A stretch of DNA of 64,000 nt from an uncultured Clostridia bacterium (GCA_944350115.1 CALVNZ010000001.1:221378-285377); one strand, 5' to 3'. Positions 1-64,000 are shown, counted from the first letter of the stretch. The notes: a model not told the origin generated them from the sequence alone. Program-made: numbers and translations.

Positions 1-938
1 ACAACACCTTCTTCAAGAGCAGCGGCCAAAGTCAAAATTTTAAAAGTTGAACCTGGCTCATAAACATCGGTGATTGCTTTTATCTTTGATTGATCAAACA
101 AAACTTCAAGATTGTCTCTTGGAACTTCATTAAGGTCAAAGCTTGGTTTGGTTGACATCGCCAAAATTTCACCAGTTTTGGCATTTATAACAATTCCGGT
201 TGCATTTTTAGCAAGTTGTTCTGTCATGATTTTTTCAAGAGTTTGTTCTAAAATAAGCTGTATTTTTGAATCTACTGTGAGAGTGATGTCAGCACCTTTT
301 GTAGCTGGAACATAGTAACGCAAAGTTCCGCCAATCTCTTTTCCTTGCAAATCGCTTTGCGTAAACGAATAGCCATCAACACCTTTTAAATAAGACTCAT
401 ACTGGGCTTCAATTCCACTTTGTCCAACATTGTCGACACTGACAAAACCAAGAACTTGCGAAAGCAGGTTTCCATAAGTGTAATATCTCCCCACGCTTTC
501 AGCGAGATAAACACCTTTAAGATTTTTAGCATAAATTTGCTCTGCCGCGCCCGCGTCAACTTGCAATTTAATCAAAACTTCGGAAACATTCTTTTTTATG
601 CATTTTTCATAAACAGAAAGATAATTTAATCCTAACAAGTTTGACAAATATTGACTGACCTGTTTTGCATCTTCCACTTCTCTTGCCCTGACATAAACGT
701 TGTAAGTGGTGTAACTCACAGCAAGGCGCGAACCCGTCGAGTCATAAATATCTCCCCTTGGCGCAACAATGGCAAGGTCACGAGTCCATTGGTCAGTCGC
801 ACGAAGTTGCAAGTCTTTGCCATTTATGATTTGAACGACAAACAAGCGCACCACGAGTGCACAAAAAAGAAAGGATACAAGCAAAGTTAACGCAAGTATC
901 CTTTTTCTAAAAGAATGCAGGGTGAAAAGGTGTTGCAA
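1..938 (-). CDS. ftsI: Penicillin-binding protein, FtsI/PBP2B-type transpeptidase (N-terminal 312 codons; C-terminus lies beyond the window start)
   Basis: Absent from the ORF track because it runs off the window. My minus-strand translation: TTG start at 938-936, 7 nt after GGAGG and directly after the TAA of the upstream gene. Sequence reads QHLFTLHSFRKRILALTLLVSFLFCALVVRLFVVQIINGKDLQLRATDQWTRD...EPGSTFKILTLAAALEEG. One N-terminal TM helix; SxxK active-site motif STFK at 39-50; dcw-cluster position. Confidence 0.85.
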   Translation of the reverse strand, partial: MQHLFTLHSFRKRILALTLLVSFLFCALVVRLFVVQIINGKDLQLRATDQWTRDLAIVAPRGDIYDSTGSRLAVSYTTYNVYVRAREVEDAKQVSQYLSNLLGLNYLSVYEKCIKKNVSEVLIKLQVDAGAAEQIYAKNLKGVYLAESVGRYYTYGNLLSQVLGFVSVDNVGQSGIEAQYESYLKGVDGYSFTQSDLQGKEIGGTLRYYVPATKGADITLTVDSKIQLILEQTLEKIMTEQLAKNATGIVINAKTGEILAMSTKPSFDLNEVPRDNLEVLFDQSKIKAITDVYEPGSTFKILTLAAALEEGV

Positions 939-1484
939 TTATCTTCCTCCAAACAACCCCGACATAAAATTGCAAAATCTATCAAACCAGTTTGACTGCT
1001 TCTCAAAATCACTAGGACGCATAAGTTCGTCCGGAAAGGTTTCAATAAGTTCAGCGGTTTTATTTCCCGAATCCACAGAAGCGATCTTTTGCATAAGCGT
1101 TGCAACATTGACAGAATACTCTGATTGTGCAGCGTTATAAGCGGAAATAGAATCAGCAAGATCAACTGCCGTGAATATTCCGAGTGCCAGCGTCACAGCA
1201 AGTCCTAGCGCTAGAATTCCACGCCTGACCCAAGAAACTTTCTTTTTCGGTTTTTGCTTTTCAACCGCTCTTTCAAGTTTGATCACCCTCTTCTTTTTTT
1301 CAGAAGACAGCTCTGGCATTAGGTCATAATTAGGGGTTTCAATAACAATGTTTTTTTCTTGCTCTTTCTCAGTGCTGGTCGCCTGCTTGATTGAAGCAAG
1401 ATTGATTTTCTTTTTAGCTTGCTCCAACTTTTCTTCAACCTTCACTTCTTTTTCGAGCAAAAGAGTTGACGTCTCTTTTTCCAT
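939..1484 (-). CDS. Bitopic membrane protein in the FtsL position (K/E-rich cytoplasmic N-terminus, one TM, short extracellular tail)
   Basis: 181-aa ORF. TM helix GILALGLAVTLALGIFTAVDL. Its stop codon abuts the ftsI TTG start. The FtsL assignment is by position and topology only. Confidence 0.4.
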   Translation of the reverse strand: MEKETSTLLLEKEVKVEEKLEQAKKKINLASIKQATSTEKEQEKNIVIETPNYDLMPELSSEKKKRVIKLERAVEKQKPKKKVSWVRRGILALGLAVTLALGIFTAVDLADSISAYNAAQSEYSVNVATLMQKIASVDSGNKTAELIETFPDELMRPSDFEKQSNWFDRFCNFMSGLFGGR

Positions 1485-1516
1485 ATATATTTTTTCTCCC
1501 CCGTTTTTATTCTAAA

Positions 1517-3559
1517 TTAATGCCACTCTGGATCGTTCTCATATTTCAGTGGTTCGTAAATATTTGAAATGGCTGTGTAGAAAGCATAGTTTGTTTGATT
1601 GTCCCCCGGAGCCTTTGCAACATTAAACGCCACTTCACAATATGAAAAGTCAAACAATTCCTGATTTAGCACACCATAACCACCATAGGTTGAGCTTTCA
1701 ATAACTTGATAGTATTTTCTAGCATCGGTTTTTCCTGTGATTGTCACTTTGCGATCTTCTTTCGGAACTAATGGTTCAGGGCAATTAAATTTTCCAATCT
1801 TCACTGTCTCACCAAAACCACCTTGACTTTCTGGAACATCAAGTTCAAATTCTATATATGACCCTTCTTCGCCTTCATCTATTGGTCCGTCTTTTACGCG
1901 AATTGTTTTTGTCACAACTCTCATAGTTTTTGACAAAACATTGCCGGCTTCGTCCGTCTGCACTTGCCACCAACGAACAGAAACTTCAATCTCTAAATAT
2001 TTGTTTGGATCATAAATTTCATCGCCATCGTTTCCTGCGTCATATTTAAAGTCAAGCCAAATGTCACTAAACTCACAATTTTCTTCTGAAGGCATCAAAA
2101 CAAAACTTTGATATTCATAAGGCCCACCTGTGTAAAGGAAAGGATCTCCGTCTATGTTGGACATGAATGAAGTGAGCGGATAGGTCACAGCTTCTGATGC
2201 AATAAATGATTCTCCAACTGTCGTGTCATCCTCAGTTCCAGAACCGGATTCACCTTCAGTTCTTCCAATGGTGGTCAAAGTTCCAGTGAATTGCACGATT
2301 GCGTCAACAAGTTCTTCGTAGTAAAGTTCGTTTGCCCTTGGTCCTGTGGTCGCTTGCTCACCAATGATTTGTTCAATAACAAAATCTGCAATGTTTTGCT
2401 TGTTCGTCTCCGTCAAACCAACATAAGAACCAAGTTCGTTGAACAATGCTTTTCTGTCTTCAAGTGCAAGGGCAGCGCTGGATTTTTCTTCTGTTGGTGC
2501 AAAACCTTCCACGCTTACGCTAGGCGCGCCCGTCACTGGGTCATAGGCAACAGTTATTTCATTTGGCGTTATGCCCAGCACTATGCTGTAAATTGCATAT
2601 TCAAGTGCAGTTGTATAATCTTCATTTACAAAAGCACTTAAAAAAGCCACGGCATCAAATGCCATGAAACTGCCCCCATTATAATATTTTTCAAAAGTGT
2701 TGAAATCATATTTATAATCTTCATCATTTTGATCAAATCTTGCCGTTATTTCATTCCCTGATGAGACGACTCTGCCGTTGTAGGCATAAAGCCAAGGCTT
2801 ATATTCAAGCGAGTTGTCCGCGTTGTCATAACTTAAACTCCAATTCCAGCCATAATCAAGGTCGGCTGTGACTGTGATTGAATTTGGTTGAGTTGATGTC
2901 AATGTCAAATTGTTTTGTGTAAGTGAGAATGAGTAGTCCGAGCCATTGATTGTGATTTTGCTGTTGTTTTCTTCAAAAGTTCCTGCCTCTCCTGTCAGCA
3001 CAAGTTTTCCGGAAGCATTTGAGTAAGAAAATTCATCTCCATTGATGATGATTGTTCCAGCGCCACCTATAATCGTTTGATAGGACGGATCTTCTTCTGT
3101 GATTTGATAACGAATTGCATCATAAAAATAAATAAAATCTTCCTTGTCGCCACTTGCAAATTTTTCGCTTAACATTTGCAATGTTTCATTATTTGCATGT
3201 TCATATAAAGTGGCAAAAATATTAACTGCATCTCCAGTTTCATAATTCAAAATTCCATAAGTTGAAAATAAGTATCCTAAAATATTTCCAGCCAGAGCAT
3301 TGTAATAATTAGATGTGGTTGAATTTCCTTCATAATCATAATCAAGCGGACGCCTTAAAACCAAAACACCGTCAAGATTTATGCCACCCAATTCTTCTTC
3401 CAAAGTGTCTTCATATTCGTCTTCTGTGATTTCGCCGTTTTCAAGGGCATCGTCAAGTTCTTTCTTAAAATCAGGAGCCATTCCCCCACACCCTGCCAAT
3501 GCAAAAACCATAATGCACAAAAAACAAATTTGAAAAATTGAATAAAATTTTTTCTTCAT
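1517..3559 (-). CDS. Large lipoprotein, function unknown
   Basis: 680-aa ORF. Signal peptide MKKKFYSIFQICFLCIMVFALAGC with lipobox LAGC. Acidic, N/T/Y-rich mature part. Confidence 0.7.
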   Translation of the reverse strand: MKKKFYSIFQICFLCIMVFALAGCGGMAPDFKKELDDALENGEITEDEYEDTLEEELGGINLDGVLVLRRPLDYDYEGNSTTSNYYNALAGNILGYLFSTYGILNYETGDAVNIFATLYEHANNETLQMLSEKFASGDKEDFIYFYDAIRYQITEEDPSYQTIIGGAGTIIINGDEFSYSNASGKLVLTGEAGTFEENNSKITINGSDYSFSLTQNNLTLTSTQPNSITVTADLDYGWNWSLSYDNADNSLEYKPWLYAYNGRVVSSGNEITARFDQNDEDYKYDFNTFEKYYNGGSFMAFDAVAFLSAFVNEDYTTALEYAIYSIVLGITPNEITVAYDPVTGAPSVSVEGFAPTEEKSSAALALEDRKALFNELGSYVGLTETNKQNIADFVIEQIIGEQATTGPRANELYYEELVDAIVQFTGTLTTIGRTEGESGSGTEDDTTVGESFIASEAVTYPLTSFMSNIDGDPFLYTGGPYEYQSFVLMPSEENCEFSDIWLDFKYDAGNDGDEIYDPNKYLEIEVSVRWWQVQTDEAGNVLSKTMRVVTKTIRVKDGPIDEGEEGSYIEFELDVPESQGGFGETVKIGKFNCPEPLVPKEDRKVTITGKTDARKYYQVIESSTYGGYGVLNQELFDFSYCEVAFNVAKAPGDNQTNYAFYTAISNIYEPLKYENDPEWH

Positions 3560-3657
3560 GATTTTATTATAACAAAAGCGACAAAAAAAATCAAATATTT
3601 TTGTTTGTTCTCATTTTGTGTTAAAAGCACAAAAAAATTGAGCTTCTGCCCAATTTT

Positions 3658-5751
3658 TTATTTTGATAATTTCACTTCTTCCTCTTGTGCAGTATTTCCG
3701 CTGGTGTTTCCTATTAATATAGGCTTTTCTGCTATTGTTTTGTCAGTGTTTGGTATAATGTAATTTTCACCCTCTTCCCCAGTCAACAATCTATTGTAAA
3801 TGCTTTCTGAACTTTCTTGATTATTTAAAGCGGCAACTATGTTTTCTCTCTCTTCCACCACAACTTGTCCTTGATCGTTTTTGTAAACCAAACATATATT
3901 TACTACACTATAATAACCCGTATTAAAATATTTTGTATCTATATATCTAGGCCCACAAGCCCCCACATAACAAGGAACAATTGGTTCAACGCCGTCTGGC
4001 ATAAATTCTTCTGTAAATTTTGAAAAATCTATTGGGGTTGTGGTGTTTGAAATAATGATTGTACCTGTAAAGTCTGAACTCGTTAATTCATTAACAACCT
4101 TTTTATAATTTTCAATTTCTGATTTTAATGCTTGTAAATTCGCAATTACGACTTCTTTCTTTTCAATTGAAATGTTTTCTCCTACTTGATTAACAACATA
4201 CTGATAAAAATCTCCTACGCTTTCAATTTGTTGGGACAAAGTTACATAATTTAATAATTGAGTTTTATTGTTTCCCTTATAAGTTGATTTTCCCAAAACT
4301 TGTCTGTTTATTGAATTTATCGCATCAAAATATAAAATTATATTTCCATTTACATCAACAAATAACAATTTTTCATTAGAAAAATAATTTTGTGTTGTTG
4401 CTTCTAACATTGTTGGCAACATGTCATTAAATGATACAAACTTATAATCTTTGCCAAAAACCTGGTTGTATAATTTTTCTGCACTGATTGTTTGCTCTTT
4501 TTGTTCAAGTGGTAGGAATTCAAAGGTTTCGCCAGGAGAGATTTCGCCGACTTTTGAAATCAAAGCGCTTTTGTTTGCAATGGCGTTAAGTTTTTCTTGC
4601 GATGATTCGCCGTTGTCTGGATAAGTGACAACAAAAATTGAAAGCGTGTCATCTTTGTTAAGCCCGAAAGCATAACTCATGGTGCAGTTTTCGGTTGAAA
4701 GTGGTTCGTCGCCTGTGTATTTCATGCTTGGTGTCATACGGCCAAAGAACACTGCTTCAAAATCTCCAAGCGCTTTTGCCACTTGATCGTTTGCAACAAG
4801 CGAATCCTCAATTTCTGTGTATTCCGTTTTTGTCAAGGTTGCTTTTTCAATGATTTCTGAAACCTTTGCTTTGTATTGTGCCACAGCGTCTGTGATTTTT
4901 TGTGTCACGGCTTTTTCTTCACTTTCTTTCACTGCGGTGTCGCGGTCCATTTCAACAGTTTCCCAAACTTGACTTTCAGCGTTTTCATTCAAAATTGCTC
5001 TGTCGCCTTCTGTCAAATCTGAAACAATTGCGTAAAGTGTTGTTTCTCCGCCCTTCGTCACCAATGCAAAAGATTTTCCGTCTTGTGTGGAAGAGATGAA
5101 ATCAACTGATTCTGCCCCAGCAAACGCTTCTTTAACTTTGTCAGTTGCACGGTTGCTTGCAAAATTCATCAATGCGTTTTTGTCAACCACATTGTCAAAA
5201 ATTTCGCCAGCAGTTGTTTGCGCTGAAACAATAGGTGGATCAGTGTTTATTCCTCCTTGATCCTTTTCTTTGTTGTTGCACGCAACAAGACCGATTGAAC
5301 AAATTGCAGTCAAAGTTAAAACGGCACCAGCGACAAATAATTTCTTAAAGCTTGGTTTTTTTCTTTCATTTGAATCTTGTTCGCATCCGCTGATCACACC
5401 ACCAGTCAAAACAATTGGCTCGCTTTCAGCATAACGCTTTTTGTTTTCTTCGTCTAAATTGTTTAAAACACCTTCGTAAACAGAGCCCGCGTTTGCTGGG
5501 TCACTCTGAATTCTTTTTAATGTTTCATAGGCCACTCTTGTCGCTCCGCCTTCATACATGCCGTCAAACATTGTTTTGTCCATAAACAATTTTAAACCAA
5601 TGTCTTCTGGCAAGCACTCAATCAAAGCCTCTCTCAAAATTTCTTCATCATACTTCTCTTTCAACTTTTGAAGATCGTCATCATTGATTGTTCTTGTCGC
5701 CAAAATGCTTTTAATTTCATCATAGGCCTTTTGCATTTTTTCGTTTTGCAT
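3658..5751 (-). CDS. Type II membrane protein, function unknown (about 160-aa cytoplasmic domain, one TM, large extracellular domain)
   Basis: Long ORF. I prefer the start at Met28 of the track ORF (ATG 5751-5749), preceded by AGGAGGG. TM helix FVAGAVLTLTAICSIGLVA. Confidence 0.65.
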   Translation of the reverse strand: MQNEKMQKAYDEIKSILATRTINDDDLQKLKEKYDEEILREALIECLPEDIGLKLFMDKTMFDGMYEGGATRVAYETLKRIQSDPANAGSVYEGVLNNLDEENKKRYAESEPIVLTGGVISGCEQDSNERKKPSFKKLFVAGAVLTLTAICSIGLVACNNKEKDQGGINTDPPIVSAQTTAGEIFDNVVDKNALMNFASNRATDKVKEAFAGAESVDFISSTQDGKSFALVTKGGETTLYAIVSDLTEGDRAILNENAESQVWETVEMDRDTAVKESEEKAVTQKITDAVAQYKAKVSEIIEKATLTKTEYTEIEDSLVANDQVAKALGDFEAVFFGRMTPSMKYTGDEPLSTENCTMSYAFGLNKDDTLSIFVVTYPDNGESSQEKLNAIANKSALISKVGEISPGETFEFLPLEQKEQTISAEKLYNQVFGKDYKFVSFNDMLPTMLEATTQNYFSNEKLLFVDVNGNIILYFDAINSINRQVLGKSTYKGNNKTQLLNYVTLSQQIESVGDFYQYVVNQVGENISIEKKEVVIANLQALKSEIENYKKVVNELTSSDFTGTIIISNTTTPIDFSKFTEEFMPDGVEPIVPCYVGACGPRYIDTKYFNTGYYSVVNICLVYKNDQGQVVVEERENIVAALNNQESSESIYNRLLTGEEGENYIIPNTDKTIAEKPILIGNTSGNTAQEEEVKLSK

Positions 5752-5839
5752 ATTCCCTCCTTGGTAGGTTACAACTATTTTAACACATAAAAACCAGAAT
5801 TTCAAGTGCTTTTTTAGTTCGATTTTTTTCACAAATTAA

Positions 5840-6778
5840 TCAAAACTTTTCAAAAATTCGCAATTTTGCTGAATGTGACCTTTCGTTTTGCGAAAGTTCA
5901 TCTGCTGACGGAAGAATTGGTTTTCGATTAACAAGTTTGCCAACCGCCTTGTGTCCGCAAATGCAAATGGGCGTTTTAGGTGGACAAACACAACCGGTGC
6001 TTTTTTCTTTCATCACATTTTTGACAATTCGATCTTCCAAACTGTGAAAAGTGATCACGGCGAGTCTTCTTTTTGAATTCAAGCAATCGACAAAGTCTTC
6101 AACCGCTTTTTTCAGCAATGCAAGTTCTTGATTGACTTCAATTCGAATGGCTTGAAAAGTTTTTTTGCTTACTCCGCCTTTTCCAAAAATAATCTTTTTC
6201 GGAAAAGTTGACTCAACGATTTCTTTCAACTCTAGTGTGGTTGAAATTGGTTGTTTTTTTCTCGCTTCAACGATTGCTCTTGCAATTTTAGGTGCGTTTT
6301 GTTCTTCCCCATATTCCCACAACAATTTTTTAAGTTTTTCTTCGCTGTAACCATTGACGACATCAAAAGCGCTAAACGACTGCTCTTTGTCCATTCGCAT
6401 GTCAAGTGGCCCATCATGTAAAAATGAAAAACCCCTTTCTGCCGTGTCAATTTGGTGACTGCTCACACCAAGATCCGCCAAAATCCCGTCGACTTTTTTG
6501 ATTTTTAATTTCAAAAGTTCATCTTTCAAGTTTTTAAAATTTGAATGAACAAAACTCACATTTTCAAACTTTTTCAATCTTTCTTTTGATGCCTTTATTG
6601 CTTCTGCATCTTGATCAAAACAAACAAGACGCCCCTCTTTTGAAAGGCGTTTTGCAATTTGTTCGCTGTGGCCTCCGCCACCGCAGGTGGCATCAACATA
6701 AACGCCGTTTGCTTTTATGTTAAGGCCGTCAACCGCTTCATTTAACAAAACAGGAACATGAGAAAACTTTTTAGACAT
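5840..6778 (-). CDS. rsmH: 16S rRNA (cytosine1402-N4)-methyltransferase
   Basis: HVPVLLNEAVDGL, DATCGGGGHS, DLGVSSHQID, ITFHSLEDRIVK. Start taken at MSKKFSHVPVLL (ATG 6778), which overlaps the stop of the upstream gene. Confidence 0.95.
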   Translation of the reverse strand: MSKKFSHVPVLLNEAVDGLNIKANGVYVDATCGGGGHSEQIAKRLSKEGRLVCFDQDAEAIKASKERLKKFENVSFVHSNFKNLKDELLKLKIKKVDGILADLGVSSHQIDTAERGFSFLHDGPLDMRMDKEQSFSAFDVVNGYSEEKLKKLLWEYGEEQNAPKIARAIVEARKKQPISTTLELKEIVESTFPKKIIFGKGGVSKKTFQAIRIEVNQELALLKKAVEDFVDCLNSKRRLAVITFHSLEDRIVKNVMKEKSTGCVCPPKTPICICGHKAVGKLVNRKPILPSADELSQNERSHSAKLRIFEKF

Positions 6779-9617
6779 TGCCCGCCAACCCAAAGAAATC
6801 TTTTAATTTGTCAATCAAGTCTTGCCTAACATTTTCATTGTTTTCAAGTTCGGCAATTTCTGTTTTTATGTAAGTTTGTTGATCTTCCTTCAAATCAAAA
6901 TTGATGTTCAAATCATTTGCCACATCCAAAATTTCTTCTGCAAGTGCTTGGTTGTTTTCGTCTTCAATGGCAGTTATGATGCTTTGAATGCCATCTTCTT
7001 GTTGATTGCCGTTAATTACAAAGTCCTTAACTGCACTTGCAAAAGAGTTTCCTTCTGTGTCCACAAGACTAATTAGTTTAAACACACTTGTAAAATCAAC
7101 CTGATAAATCTTCTCAACCTTAAACACCGTTGTGAATGTTACTTCAAAGCTTGATTCAGCTTGCTTAATAAGTGCATCAAAAATTCCTCTGAACACACCT
7201 TGTTCAGTTTTGCCTGTTAATTCCTCCCTGTAAGCATTTTCTTTCATTCTTTCCAAAAGCAATCCAAGGCGTTCAACATCAATTGATTTTAGTCCTGTGC
7301 TTATGTCATCGTTCGCTAAAATATCGATAAACGCTTTAATGATGTTGCAAAGTTCTTGTGTTTGACTTTCTTCGGAAGACGAATCAAACGTTGCAGAATT
7401 TAAGTCCAAAACCGCGCCCGCTTGATTTTCCTGATCAAGACTTTTTTGTATTTCTTCGGTCAAAGTTTCTGAAATTTGATCTCTTAATGGCTGTGTGCAA
7501 ATTGCTTCCATGATTGGCGGAACAATTTTGTCAATCGTTTCGTCATCAAGGTTTTTCAAAAGTTCGTTGAAATCTCCGCCAGAGAGCAAATAATCAAGCA
7601 TTGTTTGTGTTTCGTCATAATCTCTTGATTCAAGTTCGTAAAGCACTTGGCTTAATAAAGGAAGATCATGCTCCCAATTAGCCAAACATGCGTCAAAATC
7701 CACATCATAACCTGGTTCTTCCAGTAAGCTCAAATCTACAATTCCCGTATTGGCGCTTTCCGTGATAACTGCGTCAAAAACCAAATCATGCAAAGCAGTG
7801 ATTTTGTAAATAGGAATAATAATGTCGTTAAGCAAGGTTGAATAAGTTGTTTCACCCGTTGTTGAAATTGTTGCCGTGATGTTTTGTGCAATAGTTTTTA
7901 AAATTGTTTTCATGTCAACACCATTTTCTAACGAGCCATAAAGATCTAGTCCAATAATAGTTTTGACAGGTGAAGACAAATATTCAAACAAATCTGAATA
8001 AGAATTTATTGTTTCATTTTTGACATCAAGCAAGTTGCCATCTCCTAAACCAACTTGTGTCAATATTTCAGGCAATAATTTTTTACCTGCGTTATCTTTT
8101 GCTATTTCTAGATTGTCAACTGTGTCAAGCATTGTTCCAAGTTTTTCTAAAATCACTTCAACGCTGTCTTCACTTAAAAGAAGAACTTTTTTCATGTCGC
8201 TGGCTATTTCTGTAATACTCAAATTTTGTGCTTTTAAAGTTTTGCTTAAATCACCGAACTCAGTAAACATCGTGATAAGTTGATTTCTTAATTGCGTCCA
8301 ATCTGAAATTGATGTGTTCATATTTTTAAATATGTCGCCAATTTCTCCGCCTGCAAATGTTGTTAAAACATAATCAAGCGTTGGTGACAATGAATCTTGC
8401 AAAATGTTCATTGTTGTTAAGTTTTCAAGCACTCCTGTTAAAACCAATTCATAGTCATTGGCAAGTTTAGTAATGGCATCTTCAGCATTTGGAGTGTTGT
8501 CTTTAATATAATCAATATAGCCAGATCTGCCAGTTTGTGAAATTATAGAATAAATTTTATCTATATCTTCTTTAAAATATAGCGTTGGATTTTCTGTTTG
8601 AGCCATACCTTCTTTCACATCTTTAAAAATTTCTTCAAACTCTTCCAGTTGTGGGAAAAGATTGATTAATGTAGGATAACTGTCAACAAGCTCTGTCGCA
8701 ATGTTTAAAACCACTGAATTATATAATGCCCCGTCAGTAGCCTGCTCATAAATTTCATCTATTTTATTCCAATCAAGGTTTGATATTTCCCCTACTTCAT
8801 TGCCAAGCATTTTGCTTATTGTTTTGTAAATTTCCAAATAATTTGAAATATCTTTTCTTAAATAAATGGTTTCGTTGTTCATTTCAAATTTTGATATGTT
8901 GTCAAAAATAAAATCATCAAGTCCAACCGCGCCATTAAGTGCACCAAAAAAACTTGAGTTGATTCCTGACGTGATGTTTGTCACTATCTCTGGAACTTCA
9001 AAACCTGTTTGAGATTCTGTTTCTGTCGTTTGCTCTGTTGAAGCTGATGCAACAGAAAGGTCTTTTAAATTATTGTCCGCAAGTTTAACCAAACTTGTGA
9101 GTGGCATGCAAATAACAAGGGCAAGAATAAACATTTTAAAAGTTCCAATTGCACCACCAATCCATTTGTTTCTCTTTAAGCCAAGTTCTTTTTCTTTCTT
9201 TTTGCTTTTAAACGCTAGCACTGAAATAATTTTGTAAACACAATAAACAACAATTCTCATCAAAAGATTTAAAACTAAAAATATAATAGCACACAACAAA
9301 AATTGTGGTAAGGCCTGCAAGAGCCCTTCCATGCTTGGAGAGCTCGCAATCAATGATGCAAAAGTTGGATCTTCAGAAATTATGTTTACAAAATAAGTTT
9401 TTAAAGATTGATTAACACCATCCGCTGTGATGTTTATGTTTAAAACTGCATTTGTAATCACTGGAGTCAGTAACCCAGCAATTATTATCCCAGCGAAAGT
9501 AAGACCCAGCTCGAGAGATGACCTTTTTACACCCCTGATAAAACCTTGTAAAAAACCAAGCCCTAAAAGCAGGACAAATAAAATATCTAAAATCACTATT
9601 AAAACTGTGGCAGACAT
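6771..9617 (-). CDS. Large membrane protein: N-terminal CvpA-like multi-TM module fused to a roughly 750-aa acidic helical region
   Basis: Start at MSATVLIVILDILF (ATG 9617), preceded by GGAGG. N-terminal TM pattern resembles colicin V production (CvpA) family proteins. The 3' end overlaps the rsmH start by 8 nt. Confidence 0.6.
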   Translation of the reverse strand: MSATVLIVILDILFVLLLGLGFLQGFIRGVKRSSLELGLTFAGIIIAGLLTPVITNAVLNINITADGVNQSLKTYFVNIISEDPTFASLIASSPSMEGLLQALPQFLLCAIIFLVLNLLMRIVVYCVYKIISVLAFKSKKKEKELGLKRNKWIGGAIGTFKMFILALVICMPLTSLVKLADNNLKDLSVASASTEQTTETESQTGFEVPEIVTNITSGINSSFFGALNGAVGLDDFIFDNISKFEMNNETIYLRKDISNYLEIYKTISKMLGNEVGEISNLDWNKIDEIYEQATDGALYNSVVLNIATELVDSYPTLINLFPQLEEFEEIFKDVKEGMAQTENPTLYFKEDIDKIYSIISQTGRSGYIDYIKDNTPNAEDAITKLANDYELVLTGVLENLTTMNILQDSLSPTLDYVLTTFAGGEIGDIFKNMNTSISDWTQLRNQLITMFTEFGDLSKTLKAQNLSITEIASDMKKVLLLSEDSVEVILEKLGTMLDTVDNLEIAKDNAGKKLLPEILTQVGLGDGNLLDVKNETINSYSDLFEYLSSPVKTIIGLDLYGSLENGVDMKTILKTIAQNITATISTTGETTYSTLLNDIIIPIYKITALHDLVFDAVITESANTGIVDLSLLEEPGYDVDFDACLANWEHDLPLLSQVLYELESRDYDETQTMLDYLLSGGDFNELLKNLDDETIDKIVPPIMEAICTQPLRDQISETLTEEIQKSLDQENQAGAVLDLNSATFDSSSEESQTQELCNIIKAFIDILANDDISTGLKSIDVERLGLLLERMKENAYREELTGKTEQGVFRGIFDALIKQAESSFEVTFTTVFKVEKIYQVDFTSVFKLISLVDTEGNSFASAVKDFVINGNQQEDGIQSIITAIEDENNQALAEEILDVANDLNINFDLKEDQQTYIKTEIAELENNENVRQDLIDKLKDFFGLAGNV

Positions 9618-9730
9618 AAATTCCTCCAATAGTTTAATTTTAAACCATTTTTGACTTTTTAACAAGCAAATAGTCGTTTTTCTTAAACTGTGAAATTATT
9701 AGATCGTTTTAAATCCTATTATTTTACCAA

Positions 9731-9761
9731 AATAGACAAAAAAGCACGCTTTAAGCGTGCA
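9731..9761 (-). terminator. Rho-independent terminator (bidirectional look)
   Basis: Stem GCACGC(9744-9749)/GCGTGC(9755-9760), flanked by an A-run and a T-run. Lies just downstream of the 9779-9994 gene on the minus strand. Confidence 0.6.
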
Positions 9762-9778
9762 TGTTTTTTAGTTAAAAA

Positions 9779-9994
9779 CTATTTTTTCTTTTGAAATTTG
9801 CCATTCTTTTTGTAAACCACAAAACCAACATCTTGATTTTCACTTAATGCTTTTACTCTTTCAAGAGCTTCTTCTTTTGTCGCCTTGCTGTCAATTACTC
9901 TGGCCGCACCATCTTTTTTTATATTCCATTTTCTTGAAAGACTATCGTAGATAACTCGATAAATTCCCTTTCTGGTTTTTACCTTTTCCTCCAT
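9779..9994 (-). CDS. Small DUF2188-like protein
   Basis: Start at the internal Met (ATG 9994), 5 nt after AAGGAGG. YRVIYDSLSRKWNIKKDGAARVIDSKATKEEALERVKAL matches my recollection of the DUF2188 pattern. Confidence 0.5.
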   Translation of the reverse strand: MEEKVKTRKGIYRVIYDSLSRKWNIKKDGAARVIDSKATKEEALERVKALSENQDVGFVVYKKNGKFQKKK

Positions 9995-10164
9995 ATTGTC
10001 CTCCTTTGTATAAGTTAATTTTATAACATTTTCATCCAAATGTCAAGAAGCTTGTTTTATCGCTGGTTAAAACTTAACTAATTAAAATTAAAAAATTTAT
10101 CGACATTTATTTTTAATTTTCTACATTTTGTGGTATTCTTCAAATATGAATTTAAGAGGGTTCA

Positions 10165-10452
10165 ATGGCAAAAAAGATCAAACTAAATGATAATAACAAA
10201 GTTGTTGAAGAAGACAAATCAAATAAGAGAGCCATAATAATAGCTTTAAGCTGTGTACTTTTACTTATTATTGGCGCTATTCTAATTTTATTGCTTTTGC
10301 CTAAAACCACAAAAGACAACACCTTGGATGATAATTTAGGACAAGCCTATCAAATAACAATCAACGATGGCGAACATGGTCAAATTACTACAGCAAGCAC
10401 AAATGTAAAACTAGGGCTTTTATTTTCAGACAACCAAGTCCGCCTTTTGTAA
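10165..10452 (+). CDS. Small membrane-anchored protein, possibly frameshifted (an adjacent frame stays open to 10616)
   Basis: 95-aa ORF with one TM helix (AIIIALSCVLLLIIGAILILLLL). The -1 frame is open from 10410 to the stop at 10614-10616 and reads protein-like (PPFVNQNTFANFNDLENKLTIQLYIADVYFNNF...). Confidence 0.45.
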   Translation: MAKKIKLNDNNKVVEEDKSNKRAIIIALSCVLLLIIGAILILLLLPKTTKDNTLDDNLGQAYQITINDGEHGQITTASTNVKLGLLFSDNQVRLL

Positions 10453-10665
10453 ATCAAAACACTTTTGCAAACTTTAATGATTTAGAAAACAAATTAACCA
10501 TTCAATTATACATAGCCGACGTATATTTTAACAATTTTACATCAAATGACAATTTTCTTTTATGTTATGGTTACGGAACAGTTGCCTTCCCGGTTAAATT
10601 GTCCGAATTAAATTAAAAAATCAAGTTTAAACTTAAAATCGTTTAGAACTATCACAAATAAAAAA

Positions 10666-10699
10666 AGAATATTATCGCAAAAGATAATATTCTTTTTTT
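10666..10699. terminator. Rho-independent terminator
   Basis: 11-bp stem AGAATATTATC(10666-10676)/GATAATATTCT(10683-10693), A-run before, T-run after. Confidence 0.7.
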
Positions 10700-10776
10700 G
10701 CAAAGGTTTAAAACGATTTAAGCGAAAACGATTTTAAAAATTATGTTGTTGTTTATTAAATATTAATTAGTAAATT

Positions 10777-11643
10777 TTAATATGGGCTTTTTAGTGTCCT
10801 AAACTTTTCATTAGTTTCCCAAAGATGTTTTAATTTGTCAAAATTTTTATCTGGCTCGAGCATCAGCTTCGCAAGATTGTCAATATCTTTATAATCCTCA
10901 TTTGTCAATTTGTCAAAGTTATCTCCATAAATAAAATCTGGTGCATATTTATATGGCAATTCGATATTCATCAAAGCGTTGAAATCTAAAAACAAAGCAT
11001 GTGCAAAAATGTCTATTCCTTTATGTGAAGTATATTTTAGATATTTTTCTAAATTCTTAATTTCACCTTTTCTCGCTTTTAGCCATAATTGGGCAGGATA
11101 TTCAAATTCGTCTTTTATGTCATACAGGTTAACATTTTGATCGTGCGTCCTTGTATGGTCTTGAATTTCAGCATCTATTCTAATCCAACGCTTTTCTTTT
11201 TCTTCCCAATATTCGTTTATCCAATGGTCAACAATAAAGTCTTCATAAATGTATGGAGCGAAACCGCTTCTGCATCTGCAAGGGATGCCTTTTGCTTTCA
11301 TTATTGATGAAAATAATATCGAAATATACCTGCAAGTTACAACAATGCGTTTTTCAAACAATTTTTTATAATAAAATCCTTTTTCATCTAATCTAAAGAC
11401 TTCACTTGTCATTGCTGTTGCAGTATTCAATGCATCATACAAACAGTTGTACCACACAAAATTTTTGCTTATTTCTTCTTTCGTATATGTGCGAAAAACT
11501 CGCATTTTATGAATATGCTGGTCACACACCAAATCTCTTAATTTATTTATATCGTTCGGCAATGATATATAATAATCTTTAAATGGCCCAGCGTTTGTGT
11601 AAAATGAAACTTTTTTATAAAAATCTTTAATTTTCTTGTTCAT
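10777..11643 (-). CDS. Transglutaminase-like cysteine peptidase superfamily protein (paralog 1)
   Basis: TCRYISILFSSIMKAKGIPCRCRSGFAPYIY...DHWINEYW...WIRIDAE gives a Cys-His-Asp core pattern. Clear paralog of 14723-15655. No signal peptide. Confidence 0.65.
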   Translation of the reverse strand: MNKKIKDFYKKVSFYTNAGPFKDYYISLPNDINKLRDLVCDQHIHKMRVFRTYTKEEISKNFVWYNCLYDALNTATAMTSEVFRLDEKGFYYKKLFEKRIVVTCRYISILFSSIMKAKGIPCRCRSGFAPYIYEDFIVDHWINEYWEEKEKRWIRIDAEIQDHTRTHDQNVNLYDIKDEFEYPAQLWLKARKGEIKNLEKYLKYTSHKGIDIFAHALFLDFNALMNIELPYKYAPDFIYGDNFDKLTNEDYKDIDNLAKLMLEPDKNFDKLKHLWETNEKFRTLKSPY

Positions 11644-11880
11644 AAACTCTCCTTAAACAACTATAACAAAAACAAAAACTATTTGCAAGAACATAGAAAG
11701 AAAATTTATCGTAAATGTAAAAGGGCGCTTGTGAAAGTCAAGTGCGTTTCTCTTTACTAAAAAATAAAACCTTGCAAAAAGCAAATACCGGAGATTTTAA
11801 TAAATAAAAAATTTGTTTTATATTTTTAATGTTTCTTGTATTTTCTTATATCAAAAATTACCAATAATGTGCTAGTATAT

Positions 11881-12531
11881 CTAAATTCTGGTTTTTTCAG
11901 CTTTCTCTAATTCTCTTTTTACAAATTTTTTAAGAATTTGTGTTTTATCTGCACCTATTTTTATTGCTGTTTTTGTATGTAAAGAGTTGTATTTTGGAAT
12001 GTTTGTGTTATGCAAATAATGACATGCTGAAATAGGATTAATGTCTGGAATATATTCTTCACATTCTAATGGATAGTTTAAATTTACGATTGGTATATTG
12101 TTGGCCTTGCAATACTTTAATGTTCTTTCTAATCCTATTTTACCAATTGAATCAAGCGCATCTGCATCTTGAACAATTTTGGTCTCTAAAGAATAATTTT
12201 TGTTTTGTTTATCACTATGATTTTTAACGATTTCTAATATTTCATTTAGTTTGTTTTTATCTACATCGCAATCCAAAAGAATTCTTTTTACCACATCAAT
12301 GCTGTCTTCGGGGGGAACAAACTCCCCTTTTTGGTCTGACATAAGTCTATGCACATCGTGAACAAGTGCTGACACTGCTATAACATACAAATCTCCACCT
12401 TCATGTTTTTGTAAGTAAACAGCAGTTTTTAAAACTCTTTTTAAATGTAAAATATCATGACCCGTGTTTTCATCTTCAAACATGTCATAAATGCGTTTTT
12501 TTATTTTTTTTAAAAATTTAGTAAATTTCAT
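11881..12531 (-). CDS. HD-domain phosphohydrolase
   Basis: GHDILHLKRV ... ALVHDVHR ... DADALDSIG, the H..HD..D metal-binding pattern. Confidence 0.7.
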   Translation of the reverse strand: MKFTKFLKKIKKRIYDMFEDENTGHDILHLKRVLKTAVYLQKHEGGDLYVIAVSALVHDVHRLMSDQKGEFVPPEDSIDVVKRILLDCDVDKNKLNEILEIVKNHSDKQNKNYSLETKIVQDADALDSIGKIGLERTLKYCKANNIPIVNLNYPLECEEYIPDINPISACHYLHNTNIPKYNSLHTKTAIKIGADKTQILKKFVKRELEKAEKTRI

Positions 12532-12604
12532 CGCATCACCAAAATACTAAAGTTTTTTGTAATTACCACAACTTTATATTATAATAAATTGAGAAAAATA
12601 AAAA

Positions 12605-13135
12605 ATGAATTTAATAGTTGCAGTTTCAAATAATTATGGAATCGGGAAAAATAATGGCTTGTTATTTAATTTGCCTTCGGATTTGAAATATTTTAAAGCC
12701 AAAACATTAAACAAAGTTGTCGTGATGGGCAAAAAAACTTTTCTTTCTTTGCCTAAACGCCCGTTGCCAAACAGAACAAATATTGTTTTAACTCATGACA
12801 GAAGTTTCACAGCACTAGGCATTATTATTGTTCATGACTTAAATGAATTGTTTGCCGAACTTGAAAAATATGACTCTGACGATGTTTTTGTTTGTGGCGG
12901 AGCACAGGTTTACAATGCTTTAATGCCTTATTGTAAAACTGCATTTGTAACTTTTATAAACGATTCCGCGCCAGCAGACACACACATCAATAATTTGGAA
13001 GAAAACGGCTTTTATATTGAAGAACAATCTGAAATGTTGCATGAAAATGGGCTTGACTTTAGTTTTGCAATTTTAAGAAATCCTATGCCGAAGTCTTTTC
13101 AAAAAGGTCAAAATGAGACAACTTTTTCTTTGTAA
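12605..13135 (+). CDS. folA: Dihydrofolate reductase
   Basis: MNLIVAVSNNYGIGKNNGLLFNLPSDLKYFKAKT...VVMGKKTFLSLP...RTNIVLT...VCGGAQVY. Confidence 0.9.
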   Translation: MNLIVAVSNNYGIGKNNGLLFNLPSDLKYFKAKTLNKVVVMGKKTFLSLPKRPLPNRTNIVLTHDRSFTALGIIIVHDLNELFAELEKYDSDDVFVCGGAQVYNALMPYCKTAFVTFINDSAPADTHINNLEENGFYIEEQSEMLHENGLDFSFAILRNPMPKSFQKGQNETTFSL

Positions 13136-13138
13136 ACT

Positions 13139-13555
13139 TTATTGTTTTTTTCCACACTCTTTGCAAAATGATGAATCAGCGTCTATTTCAGCACCACAAT
13201 ATTTACAATATTTTGTGTCTTTGAAGCCTTTTTTTATCGATTTAGACACCTTCGTTATTGCCTCACCTGAAATGTCTGCTTTTGCAGAGGCGATGTCTGT
13301 CAAATCTTCCTTGTTTTCCTCTTGAATATATTTTTGCGTTTTGGTTGAAAGTTTTGCAATTTCAGGGCTAAAACCTGTAAATATAAAAACAAAAGCTAAA
13401 AACAAACCAATGCAGGTCATAGGACCTCCAATTACAAAATAATTGTTATCAAAATTTCCAAATCCTAGCACTGTAAGCACAATTCCTGCAACGCCAACAC
13501 AAGCAAAAACTACTCCTAAAATTTTTAAAACAATAAGATGTTTTGGTTTTTTCAT
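13139..13555 (-). CDS. Membrane protein with C-terminal zinc ribbon
   Basis: Two N-terminal TM helices. C-terminus is CKYCGAEIDADSSFCKECG (CxxC-N10-CxxC). Confidence 0.6.
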   Translation of the reverse strand: MKKPKHLIVLKILGVVFACVGVAGIVLTVLGFGNFDNNYFVIGGPMTCIGLFLAFVFIFTGFSPEIAKLSTKTQKYIQEENKEDLTDIASAKADISGEAITKVSKSIKKGFKDTKYCKYCGAEIDADSSFCKECGKKQ

Positions 13556-13582
13556 TGTTTTCTCCCTGTTTTTTTATTGTAT

Positions 13583-14410
13583 TTATTTAATTATATCATC
13601 ATTTATTTTTTTATTAAAGTCTTTTAAAAGTTCTTTAAATTCTTTAGGTAAATATTTTTTGGCAGTTGTTAAAATTTTTTTTGGAATATCTTTATAATAT
13701 GCTTCACTAATCGCCGCACATATTGACGTAATTGTGTCTGTATCTCCTCCAAACGAGACCGCATTTCTAATTGAATCTTCGAAACTATTTGAGTTAAGCA
13801 AACTGACCAGTGCTGGTCTTACCGTTTCTTTTGCATTGGAAGTGTTCTTATATCTTTTTCGATACTCATTTATATCAACTTTTAAATTGTAATGATAAGC
13901 CTTGCCGATATATTTTTTTAATTGTTTTAAATCGTAACCTTTTCTTAACAAGAATATACTTGTCGCCACCACCTTTGCGCCTTGCCTTCCCTCTGGCGTA
14001 TTATGCGTTGGTCGCACTGCTCTGGAAACCAAAAACCTTAACTGTTTCATATCTTTTGCATACCAGCCAATAGGGCTAGCTCTCATTGCTCCACCGTTGC
14101 CAGCACTGACCCTGTAATTTTTACAACCACTTTCCACCCAGTTGGCAAACCCGTTGCCATAAATCGTTGGCTTGGTGTCTGGAAATTTTCTATAAAAACT
14201 TTTAATTATTGAAAGCATTTTTTTTGATGTATGCTCACCTTCTATTAACCATTGCATCGTTGCAAAAGTCAAAATTGTATCATCAGAAAATTTGCTCCTT
14301 TTTGTGAACAATTCAAAATTTTTGGTTTTTTTATTGTATCTTTTATTTTCATGTGCGTAGGAATTGCCGATTATATCTCCTACGAAAAAACCATTCATGC
14401 TTTTCTCCAC
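13583..14410 (-). CDS. ADP-ribosylglycohydrolase family protein
   Basis: FSDDTILT, GNGGAMRASPIG, GGDTDTITSICAAISEAYY, matching DraG/ARH family signatures. Confidence 0.8.
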   Translation of the reverse strand: MEKSMNGFFVGDIIGNSYAHENKRYNKKTKNFELFTKRSKFSDDTILTFATMQWLIEGEHTSKKMLSIIKSFYRKFPDTKPTIYGNGFANWVESGCKNYRVSAGNGGAMRASPIGWYAKDMKQLRFLVSRAVRPTHNTPEGRQGAKVVATSIFLLRKGYDLKQLKKYIGKAYHYNLKVDINEYRKRYKNTSNAKETVRPALVSLLNSNSFEDSIRNAVSFGGDTDTITSICAAISEAYYKDIPKKILTTAKKYLPKEFKELLKDFNKKINDDIIK

Positions 14411-14722
14411 TTGACTTTTAATTATGTAAATCTGTCGGATATTTAGTTTTTTATCCTTGCAAATTTATTACAAAACATATAATAACACTCTCAAACAAAA
14501 ACAGCAAACACATTTTAGTTGTTTGCTGTTTATAAATATTTAAACACGTTTATTGAATAGTTCAGTCACCCTGTCTTGTCATCCAATTCCCACTAATTAA
14601 TGCCGAAGAAAATTAAAACGGGTTTCCAAATTCAATATTACAACCATGTTTTTACCCAAGATTTTTTATCTTAAGCCAAAACTTTAATTTTTAAAAATAT
14701 TTTGTTAAAATTATGTATTCTT

Positions 14723-15655
14723 TTAATCAAAATCTTTTTTATCAAGTTCTAGGTGCAAATATGAGTTGTTCAAAGAGCTCGCAACACTTCTAAACTTTTT
14801 ATTTGTTTCCCATATATTTTTTAGTTCATCAAAGTTCTCGTCAACGTTTTGCATAAGTTTTGCAAGACGATCTAATTCTTTTAAAGTTGTTTTTTTAAGC
14901 TTGCTAAGATCATCTTGACATTCCCACAAAAACACCGGCAAAGTAACATAGTTGATTTCATCATGAAAAAGCGCATGAAAATCCATCAAAAGACTCCATG
15001 CAAAAGTTGCGTCCCCAAAATGTTTTGTCCCATTAAGATAAGTTTCTTTATTTTCAAGTTTATTTTTTCGCATCAAAAGCCATGCATCGGCAGCCCAAAT
15101 AAATGCATGCTTAGGGAAATTGCAAACATTAAACTTTTTGCTTTTTATGTTGGCTTGAGAATCCACATTGACCCATTTATTAAAGTTTTTGTCATAATAT
15201 TGAACAATCCAATGGTCCACAACCCTATCATCATAAATATACGGAGCAAACCCGCTTCTACATCTACAAGGGATTCCTTTTGCTTTTAAAATAGATGCAT
15301 AAAGCACTGACACATATCTACAAGTTATAATCAATTTTTTATTTGGGTCTTGACTATTTTCAAGAAACGGGTTTTTACTTCCGTTGAGTCTAATTAATTC
15401 AGCCGTCATTGCTGGTGCAGTTAAAAGAACATCATCTAAACATCTATAATTTTGCCATTTATATTTCAAGTTTATTTTGTTATCGTTCTTCGATAAAAAA
15501 GAACGATATAAAGACATTTTGTGAATATGCTGTTTGTTAACAATTTCTCTTAGTTCATACAAATCGTCTGGCAAAGATTTATATAAATCTTGGTAAGGCC
15601 CAGCATTTGTATACATGCCGGTTTCTAAATAATGTTCAAGTATTTTTTTATCCAT
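14723..15655 (-). CDS. Transglutaminase-like cysteine peptidase superfamily protein (paralog 2)
   Basis: TCRYVSVLYASILKAKGIPCRCRSGFAPYIYDD..VDHWIVQYY...WVNVDSQ. Collinear similarity to 10777-11643. Confidence 0.65.
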   Translation of the reverse strand: MDKKILEHYLETGMYTNAGPYQDLYKSLPDDLYELREIVNKQHIHKMSLYRSFLSKNDNKINLKYKWQNYRCLDDVLLTAPAMTAELIRLNGSKNPFLENSQDPNKKLIITCRYVSVLYASILKAKGIPCRCRSGFAPYIYDDRVVDHWIVQYYDKNFNKWVNVDSQANIKSKKFNVCNFPKHAFIWAADAWLLMRKNKLENKETYLNGTKHFGDATFAWSLLMDFHALFHDEINYVTLPVFLWECQDDLSKLKKTTLKELDRLAKLMQNVDENFDELKNIWETNKKFRSVASSLNNSYLHLELDKKDFD

Positions 15656-15913
15656 TTCTTTTGCAACCTTTTATAAAACAAAATTTCGAAATCATTGTAT
15701 GAAAACTAAAAAACATTGTCAAGCAAATTTAATACTAACAAAACTTTTAATTTTCACAAAATAGAAAAAAATTTTATAAACCATTATTTTTTTATCAAGC
15801 GAGCAAAATTTCCTGAATATAAAAAAACTTGATTTAAGTTTTAATAAACACACAAAAACAAAAATTGTTATTTAGGTTAAAATAGCATTTTTATAATTTC
15901 AAAATTTAATTTT

Positions 15914-16537
15914 TTATCTTTCTAGTGCAATGCACAATTCGTCCATCATTTTGTTATGAGCTTTTGTGTCTTGTCTTTTCCCCAAAACGAGTCCGCGAAA
16001 GTAAGGCACAAAAACGTTTTTACCTCCCACAGGATGAGACAATTGTATTTTTTGGGAAGTGTAAGACCTTTCAATATGCTTGCTTGTTGGGCCAACTAAA
16101 ACCCACTCGCCATTAAAATAACATTCACAAAAGCTATGACCAAAGTGTCTATCGCAATCTTTACTATTTTTTAATTTTTGCAACCAATCATATTCTGCTG
16201 TGTGCAATAGAGTCGTTGGTATGTTCAATTGTCGCGCAAAAGTCGCATATAGAATCGCAAAGTCGGTGCAACCGCTTGCCTTTTTGCTTTCCCAAATTTC
16301 TTGAGCTGTTCGCATAAATTTTAACTTTTGAATTTCTTTATCGGCACAATATTTTACATTCGCATGAATCCATAAATATATGCTTTCCAAAAAATGAGCG
16401 CTTTTTTCATCCTTATGTTTGTGCTTTAAATCCGGCATTACTTTTTCATAAACAAATTCTTTTGATAAAAAAGGTTGGGTTAATGCCCCACTTTGAAGAT
16501 ATAAAGCAACATCTTCTGTTTTGTTTAATTTTTCCAT
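15914..16537 (-). CDS. Transglutaminase-like domain protein (divergent third member)
   Basis: GCTDFAILYATFARQLNIPTTLLH ... HSFCECYFNGEWVLVGPT. Cys and His motifs are present, but Gly sits where the usual DPT Asp is expected. Confidence 0.5.
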   Translation of the reverse strand: MEKLNKTEDVALYLQSGALTQPFLSKEFVYEKVMPDLKHKHKDEKSAHFLESIYLWIHANVKYCADKEIQKLKFMRTAQEIWESKKASGCTDFAILYATFARQLNIPTTLLHTAEYDWLQKLKNSKDCDRHFGHSFCECYFNGEWVLVGPTSKHIERSYTSQKIQLSHPVGGKNVFVPYFRGLVLGKRQDTKAHNKMMDELCIALER

Positions 16538-16657
16538 TCGTTATTCTCCTGATTGAGACTTCAGGCTATTTTAACATTAAAATTACGTAAATATGTTTTT
16601 ATTTTCAATAGAACAAAAAAAACTGACAAAAACAGAATGTGTTCTTATCAGTTTCTC

Positions 16658-16669
16658 TTGGCGGAAAGA
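16658..16669. repeat. Left att-like direct repeat (displaced tRNA-Ser 3'-end remnant)
   Basis: TTGGCGGAAAGA, 11/12 identical to 23655-23666. On the minus strand it is followed by a stem (AAACTGA...TCAGTTT) plus a T-run that could be the native tRNA terminator. Confidence 0.5.
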
Positions 16670-16732
16670 CCGATAACCAATCCTAACATTCACACATATG
16701 TTGGGAGTGGATGGATAAAATTTGTGAGTTAT

Positions 16733-17725
16733 TTAAAAAGGTAAATAATCATCGTCTTTTTCATTGTTTCCTTGTAATTGAGAAAGTAAATTTTTACATT
16801 GAGCTAATAACATATCATACGATAAAATTTGTATGTTATTTAATCTACTATTTAGTGAGTGTAAAGATTTTATCATTTCGGGTGTATAATTATTTGTTCT
16901 ACCTATGATAATGATTGATTTAGGATTATACCCCTTTATTTCCTCATGTTTATGTAAACCTCTTTCTGCCACTTCATCAAATATTTCTGCATAATTTACT
17001 ACTTGACTTATCGCCATAGCAGCTTCTTCGGCAAAGTAATAGTTATTATGAGAAGCGTCATACTTTAAAATCTGTGCTGATGGTTTTTTAAATTCAACTA
17101 TATCTCTAAAATCATTTACAGCATTTTTTAGTAACGCATCAACTTTTTCTGCATTAGAAATTGTATGTATTTCTTCAGTTAAAACATAGTAGTTGCCATA
17201 TGCCCAAGTGTTTTCTTTACACCAATTTTCAAAAGGTTTTTCTTTATCAGGACTAGTTTCAAGTAAATTTTCAAATTCTACTATTGCTTTTTCGATCTCA
17301 GTTATTTTTATGGCATTTTTTAAGTTAGAAATGCTTTGTTTATCAAACTCCCCACTTTTAAACAATTCACATAAATCATCACTTTTTAATAATTGAGTAA
17401 GAATTTTTGATTTCTGGCTGGTGTTCTTGGAAATAATAATTGTATCCAAATCTTTGCTTTGTAGTTCTGTTGTGGTTTGAATAAAATCATATAGGTTTTC
17501 AATTTTATCAGAATAGATATTCCAATTTCCAGAACTAACAACATTAAAATTTCCAGAATAGTCTTTTTCTAGTAATTCTAATTTATAATATTGTTCATCG
17601 TCTTTTGTATTATGATGTACATAAAGTGGTGTTAATTTTATTCTCCTTGTTTTTGTGCAGTATATTATAAGTGCTTCAGATTTTTTTATACTTTCATTTG
17701 ATGTTAGAACTTTTTTGCTCATCAA
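16733..17725 (-). CDS. Shedu-like (DUF4263) PD-(D/E)xK nuclease, anti-phage defence candidate
   Basis: C-terminal half: FENWCKENTWAYGNYY...VDALLKNAVNDFRDIVEFKKP (D...ExK) ... KSIIIIGRTNNYTPEMIKSLHSLNSRLNNIQILSYDMLL. This matches my recollection of the SduA/DUF4263 layout. Confidence 0.6.
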   Translation of the reverse strand: MMSKKVLTSNESIKKSEALIIYCTKTRRIKLTPLYVHHNTKDDEQYYKLELLEKDYSGNFNVVSSGNWNIYSDKIENLYDFIQTTTELQSKDLDTIIISKNTSQKSKILTQLLKSDDLCELFKSGEFDKQSISNLKNAIKITEIEKAIVEFENLLETSPDKEKPFENWCKENTWAYGNYYVLTEEIHTISNAEKVDALLKNAVNDFRDIVEFKKPSAQILKYDASHNNYYFAEEAAMAISQVVNYAEIFDEVAERGLHKHEEIKGYNPKSIIIIGRTNNYTPEMIKSLHSLNSRLNNIQILSYDMLLAQCKNLLSQLQGNNEKDDDYLPF

Positions 17726-17785
17726 TTTCTCCTTAAAACTAGTTCTAGTATATCATATTTTATTTGAGATTTAAAGTCTTGTATT

Positions 17786-17822
17786 AAAAAAGAAGAAGTA
17801 TATTTCAACTTCTTCTCTTTTT
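17786..17822. terminator. Bidirectional Rho-independent terminator
   Basis: Stem AGAAGAAGT(17791-17799)/ACTTCTTCT(17808-17816) between an A-run and a T-run. Separates the 79-aa ORF from the Shedu-like gene. Confidence 0.65.
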
Positions 17823-17825
17823 GCT

Positions 17826-18065
17826 TTATTGATTGTTTTGCAAATGAGTATAAACTGCATTTGCTGATAGGGTTGAAAAGTTACCATTTGTTTCGGCAAA
17901 GGTTTTTAAATCATGAGCAAGAAGAAAAGATATTTTCTCTATCTGCTTTGAGTTTAAATTGACTTTACCTAATTTTAGTTCGTTTGAATTAAAATCAAAA
18001 ACAGCAGTGTTTTCATCTATATCTTTACAATCAATAAAACATTGATTGTTATTCGTTTTTCTCAT
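17826..18065 (-). CDS. Hypothetical 79-aa protein
   Basis: ORF only. No convincing Shine-Dalgarno and no recognisable motif. Confidence 0.3.
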   Translation of the reverse strand: MRKTNNNQCFIDCKDIDENTAVFDFNSNELKLGKVNLNSKQIEKISFLLAHDLKTFAETNGNFSTLSANAVYTHLQNNQ

Positions 18066-18163
18066 AATTACTTACTAAAAAGCGAATAACACCGAAAAAC
18101 ACATGGACTATTTAAAGTCCATAGTTATTATAACATATTTCTTTCCAATTTTCTATATTTTTG

Positions 18164-18320
18164 ACAAAAAAAGACAAGTGGGTATCCCACTTGGTCTAAT
18201 AAGGGGAAATGACTCAAAAGTGAAACTTTGGCTTTTTAGGGGTGAATCATCAGAAAGGCTTATTATATAAGGTTTCTTCACCCCTAAAAAACGATTTTGA
18301 GTCTATTTCCTTATCCTGCT
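18164..18320 (-). ncRNA. Candidate structured small RNA or leader (long imperfect hairpin followed by a strong terminator)
   Basis: Outer arms GACTCAAAA(18211-18219)/TTTTGAGTC(18295-18303). Inner 14-bp arms TTTTTAGGGGTGAA(18233-18246)/TTCACCCCTAAAAA(18277-18290). On the minus strand this is followed by stem GACCAAGTGGG/CCCACTTGTC(18173-18196) plus T7. A second minus-strand terminator-like hairpin lies at 18103-18122. The 5' end and promoter are not defined. Confidence 0.25.
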
Positions 18321-18345
18321 TCTAATTATTTTTATAAAAAAATTC

Positions 18346-18383
18346 AAAAAATAGCGGATTTTTTAATCCAATTATGATATAAT
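18346..18383 (+). promoter_or_regulatory. Promoter of the methyltransferase operon, with a cassette-specific upstream motif
   Basis: AAAAATAGCGGA, then 19 nt, then TATAATGG, with TG at -15/-14 (TGATATAAT, 18375-18383). RBS AAGGAG lies before ATG 18412. Same architecture as 22082-22118. Confidence 0.5.
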
Positions 18384-18411
18384 GGTTTTAGATTTTAAGG
18401 AGTGATGTTTA

Positions 18412-19464
18412 ATGGATAAATACAAAGTTGTAGATTTGTTTTGTGGTATAGGAGGGTTTTCTTATGGCTTTGAAATGACAAATAAATTCGATGTCGTTTT
18501 AGGTGCAGATATATGGGGAACAGCTCTTAATACTTTCAAGGAAAATCATAAAAATACAGAATTGATTAATGAAGATTTAACGAAACTCCCTGATGATTTT
18601 TGGTATAAATATAAAAATAAAATTGATGTTGTTATTGCTGGTCCCCCTTGTCAAGGATTTAGTATGATAGGACAAAGAAAAAAAGATGACAAAAGAAACT
18701 CTTTATTTGAAGAAGTTGTAAGAGTTACTAAAATTATTCGACCTAAGATAGTTGTTATTGAAAATGTTGTAGGATTACTATCAATGACAACAAAAGACGG
18801 AAAAGATGTAAAAGAATTAATCAAAGAAGAATTTGAGAACCTTAAATATTCAGTTAAGTATAGAGTTCTCAATGCTGCAGATTATGGTGTTCCTCAGCAA
18901 AGAAAAAGGGTTATTTTTATAATAACTCAGAATGTATATAATGTTGATTATCCTAAACCAAAATTAAAAGAAGAAGATTATGTTACTGTTGGAGAAGCTT
19001 TGGGGAACGTTGATCCTAATGGGGATTATTATCTTATTCCTACTTGCGATTTTCAAAAGTTGATGGCAGGACGAAAAGATATTTGTAATCATATTAGAAG
19101 AAAATCAAATGAACTTGTTACTAAAAGAATGTCTTTTATTCCCCAAGGTGGGAATTGGCAGAATATTCCAAAGGAATTAGGAACTGGTGGTGGAACTTAT
19201 AGTAATGCTTATCGAAGATTAGATAATAATAAACCATCAATAACTATAAAGCATGCAGCAAAAGCAATGATAATACATCCAACAGAAAACCGAATTTTAA
19301 CCGTTAGAGAATGTGCGAGATTACAATCGTTTGATGATAATTTTGTTCTAACAGGGAATAATTCTGATCAGCATCAACAACTAGCTAATGCTGTTCCTCC
19401 ATTACTTGGAAAAGCAATTGCAGAAGAAATTTACAAAGGATTGGTAAATAAAAACAATGTATAA
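18412..19464 (+). CDS. DNA (cytosine-5)-methyltransferase 1
   Basis: Motif I DLFCGIGGFS, motif IV PPCQGFS, ENVVGL, QQRKRVIF, TVRECARLQSFDD, ANAVPP. Confidence 0.95.
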   Translation: MDKYKVVDLFCGIGGFSYGFEMTNKFDVVLGADIWGTALNTFKENHKNTELINEDLTKLPDDFWYKYKNKIDVVIAGPPCQGFSMIGQRKKDDKRNSLFEEVVRVTKIIRPKIVVIENVVGLLSMTTKDGKDVKELIKEEFENLKYSVKYRVLNAADYGVPQQRKRVIFIITQNVYNVDYPKPKLKEEDYVTVGEALGNVDPNGDYYLIPTCDFQKLMAGRKDICNHIRRKSNELVTKRMSFIPQGGNWQNIPKELGTGGGTYSNAYRRLDNNKPSITIKHAAKAMIIHPTENRILTVRECARLQSFDDNFVLTGNNSDQHQQLANAVPPLLGKAIAEEIYKGLVNKNNV

Positions 19465-20455
19465 ACAATTAACCTTATGGGATACGGCGAATTTATGCAG
19501 TGACGATAAGTTAAAGTTTATTGACCTATTTTGTGGAATGGGAGGCTTTCGTATTGCATTTGAAAAAAATGATTGTAAATGTGTTTTTAGCTCAGACATA
19601 GATTCTTTTGCACAAAAAACATATTTTACGAATTTTAATGAAATTCCTTTTGGAGATATAACAAAAATTAATGAAAAAGATATACCCGACCATGACATAT
19701 TATGTGCAGGATTTCCTTGTCAATCTTTTTCTATTGCAGGTAAACGTTTGGGTTTTAATGACACTCGAGGAACATTGTTTTTTGATGTTGCAAGAATAAT
19801 AAAAGAAAAAAGGCCAAAAGCCTTTATTCTTGAAAATGTTAAAGGGATAACTAATCATGATAATGGGAATACATTACAAACTATTTTAAATACGTTAAAT
19901 GATCTAAACTATGATGTTAATTACAAGATATTAAATGCAAAAGATTATAACGTGCCACAAAATAGAGAACGCTGGTATTGTATTGGATTTAGAAGAGATT
20001 TAAATATTGAAATTGAAAAGTTTTGTTTTCCAAAAGCGCAGCCATTAAATAATATATTAGAAAATCTAATAGAGAAATCTGCTGATAGTGCTTATAAAAT
20101 ATCAGATACCTGTTATAGCAATATAAAAAAATATGTAAAAGAGAAATCCATAAATGTAAAAAATGATACATTAGCTTATGAAGTAAGAGCTTCTAGATGT
20201 CAATTTAAAAACGACGGCATATCACCTTGTTTAACGGCCAAAATGGGTACAGGTGGAAATAATGTTCCTATTGTTATAAAACAAAAAAGAAGATTAACAG
20301 AGAAAGAATGCTTAAGAATTATGGGATATCCAGAAACCTATAAAATTAATAAAGGAGCACAAACATATAAGCAAATTGGTAATAGTGTTGTTGTTCCAAT
20401 AATAACTTTACTTGCCACAGAAATGGTTAAATTTTTAAAAAAAGAAGATTGTTAA
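19457..20455 (+). CDS. DNA (cytosine-5)-methyltransferase 2
   Basis: DLFCGMGGFR, FPCQSFSIAG, ENVKGI, QNRERWY, TEKECLRIMGYP, GNSVVVP. Overlaps MTase 1 by 8 nt. Confidence 0.95.
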   Translation: MYKQLTLWDTANLCSDDKLKFIDLFCGMGGFRIAFEKNDCKCVFSSDIDSFAQKTYFTNFNEIPFGDITKINEKDIPDHDILCAGFPCQSFSIAGKRLGFNDTRGTLFFDVARIIKEKRPKAFILENVKGITNHDNGNTLQTILNTLNDLNYDVNYKILNAKDYNVPQNRERWYCIGFRRDLNIEIEKFCFPKAQPLNNILENLIEKSADSAYKISDTCYSNIKKYVKEKSINVKNDTLAYEVRASRCQFKNDGISPCLTAKMGTGGNNVPIVIKQKRRLTEKECLRIMGYPETYKINKGAQTYKQIGNSVVVPIITLLATEMVKFLKKEDC

Positions 20456-21252
20456 TCTTCTTTTTTTGGTTTTAATACGATAGTATAATCCCCATGACTT
20501 CTTCCAGAGCCAGTTGTTACTGTAAAAGGAATATAACTCAGTCTCTCTAATTTTCCGTGTGAAAAAATATACCACGCACAATAAGGCTCTTGATAAATAG
20601 GATAACCGTTAAAAATTATTTGTTTTAATTCTTCAGAATTGTTTATTAACTCTTCAATTTTTCTATTACAATATGTCTTTATTTTAGAACAAATATATTT
20701 ATTGCTAATAAAATCTTCATGATTAATATTAAAATTTGAAAAATATTTTATCATTAGTTCTTCAGATGTGTTCCATCCTTTTAATAAATCGGTATTTTTT
20801 ATAAGTTCCTCATTTTTTGAGCAAAATAAGCTTGCTCCAGCACCTAATTCATAATTACCAAATAAAGAATGAAAACTATTAGGACCAGTTTTTAAAATTT
20901 GATATTTATCAGAATCAGACATTTTTACAGAAATTCCAGATTTCTCAATGATCTTATGATTAAGATTTTTAATATTATATTCATTAAGATAGTAATCATT
21001 TTCTTTTAAAACATTTTTTATTTGTGTGTCTTCTGAATAAACAACATAACAATCCGAACGCGTTTTTGTTATTTTATTGCTTAATTTGGAAAATTGATTA
21101 GTTGTTACTCTAACCATGTAAATATTGTCTAAATTATAATTAAGTTTATCCGTTAAAATAGAAAAAATTGTATTTTGTTTATTTTTATTAAACGATCTAA
21201 CAAATTCTATCTCTTGAATATCTCCTTCATAAGTGCCTCTATTTATTGCCAT
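20452..21252 (-). CDS. Putative restriction endonuclease subunit B
   Basis: 266-aa ORF convergent with the MTases (4-nt stop overlap) and overlapping subunit A by 14 nt. Weak D...(S/E)xK-like strings (SDCYVVYSEDTQIK, GISVK). The call rests mainly on context. Confidence 0.45.
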   Translation of the reverse strand: MAINRGTYEGDIQEIEFVRSFNKNKQNTIFSILTDKLNYNLDNIYMVRVTTNQFSKLSNKITKTRSDCYVVYSEDTQIKNVLKENDYYLNEYNIKNLNHKIIEKSGISVKMSDSDKYQILKTGPNSFHSLFGNYELGAGASLFCSKNEELIKNTDLLKGWNTSEELMIKYFSNFNINHEDFISNKYICSKIKTYCNRKIEELINNSEELKQIIFNGYPIYQEPYCAWYIFSHGKLERLSYIPFTVTTGSGRSHGDYTIVLKPKKED

Positions 21253-22021
21253 TATTTTTTCTTCCTTTTGTAATTAGTTTTATACAATTTGTCATGGACC
21301 CCCATTTGACCTGCATAATATAACGTCGTTCTGGATGAACTACTGATCTAAATTGGTCTCTTGTCCATGGTTGATAAGTAAGTTGCGAAAATTGAATACC
21401 TGTCATTTCATTAATATTTGTTGTTGTTATCAAATAATTAATAATTTCTTCACGATTTGCATAAACTCCATCTTCAATTGAACCGTGATAAATAGCATCA
21501 ACAATAATGGGCTTTTGAAAAACACCAACAAAAAGAATCCTATTTAATATCTTTATTAAATTCTTTGGTAAATTTAATTCTTTATTAACAGAAAATATTT
21601 TATCAGAATATTTAGATTTTATTTCTGCTGTTGAAAATCTTGTTTTCCCATTTCCTTCTAATGTATCATCTCCATAATGATAAAATCTTAAATTATTTAT
21701 ATTATCATTAGATATTTTGATTTGTTTAAGAAAATCACAAAAATCATTTAAAGGTTCTTGATGCACACTATTTCCAGATCCTTCTTTAATACTTATATAT
21801 TTTATTTCATTTCCAATTTTAATCCAAATATCTGGTTTAGGATTTTTGCCCTCTATTTTTTTTAATATATCAGATGAAATTATTTCATCACTAGATATAT
21901 GTCTATTAAAGACAAAGGATATAAAGTTTTGAAAATTTGAATTTAATTCACAAAATTTTTTATTATTTAAATAATTAGACATATAAATTTCATTAGTAAA
22001 ACCATGACTATTACTACTCAT
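21239..22021 (-). CDS. Putative restriction endonuclease subunit A
   Basis: 260-aa ORF. KPDIWIKIGNEIKYISIK gives PD-x8-ExK. The general layout reminds me of small MspI/HpaII-like type II enzymes. Context with two MTases. Confidence 0.5.
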   Translation of the reverse strand: MSSNSHGFTNEIYMSNYLNNKKFCELNSNFQNFISFVFNRHISSDEIISSDILKKIEGKNPKPDIWIKIGNEIKYISIKEGSGNSVHQEPLNDFCDFLKQIKISNDNINNLRFYHYGDDTLEGNGKTRFSTAEIKSKYSDKIFSVNKELNLPKNLIKILNRILFVGVFQKPIIVDAIYHGSIEDGVYANREEIINYLITTTNINEMTGIQFSQLTYQPWTRDQFRSVVHPERRYIMQVKWGSMTNCIKLITKGRKNNGNK

Positions 22022-22081
22022 AAAACAATTCTCCTATTTGAATTATAGCAAAAATTTGATTTATTTAGCAATATTTTTAGC

Positions 22082-22118
22082 AAAAATAGCGGACAAACTC
22101 AAATTATAGTGTTATAAT
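22082..22118 (+). promoter_or_regulatory. Promoter of the recombinase gene, with the same cassette-specific motif
   Basis: AAAAATAGCGGA(22082-22093), then 19 nt, then TATAATGG(22113-22120), with TG at 22110-22111. RBS AAGGAG lies before ATG 22140. TAGCAAAAAT is repeated at 22046 and 22079. Confidence 0.5.
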
Positions 22119-22139
22119 GGGAATAAGGAGAAAAATTTT

Positions 22140-23711
22140 ATGAACAAAGCTGTTATATATGCAAGATATTCAAGTGATAGTCAAACAGAACAAAGCATTG
22201 ATGGGCAACTCAGAGTTTGCAAAGAATATGCTGAAAGAAATGGTTTGATTGTTGTTAATGAATACATTGACAGGGCTATGACAGGAATAAATGATAAGCG
22301 GCCAGCACTTCAACAAATGCTTTATGACAGCAAAAACAAAAGCTTTGATTTTGTTTTAGTATATAAGTTAGATAGATTTTCAAGATCAAGGTATGACAGC
22401 TCTGTTAATCGTGCAATATTACTTAAAAATGGTGTTAAGTTGATTTCAGCAACTGAAAATATTTCAGACGCACCAGAAGGAATTTTGCTCGATAGTGTGC
22501 TTGTTGGACTTGCAGAGTATTATTCTGTTGAACTATCTCAAAAAGTTAAACGTGGGCTAAAAGAAAGCAGAATAAAAGGACTCTTTACAGGTGGCAGAAC
22601 TCCTTATGGATACAATGTTGTTGACAAGAAAGTTAGTGCTAATGAAGAACAAGCAAACATTGTTAAATTGATGTTTAATGAGTACATAAGTGGCAAATGT
22701 ATTAAAGACATTGTAAAGATTTTACATAACAAAGGAATAAAGAACGCATACGGCAAAGATTGGACAATAAACTCTGTTTCAAGAATATTAAGAAATGAAA
22801 ACTACAAAGGTTGCGTATATGCAGATGGTACTGTTTACACAAATATTTTTCCTGCAATAATAAGTGAACAACTTTTTGATGAAGTAAATGAAAAATTAAA
22901 AATCTCAAAAAGAACCTCTGCTCATCACAAAACAGAAATTAATTATCTTTTAAGTGGCAAGTTAATTTGTGGCAAATGTGGTAGTTTGATGACTGGAGAT
23001 AGTGGCAAAGGTAAACTTGGCACAATTTACAATTATTATAAATGCTTTACAAAAAAGAAAAATAAAACTAAATGCGATAAGAAATCTGTTTCAAAAAATT
23101 ATATAGAAGAAATAGTTTTGTCTGCAACGCAAGAATTTATGCAACACACGAACTTAAAAAGTCTAAGTAAAGTATTGGCTGATACATACAACAAAAGTAT
23201 TGAAAAAGACACAATTTTAGAAAGTCTAAATAAAGAACTTCAAGACAATAACAAAAAGTTAAAGAACATTTTAACTGCTCTTGAAAATGGAATATTTAAC
23301 GAAACAACAAACGATAGAATGAAAGAACTTGAAGTAAGAATAAGAGAAATAAAAGAAAAAATTGCTAGCAGACAAATGCTAACAATTAAACCATTAAGTG
23401 AAGAACTTGTATATGAATATTTGAAATCTTTTAAAGATTTAAATTATTCTCTTGAAAATGCAAAACAAAGACTGATTGATATGTTTGTAAATAGAGTTGT
23501 TTTATATGATGACCATTGCGAAATTTACTTTAATATAACAAGTGATAAAAGCAAGCAATTAAAATTAAGTGAAAAGCCAGATATATCACAAGAAATTGAA
23601 TACATAGAAAATAAAAAGGAGCAATCAAACCCAAAGGGTTCGGATTGCTCGCAATTGGCGGGAAGAGAGGGATTCGAACCCTCGCGCCGGTCACCCGACC
23701 TACAGCCTTAG
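22140..23711 (+). CDS. Large serine recombinase (integrase)
   Basis: Resolvase N-terminal domain AVIYARYSSDSQ...DGQ...YKLDRFSRS. Recombinase domain, Cys-rich zinc ribbon (CGKCGS...YYKC...KC) and coiled coil. The last 18 codons (LAGREGFEPSRRSPDLQP) are antisense to tRNA-Ser. Confidence 0.9.
   Translation: MNKAVIYARYSSDSQTEQSIDGQLRVCKEYAERNGLIVVNEYIDRAMTGINDKRPALQQMLYDSKNKSFDFVLVYKLDRFSRSRYDSSVNRAILLKNGVKLISATENISDAPEGILLDSVLVGLAEYYSVELSQKVKRGLKESRIKGLFTGGRTPYGYNVVDKKVSANEEQANIVKLMFNEYISGKCIKDIVKILHNKGIKNAYGKDWTINSVSRILRNENYKGCVYADGTVYTNIFPAIISEQLFDEVNEKLKISKRTSAHHKTEINYLLSGKLICGKCGSLMTGDSGKGKLGTIYNYYKCFTKKKNKTKCDKKSVSKNYIEEIVLSATQEFMQHTNLKSLSKVLADTYNKSIEKDTILESLNKELQDNNKKLKNILTALENGIFNETTNDRMKELEVRIREIKEKIASRQMLTIKPLSEELVYEYLKSFKDLNYSLENAKQRLIDMFVNRVVLYDDHCEIYFNITSDKSKQLKLSEKPDISQEIEYIENKKEQSNPKGSDCSQLAGREGFEPSRRSPDLQP
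23655..23666. repeat. Right att-like direct repeat within the tRNA-Ser 3' end
   Basis: TTGGCGGGAAGA, the reverse complement of the acceptor-stem 3' strand plus GCCA(A). Confidence 0.5.
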
Positions 23712-23746
23712 CAGGGCCGCCTCTTCGACCACTTGAGTATCTCCCC
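23656..23746 (-). tRNA. tRNA-Ser (anticodon GCU), CCA encoded
   Basis: Hand fold: acceptor GGGGAGA/TCTTCCC; anticodon stem CGGCC/GGCTG with loop CTGCTAA; long variable arm TAGGTCGGGTGACCGGCGC; T-arm GAGGG-TTCGAAT-CCCTC; discriminator G; CCA. Confidence 0.9.
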
Positions 23747-23771
23747 TCGCCGATGTTTTAACTTGCTTCTT

Positions 23772-23801
23772 ATTCTATCATACACTTTCGTTTTTTGTCA
23801 A
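23772..23801 (-). promoter_or_regulatory. Probable tRNA-Ser promoter
   Basis: Minus strand TTGACA, 18 nt, TAGAAT, about 25 nt upstream of the tRNA 5' end. Confidence 0.45.
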
Positions 23802-23839
23802 TTTGTTTTTAATAAATTCTTTCCCTTTGTTGAAAATCT

Positions 23840-23868
23840 TTGAATTGCATTTTTAACTATGTTATAAT
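23840..23868 (+). promoter_or_regulatory. Probable dut promoter
   Basis: TTGAAT(23840-23845), 17 nt, TATAAT(23863-23868), with TG extension. Confidence 0.5.
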
Positions 23869-23890
23869 GTTTTCATACAAAGGAGATGTT

Positions 23891-24388
23891 ATGAAAATAT
23901 TTTTTGCTAAAACAAAGCCAACCGCAAAAATCCCAAACAAACGAAAAGAAGATGCTGGATTTGATTTGTATGCTTGCTTTGATGAACCCTTTTTAAAATT
24001 CGCGCCTTTTGAAGTTAAGCTTGTTCCAACAGGAATTGCAACAGCTTTCGATGAAAACTATTACATGCAAATTGAAGAAAGATCAAGCACTGGAAAAATT
24101 AATTTGAAGAAAAACGCCGGAGTCGTTGACAGCGGTTATCGTGGAGAAATTATGATCGAGCTTTTTAACGCAAACCCTTGCCCGCTTTACATCTCTAAAC
24201 TACCAAAAGAAGAAATAAACTCTTTTGAGCAAGAACCTTACGTTTTTCATAATTATGATAAGGCCATCGCCCAGGCTGTTTTACATAAAATTCCTGAAGC
24301 TGAAATAAGCGAAATCTCTTATGACGAATTAAAGAAAATCCCTTCTCAACGCGGTGAAAAGGGATTCGGTTCTACTGACAAAAATTAA
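23891..24388 (+). CDS. dut: dUTP diphosphatase
   Basis: Start at MKIFFAK after AAGGAG. DAGFDLY, VPTGIA, ERSSTG, GVVDSGYRGEI, RGEKGFGST. Confidence 0.9.
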   Translation: MKIFFAKTKPTAKIPNKRKEDAGFDLYACFDEPFLKFAPFEVKLVPTGIATAFDENYYMQIEERSSTGKINLKKNAGVVDSGYRGEIMIELFNANPCPLYISKLPKEEINSFEQEPYVFHNYDKAIAQAVLHKIPEAEISEISYDELKKIPSQRGEKGFGSTDKN

Positions 24389-25953
24389 TTTTTTGAAAGC
24401 TCTTCAAGTTCTTTTGGCACATCAAGTCTTGGGAATAAAATTTCTAAAGGTTTGACTGTGCCTTTTTTTAATGCATAGAATTTTGTAATTTCATCAAAAG
24501 AAAAAGGTTCTTCTATATTTAAAGAATTTAAAACTTTCGTAGCGCTTGTTGGAAGGTAAGCGTAAAGAAGTGTTGCCCCTATTCTTATGCTTTCCAAAAG
24601 GTTTCTCATAACTGTTTTTAATCTGGATTGTTTTTCTTCATCTTTTGCCAAACGGAACGGTTCTGTCTTCTCGATATAAGCGTTGGCTTTTGAAAAAATA
24701 TTGAATATGCTTGCAAGCGATTTTGAAACATCGAAGTCTTCCATGTAAGCAAAAACTTTTTTTGTTTCCTCCGCCACAAAATTTTTAAGTTCCCGATCTT
24801 CTTCGGTTTCGTCTTCCGCATCTGGAATTTCACTTTGCATATATTTTTTCAACATTGAAAATGTCCTTGAAACAAGATTGCCATAATTGTTGCAAAGGTC
24901 ACTGTTAAATCTATTTAAAAACGCTTCAGTTGAATACGCCCCATCTGACCCAAAAGGTATTTCTCGAAGCAAATAATATCTTACAGCATCCGCACTATAT
25001 CTTGGGATCAAAACTCTTGGATCTGTGCATTCTATTGTGCCTGTTGTTTTGCTTTTTGAAAGTTTATCTCCTCCCAAAAGCAACCACCCATGGCCAAAAA
25101 TTCTTTTTGGAAGTGGAAGATCAAGCGCCATCAACATCGCTGGCCAAATGATAGAATGGAAACGAACAATATCTTTTCCAACCATGTGGACATCAGCCGG
25201 CCAATATTTTTTGAAGTTTTCTTCGTTTTCTGACAAATAACCAAGCCCTGTTAGATAATTTGAAAGTGCATCAATCCAAACATAAATTGTGTGTTTTGGA
25301 TCAAAGTCAACAGGGATCCCCCAATCCACACTCGTTCTTGTCACGCACAAATCTTCAAGCCCGGGCTTAATAAAATTGTTGATCATTTCGTTAACTCTGC
25401 TTGTTGGAAGTAAAAACTTTGGATTGTCATTGTAAAGTTTTAACAACTTGTCTGAAAACTCTGAAAGCTTGAAAAAATAAGCTTCTTCTTCTTGTTCTTT
25501 TACTTCGCGACCACAGTCTGGGCACTTGCCATCAACAAGCTGACTCTCTGTCCAAAAAGCTTCACAAGGCAAACAATACAAGCCTTTGTAAGTTGATTTG
25601 TAAATGTAACCTTTTTCATACAGTTTGTTAAAAATTTTCTTTACAGCCAAAACGTGGTCTTCGTCTGTGGTTCTGATAAATTTATCATAATCTACATTAA
25701 ACATTTTCCACAAGTTTTTTGTGTCTTCAACAATATCATCAAGATGTTTTTTGACATCTTTGCCTGCCTTTTGCGCTGCTTCAAAAACCTTTTGCCCGTG
25801 TTCGTCTGTGCCAGTCATGTAAAAGACATCTTTGCCTTGCAATTTTTTAAATCTTGCTATTGCATCACAAATGACGGTTGTGTAACAGTTTCCAATTGTC
25901 AGCCTTGAACTTGGATAATAAATTGGCGTTGTAATATAAAATTTTTCTTGCAT
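24385..25953 (-). CDS. metG: Methionine--tRNA ligase (short form), with an atypical HIGH motif
   Basis: FYITTPIYYPSS, GTDEHGQK, zinc knuckle CLPCEAFW...CPDCG, VWIDAL, KLSKSK. The HIGH position reads TIGN (25888-25899). The start could also be Met13 of the track ORF. Confidence 0.9.
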   Translation of the reverse strand: MQEKFYITTPIYYPSSRLTIGNCYTTVICDAIARFKKLQGKDVFYMTGTDEHGQKVFEAAQKAGKDVKKHLDDIVEDTKNLWKMFNVDYDKFIRTTDEDHVLAVKKIFNKLYEKGYIYKSTYKGLYCLPCEAFWTESQLVDGKCPDCGREVKEQEEEAYFFKLSEFSDKLLKLYNDNPKFLLPTSRVNEMINNFIKPGLEDLCVTRTSVDWGIPVDFDPKHTIYVWIDALSNYLTGLGYLSENEENFKKYWPADVHMVGKDIVRFHSIIWPAMLMALDLPLPKRIFGHGWLLLGGDKLSKSKTTGTIECTDPRVLIPRYSADAVRYYLLREIPFGSDGAYSTEAFLNRFNSDLCNNYGNLVSRTFSMLKKYMQSEIPDAEDETEEDRELKNFVAEETKKVFAYMEDFDVSKSLASIFNIFSKANAYIEKTEPFRLAKDEEKQSRLKTVMRNLLESIRIGATLLYAYLPTSATKVLNSLNIEEPFSFDEITKFYALKKGTVKPLEILFPRLDVPKELEELSKN

Positions 25954-26047
25954 TTCTTTATTCCTCATAAAATTTATTAAACACTCTTTTGTTTTTTTTG
26001 TCAAGCGATTGCTTTACAAACCAAACGCAAAATGCTAAAATTTTATC

Positions 26048-26482
26048 ATGGCTTTGTGGAAAAAAATACTAATATGGTTAAGTGTGATTGTGGGGTTCAT
26101 GATAGTAATCATGTTAGTTCTTTATTTTTATATCAAAAACTTAGAATTTGAAACCGCTCCAGCAGGAGATTATGTTTTAACAAAAATTTCAAAAATAGAA
26201 AATGGTGAAGCGGTTGTTGTGGAAGAATTCACTGACAAAACATATTACATCACAATAAATGACAACAACGAAGTAACAAGTTTTTCAGCGGAAAAAGGAA
26301 TAGTTGAAAAAGATGCGGGCTACTTTTCTATATTGATTGGTGAAGAATTTTTGCTTTACAACAACGACGAAGAAGGGTCGTTGGCTTATTCGGGGATTTA
26401 TAAAAATGGAACAATTAGAATAGAAAAAACAACACAAGAAGGAACATATTTATATTACTATACGCAAGAAACATTTTCTTAA
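26048..26482 (+). CDS. Membrane-anchored hypothetical protein
   Basis: 144-aa ORF with an N-terminal TM helix (ILIWLSVIVGFMIVIMLVLYFYI). Confidence 0.5.
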   Translation: MALWKKILIWLSVIVGFMIVIMLVLYFYIKNLEFETAPAGDYVLTKISKIENGEAVVVEEFTDKTYYITINDNNEVTSFSAEKGIVEKDAGYFSILIGEEFLLYNNDEEGSLAYSGIYKNGTIRIEKTTQEGTYLYYYTQETFS

Positions 26483-26494
26483 AAGAGGTTAAAA

Positions 26495-27187
26495 ATGAAA
26501 ATTTATGGCATAGAAAAACTTTCAATGGTGGATTTTAGTGGGCATCTTTGTTGCACAATCTTTACTGCTGGATGCAACTTTAAGTGTCCGTTTTGTCAAA
26601 ACGCTGATCTAGTAAAAATGCAAAACTTAAATGAAATTACTCAAGAGGAACTATTCGCATATTTAAACAAAAGAAAAGGAGTTATCGACTCTGTTTGTGT
26701 CTCTGGCGGAGAGCCAACCATTTATCCTGAACTGCCTGAATTTTTAAAAAAACTTAAAGATTTGAAATTGCTTGTAAAACTTGACACAAACGGAACAAAC
26801 TTTGAAATGCTTGAATATGTTGTAAAAAACAAATTAGTAGACTATGTCGCAATGGACATTAAAAATTCACAACAAAAGTATTTTGAAACTGCAGGAATTG
26901 ACAAAAGTTTTTCTTTAAAAAATATTTTAAAAAGCGTTCAATTTTTAAAACAAGATTTTGTCCCTTACGAATTTAGGACAACACTTGTGAAAAATTATCA
27001 CACATTATCTTCTATTCAAGATATGGCTATTTGGCTTGACGGAGCAGAAAAACTTTATCTTCAATGTTTTGTTGATGGTGGCACTTGCTTAAAATCTGGT
27101 CTTGAAAAAGTCGACAAAAATGAAGCAGAAGAATTTAAAAACATTTTAGAACAAAAAATTAAACATGTTGAATTAAGAGGTTATTAA
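26495..27187 (+). CDS. nrdG: Anaerobic ribonucleoside-triphosphate reductase activating protein (radical SAM)
   Basis: CNFKCPFCQN (CxxxCxxC), VCVSGGEPT, size and family pattern. Confidence 0.85.
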   Translation: MKIYGIEKLSMVDFSGHLCCTIFTAGCNFKCPFCQNADLVKMQNLNEITQEELFAYLNKRKGVIDSVCVSGGEPTIYPELPEFLKKLKDLKLLVKLDTNGTNFEMLEYVVKNKLVDYVAMDIKNSQQKYFETAGIDKSFSLKNILKSVQFLKQDFVPYEFRTTLVKNYHTLSSIQDMAIWLDGAEKLYLQCFVDGGTCLKSGLEKVDKNEAEEFKNILEQKIKHVELRGY

Positions 27188-27217
27188 AAAAAGGCGAATT
27201 CGCCTTTTTATTTTTTT
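27186..27217. terminator. Bidirectional Rho-independent terminator
   Basis: Palindrome AAGGCGAATTCGCCTT (27191-27206) between an A-run and a T-run. Confidence 0.7.
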
Positions 27218-27645
27218 AATTCTATTTCTTTAGGTTCGATTAATCTTCTATTAATTTCGTCGATACTTTCTTTGTCTATGTTTTTTAAACCGTATTTTTC
27301 TTCCAAAAACTTTCTGTCGCTTTCATTGTTAGAAAATCTTGCCACTTTCAAAAGCGTTCCTAAGTAAGTAAACTCCCATGGTTTTGATTTGCCTTCTTCA
27401 TAAATGCAAAGTCTTCCATTAATTGTTGTAATTCCAGAAATTTTTTCTGTTGTTTTATATGTCGTTCTCGTTTCTCCTCGACCAATATAATTTGTGGTTA
27501 TAATAAAACCATAATGCTCCTCGCGGGCTTTAATGCCAGCTCCTGGGTCACAAGCCAAAGATTTGCCTTTATTTAAATAAAAAACAGCCCTGCATTCATC
27601 TAAAACAATCAATATTGGCTCTTCTATTTTCTTTTCAAACATCAT
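27208..27645 (-). CDS. Hypothetical protein
   Basis: 145-aa ORF, no recognised motif. Confidence 0.45.
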   Translation of the reverse strand: MMFEKKIEEPILIVLDECRAVFYLNKGKSLACDPGAGIKAREEHYGFIITTNYIGRGETRTTYKTTEKISGITTINGRLCIYEEGKSKPWEFTYLGTLLKVARFSNNESDRKFLEEKYGLKNIDKESIDEINRRLIEPKEIELKK

Positions 27646-27820
27646 CGTTTTCTCCTACAACAATTTTAACTTTTGCCCTGTTTGTTGTCAAGACCGCCTA
27701 AAAATCATTTTTCAAGCTAATAAAATTCTGCGCTCTTCTTTTGTAAAAAAAAGATTTAATTTTTAATAACTTTTTTATAAAAAACGCTTTAACGTAAGAA
27801 TAAAGCGTTTCTTTATTTTT

Positions 27821-28726
27821 TTATAATTTCTGCAAATATGTGCTTGCGCTTGTTGCAGCAACCGCACCATCTCCACAAGCCGTTGTGAGCTGACGCACTT
27901 TTTTTACACGGCAGTCTCCCGCAACAAACAATCCTTCTGTTTTGGTTTTCATGTTCTCATCACAAACAATGTAACCATCTGGCGACAAATCAACAAGTTT
28001 TTCGAAAAGAGTGTTGTTTGGAACCTGTCCAATAGCCACAAACAACGCTTTTGTGTTGAGCGATAGTTTCCCACCTTCTTTTTTTTCAAAAACAAGACCT
28101 TCAAGTTCATTTTCTCCAACAAGTTCAACAAGTTTGCAATTGTGTGTAACTTTTATATTCTCTTTCTTTTTCAAAGCATCAATGAGATTTTGATCACCGA
28201 AAAACTTATCAAAAAGCGTCACAACATGAACCGACCTGCAATATGAAGATAATAGCAATGCGTATTGAAGAGCCGTGTTGGCATCGCCGATTAAAACGAC
28301 ATCTTCTCCTTTATAAAATGCTCCGTCACAAAGAGCGCAGTAACTAATTCCATGCCCAATCAAAGCTTCTTCATTTTTTAAGTTAAGTTTTCTATGTTCA
28401 ACCCCTGCTGCGATTATCACCGACAAAGCTTCAAGCGTTTCATATTCTGTTTTAACAATAAATATTCCTTGCTCTTTTTTAATCTCTAAAACTTCTCCAA
28501 AAACAAAATCCACACCTTGTTTTGTGATTTGGTCAAACATCCTGTCGGCAAGTTCCGCTCCTGCAATGACATCTATTGTTGGAAAATTTTCAACTCTTGG
28601 AGATTCTGCAATTTGCCCGCCAATGTTGTTTTTTTCTATGATTGTAACTTTCTTTCCGTTTCTTAAAGCATAAAGTGCGGCGGTCATTCCTGCCGCACCT
28701 GCTCCTATAACAATAATGTCTGTCAT
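27821..28726 (-). CDS. Low-Mr thioredoxin-reductase-like flavoprotein lacking canonical NADPH motifs
   Basis: FAD motif IVIGAGAAGMTAALYA, redox CALC (YCALCDG), C-terminal GLFVAGDC. Where TrxR has GGGxxA and HRRxxxR, this reads IGDANTALQYA and VTLFDKFFG. Overlaps the nrdD stop by 4 nt. Confidence 0.75.
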   Translation of the reverse strand: MTDIIVIGAGAAGMTAALYALRNGKKVTIIEKNNIGGQIAESPRVENFPTIDVIAGAELADRMFDQITKQGVDFVFGEVLEIKKEQGIFIVKTEYETLEALSVIIAAGVEHRKLNLKNEEALIGHGISYCALCDGAFYKGEDVVLIGDANTALQYALLLSSYCRSVHVVTLFDKFFGDQNLIDALKKKENIKVTHNCKLVELVGENELEGLVFEKKEGGKLSLNTKALFVAIGQVPNNTLFEKLVDLSPDGYIVCDENMKTKTEGLFVAGDCRVKKVRQLTTACGDGAVAATSASTYLQKL

Positions 28727-31092
28727 GCTCTCTTTTTCAACCCCTCAACAAATCTGTTGACTTCGCTTGCGTTGTCATAAACATCATATCCGTCCTTGTT
28801 TGGAACAAGCAAAGTTGGAGCTTTTTTAACACCAAATTTTGCAACTAACTCCTTGTTTTCTTCTGCATCTATGACTGTGTATTTTACACCTGCTCTATCC
28901 AAAATTGCTTTTGCCATTTTGCAGTTAGGGCAAGTTTTTGTAGCGAACAAAAGGATTTCGTTAAGGTTTGTTGCTTTGTTTTGTTCTTTAGCTTTTTCTT
29001 CACAAACACAATGTTTTTTCAAGTGAGATTTAGACATGTCATAAACTTGTCTATCTTTAAACTCTTCAGCTTTACCATCGTTCCAGTTTTGAACAGGGCG
29101 ATAATAACCAGTGATTCTGCTGTAAACCTCTGTGTGTTCTCCACATTCTGGACAAACATAAACTTCGCCTGTTATATAGCCATGGTTTTTACAAATTGAA
29201 TATGTCGGTGAAATTGTGTAGTATGGAAGCCTATAGTTTTCAGCAATAGTTTTTACAAGGTTTGCCGTTGCTTTCCAGTCGTTAAGCTTTTGTCCCAAGA
29301 ACGCATGGAAAACCGTTCCTGACGTGTAAAGAGTTTGTAGTTCGTCTTGAATATCCAAAGCTTCAAAAATATCTGCTGTATAACCTACAGGTAAATGTGA
29401 GCTGTTTGTATAATATGGTGTTTTCCCTTCTGAAGCAGTAATGATGTCAGGGAAACGCTCTTTATCATGCTTTGCAAGACGATATGCTGTTGATTCAGCA
29501 GGAGTCGCTTCAAGATTGTAAAGATCTCCATATTTTTCCTGATAGTCAGAAAGTCTTTCTCTCATATGGTTGAGCACTTTCTTTGTAAATTCTTGTGCTT
29601 CTTTGTGCGTCATATCACATCTAATCCATTTAGCATTTAAGCAAGCTTCGTTCATGCCAACGAGCCCAATGGTTGAGAAGTGATTGTTGAACCCTCCAAG
29701 ATATCTTTTAGTATAAGGATATAGCCCTGCTTCCAAAAGCTTTGTAATGGTTTCTCTTTTCATTTTTAACGATCTTGCAGAGATATCCATCATGTGATTC
29801 AATCTTTCAAAGAATTCGTCTTCGTCTTTTGATAAATAAGCGATTTTTGGCATATTGATTGTAACAACACCAATAGATCCTGTGCTTTCGCCACTACCAA
29901 AATAGCCACCAGATTTTTTTCTTAATTCTCTTAAATCAAGTCTTAGTCTGCAACACATGCTTCTCACGTCGCTTGGTTCCATATCACTATTGATATAGTT
30001 TGAGAAATATGGTGTGCCGTATTTGGTTGTCATTTCAAAGAGCAACCTGTTGTTTTCTGTGTCAGACCAATCAAAATCTCTTGTAATAGAATATGTTGGA
30101 ATAGGATATTGAAATCCTCTGCCATTTGCGTCGCCTTCTATCATAACTTCAATGAAAGCTTTGTTTATCATGGCCATTTCCTTTACACAATCTTTATATT
30201 TAAAGTTTTGTTCTTTTCCCCCAACAATCGCTGGAAGCTCTGCCAAATCATTTGGAACAACCCAGTCAAGCGTTATGTTTGTGAAAGGCGCTTGAGTCCC
30301 CCATCTTGATGGAGTGTTGACTCCGTAAACAAAAGATTGTATGCATTGTTTCACTTCTTTATATGTTAAATTATCAATTTTAACAAAAGGAGCGAGATAT
30401 GTGTCAAACGATGAAAAAGCTTGCGCCCCTGCCCATTCGTTTTGCATAATTCCTAAAAAGTTTACCATTTGGTTGCAAAGAGTTGAAAGGTGAGATGCTG
30501 GTGTGGAAGAAATTTTTCCAGGAACTCCACCAAGACCTTCTTTGATAAGTTGCTTTAAAGACCATCCAGCACAGTAACCTGTAAGCATTGAAAGGTCATG
30601 AAGGTGAATGTCGCAATTTTTGTGAGCTTGCCCAATCTCTTTGTCATAAACTTCGTTAAGCCAATAGTTTGCCGTCATCGCACCAGAGTTAGAAAGAATA
30701 AGTCCACCAACAGAATATGTCACTGTCGAGTTTTCTTTAACTCTCCAGTCTGAAAGTTTAAGATACTTATCAATTGTGTTTTTGTAATCCATAAGCGTCT
30801 CAGAAACATTTCTCATCTTTTCATGTTGCTTTCTATATAGAATATAACATTTAGCCACATTTTCAAATCCGTTTTTCATGAGAACTTTTTCAACAATGTC
30901 TTGAATGTCCTCAACGCTAGGAAGCTTGTTTTCAAATTTTTCCGTAAGTTCGAGTTCTGTTATTTTTGCAAGTTTTCTTGCGTCTCTCACATCTCCTTCC
31001 CCAAGAGACATCATAGCTTTTACGATTGCGTTTTCAATTTTGGTGATGTCAAAGTCAACAATCCTTCCATCTCTTTTAATAATTTTGTCCAT
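28723..31092 (-). CDS. nrdD: Anaerobic (class III) ribonucleoside-triphosphate reductase with a C-terminal thioredoxin/glutaredoxin-like domain
   Basis: ATP-cone MDKIIKRDGRIVDFDITKIENAI, zinc site CPECGE, glycyl-radical motif SRITGYYRPV. An extra roughly 85-aa tail follows: ILLFATKTCPNCKMAKAILDRAGVKYTVIDAEEN...APTLLVP (CxxC thioredoxin fold). Confidence 0.9.
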   Translation of the reverse strand: MDKIIKRDGRIVDFDITKIENAIVKAMMSLGEGDVRDARKLAKITELELTEKFENKLPSVEDIQDIVEKVLMKNGFENVAKCYILYRKQHEKMRNVSETLMDYKNTIDKYLKLSDWRVKENSTVTYSVGGLILSNSGAMTANYWLNEVYDKEIGQAHKNCDIHLHDLSMLTGYCAGWSLKQLIKEGLGGVPGKISSTPASHLSTLCNQMVNFLGIMQNEWAGAQAFSSFDTYLAPFVKIDNLTYKEVKQCIQSFVYGVNTPSRWGTQAPFTNITLDWVVPNDLAELPAIVGGKEQNFKYKDCVKEMAMINKAFIEVMIEGDANGRGFQYPIPTYSITRDFDWSDTENNRLLFEMTTKYGTPYFSNYINSDMEPSDVRSMCCRLRLDLRELRKKSGGYFGSGESTGSIGVVTINMPKIAYLSKDEDEFFERLNHMMDISARSLKMKRETITKLLEAGLYPYTKRYLGGFNNHFSTIGLVGMNEACLNAKWIRCDMTHKEAQEFTKKVLNHMRERLSDYQEKYGDLYNLEATPAESTAYRLAKHDKERFPDIITASEGKTPYYTNSSHLPVGYTADIFEALDIQDELQTLYTSGTVFHAFLGQKLNDWKATANLVKTIAENYRLPYYTISPTYSICKNHGYITGEVYVCPECGEHTEVYSRITGYYRPVQNWNDGKAEEFKDRQVYDMSKSHLKKHCVCEEKAKEQNKATNLNEILLFATKTCPNCKMAKAILDRAGVKYTVIDAEENKELVAKFGVKKAPTLLVPNKDGYDVYDNASEVNRFVEGLKKRA

Positions 31093-31160
31093 ACTCTTTT
31101 CTCCTTTTGTGTTTTTAGTAATTTTGCCACAATTTCCGCAGCTGATATTATGTTAGCACA

Positions 31161-31208
31161 ACACAATATATTGTGTCAACTGTTTTTTCAAAATATAATA
31201 TATTGTGT
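31161..31208. promoter_or_regulatory. Tandem NrdR boxes overlapping the nrdD promoter
   Basis: Box 1 ACACAATATATTGTGT (31161-31176) is a perfect 16-bp palindrome. Box 2 ATATAATATATTGTGT (31193-31208) has a degenerate left half. Centres are 32 bp apart. The minus-strand -35 TTGACA (31179-31174) abuts box 1. Confidence 0.7.
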
Positions 31209-31401
31209 TTTTATGCATTTTTATGAAAAATTTTTTGTGATAGGAAAAAGGCTTGATTTTTTGCCATATTCATTATAAAAACATAAATTTTTATATAATT
31301 TTTTATTAATGTTTTGTCTCTAAATTGTCACTTTTTAACGCAAAAACTTTCATTTTTTTGCATAAAATTTTCGCGCTTGTCTTTCAAATTTTTTCAATAT
31401 C

Positions 31402-31430
31402 TTGATTTTTTCCAAACTTATGATTATAAT
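31402..31430 (+). promoter_or_regulatory. Probable promoter of the 31447 gene
   Basis: TTGATT(31402-31407), 17 nt, TATAAT(31425-31430), followed by AGGAG and GTG 31447. Confidence 0.5.
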
Positions 31431-31446
31431 TTTTTTAGGAGCAATC

Positions 31447-32685
31447 GTGAAAAGAATTGAAAAATATTTTCAAACGCAAGACTTGCCTGTTTTAAAAATT
31501 TCTCAAAGTGCGTATGACAGACAAGTAAAATTATTAACAAAATACATATCTAATAACAAGTGCTTTTTATTAAAAGACACTTATGCTTTAATTAGATCAA
31601 TTTTTCAACATAACCCTTTTGTGCCTGAACTACAAGCTTTTGCAAAAATAGAATTAGACACTTCATACATAGATTCTGGTTTATTAGAAAAAGATTTTGA
31701 TTCTATCGCAGAATTTGTGCCAACAAAATCACTCCATGTGCCATTATTTAAAATAAACATAAACTCACCCTATCTACAAACTTCAATAAACAATGACGAT
31801 TGGAGCATTCTTTTACAAACAATCGGACATGAATATGGCCATTATTTACAATGGATATTAATTTCTACAAAACCAACAAAAAAAAGAACTGCTGTTAAAG
31901 CACAAGATCTCAAAGACAATATTTTTGAAAACTTTTTAACTTATCAAGAAGTTTTTGATTGTGCTTATTATGTGACTAACGACACATTGTTTGCTCGCCA
32001 CCTTGCAGAAAATATTGCTTGTCATTATTATGAAAAAAGAAAGTATGAAGAAGAGGCGGAATCATTTGGCTTGCGCTTTGCAAAAAAATTATTAAAAACT
32101 TGGAAAAAAACCGCGTCGTCAAAAGATTTAAAAACATGGTGCAACAAACAACTATTGCTTTGTGATAAAAACAAATTAAAAGATTTTTATATAAAACAAA
32201 AAAATGTCTTACATGATGCACCTGTTTATAGAGCTTTTATTAAAATAATGAACAAAATAGATTACAGCTCTTTTATTAATATAGTTTCAACCCCTGCTGA
32301 GATTTTATTTACCGACAACCCTTTCTTGTTAGAACTTGAAGCGCCTTCACAACAAGAACTTGCAACCAGAAAAGATAATTTTTTGCGAGCAATTATGCAA
32401 TCAAAAAAAGACGAGGAATATTTGAAATTTTTTAATTCGGCTTTGAAAGATGAAAATTATGAAGCAGTAAAATTCTTAATATCCTTTATGCCAAGTTGCG
32501 CAAGCAAGCCAAAATCTCAAAAACAAATTTCAGAAAAGCTTTTTCAGGCTACAGAAAGCCAAGACAAACGAACTTTGCTTATATCTCCACAAGAACGAGT
32601 GAAAGAGCTACTCAAGAAAAACGAATTTGATCAGCTAACTAAATACTTGCTCCATTCTGAAAATTTAAAAATATCGTCTCGTTAA
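31447..32685 (+). CDS. Hypothetical protein with an HExxH motif (possible metallopeptidase-like)
   Basis: GTG start 6 nt after AGGAG; the track's ATG at 31402 lies within the promoter. TIGHEYGHYLQW contains HEYGH. Confidence 0.5.
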   Translation: MKRIEKYFQTQDLPVLKISQSAYDRQVKLLTKYISNNKCFLLKDTYALIRSIFQHNPFVPELQAFAKIELDTSYIDSGLLEKDFDSIAEFVPTKSLHVPLFKININSPYLQTSINNDDWSILLQTIGHEYGHYLQWILISTKPTKKRTAVKAQDLKDNIFENFLTYQEVFDCAYYVTNDTLFARHLAENIACHYYEKRKYEEEAESFGLRFAKKLLKTWKKTASSKDLKTWCNKQLLLCDKNKLKDFYIKQKNVLHDAPVYRAFIKIMNKIDYSSFINIVSTPAEILFTDNPFLLELEAPSQQELATRKDNFLRAIMQSKKDEEYLKFFNSALKDENYEAVKFLISFMPSCASKPKSQKQISEKLFQATESQDKRTLLISPQERVKELLKKNEFDQLTKYLLHSENLKISSR

Positions 32686-32783
32686 AGAAAAAAGACGAAA
32701 TTTTTGTCTTTTTTTTATTTTTTTTGTCAGTTTTAAATAATTTTTTTTCATTTTCTTAATCTATCTGATGTATAGGAGGTTTT

Positions 32784-33545
32784 ATGAAAAAAAATATATT
32801 CTTTTTAAGCATTCTTTGTTTAACTCTATTCGCGTCTTTATCCTTTGCCGAATTATCTGTTTCCCCAAAGTTAATTTCTTTTGCTGACATCACTCAAAAT
32901 GAAACTGTAGATTCAATAGAAGAATCTATTGAAAACCCTGCTTCGACAGAAGCTAAAACCATTTTAGTAAGTGGCTCTGCGACAATTAAAATTTCACCAA
33001 ACACAGCAAATGTGTCAATGGGCGTTGACTCTTGTGGCGAAACACTTTCTCAAGTTTTAGAAGAAACAAATCAAAAGCTTGCCGAAATGATTGAGTTCCT
33101 TAAAACTAATAATATCGAAGAATCCTGCATTAAAACTCAAAATTTTAGTATTTATCAAAGACATGACTCTTCTTCAACAGAAAAAAGCCAAATTTATTGT
33201 GTAAATTCAATGTTAGAATTTTCGACCAAAGATTTGGCTTCGATTGAAGATTTAATTTCTGGTTTAACTGATTTAGGCGCAAACAGATTAAATGGAATTA
33301 GTTTTACTGCGGACGACTTGTCTCAATATTATAACGACGCATTAAAACAAGCATTAGAAAATGCAGAAAGCAAAGCAAGTGCACTTGTTGAAGGCGATCT
33401 CGTTGCTTGTTTTATAAAAGAAGATTGCACTCACTCTTACATGCCTTTACGAACTTTATCTTCTTTTGAGCAAAAATCAAGTATTGCACCGGGCGCTATT
33501 GAAGTAAGCGCAAAAGTTTTGGTAAAATTTAAAACAGTTGTATAA
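32784..33545 (+). CDS. Secreted SIMPL/DUF541-like protein
   Basis: Signal peptide MKKNIFFLSILCLTLFASLSFA. ILVSGSATIKISPNTANVSMGV and the C-terminal IEVSAKVLVKF pattern recall the SIMPL family. Confidence 0.55.
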   Translation: MKKNIFFLSILCLTLFASLSFAELSVSPKLISFADITQNETVDSIEESIENPASTEAKTILVSGSATIKISPNTANVSMGVDSCGETLSQVLEETNQKLAEMIEFLKTNNIEESCIKTQNFSIYQRHDSSSTEKSQIYCVNSMLEFSTKDLASIEDLISGLTDLGANRLNGISFTADDLSQYYNDALKQALENAESKASALVEGDLVACFIKEDCTHSYMPLRTLSSFEQKSSIAPGAIEVSAKVLVKFKTVV

Positions 33546-33613
33546 TGATATAGAATATATTGATAATTTAATTCATAAAATTAATTGTCATATAATAAAA
33601 AAGGAGGGGTAAC

Positions 33614-33838
33614 ATGATTTCTACATTAGACAATTTGCCAAAATGGGGAAAACTGCTTTTGGCGCTACCTGTCTTAGATATAGTCTGGGTTGTTTACAGA
33701 CTTGTTCGAAGCATTGAAAAGAAAAACACTTTAGGGATCATATTGGCTGCTGTTTTGATTGTCGTTGGGATTCCATTTATGTGGCTAATAGACTTCATCA
33801 CGTTGCTATTGCAAGACAGAATTTATTGGATAGATTAA
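33614..33838 (+). CDS. Small two-TM membrane protein
   Basis: 74-aa ORF after GGAGGGG. Two hydrophobic helices. Confidence 0.5.
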   Translation: MISTLDNLPKWGKLLLALPVLDIVWVVYRLVRSIEKKNTLGIILAAVLIVVGIPFMWLIDFITLLLQDRIYWID

Positions 33839-33852
33839 AAATAGCGAAGATT

Positions 33853-34605
33853 TTACTCTTCGCTGTTTTTTATTTTCGCATCTAATAGTTTTTCCAAACT
33901 TTTTTGATTAACGATCGCTTTGGTCTCAAACTCGTCGTGTTTTAATTTTATAAAAAATGAATAAATTAATCCATTTTTATAATAATTTTCATTATTTTTA
34001 TCAATTTTTTCACTATTTTTTATTATTTTTATAATAAAATCAGAAAAATAACTGCAAAATATATTTTTTTGATCGATTACGTAAGCTAAAGAATTGCCTA
34101 AAAAAATATATTTTTCATTTATTATAAATCCTGTTTGTGAACCAAAAAATTTTTGATTTTCAAAATTTAATTTTTCTTTTTTTACATTAAAAATTTCCAA
34201 ATATTTGTTATTTTTATTGTTAATTTTTAATTCATCTTTAAATTCATAAATCTCACAATCTTTTTTTAACTTTTTTAGTTCATTTTTTAATTGCTCAACA
34301 TTTTTCGTCTGTTTGATTTGGTTTAACACTTCATAATTTGTTTTTATCTTTTCAACAACAGTTATATTGTGTTTTAAGTTTTCTTCTGTCAAAACCTTTG
34401 GCTTAACAAAACTTTTATATTGATCAAAACTAAATTCTATATTTAATTTTTTCAACTTCTTTGAAAGTTTTGAAAGTTTTGTATTGTAATTTTTTATTAA
34501 CAATTCAGAAACAATTGTTGGTGTTTTTAATTTTTTTTCAAAAACAAAGTAAAGAATTAAACAAATCACCATTAATCCAAAAATTATTATTCCGTACCAC
34601 ATCAA
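33853..34605 (-). CDS. Membrane-anchored K/N-rich hypothetical protein
   Basis: 250-aa ORF with N-terminal TM helix WYGIIIFGLMVICLILYFVF. Confidence 0.5.
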   Translation of the reverse strand: MMWYGIIIFGLMVICLILYFVFEKKLKTPTIVSELLIKNYNTKLSKLSKKLKKLNIEFSFDQYKSFVKPKVLTEENLKHNITVVEKIKTNYEVLNQIKQTKNVEQLKNELKKLKKDCEIYEFKDELKINNKNNKYLEIFNVKKEKLNFENQKFFGSQTGFIINEKYIFLGNSLAYVIDQKNIFCSYFSDFIIKIIKNSEKIDKNNENYYKNGLIYSFFIKLKHDEFETKAIVNQKSLEKLLDAKIKNSEE

Positions 34606-34673
34606 CTTTTTTCTCCATAAAAAACATTTCCCTTCAATAATTAGGGAAATATTTTTGTATTTTTATATATTTA

Positions 34674-35213
34674 TTAAAAATCTTCATTAAAAAGTTCAAA
34701 ATATGCTTGTGGGTGATTGCAAACCGGACAAACTTTTGGTGCTTCGTCTCCAACATAAATATGTCCGCAATTTCGACAAATCCACACTCTTTTTTGTGTT
34801 TTCTTAAACACTTTCTTTTCTTTGACAAGTTCTGCGAGTTTTCTGTATCTTTCTTCATGTCTTTTTTCAATAGCAGCAACACCAGCGAATTTTGCAGCAA
34901 TTTCCAAAAAGCCTTCTTCTTTCGCTTCTTTTGCCATTCTTTCGTACATATCCGTCCATTCTCCATGTTCCCCAGCGGCTGCATCCAACAAGTTTTCTAA
35001 TGTTGAAGGAACATCGCCACCATGAAGGTATTTAAACCAAAGTTTTGCGTGTTCTTTTTCGTTTCCTGATGTGATTTGAAAAATTTCAGCTATTTGTTCA
35101 TACCCTTCTTTTTTCGCCTTTGACGAATAGTATAAATATTTATTTGTAGCTTGGCTTTCTCCTGCAAAAGCCTCTTTTAAGTTTTGTTCTGTTTTTGATC
35201 CTTCGAGTTTCAT
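34674..35213 (-). CDS. rbr: Rubrerythrin
   Basis: [25 protein letters not shown], and a C-terminal rubredoxin-like CRNCG...CPVCNHP. Confidence 0.9.
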
Positions 35214-35688
35214 TTTTGTTTTCCTCCTTTAATTCTGTATCTATTTTACTATTTATTAAATTTTTTGTCAACTTATTTTTAATAAATAATTGGTTGGTTT
35301 TAAATAATAAAAGTTATTTTTACATAACTATAAAGTTGATATTGATTTAGTTTTTACAAACCCTTGTATCTTTTTTAAAACAAATTGTAGATAAGGTTTC
35401 TAAGGCTCTAAAAACATTTTTATCTTTGCAACAATGTCACATCATGTTTTTATTTTATTGCGATTTTTTTCATTAAAGGCTTGGTTTCGTTTTATTATGT
35501 TTACAAATGATTAATATCCTATAATGCTTTAAACAAAAAAACAAATTTTACAAATGTGTTTTATTTATAATGTCTTTGCTTAATGTTTCTATTTGTTTCG
35601 AAAATAGTCCTGAAGCTTGCTTATTTGTTTTAATCAGCCTTGTTTCTCGTTTTTTTATAAATGTTTTGTTCTGCATTGCTTTTATTTT

Positions 35689-35792
35689 ATTGTTTAGCTT
35701 TATTGTTTAGCTTTATTATTTAGCTTTATTGTTTAGCTTTATTGTTTAGCTTTATTGTTTAGCTTTATTGTTTAGCTTTATTGTTTAGCTTT
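35689..35792. repeat. Tandem array, 8 copies of the 13-bp unit ATTGTTTAGCTTT
   Basis: Counted by hand: units start at 35689, 35702, 35715 (variant ATTATTTAGCTTT), 35728, 35741, 35754, 35767 and 35780. A ninth, partial unit (ATTGTTT, 35793-35799) runs directly into parS-1. Confidence 0.95.
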
Positions 35793-35794
35793 AT

Positions 35795-35810
35795 TGTTTC
35801 ACGTGAAACA
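35795..35810. promoter_or_regulatory. parS site 1 (ParB-binding centromere-like palindrome)
   Basis: TGTTTCACGTGAAACA, a perfect match to the Bacillus-type consensus TGTTNCACGTGAAACA. Confidence 0.85.
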
Positions 35811-35830
35811 TTTTCTAAAACAAAAAAAGA

Positions 35831-35846
35831 TGTTTCACGTGAAACA
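35831..35846. promoter_or_regulatory. parS site 2
   Basis: A second identical TGTTTCACGTGAAACA, 36 bp from the first (start to start) and 23 bp downstream of the parB stop. Confidence 0.85.
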
Positions 35847-35868
35847 TCTTCGACTTTCTGTTTTCCAC

Positions 35869-36768
35869 TTATTTCTTTTCAAGAAGCGTAATCATATCAG
35901 CAATTCTGTCTAAATCATCTCTGTTGTAATAATCAATATATATTCTTCCTTTGTCGTCATTGCCAATTGCAGAAACCTTTGTCCCTAAAACTCTTTGCAT
36001 AGTTTGAATTAATTCTCTTAATTCAATAGATTGATTTGGCTTAAATTTGGTAATTGTAACAGGGTGCTGAAGTTTTTTTACTGCTTTTTCCAGTTCTCTG
36101 ACAGTCCATTTGTCTTTGATGGCCTGATTTGCTAGTTTTACTTGAAGCAAATGATCTTCAACAACAACCAACGCCCTTGCATGACCTGACGACAACTTTC
36201 CTTCTTCAACCATTGTCATAACATCAGGATATAAGGTTAAAAGTCTTAAAACGTTTGCAATGTTTGGTCTGCTTTTACCAATCCTTTCTGCAACAGCTTC
36301 TTGTGTAAGATTATATTCTTCCATAAGCTGTTTAATCGCTCTTGCGGCTTCGATTGGGTTTAAATCTTCTCTTTGTAAGTTTTCAATTATTGCAATTTCT
36401 TTTATTTGTTTATCAGAATACTTCTTTATTACAGCAGGTATTTTTTCCAAGCCGGCTTTTCTTGCCGCCCTAAATCTTCTTTCTCCTGCGATGATGATGT
36501 ATGTTCCATCTTCATTGTCGTTTATAACAATCGGCTGAATAACTCCGTGCAATCTTATTGAAGCTGCAAGCTCATTTAAAGCATCCTCGTCAAAATGTTT
36601 TCTTGGTTGGTTTGGATTTGTTTTGATCAAATTCATGTCAACCATGTCAACGCCACCCTTTGTGTTTAGCGTCGCTGTTTTCGGAGCTGGATTTGTTTGT
36701 TCAACTTCCTCGTCGTACATAGCAAACAAGGACTCTAAACCTCTTCCTAAACCTTTCTTAATAGCCAT
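35869..36768 (-). CDS. parB: Chromosome partitioning protein ParB/Spo0J
   Basis: MAIKKGLGRGLESLF, NPNQPRK, IIAGERRFRAA, HTH region LTQEAVAERIGKSRPNIAN. Confidence 0.95.
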   Translation of the reverse strand: MAIKKGLGRGLESLFAMYDEEVEQTNPAPKTATLNTKGGVDMVDMNLIKTNPNQPRKHFDEDALNELAASIRLHGVIQPIVINDNEDGTYIIIAGERRFRAARKAGLEKIPAVIKKYSDKQIKEIAIIENLQREDLNPIEAARAIKQLMEEYNLTQEAVAERIGKSRPNIANVLRLLTLYPDVMTMVEEGKLSSGHARALVVVEDHLLQVKLANQAIKDKWTVRELEKAVKKLQHPVTITKFKPNQSIELRELIQTMQRVLGTKVSAIGNDDKGRIYIDYYNRDDLDRIADMITLLEKK

Positions 36769-37589
36769 TAGTTTTGCCCTCCTCTTAGCTTGATTTTGGT
36801 ATGTTTGGTTATGTTTTTATACTTAATTTTGTTTCTGTTTAAAAACTCTTCTGCTAGTGATAAATACGCTTCTGCTCCTTTTGATGCAGGATCATAAAGC
36901 ACAATTGGCAATCCATGACTTGGGGCTTCAGCAAGCCTTATGTTTCTAGGAATATATGTGTTGTATACTTTGCTTTTAAAAAACCTGATTATCTCTTGGC
37001 TTACTTGATTGATTAAGTTTGACCTGTTATCTTTCATCGTCCTTACAACTCCTTCTACATCTAGTTCTGGGTTAAGATGAAGTTTAACAAGCCTAATAGT
37101 GTTCATGAGTTGAGTTAAACCGTCCAAAGCATAAAACTCACACTGCATTGGAATTATAACGCTGTCAGAAGTTGTTAAAGCATTTACAGTTAAAAGCCCT
37201 AACGACGGTTGACAGTCAATCATTATGAAATCATAACTTTCTTTCACTTCTTCTAATATGTTTTTCAATATTTTTTCTCTGTTTGGTTTAGAAACCAACG
37301 ATATTTCTGCCGCTGCCAGGTCCACTGTTGAAGGAATAATATCAAGGTTCTCAATTTTTGTTTGAATGATTGCTTCGTCAATAGGGCACTCGTTGTCTAT
37401 TAAATCATAAATGGTTTTTAAACCTTTTTTCTTTTCAATTCCAACTCCGCTTGTGGCATTTCCTTGCGGGTCAAGATCTAAGATTAACACCTTTTGCCCC
37501 ATAACAGCCAAATAAGCAGACAAGTTTACACAGGTTGTGGTTTTGCCAACTCCACCTTTTTGATTCGTAAAAGAAATAATTTTAGCCAT
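36768..37589 (-). CDS. parA: Chromosome partitioning ATPase ParA/Soj
   Basis: Deviant Walker A NQKGGVGKTTT, DLDPQGN, IDCQPSLG. Confidence 0.95.
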   Translation of the reverse strand: MAKIISFTNQKGGVGKTTTCVNLSAYLAVMGQKVLILDLDPQGNATSGVGIEKKKGLKTIYDLIDNECPIDEAIIQTKIENLDIIPSTVDLAAAEISLVSKPNREKILKNILEEVKESYDFIMIDCQPSLGLLTVNALTTSDSVIIPMQCEFYALDGLTQLMNTIRLVKLHLNPELDVEGVVRTMKDNRSNLINQVSQEIIRFFKSKVYNTYIPRNIRLAEAPSHGLPIVLYDPASKGAEAYLSLAEEFLNRNKIKYKNITKHTKIKLRGGQN

Positions 37590-37649
37590 AACAAACCTCT
37601 TTTGTTAATTTTTTATAAGTATAACACATAATTTTGCGTTTGAAAAGCA

Positions 37650-38330
37650 TTAAAGCGGTTTTTTTCGTGGAAGGTTGCCACCGCGAGGAAACCCCGTTGG
37701 TGTGTTTTTTACTTTTCTGACAACAATTAAAGCCCTGAAACTATCAAAAAGGTTAAATTTTGTTATTTCTTCAATTTGTCCACCCAAAACATTTAGCGCA
37801 TTAGAGCTTTTTTCAATCTCATCAAAAAAGTTGTTGCCTTTGTAAACTACAACTCTGCCACCAACTTTTGCATACGGCAATAAGTATTCAAGCAATGTTG
37901 GCATTTCTGCAACAGCTCTTGCGGTGACGACATCAAATTTTTGTTTTTCTAAAAAATCTTCAATTCTTTCGTGTTTTGCCTCAATATTTGTTAAATTTAA
38001 CTCTTTTTTTATTAAATTTAAAAAATTAATTCTTTTATTTAGGCTATCAAGTAAAGTTATTTCAAGTTTTGGGTTTAAAATTGCCAAAACAACACCAGGA
38101 AATCCTGCGCCTGAACCAACATCTAAAACGCGTCCTTTAAAAAATAAAATGCCCGCAGCGCTGTCTATAAAATGTTTTTTTACAACATCTTCAAACTCTG
38201 TTATTGCTGTTAAATTATATTTTTCATTTTCTTGTTTCAAAATTTCATAATATTTAAAAAGTTTTTCCGCTTGAGAATCCGAAATATGCAGTTTAGCTTG
38301 TGCAAACAACTCTTTAATTCTTTCTTTCAT
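37650..38330 (-). CDS. rsmG: 16S rRNA (guanine527-N7)-methyltransferase
   Basis: YNLTAI, HFIDS, DVGSGAGFPG, conserved position after mnmG. Confidence 0.9.
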   Translation of the reverse strand: MKERIKELFAQAKLHISDSQAEKLFKYYEILKQENEKYNLTAITEFEDVVKKHFIDSAAGILFFKGRVLDVGSGAGFPGVVLAILNPKLEITLLDSLNKRINFLNLIKKELNLTNIEAKHERIEDFLEKQKFDVVTARAVAEMPTLLEYLLPYAKVGGRVVVYKGNNFFDEIEKSSNALNVLGGQIEEITKFNLFDSFRALIVVRKVKNTPTGFPRGGNLPRKKPL

Positions 38331-40191
38331 TTTTTTCTCCTTGATGTTTTTTTATTAACACCGACAAAACTGCGATATCAGCAGGGGAAACCCCTGAAAC
38401 TCTGGATGCTTGTCCCAAATTTTCTGGTTTTATTTGTGAGAGCTTTTGAATTGTTTCAATTTTTAAACCTTTTTGTTTTTCGTAAACAAAATCTTCTGGG
38501 ATTTTTATTTGTTCTGCTTTTTTTGCTTTTTCAATATCTTCTTGTTGTTGTTTTAAATAACCTTCAAATTTTACTATTAAATTTATCTCGTTTAATATAT
38601 CTTCTTCCATTTCAGAAAACAAGCCAAACTCTTTGCTTATTTTTATTAAATCTAGATTTGATCGTTTTATCATATCTTTTATACTAATAGAATTTTTTGG
38701 CGGATTCTCTTTGTTGTTTTCAAAAAACTTTTTTAATTTATCGCTAATCTTTATTTTTTCATCAAGGTTTTTATAAACCTTTTCAAGCGCCATTTTTTTC
38801 TTTAAAAACTTTCTATATCTTTTATCATCAACTAAACCAACATTGCGTCCAATTTGTGTTAATCTTAAATCTGCGTTGTCCTGTCTTAATGAAAGCCTGT
38901 ATTCCGCTCTGCTTGTCATCATTCTATAAGGTTCATTTGTTCCTTTTGTCACAATGTCGTCAATCAAAACGCCTATATACGCATCACAACGCGAAAGAAT
39001 TAAAGGCTCTTTGTTTTCAAGTTTTAAGGCTGCATTAATACCCGCAATAAGCCCTTGTGCAGCCGCTTCTTCATAACCACTTGTTCCATTGATTTGTCCA
39101 GCAAAAAACAACCCGTCGTGCAACTTGCTTTCCAAACTCAATTTTAACTGTTGAGGGTTGATGCAATCATATTCTATAGCATAAGAATCTCTCATGATTT
39201 CTGCGTTTTCTAAGCCTTTAACAGAATGAACCATCTTTTCTTGTATGTCTGTTGGCATAGATGTTGAAAACCCTTGAATATAAACCTCAGCCGTAGAAAG
39301 TGATTCCGGCTCCAAAAACAATTGATGTCGGTCTTTGTCTGCAAAACGAACTATTTTTGTTTCAATAGAAGGGCAGTATCTTGGTCCAACGCCAACAATT
39401 TCTCCTGATATTGCCGGCGCTTTATCAAGATTGTTTCTAATAATTTCGTGTGTTTTCTCGTTGGTGTAAGTTAAATAACAACAAGCTTTATTCTTAATTC
39501 TTTTGTTTGTCATGAAAGAAAAAGTTTGAATGTTTTCTTCGCCTTTTTGTATTTCTAGTTCATCAAAATTAACACTCCTTGCGTTAACACGCGCAGGCGT
39601 TCCTGTTTTAAATCTATATAATTCATAACCTAATTTTTTCAATGATTTCGAAAGGTTTTTTGCGTTTTTAAATCCATTTGGTCCGACGCTTTCAGTGTAT
39701 TTACCTATTATTATTCTGCTGTCTAAATAAACTCCTGTTGCAAACACGACAACGTCCGATTCAAACTCATCGCCGACCGCGGTTTTAATAATCTTTTTTC
39801 CGTTTTCTAGTTTTACGCTTTCAACTTCACCTTGTTTTAAAAATAGGTTTGGCGTGTTTTCAACAACCTTTTTCATTTCAACATGATATTCGTTTTTGTC
39901 TTCTTGTGCACGCAAACTTTGAACGGCAGGACCTCTGCCTCTATTTAACATTCTTATTTGTATTGCGGTTTTGTCTGCAGTAAACCCCATTTGTCCGCCT
40001 AATGCGTCAATTTCAGAAACAAGTTGTCCTTTTGCTGTTCCTCCTATTGAAGGATTGCACGCCAAAAATGCTAGCGCATCTAAACTGATCGTTAGCAAAA
40101 GTGTTTTATGCTTTTTTCTAGCAAGTGCAAGCGCGGCTTCACAACCCGCATGTCCTGCGCCTATAACTATTGCCTCGAATGTTTCTTTCAT
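38314..40191 (-). CDS. mnmG: tRNA uridine 5-carboxymethylaminomethyl modification enzyme MnmG
   Basis: VIGAGHAGCEAALA, CNPSIGG, GPRYCPSIE, FFAGQINGTSGYEEAAAQG. Confidence 0.95.
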   Translation of the reverse strand: MKETFEAIVIGAGHAGCEAALALARKKHKTLLLTISLDALAFLACNPSIGGTAKGQLVSEIDALGGQMGFTADKTAIQIRMLNRGRGPAVQSLRAQEDKNEYHVEMKKVVENTPNLFLKQGEVESVKLENGKKIIKTAVGDEFESDVVVFATGVYLDSRIIIGKYTESVGPNGFKNAKNLSKSLKKLGYELYRFKTGTPARVNARSVNFDELEIQKGEENIQTFSFMTNKRIKNKACCYLTYTNEKTHEIIRNNLDKAPAISGEIVGVGPRYCPSIETKIVRFADKDRHQLFLEPESLSTAEVYIQGFSTSMPTDIQEKMVHSVKGLENAEIMRDSYAIEYDCINPQQLKLSLESKLHDGLFFAGQINGTSGYEEAAAQGLIAGINAALKLENKEPLILSRCDAYIGVLIDDIVTKGTNEPYRMMTSRAEYRLSLRQDNADLRLTQIGRNVGLVDDKRYRKFLKKKMALEKVYKNLDEKIKISDKLKKFFENNKENPPKNSISIKDMIKRSNLDLIKISKEFGLFSEMEEDILNEINLIVKFEGYLKQQQEDIEKAKKAEQIKIPEDFVYEKQKGLKIETIQKLSQIKPENLGQASRVSGVSPADIAVLSVLIKKHQGEKNERKN

Positions 40192-41516
40192 TATTTACCT
40201 ACACAAAATTTCGAAAATATCAATGATATTATATCCTCATTCTCTGTTTCGCCGGTTATTTTTCCAAGCGATTGCCAAACTTTTTTTATTAATAAAGACA
40301 GTATCTCCAAACTTTCATCTTTCTCTTTGAAAAATTCTTCAACTTGATTGAATGCTTCATTTAAGGCTTCAATTTGTCTTTCGTTTGTTGTTGCCAAACC
40401 ATTAAAGTTTATTTCTTCTTTTATTGTCTTTTCAAATATTTCTTTTTTAAGTTTTTCTATATTTGTTTTGTTTTTGGCAGAAACTTCTATTTCGTTTTGT
40501 TGTTTTTCTAAAACCCGTTTCTTGTCTGTTTTATTAACAACAATAATATAAGGTTGTTTTATAAGTTTTTTTGTTCTTTCGTCTTCTTCCTTAATGTTTT
40601 CGCTTCCATCCAAAACCAGCAGTGTGATATCTGCCGTTTGTGCAGTTTTTTTACTTTTTTCAATTCCTATTTTTTCAACTTCGTCTTGGCTTTCTCTTAT
40701 GCCTGCTGTGTCATAAAAATTAAACCTTACTCCGTTGTAATCTATGCTCGCGTCAACAACATCTCGCGTTGTGCCTTCTATGTCTGTTACTATTGCCTTG
40801 TTTTCTCCTATTATGGCATTAAGCAGACTACTTTTCCCAACATTTGTCTTTCCAATTATTGCTACATTGATGCCTTTTTTTATTAGTGCTTTTTGTTTGC
40901 TCAACGATAAAATGTCGTTCAACCTTTTTTTTATTTCGGTCATTTTATTAAACACATCTTCTCTCACAACTTCATTTTCGTCTTCTTCTGGATAATCCAT
41001 TGTGACTTCTATTTGTGCTAGTAGGGTGGTTAAGTCTTGTTGAATGCTTTTTATTTCTTTAAACAACTCTCCTGACGCCACCTTTAAAGAGGCTTTCAAT
41101 TCAGCTTCACTTTCGCTGTTTATTTCATCTACTATTGATTCTGCCTCCGCCAAACTTATTTTTCCGTTTTCAAAAGCTCTTTTAGAAAACTCTCCGTTTT
41201 CTGCGAGTCTTGCTCCTCCTTCAATGAGTTTTGCTTGAATCAATCTTGTCAAGGTTGTTCCGCCATGAATTTGAAACTCTACCACGTCTTCACCTGTAAA
41301 TGAATTTGGCGATTTAAAATAAACCATCATGCATTTCTCTTTTGCTTCACCCAAATCAAACCATCCAAGCACCATTTTTCTATGCTCGATTTTTTGTTTT
41401 CCAATTGGCATAAAAAACTTTTGTGCAATTTCAATTGCATTTTCTCCGCTCAATCGCACAATAGATATTGCACCTTTGCCAAGTGGTGTTGATATGGCAA
41501 CTATTGTTTTTTTCAT
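40191..41516 (-). CDS. mnmE: tRNA modification GTPase MnmE
   Basis: IVAISTP.GKGAISIVRLSG, G1 GKTNVGKSSLLN, DTAGIR, C-terminal FCVGK. Confidence 0.95.
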   Translation of the reverse strand: MKKTIVAISTPLGKGAISIVRLSGENAIEIAQKFFMPIGKQKIEHRKMVLGWFDLGEAKEKCMMVYFKSPNSFTGEDVVEFQIHGGTTLTRLIQAKLIEGGARLAENGEFSKRAFENGKISLAEAESIVDEINSESEAELKASLKVASGELFKEIKSIQQDLTTLLAQIEVTMDYPEEDENEVVREDVFNKMTEIKKRLNDILSLSKQKALIKKGINVAIIGKTNVGKSSLLNAIIGENKAIVTDIEGTTRDVVDASIDYNGVRFNFYDTAGIRESQDEVEKIGIEKSKKTAQTADITLLVLDGSENIKEEDERTKKLIKQPYIIVVNKTDKKRVLEKQQNEIEVSAKNKTNIEKLKKEIFEKTIKEEINFNGLATTNERQIEALNEAFNQVEEFFKEKDESLEILSLLIKKVWQSLGKITGETENEDIISLIFSKFCVGK

Positions 41517-41554
41517 GCGTTTGCATTATATCACAAAATCTTTTCGACTACAAT

Positions 41555-41584
41555 AAAAAAACGACGATTTCTTTCGTCGTTTTT
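41555..41584. terminator. Bidirectional Rho-independent terminator between jag and mnmE
   Basis: Stem ACGACGA(41561-41567)/TCGTCGT(41574-41580) between an A-run and a T-run. Confidence 0.65.
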
Positions 41585-41588
41585 ACTC

Positions 41589-42386
41589 TTAATCTTTATA
41601 TTCTCTTGGAAAAATAATTAGATAGCGTTTTGGTTCTGTGCCTTTTGACATTGTTGTAACCTTATCATTGTCTTGCAAAGCTAAATGAATTATTCTTCTT
41701 TCGCTTGCATCCATAGGCTCTAATTTTGCATAGCGTCCTGTCTTTGCAACTTTCCCAGCCATTCTGTATGCAAGTCTTTTTAAAGATTCTTCTCTTTTTT
41801 CTCTATATGAACAAACATCTAAAACTTGTTTTTTTGTTTCTCTTTTGCAAATATTTGACATTAAATATGATAATGCAAAAAGTGTTTCTCCGCGATAGCC
41901 TATCAGTTCGCTTAAATTTTCACCTTTGATGTTTAGTTTAATGACATCGTCTGTTTCTGATTCTTCTATTTCGGCTTCTTTGTTAAAAGCTTTTAAAAGA
42001 CCTTCTATAAACTGTTTTGCTGAAATTCTTTCGCGAACCTCTTTTGCTTGTTGTTGCTGTTCTTCTTTTTTATCTTGTTTTTCAGCCTCTTTTTGAGCTT
42101 TCTTTTCTTCTTTTTTTGCTTCTTTTTCTTGTTTCTTTTCTAGTTTTTCTTGCTCTTTTTCTTCTTTTTCAATTTCGTTTTTTAAATCTTCTTTATTCTT
42201 TTCACGAGCTTCATATTTTTCTATAACATCTTCTGAAATTGAAACCACAACTTTTGCTTTTTTAAAAAGTCCGCCTTCGCTTATAATTTTAATATCAACA
42301 TCTTCTCGCGGAGCTTTCAATTCAAAAAGTGCATTTTCGATTGCCTGTTCTAAATTTCTTCCTGTTCCTTCTGCGCTGCGCGTCAT
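41589..42386 (-). CDS. jag: Jag/KhpB RNA-binding protein (Jag_N, KH, R3H) with a K/E-rich insert
   Basis: GRNLEQAIENALFEL, KH-like GYRGETLFALSYL, R3H EPMDASERRIIH. Conserved position after yidC. Confidence 0.85.
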   Translation of the reverse strand: MTRSAEGTGRNLEQAIENALFELKAPREDVDIKIISEGGLFKKAKVVVSISEDVIEKYEAREKNKEDLKNEIEKEEKEQEKLEKKQEKEAKKEEKKAQKEAEKQDKKEEQQQQAKEVRERISAKQFIEGLLKAFNKEAEIEESETDDVIKLNIKGENLSELIGYRGETLFALSYLMSNICKRETKKQVLDVCSYREKREESLKRLAYRMAGKVAKTGRYAKLEPMDASERRIIHLALQDNDKVTTMSKGTEPKRYLIIFPREYKD

Positions 42387-42418
42387 TTTGTCTTTTCCTC
42401 CTTGTTAAGTAAATAATA

Positions 42419-43807
42419 TCACTTTCTTCTGTAATCTACAACTGATTTTTTCTTTTCTTCTTCTTTTTTCTCTTGGTGTTGTTCCCATTTATTTACTATA
42501 AGATTTTCAAGTGGCGCAAGGGCAGCACTTATTGCTTGGCTTACAACCATGTAAATAGCAAACACAGAGTTGTAGAATATAGCGAAAATTCCCATAATGA
42601 TAGGAAGAACAAACATCATCACTTTTGCTCCTGTTTGCTTTGGCATCATGTCTTTCTTTTTTCCACCAGTCAAGTTTCCAAGCCATATTGCAAGGAAAGA
42701 CAGCCCTATACTTAAAATTGCCAAAATAAAGTAACCATTGGTTCGTCCAACCTGCTCGCTAAGTTTTGGCATAAAAGCATTGTAGATTGTTTCTTCTTGA
42801 GCAGAAACATTGTTTTGTCCTATTTCGCTTTTAAATTGATCGTAAGTGAAAATTGAATTTTTGAATGGTGAATCTGCAATCCAATAGTTTGCTATCCATA
42901 AAAACGAAGATTTGTTTTCTGAGTTTTCATAACAAGTTTTTATATATTGGGAAGAATATTTTTCAACCGCAGTCTTTTTGTTTATTTGTTGTTCAGTTGC
43001 AACATCTGCACTTGTAAGTTGTTCTTGCCCTGCAAAATATGCTGCGTTTTCTCCTTCTTGTTGCGTGACAAATTTGTAAACATAGCTTTGAATAACTTCA
43101 TCGCTTGTTACAATTTTATAAACAGGGTTTCCTTCTTCGTCTAAAACATCTTCACCGTTTTCATTTTTTAAAACTTCATCTGTTTGATAAGAGAAGTCTG
43201 TTTTAAAAACAACGCTTCCTATTTCTTCTTCGTTTAGTAAAGCGACCAAATATTTTTGTCCAGCTTGTTCACCTTCTTTGGCGTCACGAATTTGAAAAGT
43301 CACATTTTCATAGTTTTCAAAAATTCGCATATCGCCTTCTTCATATTCTTCGTTTGTTAGTTGTAAAACATTGGCATAATTATATTTTAAATAATCGTAT
43401 TCCTGGCTGATTTTATAATCTGCCATTGCGTTAATTCCAGAAAATAAAGTAAAGAATATTGTAAGGTTTAAAGCCAAAAACACAAGCATAAAGACACAAC
43501 TTCCCATCATTGAAAAATTGTTTTTCTTGTAAAGTTCTTGTGTTTTTTGATTTAATAGGTTTTTGTCTGCGCCATATTTTGCTTTTATTTTTTCAAGCTC
43601 TGGTTGCATTTTGGCTTGAATGCGCATGTTTTTTTTATTGATTTTTTTGTTGATTGTTTCTAATGGTGCCCAAATAATTTTTATAATAAGCGTGATTAAA
43701 ACTATTGCAAGTATATAACTTCCAACTCCAGCTTCAAAAGCTTTTATTATAGTTTCCCAAACACCATTTGGTTCTGAAACGCTGAGAAGATTGCTTACAA
43801 AAGCCAT
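42419..43807 (-). CDS. yidC: Membrane protein insertase YidC, unusually long (462 aa)
   Basis: Start at MAFVSN (ATG 43807) after [46 protein letters not shown], basic C-terminus. A roughly 200-aa acidic insert sits between the conserved blocks. Confidence 0.85.
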
Positions 43808-44061
43808 CTGGAATCTCCTTTTATGTTGATTGGCACAGGGTCGTATCCACAACATTTGCATTGTGGCGTGCATTTTGAAAGTCTTTTTGCTCCTAATAAA
43901 AAACCTTTAAAAGGCCCAAATTCTTTCACTGCTTGGATAAAATAATTTGAACACGATGGAGTAAATTTGCACACATTTGGTAAAAGCGGGGAGATTGTCC
44001 ACTTGTAAATATAAACAGGTATACACAACAATATTTTGAAAGGATATAAAATATATTTCAT
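43795..44061 (-). CDS. yidD: Membrane protein insertion efficiency factor YidD
   Basis: [27 protein letters not shown]...GAKRLSKC.P...GYDPVP. Confidence 0.9.
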
Positions 44062-44372
44062 TTTTCAAACACTTTTTTGATTTCTTCTTTTAAGGCTTCA
44101 AAACTTAAATCCAAAATTCCTTGTTTTGCCAGCAAGATGTAATTATTAAAATCTTTGGCATAAGTGTTTGTTCTAACAATCTCTTTCATTCTTCTTTTTA
44201 GTTTGTTTCTTTGATTTGCTTTCCCAATTTTTTTAGAAACGACGTATCCAATCTTATAGGTTTTAAATTTGCTTGCGACTGAAAAAAGCGTTAAGTGTTC
44301 TGTGTTAACTTTTTTGCCTCGTCTATAAATATATGTGAACTGTTTGTCTTTTTTCAGTCTGTGATCCATCAC
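44058..44372 (-). CDS. rnpA: Ribonuclease P protein component
   Basis: [17 protein letters not shown]..., [20 protein letters not shown]. Position after rpmH. Confidence 0.9.
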
Positions 44373-44382
44373 TTTTTTCCTT

Positions 44383-44517
44383 TTACGCAGCTAAGTTTTT
44401 TCTTCCGCGAGCTCTTCTTCTTTTTAAAACATTGCGTCCACCTTGAGATCTCATTCTTTCTCTAAAACCGTGAACTTTTTTTCTTTTTGCTTTTTTTGGT
44501 TGAAAAGTTTGTTTCAT
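44383..44517 (-). CDS. rpmH: 50S ribosomal protein L34
   Basis: [44 protein letters not shown]. Start at the internal ATG 44517 after AAGGAGGAG. Confidence 0.95.
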
Positions 44518-44712
44518 CTTTCTCCTCCTTGTAGATTTATAACAGAAAACTGTCTTTGCTAGTTTAATTTTTATCAAGCGCTGTTTGCTTTAAAAGATAA
44601 AATAAACTTTGATTAGTATAAAGATTTTTATGTCATTTGTCAACTCAAAATTCACTAGAATTTTATATGCAATTCAAACCTTTTGGCGTTTTTTGTTTTA
44701 ATTGTAAAAGAT

Positions 44713-44748
44713 AAAAAAAAAGAGGCGCGTGCCTCTTTCTTTTTTTTT
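44713..44748. terminator. Bidirectional Rho-independent terminator after dnaN
   Basis: Stem AGAGGC(44721-44726)/GCCTCT(44731-44736) between A9 and T-runs. Confidence 0.7.
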
Positions 44749-45847
44749 AACCAAACATTCGAACTGGTAAAATCAAATATAAGAATTCATCACCTTCTGT
44801 TGGAACAATGACACAAGGGTTTGATGGAGTGTTTAAACAAAGTTTTACAAACTCATCAGAATTGACTTTTAATGCTTCCAAAATAAATCTTGGATTAAAA
44901 GCGATTGAAACATCTTTTCCGTTTAACACTGCTGAAATTTTTTCTTTTATGTTTCCTATTTCAGAATTTGAAGTCAAAATTAAAGAATTCTCTTTTATGT
45001 CAAACTTAACAAAATTATTTTGACCAACCTTGCTTAAAAGCGAAACTCTTTCAAGGGCGTCTTCAAGTTGAACTTTGTTGACAATGACATAGGTTTCATG
45101 ATTCATTGGAATGATTTGTTTATAGTTTACAAAATCTCCTTCCAGAAGTCTTGAAATTATTTTTGTGTCAAATGTGTCAATCATTATTGCATTGTTGTCA
45201 ATGTAAACATTGATGATTTCGTCTGTGTCATCAAGAAGTTTGCTGATTTCATTTAAAGAACGCGTTGGGACAACAATTGATTTTTTCACATTTGAGCTTG
45301 CTTTTTTATTAACTTGTGCAAGTCTATATCCGTCAAGTGCTACTGCTGTTACTTCTTTTTGGTTTATGTCTAAAAGGACTCCTTTCAAAATAGGGCGTGA
45401 ATCATCTATTGCAACTGAAAAGATTGTCTTGTTTATAAGTGCTTTAAAATCTTTTTGACTGATTCCAAACCATTCGTCCGTTTTTATTTTTTTAAAGCCT
45501 GGATATTCGACAGGGTTGTAACATTGGATGACGCTTTCGTTTCCATCATAACGAATCAAAAGTTGATTTCTTTCGTTTACTTCTAATTCAATGTCTGATG
45601 AAGAAAGTTTCTTAACAAACTCTGTAATAAATTTTCCAGGAACGACAGTTTCACCTTCTATTTTTACATCAGCCTTAATTTTCTTTTCGATTGAAAGATC
45701 TGTGTCTGTTGCACTTAAAGTCAAAGTGTCGTCTTCAGCAGACAATTTGATTCCTTCTAAAATAGGATTTGTGATTTTGTTTGGTATTGCTTTACTAACT
45801 CTTAAAAACGCTTCTGATAATTCTAGACCTACACAATTTAATAACAT
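44747..45847 (-). CDS. dnaN: DNA polymerase III beta sliding clamp
   Basis: NPILEGIKLSAEDDTLTLSATD, SRPILKGVLL, ALDGYRLA, LLEGDFVNYKQIIP, ILPVRM. Confidence 0.95.
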   Translation of the reverse strand: MLLNCVGLELSEAFLRVSKAIPNKITNPILEGIKLSAEDDTLTLSATDTDLSIEKKIKADVKIEGETVVPGKFITEFVKKLSSSDIELEVNERNQLLIRYDGNESVIQCYNPVEYPGFKKIKTDEWFGISQKDFKALINKTIFSVAIDDSRPILKGVLLDINQKEVTAVALDGYRLAQVNKKASSNVKKSIVVPTRSLNEISKLLDDTDEIINVYIDNNAIMIDTFDTKIISRLLEGDFVNYKQIIPMNHETYVIVNKVQLEDALERVSLLSKVGQNNFVKFDIKENSLILTSNSEIGNIKEKISAVLNGKDVSIAFNPRFILEALKVNSDEFVKLCLNTPSNPCVIVPTEGDEFLYLILPVRMFG

Positions 45848-45945
45848 TTTTCTCTCCTTTAATTTTACTTTTGTGCGCGCGCACGTTCTTTAATTTTTTT
45901 TTAATATTTTTAAATCATAGTATTAATAATAGTGCTTTGTGCAAA

Positions 45946-46080
45946 TGTTGATAAGTTTTAGTTTGTCCTAAATATTGTCTTTTAATGCCCATATTTTTGA
46001 TTTTGTGACACTATATATTGAAAAACAAAATGTGGATAACTTTGTGGATGAAGGGTGGAAAAGCGATTCAATTATCCACT
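45946..46080. other. DnaA-box cluster, candidate oriC core in the dnaA-dnaN spacer
   Basis: TGTGGATAA perfect (46031-46039); TGTGGATGA 8/9 (46044-46052); TTATCCACT 8/9 (46072-46080, overlapping the dnaA stop); TGTTGATAA 8/9 (45946-45954). A pure-AT tract at 45886-45935 could serve as the unwinding element. Confidence 0.6.
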
Positions 46081-47424
46081 TTTCAACATTTTTTTTATTT
46101 CGTTTACGAAGGTTTGAGTTTTTCTGTTTGTTTTCATTTCAGCGGTGATTTTGTCTCTTGCGTGCATGATCGTTGTGTGATCACGTCCACCAAAGATTTT
46201 TCCAATTGTCACGAGTGGGAGTTCAAGCATTTCACTAATCATGTAAATTGCAATCATTCTAGGCTCAACGATTTCTTTGCTTTTTTTCTTGCCAGTTATG
46301 TCATCTTTCGTTATATCAAAATAATTGCAAACAGCTTGAATAATTTGATCAGCGTTTGAACCGCCTTCATTTTTTTCATCATACTTGTCTGAAAATGCTT
46401 CTTTTACATCGTTTAAGTCTGCTGAACTTTTTCCTATTAAATTGGATAAGAAGCAAACTTTTGAAAGCATGCCTTCAAGTTCACGAACGTTTGAATCTAT
46501 CTTTTCAGCGATGTAATTTAAAGCGTCATCGTTTATTGAATATTTTTCAAGCTGACATTTTTTTCTTAAAATTGCAACTCTTGTTTCAAAGTCTGGTGTT
46601 TGTAAATCTTGGATCAGGCCCATAGTAAATCTTGAACGAAGTCTTTCTTCCAAAGTTTCGATTTCTTTCGGTGGGCGATCAGACGCGATTATGATTTGTT
46701 TGCCAAATTGATGTAAGTCGTTAAACGTGTGGAAAAATTCTTCTTGAGTGCTGGTCTTTTTGCTTATAAATTGAATGTCGTCAACAATAAGCACATCAAC
46801 ATTTCTATATTTTTCTCTAAATTCAGAGTTTGTTTTGTTTTTAATAGAAGATCCTAAACTTTCAATATAGTCATTTGTAAATTGTTCACAAGTGACATAT
46901 TTAACTTTCATTTTTGGATAAGTTTCACGCACATAATTTCCAATAGCGTGAAGTAGGTGTGTTTTTCCTAATCCAACTCCACCATAAATAAAAAGTGGGT
47001 TAAAGTTTTTGCCAGGATTTTCAGCAACAGCTCTTGCTGCGGCATAAACGGTTTGATTGCATTTTCCAACGACAAAATTTCCAAAAGTGTATTTTGGATT
47101 AAAAACGTTCCTTGCCGGCTCAACATCATTTTTTGAAAGATTTGGTTTGTTTTTTGAAAGATAGTCTTTTTCTTCGTTTGGATCTAATACATCAATTTCA
47201 ACATCTTCACCAAAAATTTCACCAGCAACAGATTTTAATTTGTCAAAATAATTTTTCAAAATTTGATTTTTTGCAAAAGATGATTTAGTTGATAAAACCA
47301 GAGTTTTGTTCTCTGTAAAATCCACCACTTTCAAAGGTTTAAACCACATCACAAAAGAAACATTGGACACAGAAAGTTCCAATTTTTCCAAAAGTTGTTG
47401 CCATAGTTTGTTTACTTCTTGCAT
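46072..47424 (-). CDS. dnaA: Chromosomal replication initiator protein DnaA
   Basis: Walker A GGVGLGKTHLLHAIGN, LIVDDIQF, IASDRPP, and the C-terminal DNA-binding block RDHTTIMHA. Confidence 0.97.
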   Translation of the reverse strand: MQEVNKLWQQLLEKLELSVSNVSFVMWFKPLKVVDFTENKTLVLSTKSSFAKNQILKNYFDKLKSVAGEIFGEDVEIDVLDPNEEKDYLSKNKPNLSKNDVEPARNVFNPKYTFGNFVVGKCNQTVYAAARAVAENPGKNFNPLFIYGGVGLGKTHLLHAIGNYVRETYPKMKVKYVTCEQFTNDYIESLGSSIKNKTNSEFREKYRNVDVLIVDDIQFISKKTSTQEEFFHTFNDLHQFGKQIIIASDRPPKEIETLEERLRSRFTMGLIQDLQTPDFETRVAILRKKCQLEKYSINDDALNYIAEKIDSNVRELEGMLSKVCFLSNLIGKSSADLNDVKEAFSDKYDEKNEGGSNADQIIQAVCNYFDITKDDITGKKKSKEIVEPRMIAIYMISEMLELPLVTIGKIFGGRDHTTIMHARDKITAEMKTNRKTQTFVNEIKKMLKSG

Positions 47425-47517
47425 AACTAACCTACTTGTTTATTTTACTAAAAAAAAGATATTGTGTCAAGTAAAGAATAGGTTGTTACAAAACTAAATT
47501 CGTGATATAATGTTCAC

Positions 47518-48588
47518 ATGATAATAAAAAAATTGACTTTAAAAAATTTTAGAAATTATGAAGATTTAAGTATTTGTTTTGATTCAAAACTAAACTCTTT
47601 GTGTGGTCAAAATGCACAAGGAAAAACCAATTTGATTGAAGCAATTTATTTTGCATGCCTTGGGAAAAGTTTTCGTTCTTCAAAAGAAAAACAAATAATT
47701 AAGTGGGGGAAAGACTATTCAAAAATATCTCTTATTGCGACAAACGAAATAAGAGAAAAAAAGGTTGAGGTTGTTTTGCAAACAAGTCAAAAAAAAGCGG
47801 TAAAAATGGATGGACTGCCAATAAGGAGAATAGGAGATGTTTTAGGAGAAATTCCAATCGTTTTTTTCTCACCAGATGAGTTGAAGCTTGTAAAAGAAAG
47901 TCCAGAAGAAAGAAGAAGGTTTATAAACATCGACCTCTCTCAAACAAACAAAAAGTATTTTTATCTTTTATCAAGATATGAAAAAGTTTTAGACAATAGA
48001 AACAAACTTTTAAAAACGAGCAAAGATTTAGAAACCCTTAAAGAAACTATTGAAATTTGGGACAAGTCTTTGGCAAACATCGGCTTTAAAATTATAAAAG
48101 ATAGAGAAAATTTTATAAAAAAAATCGAACCTTTTGCTCAAAAAGCACATGAGTATATTTCAGGCGGAGAGAAACTGCGTCTTGTTTACAAAAAGCCGGA
48201 TGTAGACTCGGAAGAAGAGTATTTGAAAAAACTCTCAAAGCTTGTCGAAAAAGACTTTAAACTTGGCTATACGTCATTTGGACCACACAGAGATGATATA
48301 GACATTTTCTTAAATGAAGAAGAGGTCAAATCTTTTGGGTCACAAGGACAACAAAGAACAGTTGCTCTGTCATTAAAACTTGCAGAGCTTGAATTTATAA
48401 AAGAACAAAAGGGAGAATATCCAATTTTGATTTTAGACGATGTTTTTTCAGAACTTGACAAAAACAGAAGAACAAGGCTTATGAAGTTTACTTCAAGATG
48501 CCAAACTTTTGTGACAACGACTGATCAATCTTTATGCGAAGGCAAAATCATCAAGATAAAAGAAGGAAAAACAGAGACAATTTCTTGA
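47518..48588 (+). CDS. recF: DNA replication and repair protein RecF
   Basis: LKNFRNY, GQNAQGKTNLIEAI, GPHRDD, SQGQQRT, ILILDDVFSELD. Confidence 0.95.
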   Translation: MIIKKLTLKNFRNYEDLSICFDSKLNSLCGQNAQGKTNLIEAIYFACLGKSFRSSKEKQIIKWGKDYSKISLIATNEIREKKVEVVLQTSQKKAVKMDGLPIRRIGDVLGEIPIVFFSPDELKLVKESPEERRRFINIDLSQTNKKYFYLLSRYEKVLDNRNKLLKTSKDLETLKETIEIWDKSLANIGFKIIKDRENFIKKIEPFAQKAHEYISGGEKLRLVYKKPDVDSEEEYLKKLSKLVEKDFKLGYTSFGPHRDDIDIFLNEEEVKSFGSQGQQRTVALSLKLAELEFIKEQKGEYPILILDDVFSELDKNRRTRLMKFTSRCQTFVTTTDQSLCEGKIIKIKEGKTETIS

Positions 48589-48635
48589 CAAAATCGTTGT
48601 TAAAAAGATAAAATAAACGAAAGTTAGGAGTAGTT

Positions 48636-50381
48636 ATGAAAGAGAATAAATACAGAACTCACAATTGTGGAGAATTGAGGATACAAGACGTTGGGAAAAA
48701 TGTTCGTCTGTCTGGTTGGGTAAATTCTATTAGAAAGCTTGGCGGAATAACTTTTTTAACGCTCAGAGATAATTTTGGCGTCACGCAAATTCTTTTTAGA
48801 GACGAAAAATTTATAGACGGTATAGTAAAAGAAAGTGTAGTAAAAGTTGAAGGAAAAGTAGTTGAAAGAGAAAGCAAAAATCCAAAGATGGCAACGGGAG
48901 ACATAGAAATAGAAGCAAAAAAACTTGAAGTTCTTGGAAAATGTTTAAATGTTTTACCTTTTGAAATCAATGAAGCTCCACAAACAAAAGAAGAGTTGCG
49001 TTTAAAATACAGGTTTTTAGATTTAAGACAAACAGACTTGCATGAAAGAATTTTGAAAAGAGCACAGATTTTACAGTTTGTTCGAAATAGACTTACAGAA
49101 CTTGGTTTTGTCGAATTTCAAACTCCAATTCTTGCGAACACATCTCCGGAAGGGGCTAGGGATTTTATTGTCCCAACCGTTTATGCCCCAGGCGAATTTT
49201 ATGCTCTTCCTCAATCACCACAACAATTTAAACAACTTTTGATGGTGAGTGGTTTTGATAAATATTTTCAAATAGCGCCATGTTTTAGAAACGAAGCGGC
49301 AAGGGCAGACAGAACCCCGGGCGAGTTTTATCAAATAGACATGGAAATGAGTTTTGCAACACAAGACGACGTGTTTGAAGTTTGCGAAATTTTAGCAACT
49401 GAAATATTTAAAAAGTTTTCTGATTATAAAGTTTGTGAAAAGCCTTTTAAAAGAATTAAATGGGTTGATGCAATGAGAGATTATTGCTCGGATAAGCCAG
49501 ACTTACGAAATCCTTTAAAAGTTGTAGACGCCTCCGCCTTTTTCGCAAAAACAGAAGTTGGCTTTTTGAAAAACAAAACAGCAAAGATGATAAAAGCAAA
49601 AGCTGGCGACAAATCACGAAAGTTTTTTGATGAAATGTCAACATTTATTGTGAGCTTGGAAGGCAAAGGACTTGCTTGGGCAAAACTTTTAAACAACGAG
49701 TTATCAGGAAGTTTTGTAAAAGCTATGACAGAAGAAGAAAAATCAAACTTTATTAAAACTTTTGATATAAAAGAAGGAGATGCTGTTTTTATTGTCGCCG
49801 ATGAAAAAGATAAAGCAATAAAACTTATTGGCGCGTTAAGAAATGAACTTGGCGAAAGACTTGATCTTATAGACAAAACCAAAATTGAAATGTGCTGGAT
49901 TGTTGATTTCCCATTCTATGAAAAAAACGAAGAAACAGGAAAACCAGATTTCGCACACAATCCATTTTCAATGCCACAAGGCGAGTTAAAAGCACTTCAA
50001 GAAAAAGATCCTTTTGAAATTGTGGCATATCAATATGATTTGGTTTGCAATGGTTATGAGATGCTTTCTGGTGCAATTCGAAATCATGATCCAGAAATAA
50101 TGGTTAAAGCTTTTGAAATTGCAGGATATCCAAAAGATGTTGTTGAAAACAAATTTCCTGCTCTATACAATGCGTTTCATTATGGTGCTCCACCACACGC
50201 GGGATGTGCGTTTGGTTTTGACAGAATGCTTATGCCAATCATGAAACAAGATTCAATTAGGGAAGTGATCGCTTTCCCATTAAATAAAAATGGAAGAGAT
50301 TTGCTTATGGGTTCTCCATCTATTCCAACGGAAGAGCAACTTAAAAGTTGCGGTATAAAAATAGCCAAACAAGATAAATAA
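48636..50381 (+). CDS. aspS: Aspartate--tRNA ligase (bacterial type)
   Basis: RTHNCGELR, GWV.S.RKLGGITFL.LRD, FYALPQSPQQFKQLLM, FRNEAARADR.PEF.Q.D.EMSF, GAPPHAGCAFGFDR. Confidence 0.95.
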   Translation: MKENKYRTHNCGELRIQDVGKNVRLSGWVNSIRKLGGITFLTLRDNFGVTQILFRDEKFIDGIVKESVVKVEGKVVERESKNPKMATGDIEIEAKKLEVLGKCLNVLPFEINEAPQTKEELRLKYRFLDLRQTDLHERILKRAQILQFVRNRLTELGFVEFQTPILANTSPEGARDFIVPTVYAPGEFYALPQSPQQFKQLLMVSGFDKYFQIAPCFRNEAARADRTPGEFYQIDMEMSFATQDDVFEVCEILATEIFKKFSDYKVCEKPFKRIKWVDAMRDYCSDKPDLRNPLKVVDASAFFAKTEVGFLKNKTAKMIKAKAGDKSRKFFDEMSTFIVSLEGKGLAWAKLLNNELSGSFVKAMTEEEKSNFIKTFDIKEGDAVFIVADEKDKAIKLIGALRNELGERLDLIDKTKIEMCWIVDFPFYEKNEETGKPDFAHNPFSMPQGELKALQEKDPFEIVAYQYDLVCNGYEMLSGAIRNHDPEIMVKAFEIAGYPKDVVENKFPALYNAFHYGAPPHAGCAFGFDRMLMPIMKQDSIREVIAFPLNKNGRDLLMGSPSIPTEEQLKSCGIKIAKQDK

Positions 50382-50395
50382 GGAAGTAAAATTTT

Positions 50396-51781
50396 ATGAA
50401 AAGAACAGAGATTAGAGATTTAAACAAAAAATTTCAAGATTTTGGTGGAAAAGAAATTAAAGTATGTGGCTGGGCAAGAACAGTCAGAGATTCAAAAAAT
50501 ATAGGTTTCATTGAATTAAATGACGGGAGCTTTAAATCTGTGCAAATAGTTTTTGAAAGGGCCAAAATACAAAACTATGACGAAGTAGCGAAGCAAAACG
50601 TAGGAGCTTCTTTTGAAGTTGTTGGCACCGTAGTTTTAACGCCACAAGCAAAACAGCCTTTTGAAATAAATGCTAAAAGTGTTGTTGTTTTAGGAGAAAG
50701 TGCAACAGATTATCCTCTTCAAAAGAAAGGACACACTATTGAATTTTTGAGATCGATTCCTTTTGTTAGAGCAAGAGGAAATTTGTTTAACGCTGTTTTT
50801 AAAGTTCGTTCGGTTGCTGCTTTTGCGATTCACAAATTTTTTAACGAAAGAGGTTTCGTTTATGTTCACACGCCAATAATCACAAGCAACGATTGTGAAG
50901 GTGCTGGCGAAATGTTTCAAGTGACGACACTTGATCTTGAAAGAATTGCAAAAGAAGGAAAACTTCAACAAAACAAAGACTTCTTTGGGAAAAAAGTTGG
51001 ACTTACTGTTTCTGGCCAGCTTCACGAAGAATGTTTAACGATGGCTTTTGGAAAAACATATACTTTTGGGCCAACATTTAGAGCTGAAAAATCAAACACA
51101 ACAAGGCATGCGGCTGAATTTTGGATGATGGAGCCAGAAATGTGTTTTAGCGATCTTCAAGATGTGATGGACAATGAAGAAGAAATGGTAAAATATGTTA
51201 TAAGTTATGTGTTAAACGAGTGTCATGATGAAATTGAATTTTTAAATAGGTTTGTAGATAATGGTTTGATTGATAGATTGACTAACGTTGTAGAAAACAA
51301 ATTTGAAAGAGTTTCTTATACACAAGCGATAGACATATTGTTAAAAGCAAATGAAAAATTTGTATTCCCTGTCAAATGGGGCGTGGATTTGCAATCAGAA
51401 CACGAAAAATATATAACTGAAAAAGTTTACAAAAAACCTGTATTTTTAACAGATTATCCAAAAGAAATTAAGGCTTTTTATATGAGACTCAACGACGATA
51501 AAAAAACTGTTGCAGCAGTTGACTTGCTTGTTCCTGGAATAGGAGAACTTATTGGGGGCAGTCAAAGAGAAGAAAGGCTTGATGTTTTAAAACAAAGAAT
51601 GAACGAACTTGGTTTAAAAGAAGAAGATTATAAATGGTATTTAGATACACGAAGATATGGCACAAACAAACACGGCGGATATGGGCTTGGATTTGAAAGG
51701 TTTGTAATGTATCTAACAGGGATTTCAAACATTCGAGATGTTGAAATCTTTCCTCGCACTTTTGGGTCGATCGAAGGATAG
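50396..51781 (+). CDS. asnS: Asparagine--tRNA ligase
   Basis: GWARTVRDSKNIGFIELNDGS, HTPIITSNDCEGAGEMF, FGPTFRAEKSNTTRHAAEFWMMEPEM, GGSQREER, HGGYGLGFER. Confidence 0.95.
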   Translation: MKRTEIRDLNKKFQDFGGKEIKVCGWARTVRDSKNIGFIELNDGSFKSVQIVFERAKIQNYDEVAKQNVGASFEVVGTVVLTPQAKQPFEINAKSVVVLGESATDYPLQKKGHTIEFLRSIPFVRARGNLFNAVFKVRSVAAFAIHKFFNERGFVYVHTPIITSNDCEGAGEMFQVTTLDLERIAKEGKLQQNKDFFGKKVGLTVSGQLHEECLTMAFGKTYTFGPTFRAEKSNTTRHAAEFWMMEPEMCFSDLQDVMDNEEEMVKYVISYVLNECHDEIEFLNRFVDNGLIDRLTNVVENKFERVSYTQAIDILLKANEKFVFPVKWGVDLQSEHEKYITEKVYKKPVFLTDYPKEIKAFYMRLNDDKKTVAAVDLLVPGIGELIGGSQREERLDVLKQRMNELGLKEEDYKWYLDTRRYGTNKHGGYGLGFERFVMYLTGISNIRDVEIFPRTFGSIEG

Positions 51782-51950
51782 TTCACTTTATGACAAAAGA
51801 GAGTTCAGCGGAAATTATTTCTTTAAAAGGCGGTTTTTGGAAATATTTTGGAGGGTTATAAAATATGCACGAAGGAGTTGCGTGCGGAATGCTTTTGTCA
51901 GCACGAACTCTTTCGCTTTAAGCACAAATCTAACTGCCAAATTAAGCCTT

Positions 51951-52808
51951 TTATTTTTTGTTAATTGCTTGAACAATTTTGTCTTTAATATCTAAATTAC
52001 AAGAAATTGTAAATGGCATAATTAAATGATTATCTTTAAACTGTAAAATTTGAGGATTTAAAGGAAAAACATTTTCCCCGTTTTCATAGAATACAGCGCC
52101 ACCATTTTTTTGAATAAGATATGCCCCTTGAATAATATCCCAAATATTTGCTCCTCTGCGAGTAAATATTTTATTTTTATTTATTGCAATATCAGTAAGT
52201 TGAGCAAGCGTGGAATGTCCAGTATAAACTCTAATTATTTCGTTATCATCAAATAAACTTGCTATTTTTTTCTCTGTTTCATTTCGCTCAGTGTCGCTAT
52301 GAATATGACTAACATATTTATACTTTTTTAGCCCATTTGTTGGTTTAAACTTTTTGCCAAAATCACAAAGTCCATCTCTAAACTTATTTGCAGAAATAAG
52401 GTGAGGAGCAGTCAACCATTTTTCTGGAATATAAACTAAAGATAAAATAGGACTTAAATCTTCAAGCAGACAAACGCCAACACACCATTCCGTATTATTA
52501 CTATCTCTAAAAGCCGTTGTCCCATCTATCGGATCAACCACCCAAACATATTTAGTTTTTAACGACGATTTGTAGATGTCTTCATTAAAACTTTCTTCTT
52601 GAATAACTGATGATCCAGGTAAAATTTCTGGAAGTTTATTATCAAAAAATTCTCCAATTTTAACGTCAGCTATAGTCGCAGAATCACCATCATCTTTCTC
52701 CTCTACAACCACCATGTTTTTCCTAGTTTTAACTATAATATCTTTTATTTTGGTTTGTAAAATATTTATAATAGTATTTTCAAGATTATCTAAAACTTCC
52801 TTATCCAT
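51951..52808 (-). CDS. Inositol monophosphatase / CysQ-family phosphatase
   Basis: VWVVDPIDGTTAF and WDIIQGAYLIQKNGG motifs. Confidence 0.7.
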   Translation of the reverse strand: MDKEVLDNLENTIINILQTKIKDIIVKTRKNMVVVEEKDDGDSATIADVKIGEFFDNKLPEILPGSSVIQEESFNEDIYKSSLKTKYVWVVDPIDGTTAFRDSNNTEWCVGVCLLEDLSPILSLVYIPEKWLTAPHLISANKFRDGLCDFGKKFKPTNGLKKYKYVSHIHSDTERNETEKKIASLFDDNEIIRVYTGHSTLAQLTDIAINKNKIFTRRGANIWDIIQGAYLIQKNGGAVFYENGENVFPLNPQILQFKDNHLIMPFTISCNLDIKDKIVQAINKK

Positions 52809-52901
52809 TATTCCATATCCTTTATGGATAAATCATATCATAAAATTTACTAGCTTCAAAATTTATTGCCCATATGTCGTTTTTTTATTTTCTATTGAAA
52901 A

Positions 52902-53591
52902 CTATCGTGAAGTCCGCCTTTCCTCCTCAGCCAGTTTTTTGTTTTTTATGTAATTAGATCTTTTCAAATGTTCCGGAACATCTGGAACTGCCCGAACTTC
53001 ACTTGCATCTACGGGGTCAGAAGAGGAAGTTGTTTCATAAGAGGGGGTTTGTGTTGTAACAACCGGATAGGCTGCTCTGTGTTGCGAAAACGAAACGCGG
53101 TGGTCGTATTTTGCTATTTTGCCGATTGTTTTGTCGACAAGCCTGCCATAAAGGGTGTCGCTTCGATAAGCCGCACTGTTTCTGTTAAAGATTTCTTGCT
53201 CTTCGTAAAGCTTTTTGGTTTCGTCAAACTTGAAAAAGTCGGTTGGAATCGCGTCTAAAACTTTCAGTTGTTTTCCAAGCAAAAGTTTTCCGCCCAGCCT
53301 TGAATAAGCAAAAAGTTTGCCATTTCCCTTTAAAATTGCGTTCACAATCAAATCCAACTTTTTTTGATCGCCTTCTGAGAAGGAGTCAAGTTTGTCGCCG
53401 GCATTTGTCTTGCTGTTGTAGCGATAAACGATTTCAGGGTTTTGGGTTTTGATTCGGATCAGCCTTCTGCCAGAAAACCAGCTACCAATCAAAATCTTTG
53501 CCTTAAATTTGCGTGTTTCCTTGTTTTCCATAAGCTCTGACGCTGCTGGATCATTTTTTGCAACGTAGTATAGTTTGTAAACTTTTCTCAT
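52902..53591 (-). CDS. Hypothetical protein, visibly more G+C-rich than its neighbours
   Basis: 229-aa ORF, no recognised motif. Lies next to the tRNA-Asn 3'-end repeat array. Confidence 0.5.
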   Translation of the reverse strand: MRKVYKLYYVAKNDPAASELMENKETRKFKAKILIGSWFSGRRLIRIKTQNPEIVYRYNSKTNAGDKLDSFSEGDQKKLDLIVNAILKGNGKLFAYSRLGGKLLLGKQLKVLDAIPTDFFKFDETKKLYEEQEIFNRNSAAYRSDTLYGRLVDKTIGKIAKYDHRVSFSQHRAAYPVVTTQTPSYETTSSSDPVDASEVRAVPDVPEHLKRSNYIKNKKLAEEERRTSR

Positions 53592-53677
53592 CAGATAACT
53601 CCTAATTCAATTATATCAACAAAGCCTTTGATAGTCAAGACCCAAAATTCTCAAAAAAAACGGAGGCAAGCTCCGTT

Positions 53678-53774
53678 TGGCGCCCCCTGTAGGATTCGAA
53701 GCGAATGCGAACCCAGAAAAAGCAAAACATGGAAGTGTGCGAGCTTTTTACTAGGTCGCAGGTTCTCATCAAAT
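53678..53774 (-). repeat. tRNA-Asn 3'-end-containing 97-nt unit, copy 1
   Basis: On the plus strand it begins TGGCGCCCCCTGTAGGATTCGAAG (24/25 to the tRNA-Asn 3' end), then a conserved 72-nt body. A minus-strand terminator (CGGAG/CTCCG plus T8, 53653-53677) follows it. Confidence 0.85.
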
Positions 53775-53801
53775 AAAAAAACAGACTAAAGTCTGCTTTA
53801 T

Positions 53802-53898
53802 TGGCGCCCCCTGTAGGATTCGAACCGAATGCGAACCCAGAAAAAGCAAAACGTGGAAGAGTGCGAGCTTTTTGCCAGGTCGCAGGTTTTCATTAAAT
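53802..53898 (-). repeat. tRNA-Asn 3'-end-containing 97-nt unit, copy 2
   Basis: 25/25 match to the tRNA-Asn 3' end, then the same body. Followed on the minus strand by the CAGACT/AGTCTG terminator (53775-53801), almost identical to the one after the true tRNA. Confidence 0.85.
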
Positions 53899-54026
53899 AA
53901 AAAAGACTAGCATGAGGCTAGTTTTTTTGTAGATAATACAGCGACAGTGAAGAAAAAAGTGTTGTCAAAAGTGTTGTAAAATTAAGTTTTTGAAAAAGTA
54001 AAAATCGCTACATCCCTTTATTTTTC

Positions 54027-54123
54027 TGGCGCCCCCTGTAGGATTCGAACCGAATGCGAACCCAGAAAAAGCAAAACGCGGAAGTGTGCGATCTTTTTAC
54101 AAGGTCGCAGGTTCTCATCAAAT
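54027..54123 (-). repeat. tRNA-Asn 3'-end-containing 97-nt unit, copy 3
   Basis: 25/25 match to the tRNA 3' end, then the same body. Separated from copy 2 by an extra spacer of about 100 bp that contains a CTAGCC/GCTAGT-type hairpin (53903-53927). Confidence 0.85.
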
Positions 54124-54151
54124 AAAAAAAACAGACTAAAGCCTGCTTTAT

Positions 54152-54226
<75 letters not shown>

Positions 54227-54397
54227 ATATCAAAAGTCACCTTGCTTGCGAATTGTTTAAAACAATTCGCAATCTTTTGTGCTTTACAAACAATTAGGGA
54301 GGGAAAAACTGTTTGCGAAAGCAAGTATACCACCATAAAAAAAAGATGTCAATTATTTTTATGCAAAAAAAATCACAACAAGTCAAAAATTGTTTTT

Positions 54398-55078
54398 ATG
54401 AACGCTTTGTTGCTTGCAATTTTAGCTTGGTTTTCGGTTAACGGCTGTTTTAAAGGGTTTGTTAAAACGATTTTTTCAATTTTGTCGTTTGGTGTTTCTG
54501 TAATCCTAGCGTTTTTGTTGACAAGCCCATTTTCAACCTTTTTGATTAATAAAAAAGCGTTTGATAAAGAAATAAGTTCTGTCGTGTCTGTGGTTTTGCG
54601 AAATCAAAGCGAATTGTTTGTTGAAGAAAAGGTTGATTCAAAAGAAAAAATGATAGTTTTGATTTATTCGACAGAAGCTTCATACTTTACAAAAAGCGTT
54701 TTGGAACAAATGGTAGACGGCGTCGATTTTTCTGGTGCTTTTAGTGTAGCTGAAATTGTGTCGCCAATTATTTATTGCCAAACAATAAAAATTATTTCGT
54801 TTGTTTTTTTACTGTTTTTGTTTTTATTATTATTAAAAATTCTACAATCATTCTTGTCAAGGTTTTTAAAATTTTTTAGTTTGCAAGCGACAGATAAGGC
54901 GCTGGGATTTTTGTTCGGAGTTGTTTTAGGGTTGTTTGTTTATTGCGTTTTAGTGTGTTTAATCATTTTTTTAGCAAATATTTTCGGTTCAGATTATTTA
55001 ATAAAAAAAATTAACGAAGGCGCAATTTCTTCGTTAATCTATCAAAATTTTGGTGATAAAATTTTGAGTTTCTTCTAA
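54398..55078 (+). CDS. CvpA-family membrane protein
   Basis: Start taken at MNALLLAILAWFSVNGCFKGFVKTIFSILSFGVSVILAFLL. The track's longer N-terminus overlaps the tRNA flank and a hairpin. Multi-TM pattern typical of CvpA. No clear RBS. Confidence 0.6.
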   Translation: MNALLLAILAWFSVNGCFKGFVKTIFSILSFGVSVILAFLLTSPFSTFLINKKAFDKEISSVVSVVLRNQSELFVEEKVDSKEKMIVLIYSTEASYFTKSVLEQMVDGVDFSGAFSVAEIVSPIIYCQTIKIISFVFLLFLFLLLLKILQSFLSRFLKFFSLQATDKALGFLFGVVLGLFVYCVLVCLIIFLANIFGSDYLIKKINEGAISSLIYQNFGDKILSFF

Positions 55079-55258
55079 AACAGGTGAACTAGAATCGCTT
55101 AAAACGTCTTCTATTTCATCATTTTTGTCATTAAGATCGTTTGTTTGGTTTTTGTAATATATCGATAAAGAGCAAAGGACAATGATTAATGCAATCAGCA
55201 AACCAAAACCGACCCATGTTAAAATTTTAAGAATCTTTTTCCTTTTTTCTTTTTCCAC
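55034..55258 (-). CDS. Small bitopic membrane protein in the DivIC/FtsB position
   Basis: Basic N-terminus, one TM helix (ILTWVGFGLLIALIIVLCSL), short acidic tail. Follows yabP-yabQ as divIC does in Bacillus. Called by position only. Confidence 0.3.
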   Translation of the reverse strand: MEKEKRKKILKILTWVGFGLLIALIIVLCSLSIYYKNQTNDLNDKNDEIEDVLSDSSSPVLEETQNFITKILID

Positions 55259-55571
55259 GAATTAAATTATAAAACTTTTTTAAAGTTTTTGCAATGATTT
55301 TTGAAAAAAGAAATCTTTGTGCTAGCAAACCTAATAAAAACGCTAAAACAGCGTAAAACCGAAAAAGACCATAATTTAGGTAAAGGTTCACAACATAAAA
55401 CAAATAAAAACAGAGACAGGTTGCAATAAATTGAAAAATATGAAGAACAATTTTATTACTTTTAAAAAAACATGTTAAAAATCTCGCGAGATCAAAAATC
55501 AGTCCGCAAGCAAAGCCTGTTGCAAGCATGGCAAAAAAAATCGCGGGTTGCTCAATAGTTGGATAAAGCAC
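55227..55571 (-). CDS. yabQ: Spore cortex biosynthesis protein YabQ-like membrane protein
   Basis: GFACGLIFDLARF and NYGLFRFYAVLAFLLG resemble Bacillus YabQ blocks (D.YR.. and N.GELRFY). Follows yabP. Confidence 0.6.
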   Translation of the reverse strand: MLYPTIEQPAIFFAMLATGFACGLIFDLARFLTCFFKSNKIVLHIFQFIATCLCFYLFYVVNLYLNYGLFRFYAVLAFLLGLLAQRFLFSKIIAKTLKKFYNLIRGKRKKEKDS

Positions 55572-55822
55572 TACTTAAATATCCTTTTCAAAAAACTTTG
55601 CTTTTCATTGCCGTGTTGAAATTTGACAACAGAAAACTTCCCTGCCAAAACAACCTCTTTGTTGTCAAGATCAAGTTTTTTCACTTCCATATCTGATCCT
55701 GTCACTATTAAACAATTTTCGCCAGATTCTATAATTGCCGAGGTTGGTGTGCTGGTTCGAACTTTCGTTGCCCCTTTAACAGTAAAAATATTTTGGTTTT
55801 CTATTGTTATCAAATCGATCAT
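55571..55822 (-). CDS. yabP: YabP-family sporulation protein
   Basis: ITIENQNIFTVKGATKV...IIESGENCLIVTGSDMEVKKLDLDNKEVVLAGKFSVVKF fits the YabP beta-rich pattern. Confidence 0.6.
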   Translation of the reverse strand: MIDLITIENQNIFTVKGATKVRTSTPTSAIIESGENCLIVTGSDMEVKKLDLDNKEVVLAGKFSVVKFQHGNEKQSFLKRIFK

Positions 55823-55911
55823 TTTACACTCCTTATTATAAATTTTGTTTTATTATTAAAAAATATGAAAAACGATTTAATTTTATGCTATAATAATAAA
55901 CGGAGAAAAAT

Positions 55912-56739
55912 ATGGAAAAAATTCAAGTAAAAATTAAAAAAAATATAAAAATTTATGATTTTTTAATAAATTATGGCTTTACAACTTCGCAAACTAACAA
56001 AATATTAAAAAACAGAGACGCAAAAGTCAATGGACAAAGAGTGAGCGGAGATTATAATTTGCTGTCAGGCGACGAGCTGACAATTTTTTGTGAATCGCAA
56101 CCGACGCCTAAATTCAAAGTTTTGTTTGAAGATGAAAATGTTGTGGTGCTGTCAAAAGGTGCAGGAATTGAAGTTCAAGGAGAAAATAGTTTAGAATCAG
56201 TTTTGCCTGGAACAATTGCTGTCCATAGACTAGATAGAAACACCACAGGTCTTTTAATTATGGCGAAAAACAAGATGGCAGAAGAAGCACTTAAACAGTC
56301 GTTTAAAGACAAAGGTGTGGAAAAACTGTATGTGTGCGAAGTTGTGGGCAGAGCAAAGTTTGAAAACAAAAACTACGAAGCGTTTTGGCTTAAAAATTCT
56401 GCAAGAAGTGAAGTTAAAATTTACAAGTCGTATGTACAAAAGTCTTCAAAAATAATTTCAAGGTTTACAACAGTAAAAGAAGGAAATGAAACAAGCATGG
56501 TGGTTGCGCAAATCTTTACAGGAAAAACTCACCAAATTCGTGCGCACCTGGCCTTTTTAGGGCATCCAATTATAGGTGACGGAAAATACGGAAATAATAA
56601 AATTAACAAAAAATTTAAAGAAAAATCACAAAAATTGCACTGTTTTTATTTAAAAATTATAAAAATTAATAAAAATTTTGAATATTTAAAAAATATGCAA
56701 TTTATTGACAAGCCAGAATGGGCAGAAAAATATATTTAA
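55912..56739 (+). CDS. RluA-family pseudouridine synthase with an N-terminal S4-like domain
   Basis: HRLDRNTTGLLIMAKN (catalytic Asp motif) and KTHQIRAHLAFLGHPIIGDGKYG. Confidence 0.85.
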   Translation: MEKIQVKIKKNIKIYDFLINYGFTTSQTNKILKNRDAKVNGQRVSGDYNLLSGDELTIFCESQPTPKFKVLFEDENVVVLSKGAGIEVQGENSLESVLPGTIAVHRLDRNTTGLLIMAKNKMAEEALKQSFKDKGVEKLYVCEVVGRAKFENKNYEAFWLKNSARSEVKIYKSYVQKSSKIISRFTTVKEGNETSMVVAQIFTGKTHQIRAHLAFLGHPIIGDGKYGNNKINKKFKEKSQKLHCFYLKIIKINKNFEYLKNMQFIDKPEWAEKYI

Positions 56740-56896
56740 AAACATTTTTAAAATTTTTTTAAAAAAACAAATAATTTAAAAAAAAATAAAAAAATTGTTG
56801 TAAAAAATCATGTTAATAAAAAAAATATATTTATTAAATATTTTTTTATAATTTATATTATTTCGTTTGATAAAAGTTTGGCAAAAGTGTTAAAAT

Positions 56897-59800
56897 ATGA
56901 TTGTGAATACGGTAAAGAAAAAACGCGCAGTTGCATCAATAGTATCATTTTTCGCAATGTTCGCGATGATGTGTTTGTTTTGTTTTTCAGGGTGTGCTAA
57001 AACATACAAAGGCGCTGGAGAGTTTTCTCAAAATGAAATTGTGATGGCTGTTGGTGAAACGCTGGATGCAAAAGGTTTGATTGAATCAAATTTTAATCTT
57101 ACGTTTGAAAGTGGCAATGAACAAATTTTGCAATTGAACGAAGCTGGAACCTTTACGGCAAAACAAAGTGGACAAACGACTGTTGTTGCAAAACACGAAG
57201 AAAACATAATTGATGTCTTATCAGTTCAAGTAAAGTATAAGTTTGAAGCACCTTCAAACATAAAAGTGACAAATGATGGCGTAATAAGTTGGGACGATGC
57301 GACCATAAGAGACAATCAGGCTAATCAAAAAACCACTTACACTTTAAAACTTGTGCGCAACGGAGAAGAAAGTTCTTTTATTATTCAAGACAATTATTAT
57401 CAGCTGTCAAACCATGGTACATACGAAATTTCTATTAAGGCCAATGAAACTGAAAGTGTGCTGGGATCGGATTTCTCAAGTGCTATATATTATAATTTTG
57501 GACTTACTCAAACGCCAGAACAACTTTCATTTGCAGCAGATCAAAATTATGGCTCTCAATCAGGAACTTTATTTTGGCAGGGCGACGGAAATTATTACAA
57601 TGTTTCAATAAACGGAGTAGCAAAACAGGTTTATGGGAATGCAACTGAACTAGACTTTTCAAATTTTGCAGAAGGTGAAACTGCTTGTATTGAAATCATT
57701 TCAAACAATTCTGGTAACCAAAGTACGACTGCTAAATTAAACGTACAAAAAATTTCAACGCCAGAATTGACTTTGCAAAACGACGAACTTTCATGGGGCG
57801 CTGAAGAGAACGCGTCTAAATATTTGCTTCATTATGTTAACCTTTCTTCAGTTGAAAATGAAGAAGGAACTTTTGTTTTGCAAAACGAGTCGTCAACTTT
57901 ACAAGGATTAACAGAAGGAATTTATGCTTTATCATTACAAGCTGTTGGAAATCAAGGTTACGCAAATGGAAACGAAAAATCTTTTAAGATAGGCGGAGAA
58001 AGCCAAAACATTGCAAAAATTTCAAATGTCGAATATAGCTGGGAAATCATTGACAATGTTTTGTATGTGACTTTTAAAACAAATTCTGAATACAACAAAA
58101 AATTCGTAGTTAAACAAAACGACGTGACCAAAGAATTTGAGTTTGGCGATGAAAAAAACGAAGACGGCTATTATTATTTGACACAAAGTTTTTCTTTAAA
58201 TGAAGGTGAAAACATTTTCAAACTTCAAACTTATCCAACTTTTCAATCTGGGGAAATTGTAATAAATGGCGTTTCGGCAAGTTATGCAGTAAAAAGTGAT
58301 GAAATTGTTTTGTTTAGCGCATATAACATAGGGCAAATTGAAAATGTTCGTCACAGTTTAGTAGAAGGGCAGTCTGTTATAACTTTTGACAACGTTGATT
58401 ATGCGGAAAAAGAAGCCTATGAAATTTTTGTCAACGGCATTAAAGTAGAAAATGCAGTTGTAAATGTTGGCGAAGAAAAAACTTCAATAACAATTGGAGA
58501 AATTTCCAGTGATGTTTATGGCAATAAAGGAAACATTTATGAAATAAAAGTAACCGCATCTAGAACGCCAAAAGAAAACGAAATTTCAAGCGTTTCGCAG
58601 GCGACAAAAACCTTGACAAGACTCGAAAACCCGAATTTACAAGACAAAAATGGAACAGCTGTTACTGGACAAACATATGAATGGGGAAATGTGGAAGGTG
58701 CGAAATATGAATACTCCTTGTATGTCACAGGCGAAAATTTTGAAATTGAAGGGTTAGAGCCTATTCAAACAGGAACAACAGAGTTTAATTCACTTTCGGA
58801 GTTGGATGCAAACTTTTATTACTTATCAGTAAAAAGCGTTCCTTTAAACGATGACTTATATTTGCCAAGCGAAGAAAACGTGAGCGACAGCTTTTATGTA
58901 GCACTTGAAATAGAGAAGCCACAATTGGATTTTTCTTATGATGCGTCAAGCGGTGGGACATTAAAAATTAAAACAGTTGAATTTGGCTTTGAATATAAAA
59001 TTTATTTAAATGAATCCTATATCTTTTCAGTTTACAAACTTGAAGACAGCGGTGAAGAGCTAACATACACCTTTGATCAAAGTTATGCTTTTGATTCAAA
59101 TAGCGAACAAGAAATCAAAGTTGAAGTTTATGCAAGTGAACAAAACGGGCAACAAGACATCCATTTAATGTCAGAATCCAATCTTTTAATTAGCAAAATG
59201 ACAGCTCCGACATCGTATAACATTATTGAAAATAGCAACACATTAGAAGTCGTTAATAATCAAGAAAATGCTTGTTTGGTTCTTACAAAAGATGGGCAAG
59301 AAATAGCAAGAAGTCAACCTGGACAAAACGTTTCTGTTGACATAGCAAGTTATGGCGGAAATTTCTTAATCAAAGCATATTACGAAGAATACAAATCTTT
59401 TGAACAAGCGTCAGTTTATGGAAATGTTTATCTTTCAAGCGATTCTTTGGAAATAAGCTTATATAGATCCGCAACTCCAAACGACTTGTATTATTCACAG
59501 GGGAACATTTATTTTAGCCATGACTCTATTAATGAATTAGAAAAAAATTATATTGTAGAAGTAAAAGCAGTTTCTTCAAATGGCACTGCAAGTGAAACTT
59601 TTGTTGTCAGCGAAGCCACTTTTGATTTAGAAGAAAAATTAGAACAAATTTGTCAAGAAAATCCACTCTTTGCAAGTTGCTACAATCAAAAAGCAGATGT
59701 TTATGTGAAACTATATGCACAAATTTCACAAGAGATAGAAGGTGTTTATTTCCTGCCTTCTTATTATGCAACTTTAAAATATAATCCACAAGAAACCCAA

Positions 59801-62800
59801 TTGCATATTCAAAGACTTGATGCGGTTGTGTTGAATTACGATGACGCTAATAAAACTATTTATTGGAACGGCGTGCAAGGCGATAATGTTTCTTATGAGG
59901 TTTATTACAATAGGTCTCAAAATCCAGAACTCATTGAAGCCACTATATCATCGGTTTTAGGGCAAGAAAGATACGAGTTTAATATTTCTGCATATGATTT
60001 TTCACAAGAGGGAGATTACATTTTCTATGTCGTGGTAAAAAGCGACAATGCTTTGGAATCAGTAAGTTCTGGACAAATTATTGTGAATAAACTTTCTCAA
60101 ATTTCGTCTTTAAACATCTATGATAGAAATGAAAAGTTCTATGCAGGATATTCATTACAAAATGTTAACATTGACAATATTTCTAATATTTTGGTTAATG
60201 GAAAAGAAATCGGCGCAGTGACCGAATTTGAATTGAAGTGGCAAACAGAGGCTGAAAACGATGATTGGACTGTGGCGGAAGATGGCACTGTAAATATTCA
60301 AGTTTTGGGAAAAAGTTTTGAAGAGAATGGAAACAAAACATATTATATTTCAAGCGATACATCAACGTTTGTTTTAAGGCCTTTGCAAAAAGGAGAGTAT
60401 GACCCTAACATTAATCTTCAAAACGATGAAATTGTATGGGAAAGTTTTACTGAAAGTCAAGGACTTACAGACTGGGTTCTTTGTTCCAGTGCAGACAATT
60501 TAAGATATGAAATTCGCGTTTTTGACACGCAGGGAAAAGTTTACGCAATTATTTCAAACATTCAAGAAGAAAAATTAAGCTTGAACAACTCAAATCTTTT
60601 GGCGCTTCTTCAAGGAGATTATACTTTTAATTTGTATACTTATATAAGTCAGTTCTCTATTACAAATGAAGGAAGGGGTTATTTTGGAAAAGTTTTGCTG
60701 GCGGAAGGAGCCGCTCTTTGCAAACTTAACGCAGTCACCAATCTTCAAGCGAGCATAGATTTGTCTTCCGTTGTAATTGACGATGAACTTCAAAAAAAGG
60801 TTGTTTTAACTTGGTTGCACGAAGGCCAAGGTTCATCTGCAATAAAATATGAAATCTTTGTGAACGGTGAAAAAGTTGGAGAAACTCAACAAAAAACAAT
60901 TGAGTTAGATCAAAGTCTTTTTGTGGTTGGGCAAAACACGGTGGCAGTTAAAGCTGTCAGCGACACAGACATTCAATCTAACGAAACAACAATTCAAATT
61001 TCAAAATTTGATACGCCGAATATTTCTGTAAGCGACGCAGGAGTTCTGGCAATTGACGCACAAGAGGAGCCACCTGCAAGTCAAGGCTATATTGTTGAAT
61101 TAACTGCCGAAGATGAAACCACGACGATTTATACAAACGAAACGCAACTAAACTTGCAAAATTATATTAATGGAAGAAGTGGTGCTTACACGATTCGAGT
61201 TTTACCAAAAGCAACAAACAAAGTTTCACTGCCAAATGAAAAAGCAATTGCTTCTTTAACAGGAAACATTTTGGCAGTGCCAACAGTTATTCAAGATGAA
61301 GCAGGATTATTGTTGCAAAGTGTTGATGAAGGTGTCGTTTATTATGTTCGTTGCGAAGAAAAAGGTTTTGATCAAAGAGTTGATGGAAATTATTTTGCTT
61401 TTCCTGATGACTGGGAGGGTAAGACAGAGCCTTATGAAATTTTAATTTATACAAAAAAAGCGAACAATATTGATTCATGGACTGGCGCAAGCGCAATTCA
61501 AGAAATTGTTTTGGACAGACTTTCAAATGCAACTGAAATAACATTTACCAGAGCCGATGATTACAGCGATCAAACTTTAACTTGGTCGGAAAACTCGCAA
61601 GCAAAAGGTTATCAAATCAAGATCTATCAAAACGATGAGTTGATTTTTACTTCATCACTTATTGCTTCAACCACGACCACACTATCACAAATAGAGACAG
61701 AATATGGTGGCAACCTCCCTTCGGGAGAACTTGTTTTTGAATTTAGAACATTAGCGGACTTTGCTTCAACCGGAAAAACTAATTCGCAACCCCTCGTGTT
61801 TACTGTAAACAAACTTTCAAACACAATAAAAAATGTAAGGTCGAGCACAGATCTTGAAAGTTTGGGCTGGTTAACTTTTGATGCAGATGCAAATCGTGCA
61901 GGAACTTACATAGTGGTGCAAAACAACATGGGAGAAAAACAAACATTCTTGCTTAATGGCGAAGAAAACACCTTAAGAATAGAAGATTTTGTTGGAAAAT
62001 TAAACTTATCTTTAAGATTGCTTGCAACAAGCAAACAGGAAGGCTCCGACCAGCAAAGTTCACTGCAAACAGTGTATCTTGATGCTGATTTGTCGTCAGC
62101 GACATTAACAAAACTTTCTGATGTCGTGAGCATAACAGAAAACTTTGAAACCGGCAAACTGTTGATTAGCACGGCGAATGATGGAATAGCCTCTGGAATT
62201 CAATTCTTTGTGGAATATCAAGGACAAAAACAAGAAATCTTAACAAACAAAATAAATGATACTTCATACGATGTTTTGGCAGCAAACATTGCAGAAAAAT
62301 TTGAACTTGAAAATGGTTTGTTTGAATTTAAACTAACCGTTTATCGCCAAGGATACTTAATCACAGATGATTTCGTGTGGCAGTTTGAATTTAAAAATTC
62401 TGCGAACACGGTTGTTTCAGTCAAAGGTGATGACGAAAGAAAAGATTATTTGTTAATCACTGATGGCTCGACCACACATCTTCCTGTTACAGCAATAGTT
62501 TTAAGAGATACAAATAACAATTATTATGAAATTAATGTTTCAGACAAAAAAGGTTACTGGGTTACTAACGAAGATGGAACTAATGGGCATTTTGTAGGTG
62601 GTTTAGAACAAGGCTTAGTAAATCAAGCTTGTTATGCAATCGATGTTAATGAAGTTTTAGCAAATTTTACATCAGGAACAAAACTTTTGCAAATTTCTTA
62701 TATCACAAATGAAGATGGAGATTTCGTAGTTAATGGTTATTGCGGAGCGATAACTTACAAAAAACTTGCAGCACCAACAAATGTTCAAATTGACCTAGGA

Positions 62801-64000
62801 AACGTTTCATGGGAAGGCGGAGAAGATGTGGGAAGTGCTTACTATCTTTATTTCGAAAATGCAGACGGAACTACTGAAACAAAAATTTATGACACCAACA
62901 CAACATATTATTTGGGAGAAATGATAAACAAAGAAGGGAAATATTATGTTGCTGTTCAAAATGTTTCAAATCAATTAAAAACACTTGCAAGTGAAAAAAC
63001 TTATCTTGGTGGAGATGAAAAACAAGAAGCGACAAAACTTGCAAGCGTTTCAAACCTTTCGATATCAAACGGTGCAATGCTGTTAACATACAACGGACAA
63101 GGCGATTTGGCTAACGACATAAACAAAATAACAAGTTCTTCTTCTGCGCCAAATCTTGCTTCAGCAGTAAATACTTTGCTTACAAAAGTTTATGAATCGC
63201 CGTTTAGATTTTCTTTAAGCGACCTGGTAAACACGGAATTCAATTTGAAATTTGAAAATGTTAATTTAGGAACAGTTTATTATACGACAGTTAAGGCAGG
63301 TAATTTAATGACCGGGTTTAACCAGACACTATCTGGATTCAGCGAATCCGACATGATGTATAATAAATCAATTTTGCAAGGCATTGAAACAATACTCGGC
63401 TACTCAAGTCTTAACGAAGAAACGAAAGCTAAACTTTTGGCAGTCTACGAAGTTTTGACAGACACAAGCTTATGGTCGGGTGTGGCTTCGGCGGAACTTT
63501 TGTTTGATGACATGGGTGGCGATCTAACAGGAGTTTATGACAAATTCCCAGGGGAAAGAATACAGGCTGGCACTTACAATGTTTATATCCAGCAACAAGG
63601 CGGACAGCACGACAATACGATAAGTTCGCTTTACAACAAAGTTCTTTCAAATGTGGTTGTCGAAAGCTCGCCAATGACAGTTCTTTCAAGCGAAGATGAA
63701 TATTATTACATCAATTTTAGACCAGTCGACGATAAAACAGAATACACAATGGTTTTAAAACATGATGAAAACGGGAACGAAATAACTCAGAAGATAAAAA
63801 TTTCGAAACAAGGCCAGTCGTGGATGAGAAGCGATATTGGTGGGGAGAGTTTAACAAAACAACTTAAAACAACTATGATCAATAATGCCGTTTTTGTTCA
63901 AATACCATTAAACAGTTCCGATGGCATCAAAGAAGAGTTAAAAGATGAAGATGGAAATCTAATAAGAGCAAATTATAAGGTAAGTGTTTTTGTCAATGGC
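56897..64000 (+). CDS. Giant surface lipoprotein built from many FN3/Ig-like modules (over 2368 aa; 3' end beyond the window)
   Basis: Not in the ORF track because it has no stop in the window. I translated about 550 codons from ATG 56897 in two contiguous stretches and spot-checked the frame at 59402, 60002, 61202, 62000, 63002 and 63902, finding no stops. Lipoprotein signal MIVNTVKKKRAVASIVSFFAMFAMMCLFCFSGC. Recurrent module starts include NIKVTNDGVISWDDA, PELTLQNDELSWGAEENASKY and NVQIDLGNVSWEGGEDVGSAY. Confidence 0.85.
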   Translation, partial: MIVNTVKKKRAVASIVSFFAMFAMMCLFCFSGCAKTYKGAGEFSQNEIVMAVGETLDAKGLIESNFNLTFESGNEQILQLNEAGTFTAKQSGQTTVVAKHEENIIDVLSVQVKYKFEAPSNIKVTNDGVISWDDATIRDNQANQKTTYTLKLVRNGEESSFIIQDNYYQLSNHGTYEISIKANETESVLGSDFSSAIYYNFGLTQTPEQLSFAADQNYGSQSGTLFWQGDGNYYNVSINGVAKQVYGNATELDFSNFAEGETACIEIISNNSGNQSTTAKLNVQKISTPELTLQNDELSWGAEENASKYLLHYVNLSSVENEEGTFVLQNESSTLQGLTEGIYALSLQAVGNQGYANGNEKSFKIGGESQNIAKISNVEYSWEIIDNVLYVTFKTNSEYNKKFVVKQNDVTKEFEFGDEKNEDGYYYLTQSFSLNEGENIFKLQTYPTFQSGEIVINGVSASYAVKSDEIVLFSAYNIGQIENVRHSLVEGQSVITFDNVDYAEKEAYEIFVNGIKVENAVVNVGEEKTSITIGEISSDVYGNKGNIYEIKVTASRTPKENEISSVSQATKTLTRLENPNLQDKNGTAVTGQTYEWGNVEGAKYEYSLYVTGENFEIEGLEPIQTGTTEFNSLSELDANFYYLSVKSVPLNDDLYLPSEENVSDSFYVALEIEKPQLDFSYDASSGGTLKIKTVEFGFEYKIYLNESYIFSVYKLEDSGEELTYTFDQSYAFDSNSEQEIKVEVYASEQNGQQDIHLMSESNLLISKMTAPTSYNIIENSNTLEVVNNQENACLVLTKDGQEIARSQPGQNVSVDIASYGGNFLIKAYYEEYKSFEQASVYGNVYLSSDSLEISLYRSATPNDLYYSQGNIYFSHDSINELEKNYIVEVKAVSSNGTASETFVVSEATFDLEEKLEQICQENPLFASCYNQKADVYVKLYAQISQEIEGVYFLPSYYATLKYNPQETQLHIQRLDAVVLNYDDANKTIYWNGVQGDNVSYEVYYNRSQNPELIEATISSVLGQERYEFNISAYDFSQEGDYIFYVVVKSDNALESVSSGQIIVNKLSQISSLNIYDRNEKFYAGYSLQNVNIDNISNILVNGKEIGAVTEFELKWQTEAENDDWTVAEDGTVNIQVLGKSFEENGNKTYYISSDTSTFVLRPLQKGEYDPNINLQNDEIVWESFTESQGLTDWVLCSSADNLRYEIRVFDTQGKVYAIISNIQEEKLSLNNSNLLALLQGDYTFNLYTYISQFSITNEGRGYFGKVLLAEGAALCKLNAVTNLQASIDLSSVVIDDELQKKVVLTWLHEGQGSSAIKYEIFVNGEKVGETQQKTIELDQSLFVVGQNTVAVKAVSDTDIQSNETTIQISKFDTPNISVSDAGVLAIDAQEEPPASQGYIVELTAEDETTTIYTNETQLNLQNYINGRSGAYTIRVLPKATNKVSLPNEKAIASLTGNILAVPTVIQDEAGLLLQSVDEGVVYYVRCEEKGFDQRVDGNYFAFPDDWEGKTEPYEILIYTKKANNIDSWTGASAIQEIVLDRLSNATEITFTRADDYSDQTLTWSENSQAKGYQIKIYQNDELIFTSSLIASTTTTLSQIETEYGGNLPSGELVFEFRTLADFASTGKTNSQPLVFTVNKLSNTIKNVRSSTDLESLGWLTFDADANRAGTYIVVQNNMGEKQTFLLNGEENTLRIEDFVGKLNLSLRLLATSKQEGSDQQSSLQTVYLDADLSSATLTKLSDVVSITENFETGKLLISTANDGIASGIQFFVEYQGQKQEILTNKINDTSYDVLAANIAEKFELENGLFEFKLTVYRQGYLITDDFVWQFEFKNSANTVVSVKGDDERKDYLLITDGSTTHLPVTAIVLRDTNNNYYEINVSDKKGYWVTNEDGTNGHFVGGLEQGLVNQACYAIDVNEVLANFTSGTKLLQISYITNEDGDFVVNGYCGAITYKKLAAPTNVQIDLGNVSWEGGEDVGSAYYLYFENADGTTETKIYDTNTTYYLGEMINKEGKYYVAVQNVSNQLKTLASEKTYLGGDEKQEATKLASVSNLSISNGAMLLTYNGQGDLANDINKITSSSSAPNLASAVNTLLTKVYESPFRFSLSDLVNTEFNLKFENVNLGTVYYTTVKAGNLMTGFNQTLSGFSESDMMYNKSILQGIETILGYSSLNEETKAKLLAVYEVLTDTSLWSGVASAELLFDDMGGDLTGVYDKFPGERIQAGTYNVYIQQQGGQHDNTISSLYNKVLSNVVVESSPMTVLSSEDEYYYINFRPVDDKTEYTMVLKHDENGNEITQKIKISKQGQSWMRSDIGGESLTKQLKTTMINNAVFVQIPLNSSDGIKEELKDEDGNLIRANYKVSVFVNG

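Follow-up and report, generated by a model that had tools for sequence, protein, structure and literature searches.

A 7.0-kb defence island at the 3′ end of a tRNA-Ser gene in an uncultured Clostridia bacterium, with a large serine recombinase gene whose reading frame crosses the attachment junction

The question raised by this locus is whether a group of defence genes abutting a tRNA-Ser gene in an uncultured Clostridia bacterium arrived there as a mobile element, and how a recombinase gene that runs on into the tRNA might have brought it. Within the 64,000-nucleotide stretch of DNA analysed (the window), positions 16659-23661 are very probably a 7.0-kb integrative defence island, whose right end carries the gene of the large serine recombinase (LSR) that placed it at the extreme 3′ end of tRNA-Ser(GCU) (Table 1).

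Table 1. Features of the island and its junctions, with positions counted from the first nucleotide of the window.
Feature	Position	Strand	Basis
Displaced native tRNA-Ser terminator, the host-side B arm of attL	16614..16660	-	terminator scan
Left core copy, TGGCGG	16659..16664	none	host divergence directly left of the hexamer in all related attL sites
P′ arm, element left end; motif CAATCCTAAC at 16678-16687, 13 nt after the core	16665..16706	none	conservation
Coding continuation of the recombinase, excised (attP) form; tail ERPITNPNIHTYVGSGWIKFVSYLKR, then stop	16665..16744	+	open frame
Cargo slot 2: Shedu nuclease SduA	16733..17725	-	Pfam SduA_C PF14082 (6.7e-18); PADLOC
Conserved backbone module: 79-aa gene (17826-18065) and upstream region with promoter-like and hairpin sites	17814..18334	-	conservation
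Cargo slot 1, part 1: two C5 cytosine DNA methyltransferases (18412-19464 and 19457-20455)	18412..20455	+	Pfam, PADLOC
Cargo slot 1, part 2: type II REase gene (N-half 21239-22021, C-half 20452-21252)	20452..22021	-	PADLOC
Promoter-like site upstream of the recombinase gene (predicted)	22090..22118	+	consensus scan 10/12, extended TG
Large serine recombinase gene, 523 aa in the integrated form	22140..23711	+	Pfam, phrog_95, A118 structure match, AF2
Replacement intrinsic terminator for the tRNA (predicted)	23611..23650	-	RNA fold
P arm of attP, now the element side of attR; motif GTTCGGATTG at 23638-23647, 8 nt before the core	23638..23655	none	motif geometry
Right core copy, TGGCGG, tRNA nt 76-71	23656..23661	none	end of L008 identity; attB/attR divergence
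Intact tRNA-Ser(GCU)	23656..23746	-	ARAGORN
Promoter-like site of the tRNA gene: TTGACA, 18-nt spacer, TAGAAT, extended TG	23772..23801	-	consensus scan 11/12

The insertion of the island, its boundaries and its presence/absence polymorphism are evident from comparison with related loci. The earlier note had delimited the element by 11/12 direct repeats, and both copies are present (TTGGCGGAAAGA, 16658-16669, and TTGGCGGGAAGA, 23655-23666) with no other match in the 64-kb window. By itself the 12-mer is weakly significant, at least two matches being found in 9 of 100 shuffles, and the case for insertion therefore rests on comparative data, namely an empty site and a left-end arm kept in about ten elements. 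The predicted empty site was found in a sister lineage, where locus L102 has tRNA-Ser(GCU) joined straight to a terminator homologous to 16614-16657; the left half of its attB matches the left half of the window attL and the right half matches attR. This lineage is polymorphic, with L102 empty and L100, L101 and L103 occupied, and the right flank is identical. The locus shows features by which genomic islands at tRNA genes are recognised: an intact tRNA at one end, a displaced 3′ fragment at the other (here merely 6-12 nt), an integrase gene inside and, in the sister lineage, presence/absence with a precise empty site.

These comparisons also bound the crossover to TGGCGG. The left-end arm common to the related elements departs from unrelated host DNA exactly at this hexamer, the nucleotide identity of the window to L008, which has another right junction, ends at 23661, and attB diverges from attR directly left of TTGGCGG. 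The 12-bp repeat as originally proposed therefore holds as a boundary for TGGCGG (tRNA nt 71-76), the crossover zone, but the remainder is a half-site resemblance and not a duplicated target.

The gene at the right end encodes a protein built like an LSR: an N-terminal resolvase catalytic domain, which carries the conserved Arg and the Ser nucleophile motif, is followed by Recombinase and zinc-ribbon domains with an embedded coiled coil. Pfam matches were obtained to Resolvase (PF00239, 2.9e-27, residues 4-147), Recombinase (PF07508, 2.7e-20) and Zn_ribbon_recom (PF13408, 1.3e-14), and the protein matches the phrog_95 integrase (1.7e-116) and the TP901-1 catalytic domain (2e-17), while residues 151-456 align with the C-terminal domain of the A118 integrase in a structure match. 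Residues Y7, A8, R9, S11, S12 and Q15 are the same in each of 35 homologues. The AF2 fold is confident to about residue 465, with long helices predicted at 358-382 and 388-414. No excision factor was recognised in the element, which also encodes a 79-aa protein without a recognisable fold. As described earlier, the recombinase ORF spans the junction: it terminates at a TAG 56 nt into the tRNA, and residues 506-523 are antisense tRNA. At the left copy of the repeat the corresponding frame is open for AERPITNPNIHTYVGSGWIKFVSYLKR, with a stop at 16742-16744.

The tRNA itself is intact at the place given in the earlier note (ARAGORN, minus strand), and its promoter-like site is the top score of the promoter scan. 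Directly after the left repeat copy, on the minus strand, is a 20-pair stem with a T-run (16660-16614) that had been proposed as the tRNA's original terminator. This was borne out by its homology to the hairpin directly 3′ of the tRNA in the empty site, and the same flank is also present in L093. An antisense hairpin with a U-run is present at the end of the LSR gene: the hairpin extends from 23650 to 23619 and the U-run from 23618 to 23611 (-25.4 kcal/mol, z = -4.5), antisense to recombinase codons ~491-504 (KKEQSNPKGSDCS), and is predicted to serve as a replacement terminator for the tRNA. Equivalent antisense hairpins were identified in all 24 related elements, with at least five U in the next 8 nt in 22 of these, and the stem sequences differ from clade to clade.

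The element belongs to a large LSR family of uncultured gut Clostridia, and LSR genes across this family are linked to antisense tRNA 3′ ends. Of 78 related loci, 20 have the LSR stop codon within a tRNA in antisense orientation and 11 more have a tRNA 3′ end no more than 300 nt away, so that the gene abuts an antisense tRNA 3′ end in 31; a sense-strand tRNA was found at the LSR gene end in none of the 78, and the background tRNA density for comparison is one per 21 kb. Consistent with this, tails read as antisense T-arm in 68 of 120 homologue clusters. The LSR of L008 is 93% identical to that of the window at the nucleotide level, and an equally similar LSR in L091 is located at tRNA-Ser(UGA).

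Motif comparisons show attP to be an inverted repeat, its unit a motif resembling the tRNA T-arm and its centre the final six bases of the tRNA. The P′ motif differs at one position from the P-arm motif read on the opposite strand, and the P′ arm is kept in L008, L013, L014, L086, L089, L090, L091 and L093 beside unrelated flanks. The P/P′ geometry is identical in three clades with different motifs, the P and P′ motifs covarying while the spacing is fixed. The predicted B′ half-site is the acceptor and T-arm DNA of the tRNA (23662-23680), with the like motif ATTCGAACC at 23672-23680. From the outer end of the motif to the last core base the distance is 18 nt for ATTCGAACC and 23 nt for both P and P′, so the P/P′ motifs lie 5 bp further out than the tRNA T-arm, in agreement with the 5-bp shift of the zinc-ribbon domain between attP and attB in phiC31 complexes (10.1101/2025.05.02.651858). 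This shift was found for three of the four half-sites; the host-side B arm has no clear motif, and no conserved motif was found there at the expected B-type distance. The symmetry centre of attP is a single base rather than a point between two, and the crossover is accordingly placed in TGGCGG and not at one dinucleotide.

The cargo occupies, as gene content across the family shows, two swappable slots that flank the conserved 79-aa gene and are exchanged among family members. The accessory and defence content described earlier was upheld by Pfam and PADLOC for SduA and the two C5 methyltransferases. SduA carries the DUF4263/SduA_C domain characteristic of Shedu and matches PADLOC PDLC00402 at 3e-70 over residues 8-325, and slot 2 holds other defence genes in L093, L090, L091, L092 and L086. 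The 79-aa protein has homologues in seven related loci and no family or fold match in searches, and its module is 92-97% identical at the nucleotide level in L008 and L090-L093. In slot 1, a putative type II restriction-modification system, both methyltransferases are intact (Pfam DNA_methylase, 2e-73 and 3e-101; PADLOC MTase_II). The two REase subunits proposed alongside them are instead N- and C-halves of one REase family, encoded by a gene frameshift-split at an A6 run: they align to positions 7-261 and 263-527 of a single PADLOC profile, and plasmid REase homologues are single chains of ~520 aa. The split may have inactivated the REase, may make it phase-variable, or may leave an enzyme that works as two chains.

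A pathway for the integration may be proposed in which one LSR dimer would bind attP, laid out as GTTCGGATTG-N8-TGGCGG-N13-CAATCCTAAC, and a second would bind attB, whose B′ half would be tRNA acceptor/T-arm DNA with the like motif ATTCGAACC 5 bp nearer the centre. A 2-bp staggered exchange would then occur within TGGCGG and, being confined to these bases, would leave the tRNA intact. Insertion would part the tRNA from its own terminator, and the P arm, in the last ~15 LSR codons, would give the tRNA strand a new one. Because the LSR ORF crosses the crossover, its stop codon would come from antisense tRNA when integrated and from the P′ arm when excised.

Several other readings of the locus bear on this proposal. 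One is that the repeats match by chance and that the tRNA simply has the recombinase and defence genes beside it on the chromosome, with no inserted element. The weak significance of the 12-mer noted above would fit this reading, but it is exceedingly improbable and is refuted by the empty site, by the conservation of P′ arms, by the association with tRNAs throughout the family and by cargo that differs at identical junctions. The P-arm motif could be conserved merely as part of the terminator stem and not through LSR binding, however the P′ copy of the motif lies outside the terminator hairpin, contrary to conservation of the stem only. It is also conceivable, if unlikely, that the window copy is a fixed and immobile defence hotspot in which cargo turns over by homologous recombination through the P′ arm, the 79-aa module and the recombinase gene, and not by excision and reintegration. 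All contigs of the window's own species, those with the window's flanking proteins, are occupied, with no empty site or circular junction found among them, and pattern scans of contigs in JGI metagenomes and IMG/VR gave no match to the empty site or circular attP junction; P|P′ junctions were seen solely in tandem arrays or one phage-like contig. L093 has the same junction and flank as the window and a different slot-2 gene, with identity restarting exactly at the P′ arm and 79-aa module, and this module is 92-99% identical in L090 though the L090 LSR is ~71% identical at the nucleotide level. Against immobility, the LSR is uninterrupted and retains every invariant residue of its catalytic domain, near-identical LSRs lie at three different junctions (window, L091 and L008), and the sister lineage has presence/absence polymorphism; moreover, cargo recombination and excision/reintegration are mutually compatible.

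Integration by the LSR is the reading preferred here, and the earlier note had added that the integrated and excised forms encode recombinases with different C-terminal tails. Both tails exist, but three tests gave a functional tail no support. That the swap is a functional switch, with a conserved P′-encoded C-terminal peptide needed for or tuning integration and a differing antisense-tRNA form, as with Mx8 IntP/IntX, is unlikely. In its favour, no stop interrupts the ORF across ~40 poorly conserved residues, the terminator and the crossover, which is true of every clade and of at least two different frames. The attP-form tails that were reconstructed, eight in number, all run to 25-33 codons. 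Ser-clade tails share N-P-N..Y-[VI]-G-x-[GKR]-W-[IV]-K, the Leu clade has a similar pattern, and natural proteins with such tails are represented by P0059, in a phage-like context, and P0104. However, codon-position and synonymous/non-synonymous counts carry no coding signature, hhalign against native C-termini of distant LSRs is significant just to the IYFN strand, AF2 pLDDT is <50 over residues 466-533, and similarity to solved integrases and to phage integrases extends no further than residues 456-474. Either tail is separated by ~40 residues from the last stretch of the LSR that is folded or has homology, and in tRNA-Ser(UGA) elements the integrated tail extends 2-3 residues past the core, suggesting that tail content is highly variable.

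Among the closest known systems, the A118/LI, TP901-1, phiC31 and Bxb1 integrases share with the LSR its resolvase catalytic, recombinase, zinc-ribbon and predicted coiled-coil elements in the same order, as well as short pseudo-palindromic att sites with the outer motif 5 bp further out in the attP arms. Protein identity to solved large serine integrases is low, however, with E-values of 1e-10 to 1e-17 over single domains, and those four systems target a protein-coding gene or intergenic site whereas the target here is a tRNA 3′ end and attP lies within the integrase ORF, predicted to double as an antisense terminator. Tyrosine-integrase tRNA islands (Islander signature; P4-like, Mx8, mv4) likewise insert at a tRNA 3′ end, restore the gene and leave a displaced 3′ fragment at the far end, their integrase gene adjoins attP and tandem arrays occur, but the enzyme here is a serine recombinase and the shared core is 6-7 bp as opposed to tens of bp. 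SCCmec (CcrA/B/C) is also an LSR-driven cargo island; it lacks its own transfer genes, sits at a conserved housekeeping gene's 3′ end and is bounded by short direct repeats. The present element differs in its single recombinase instead of a pair, its tRNA target instead of rlmH, and its lack of ccr-complex accessory genes. Identity with SCCmec/Ccr was rejected, since NCBIfam Ccr models score 69-123 bits on the LSR against cut-offs of 700-900 (CcrB 123 against 900, CcrA 112 against 700) and the target is a tRNA. The Tycheposons of Prochlorococcus, from the available part of their description, are small cargo islands at tRNA genes, a minority of which (27 of 937) have an LSR gene in place of one for a tyrosine recombinase; they belong to a different phylum and mostly use tyrosine recombinases, and that part describes neither an attP inside the LSR ORF nor a replacement terminator.

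The earlier note did not recognise the arrangement as described, which is only partly right. Integrase genes that cross attP are in fact known among tyrosine integrases: in Mx8 IntP/IntX and the 'suicidal' SSV integrases the site lies within the integrase ORF and integration alters the 3′ end of the gene (PMC4383910, PMC6070905, PMC7253208). In these the exchanged part includes folded or functional sequence, whereas here it is, by structure prediction, an apparently unstructured tail past residue ~505. No such description was found for a serine recombinase at a tRNA gene, and in that respect the claim stands.

The LSRs of this family represent a widespread, apparently undescribed clade that would use tRNA T-arm DNA as a half-site and carry attP in its own reading frame, where it would double as a terminator. 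A further suggestion, itself rather unlikely, is that the swapped tail acts as an integration-state sensor tuning stability or directionality, and that the attR of a resident element can itself be a legitimate target, which would account for the tandem stacks. With the attP of the LSR inside its own frame, integration would swap the C-terminal tail of the enzyme.

The large serine recombinase (LSR) ORF at the right end of the element runs into an intact tRNA-Ser(GCU) gene and finds its stop codon 56 nt within it. The two 12-mer repeats that bracket the element have no other match in the window; past the left repeat, the minus strand holds a 20-pair hairpin with a T-run, and the reading frame at this repeat stays open for 27 codons past Leu. 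The tRNA, the LSR ORF, the repeats, the left hairpin and the open left frame were all recovered where the earlier note, which described a defence cassette inserted at this tRNA gene with a junction-spanning recombinase ORF, had located them; its finding is real and the main lines of its interpretation are correct.

Positions of features in the window and of stretches compared with them in related loci (L numbers)
Feature	Position	Strand	Remark
12-mer repeat, left	16658		TTGGCGGAAAGA
12-mer repeat, right	23655		TTGGCGGGAAGA
Stop of the open left frame	16742-16744		
79-aa gene with upstream region	17814-18334		Matching stretch 17727-18334; L090 8733-9332; L091 8733-9332
Slot 1	Between 79-aa gene and recombinase		Restriction-modification systems
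Slot 2	Between 79-aa gene and P' arm		SduA in the window
REase gene, two overlapping ORFs	20452-22021		Split at ~21239-21262, A6 run at split
LSR ORF, 523 aa	22140-23711	+	Resolvase, Recombinase and Zn_ribbon_recom domains (domain search)
Intact tRNA-Ser(GCU)	23656-23746	-	ARAGORN
tRNA-Asn(GTT)	54152-54226	-	
Left flank compared with L093	14551-15939 and 16197-16470		L093 3195-3454
Gene adjoining tRNA terminator	L102 1-60	-	
tRNA-like fragment	L014 6412-6450		
Recombinase among phage-like genes	L088 3718-5319		
Head-to-tail stacking	L008 4801-11522 and 11523 onward; L086 3390; L089 9410		

As evidence of insertion the 12-mer alone is weak, two matches being obtained in 9 of 100 shuffles, and it is the comparative evidence that is decisive. 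Among relatives of the neighbouring dUTPase, both occupied and empty alleles were found in one sister lineage. In the occupied alleles (L100, L101 and L103) the 3' end of the recombinase is joined to the tRNA, and in the empty allele (L102) the tRNA directly abuts a terminator hairpin (-19.6 kcal/mol, z = -5.8), with a right flank base-for-base identical to that of the occupied alleles. In a four-way alignment, the left half of the empty target, attB, is homologous to the left flank of the window, AAAACTGA(T/C)AAAAAC...TTATCAGTTTC(A/T)C, and its right half equals the right junction, attR, with divergence beginning directly left of TTGGCGG. The gene adjoining the tRNA terminator in L102 begins MALPGYQEFMFPILKLL, which we take to resemble the N-terminus of an Mrr-type restriction protein.

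The left-end arm, TGGCGG-N13-CAATCCTAAC and then ..TATGTTGG.., is found again at the far end of related elements (L008, L013, L014, L086, L089, L090, L091 and L093), where the flanking DNA is unrelated in each element and is often a terminator hairpin, sometimes the 3' end of a different recombinase gene. The recombinase gene of L008 is 93% nucleotide-identical to that of the window, the match ending at 23661, the final base of TGGCGG; L091, whose recombinase is as close to that of the window, is sited at tRNA-Ser(UGA). Because of these comparative boundaries (the divergence of attB and attR and the limit of identity with L008), the crossover is predicted to fall within TGGCGG, the complement of tRNA nt 71-76 (CC, G73, CCA). 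Of the 12-bp repeat taken as the boundary in the earlier note, this core stands, and the remaining five bases are a half-site resemblance. The empty site that it predicted exists in the sister lineage (L102), whereas in the window's own species the reachable contigs are all occupied: exact-protein look-ups with the transglutaminase-like (TGase) neighbour, the LSR and the dUTPase gave occupied contexts only. Scans for the empty-site junction pattern in JGI metagenomes, and for the circular attP junction as a degenerate pattern in IMG/VR and JGI contigs, gave no match. The P0244 lineage was rejected as an empty site, its dUTPase neighbourhood having no tRNA adjacent in the same arrangement, and related LSRs in small 'Bacteriophage sp.' records were uninformative, as these records are linear pieces with neither terminal repeats nor tRNAs.

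The host flank left of the element is itself variable: in the L093 strain, ~95% identical in these flanks, a 310-aa ORF is largely missing and the transglutaminase-like gene partly so, just left of the element. Since a transglutaminase-like gene is carried as cargo in L016, the left flank may be what is left of an earlier island that has decayed. In L014, a terminator followed by TGGCGGAGACGGAGATTCG, resembling a truncated tRNA 3' fragment, lies ~180 nt left of a true P' arm and was probably left behind by a previous insertion.

The two element-side arms, P and P', have a common design in three clades: a 10-mer in the P arm ends 8 nt before the core, and its reverse complement is found exactly 13 nt after the core at the opposite end of the element. 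The motif sequences themselves differ between the clades, with P and P' motifs of GTTCGGATTG and CAATCCTAAC in the window clade, GTTCGGATTA and GTATCCGAAC in the tRNA-Leu clade, and GTTCAAACGA and GCGTTTGAAC in L019. Joined in the excised form, these ends make attP an inverted repeat, with 23 nt between the end of either motif and the last core base. In the tRNA, T-arm DNA (ATTCGAACC) supplies a motif of the same kind, ending 18 nt from that base. This 5-bp inward shift in attB matches the geometry of phiC31 integrase, in the structures of which the outer motif of the zinc-ribbon domain lies 5 bp further inward in attB than in attP (10.1101/2025.05.02.651858). The T-arm-like motif is present in three half-sites, suggesting that LSRs of this family may read T-arm DNA as the outer half-site motif, of which the element would carry two mimics. 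No clear motif was found at B-type distance in the host-side B arm, and the symmetry centre of attP falls on one base rather than between two; neither observation fits the model neatly. By its domains and att geometry the enzyme is classed as a large serine recombinase; membership of the Ccr/SCC group was considered, and the NCBIfam score rules out a Ccr protein.

Homologues of the recombinase number in the thousands in gut metagenomes, and an antisense T-arm can be read in the C-terminal tail of 68 of the 120 best homologue clusters (for example ..LAEREGFEPS.., ..LVPKAGLEPA.. and ..GGxGIRTPV..). Across 78 evaluable loci in GTDB genomes, all from uncultured Clostridia and relatives, the recombinase ORF ends within an antisense tRNA at 20 and has an antisense tRNA 3' end within 300 nt at 11 more, and a sense tRNA at the recombinase 3' end was found at none; the background density at these loci is one tRNA per 21 kb. 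Four tRNA-Ser isoacceptors, tRNA-Leu, tRNA-Met and tRNA-Asn are among the targets, and the antisense tRNA supplies the stop codon of the recombinase, 2-3 codons beyond the core at tRNA-Ser(UGA) and 18 in the window. The second tRNA of the window, tRNA-Asn(GTT), has no recombinase-sized ORF 3' of it; a tRNA of this type is targeted by the relative L054. The L088 recombinase, 45% identical and with a tail of the excised type (..SNPNPNIFVAAKYWGIWI..), has phage-like neighbours, namely a LexA-like S24 peptidase, an RNase_T exonuclease, HTH proteins and a 974-aa protein, and because of this setting some members of the family look like phage integrases. Elements also stand in tandem in L008, L086 and L089, where the P arm of one recombinase joins the P' arm of the next element and the upstream recombinase gains a different tail. 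This stacking is not predicted by canonical attP x attB recombination and suggests that attR-like sites are usable as targets.

Insertion separates the tRNA from its own terminator, and the RNA 3' of the tRNA is now antisense to recombinase codons ~491-504. This antisense RNA forms a 14-pair hairpin followed by CUUUUUAU (-25.4 kcal/mol, z = -4.5). Equivalent hairpins are present in 24/24 related elements examined (median z = -5.2); in 22 of these, at least 5 of the 8 nt that follow are U. The stem sequences vary between clades, and RNAalifold gave no consensus for the terminators because stem and hairpin lengths differ among clades; per-sequence folding was used in its place. The hairpin and U-run probably act as a terminator for the tRNA, by which the element would make good the one it displaced with a replacement encoded antisense inside its own gene. 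The seemingly conserved peptide KKEQ..GSDC most plausibly follows from these DNA and RNA constraints: its lysines are encoded by the stretch that yields the U-run, and GSDC by the stem, of which the P-arm motif GGTTCGGATTGC is a part.

The earlier note also held that integrated and excised forms would encode recombinases with different C-terminal tails, and a functional switch between the two would draw on the similar lengths and loose common motif of the excised-form tails in 8 elements and on the absence, in every clade and in at least two frames, of a stop in the recombinase ORF ahead of the crossover. When the ORF is aligned to characterised integrases as that note proposed, homology to the A118 structure ends at residue 456 and to the phage integrase profile at 474, short of residue 506, where the exchanged tails begin. 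In an AF2 model of the excised form, as reconstructed, confidence extends to ~465 and pLDDT is <50 for residues 466-533, and in hhalign comparisons with the native C-termini of distant LSRs the significant match did not go past the IYFN strand. Protein-level selection on the P'-encoded tail was rejected, codon-position and synonymous/non-synonymous counts being the same as in other frames. A functional switch of tails is, on balance, improbable.

Between the repeats lie genes for SduA (PADLOC match, 3e-70), a 79-aa protein and two C5 methyltransferases, together with two REase-profile ORFs. The last two, taken for two REase subunits in the earlier note, are instead one frameshift-split gene: they span positions 7-261 and 263-527 of one PADLOC REase profile, their plasmid homologues are single chains of ~520 aa, and the split falls at the A6 run. 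The identical split is present in other assemblies of the element and is therefore fixed, reflecting either decay, phase variation or a two-chain enzyme. The 79-aa gene with its upstream region is 92-97% nucleotide-identical in L008 and L090-L093, the module being 92-99% identical in L090, and more than 100 near-identical variants of its protein occur in metagenomes. A role as excision factor was considered, and such conservation beside LSRs only ~71% nucleotide-identical (L090) argues against a co-evolving partner. The protein had no match in Pfam, PHROG, NCBIfam or PADLOC, and its AF2 model (pLDDT 71) had no fold match in PDB.

On either side of this gene is a slot of exchangeable content. 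Slot 1 holds the C5 methyltransferases and REase in the window, DpnII-like systems in L090, L091 and L089, and other restriction-modification systems in L013, L086 and L019. Slot 2 holds an AAA_15 ATPase in L090 and L091, a reverse transcriptase in L092, SIR2-HerA in L086, HTH and M78 peptidase genes in L008, and a HATPase_c_3 protein in L093, which shares the site, the junction and ~95% identical flanks with the window. Delimited elements range from 3.7 to 10 kb, and the cargo of the family comprises Shedu, SIR2-HerA, reverse transcriptase, ATPases, a PycTM-domain protein and restriction-modification systems.

The island bears the classic signature of tRNA-targeting islands, however the searchable literature ascribes this signature to tyrosine integrases. 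tRNA genes are classic tyrosine-integrase targets, and serine integrases have been said not to use them (PMC4383910); a review of mobilizable elements has serine-integrase elements disrupting dispensable protein genes. A tycheposon preprint mentions a minority of elements with an LSR, and integrase ORFs extending across attP are described for Mx8 and SSV-type tyrosine integrases (PMC4383910, PMC6070905, PMC7253208). The earlier note's view that the arrangement had not been described is narrowed accordingly to serine recombinases at tRNA genes: in a literature of incomplete coverage, no description was found of one with attP within its ORF, nor of an antisense replacement terminator of this kind.

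A large gut-bacterial clade of serine integrases does target tRNA genes, and the sequence logic by which it does so is readable. LSRs are enzymes favoured for genome engineering, and the family is a source of short, naturally occurring att sites for many orthogonal ones. In gut Clostridia that have been little studied, it constitutes a compact two-slot carrier of defence genes that bears on defence-gene turnover.
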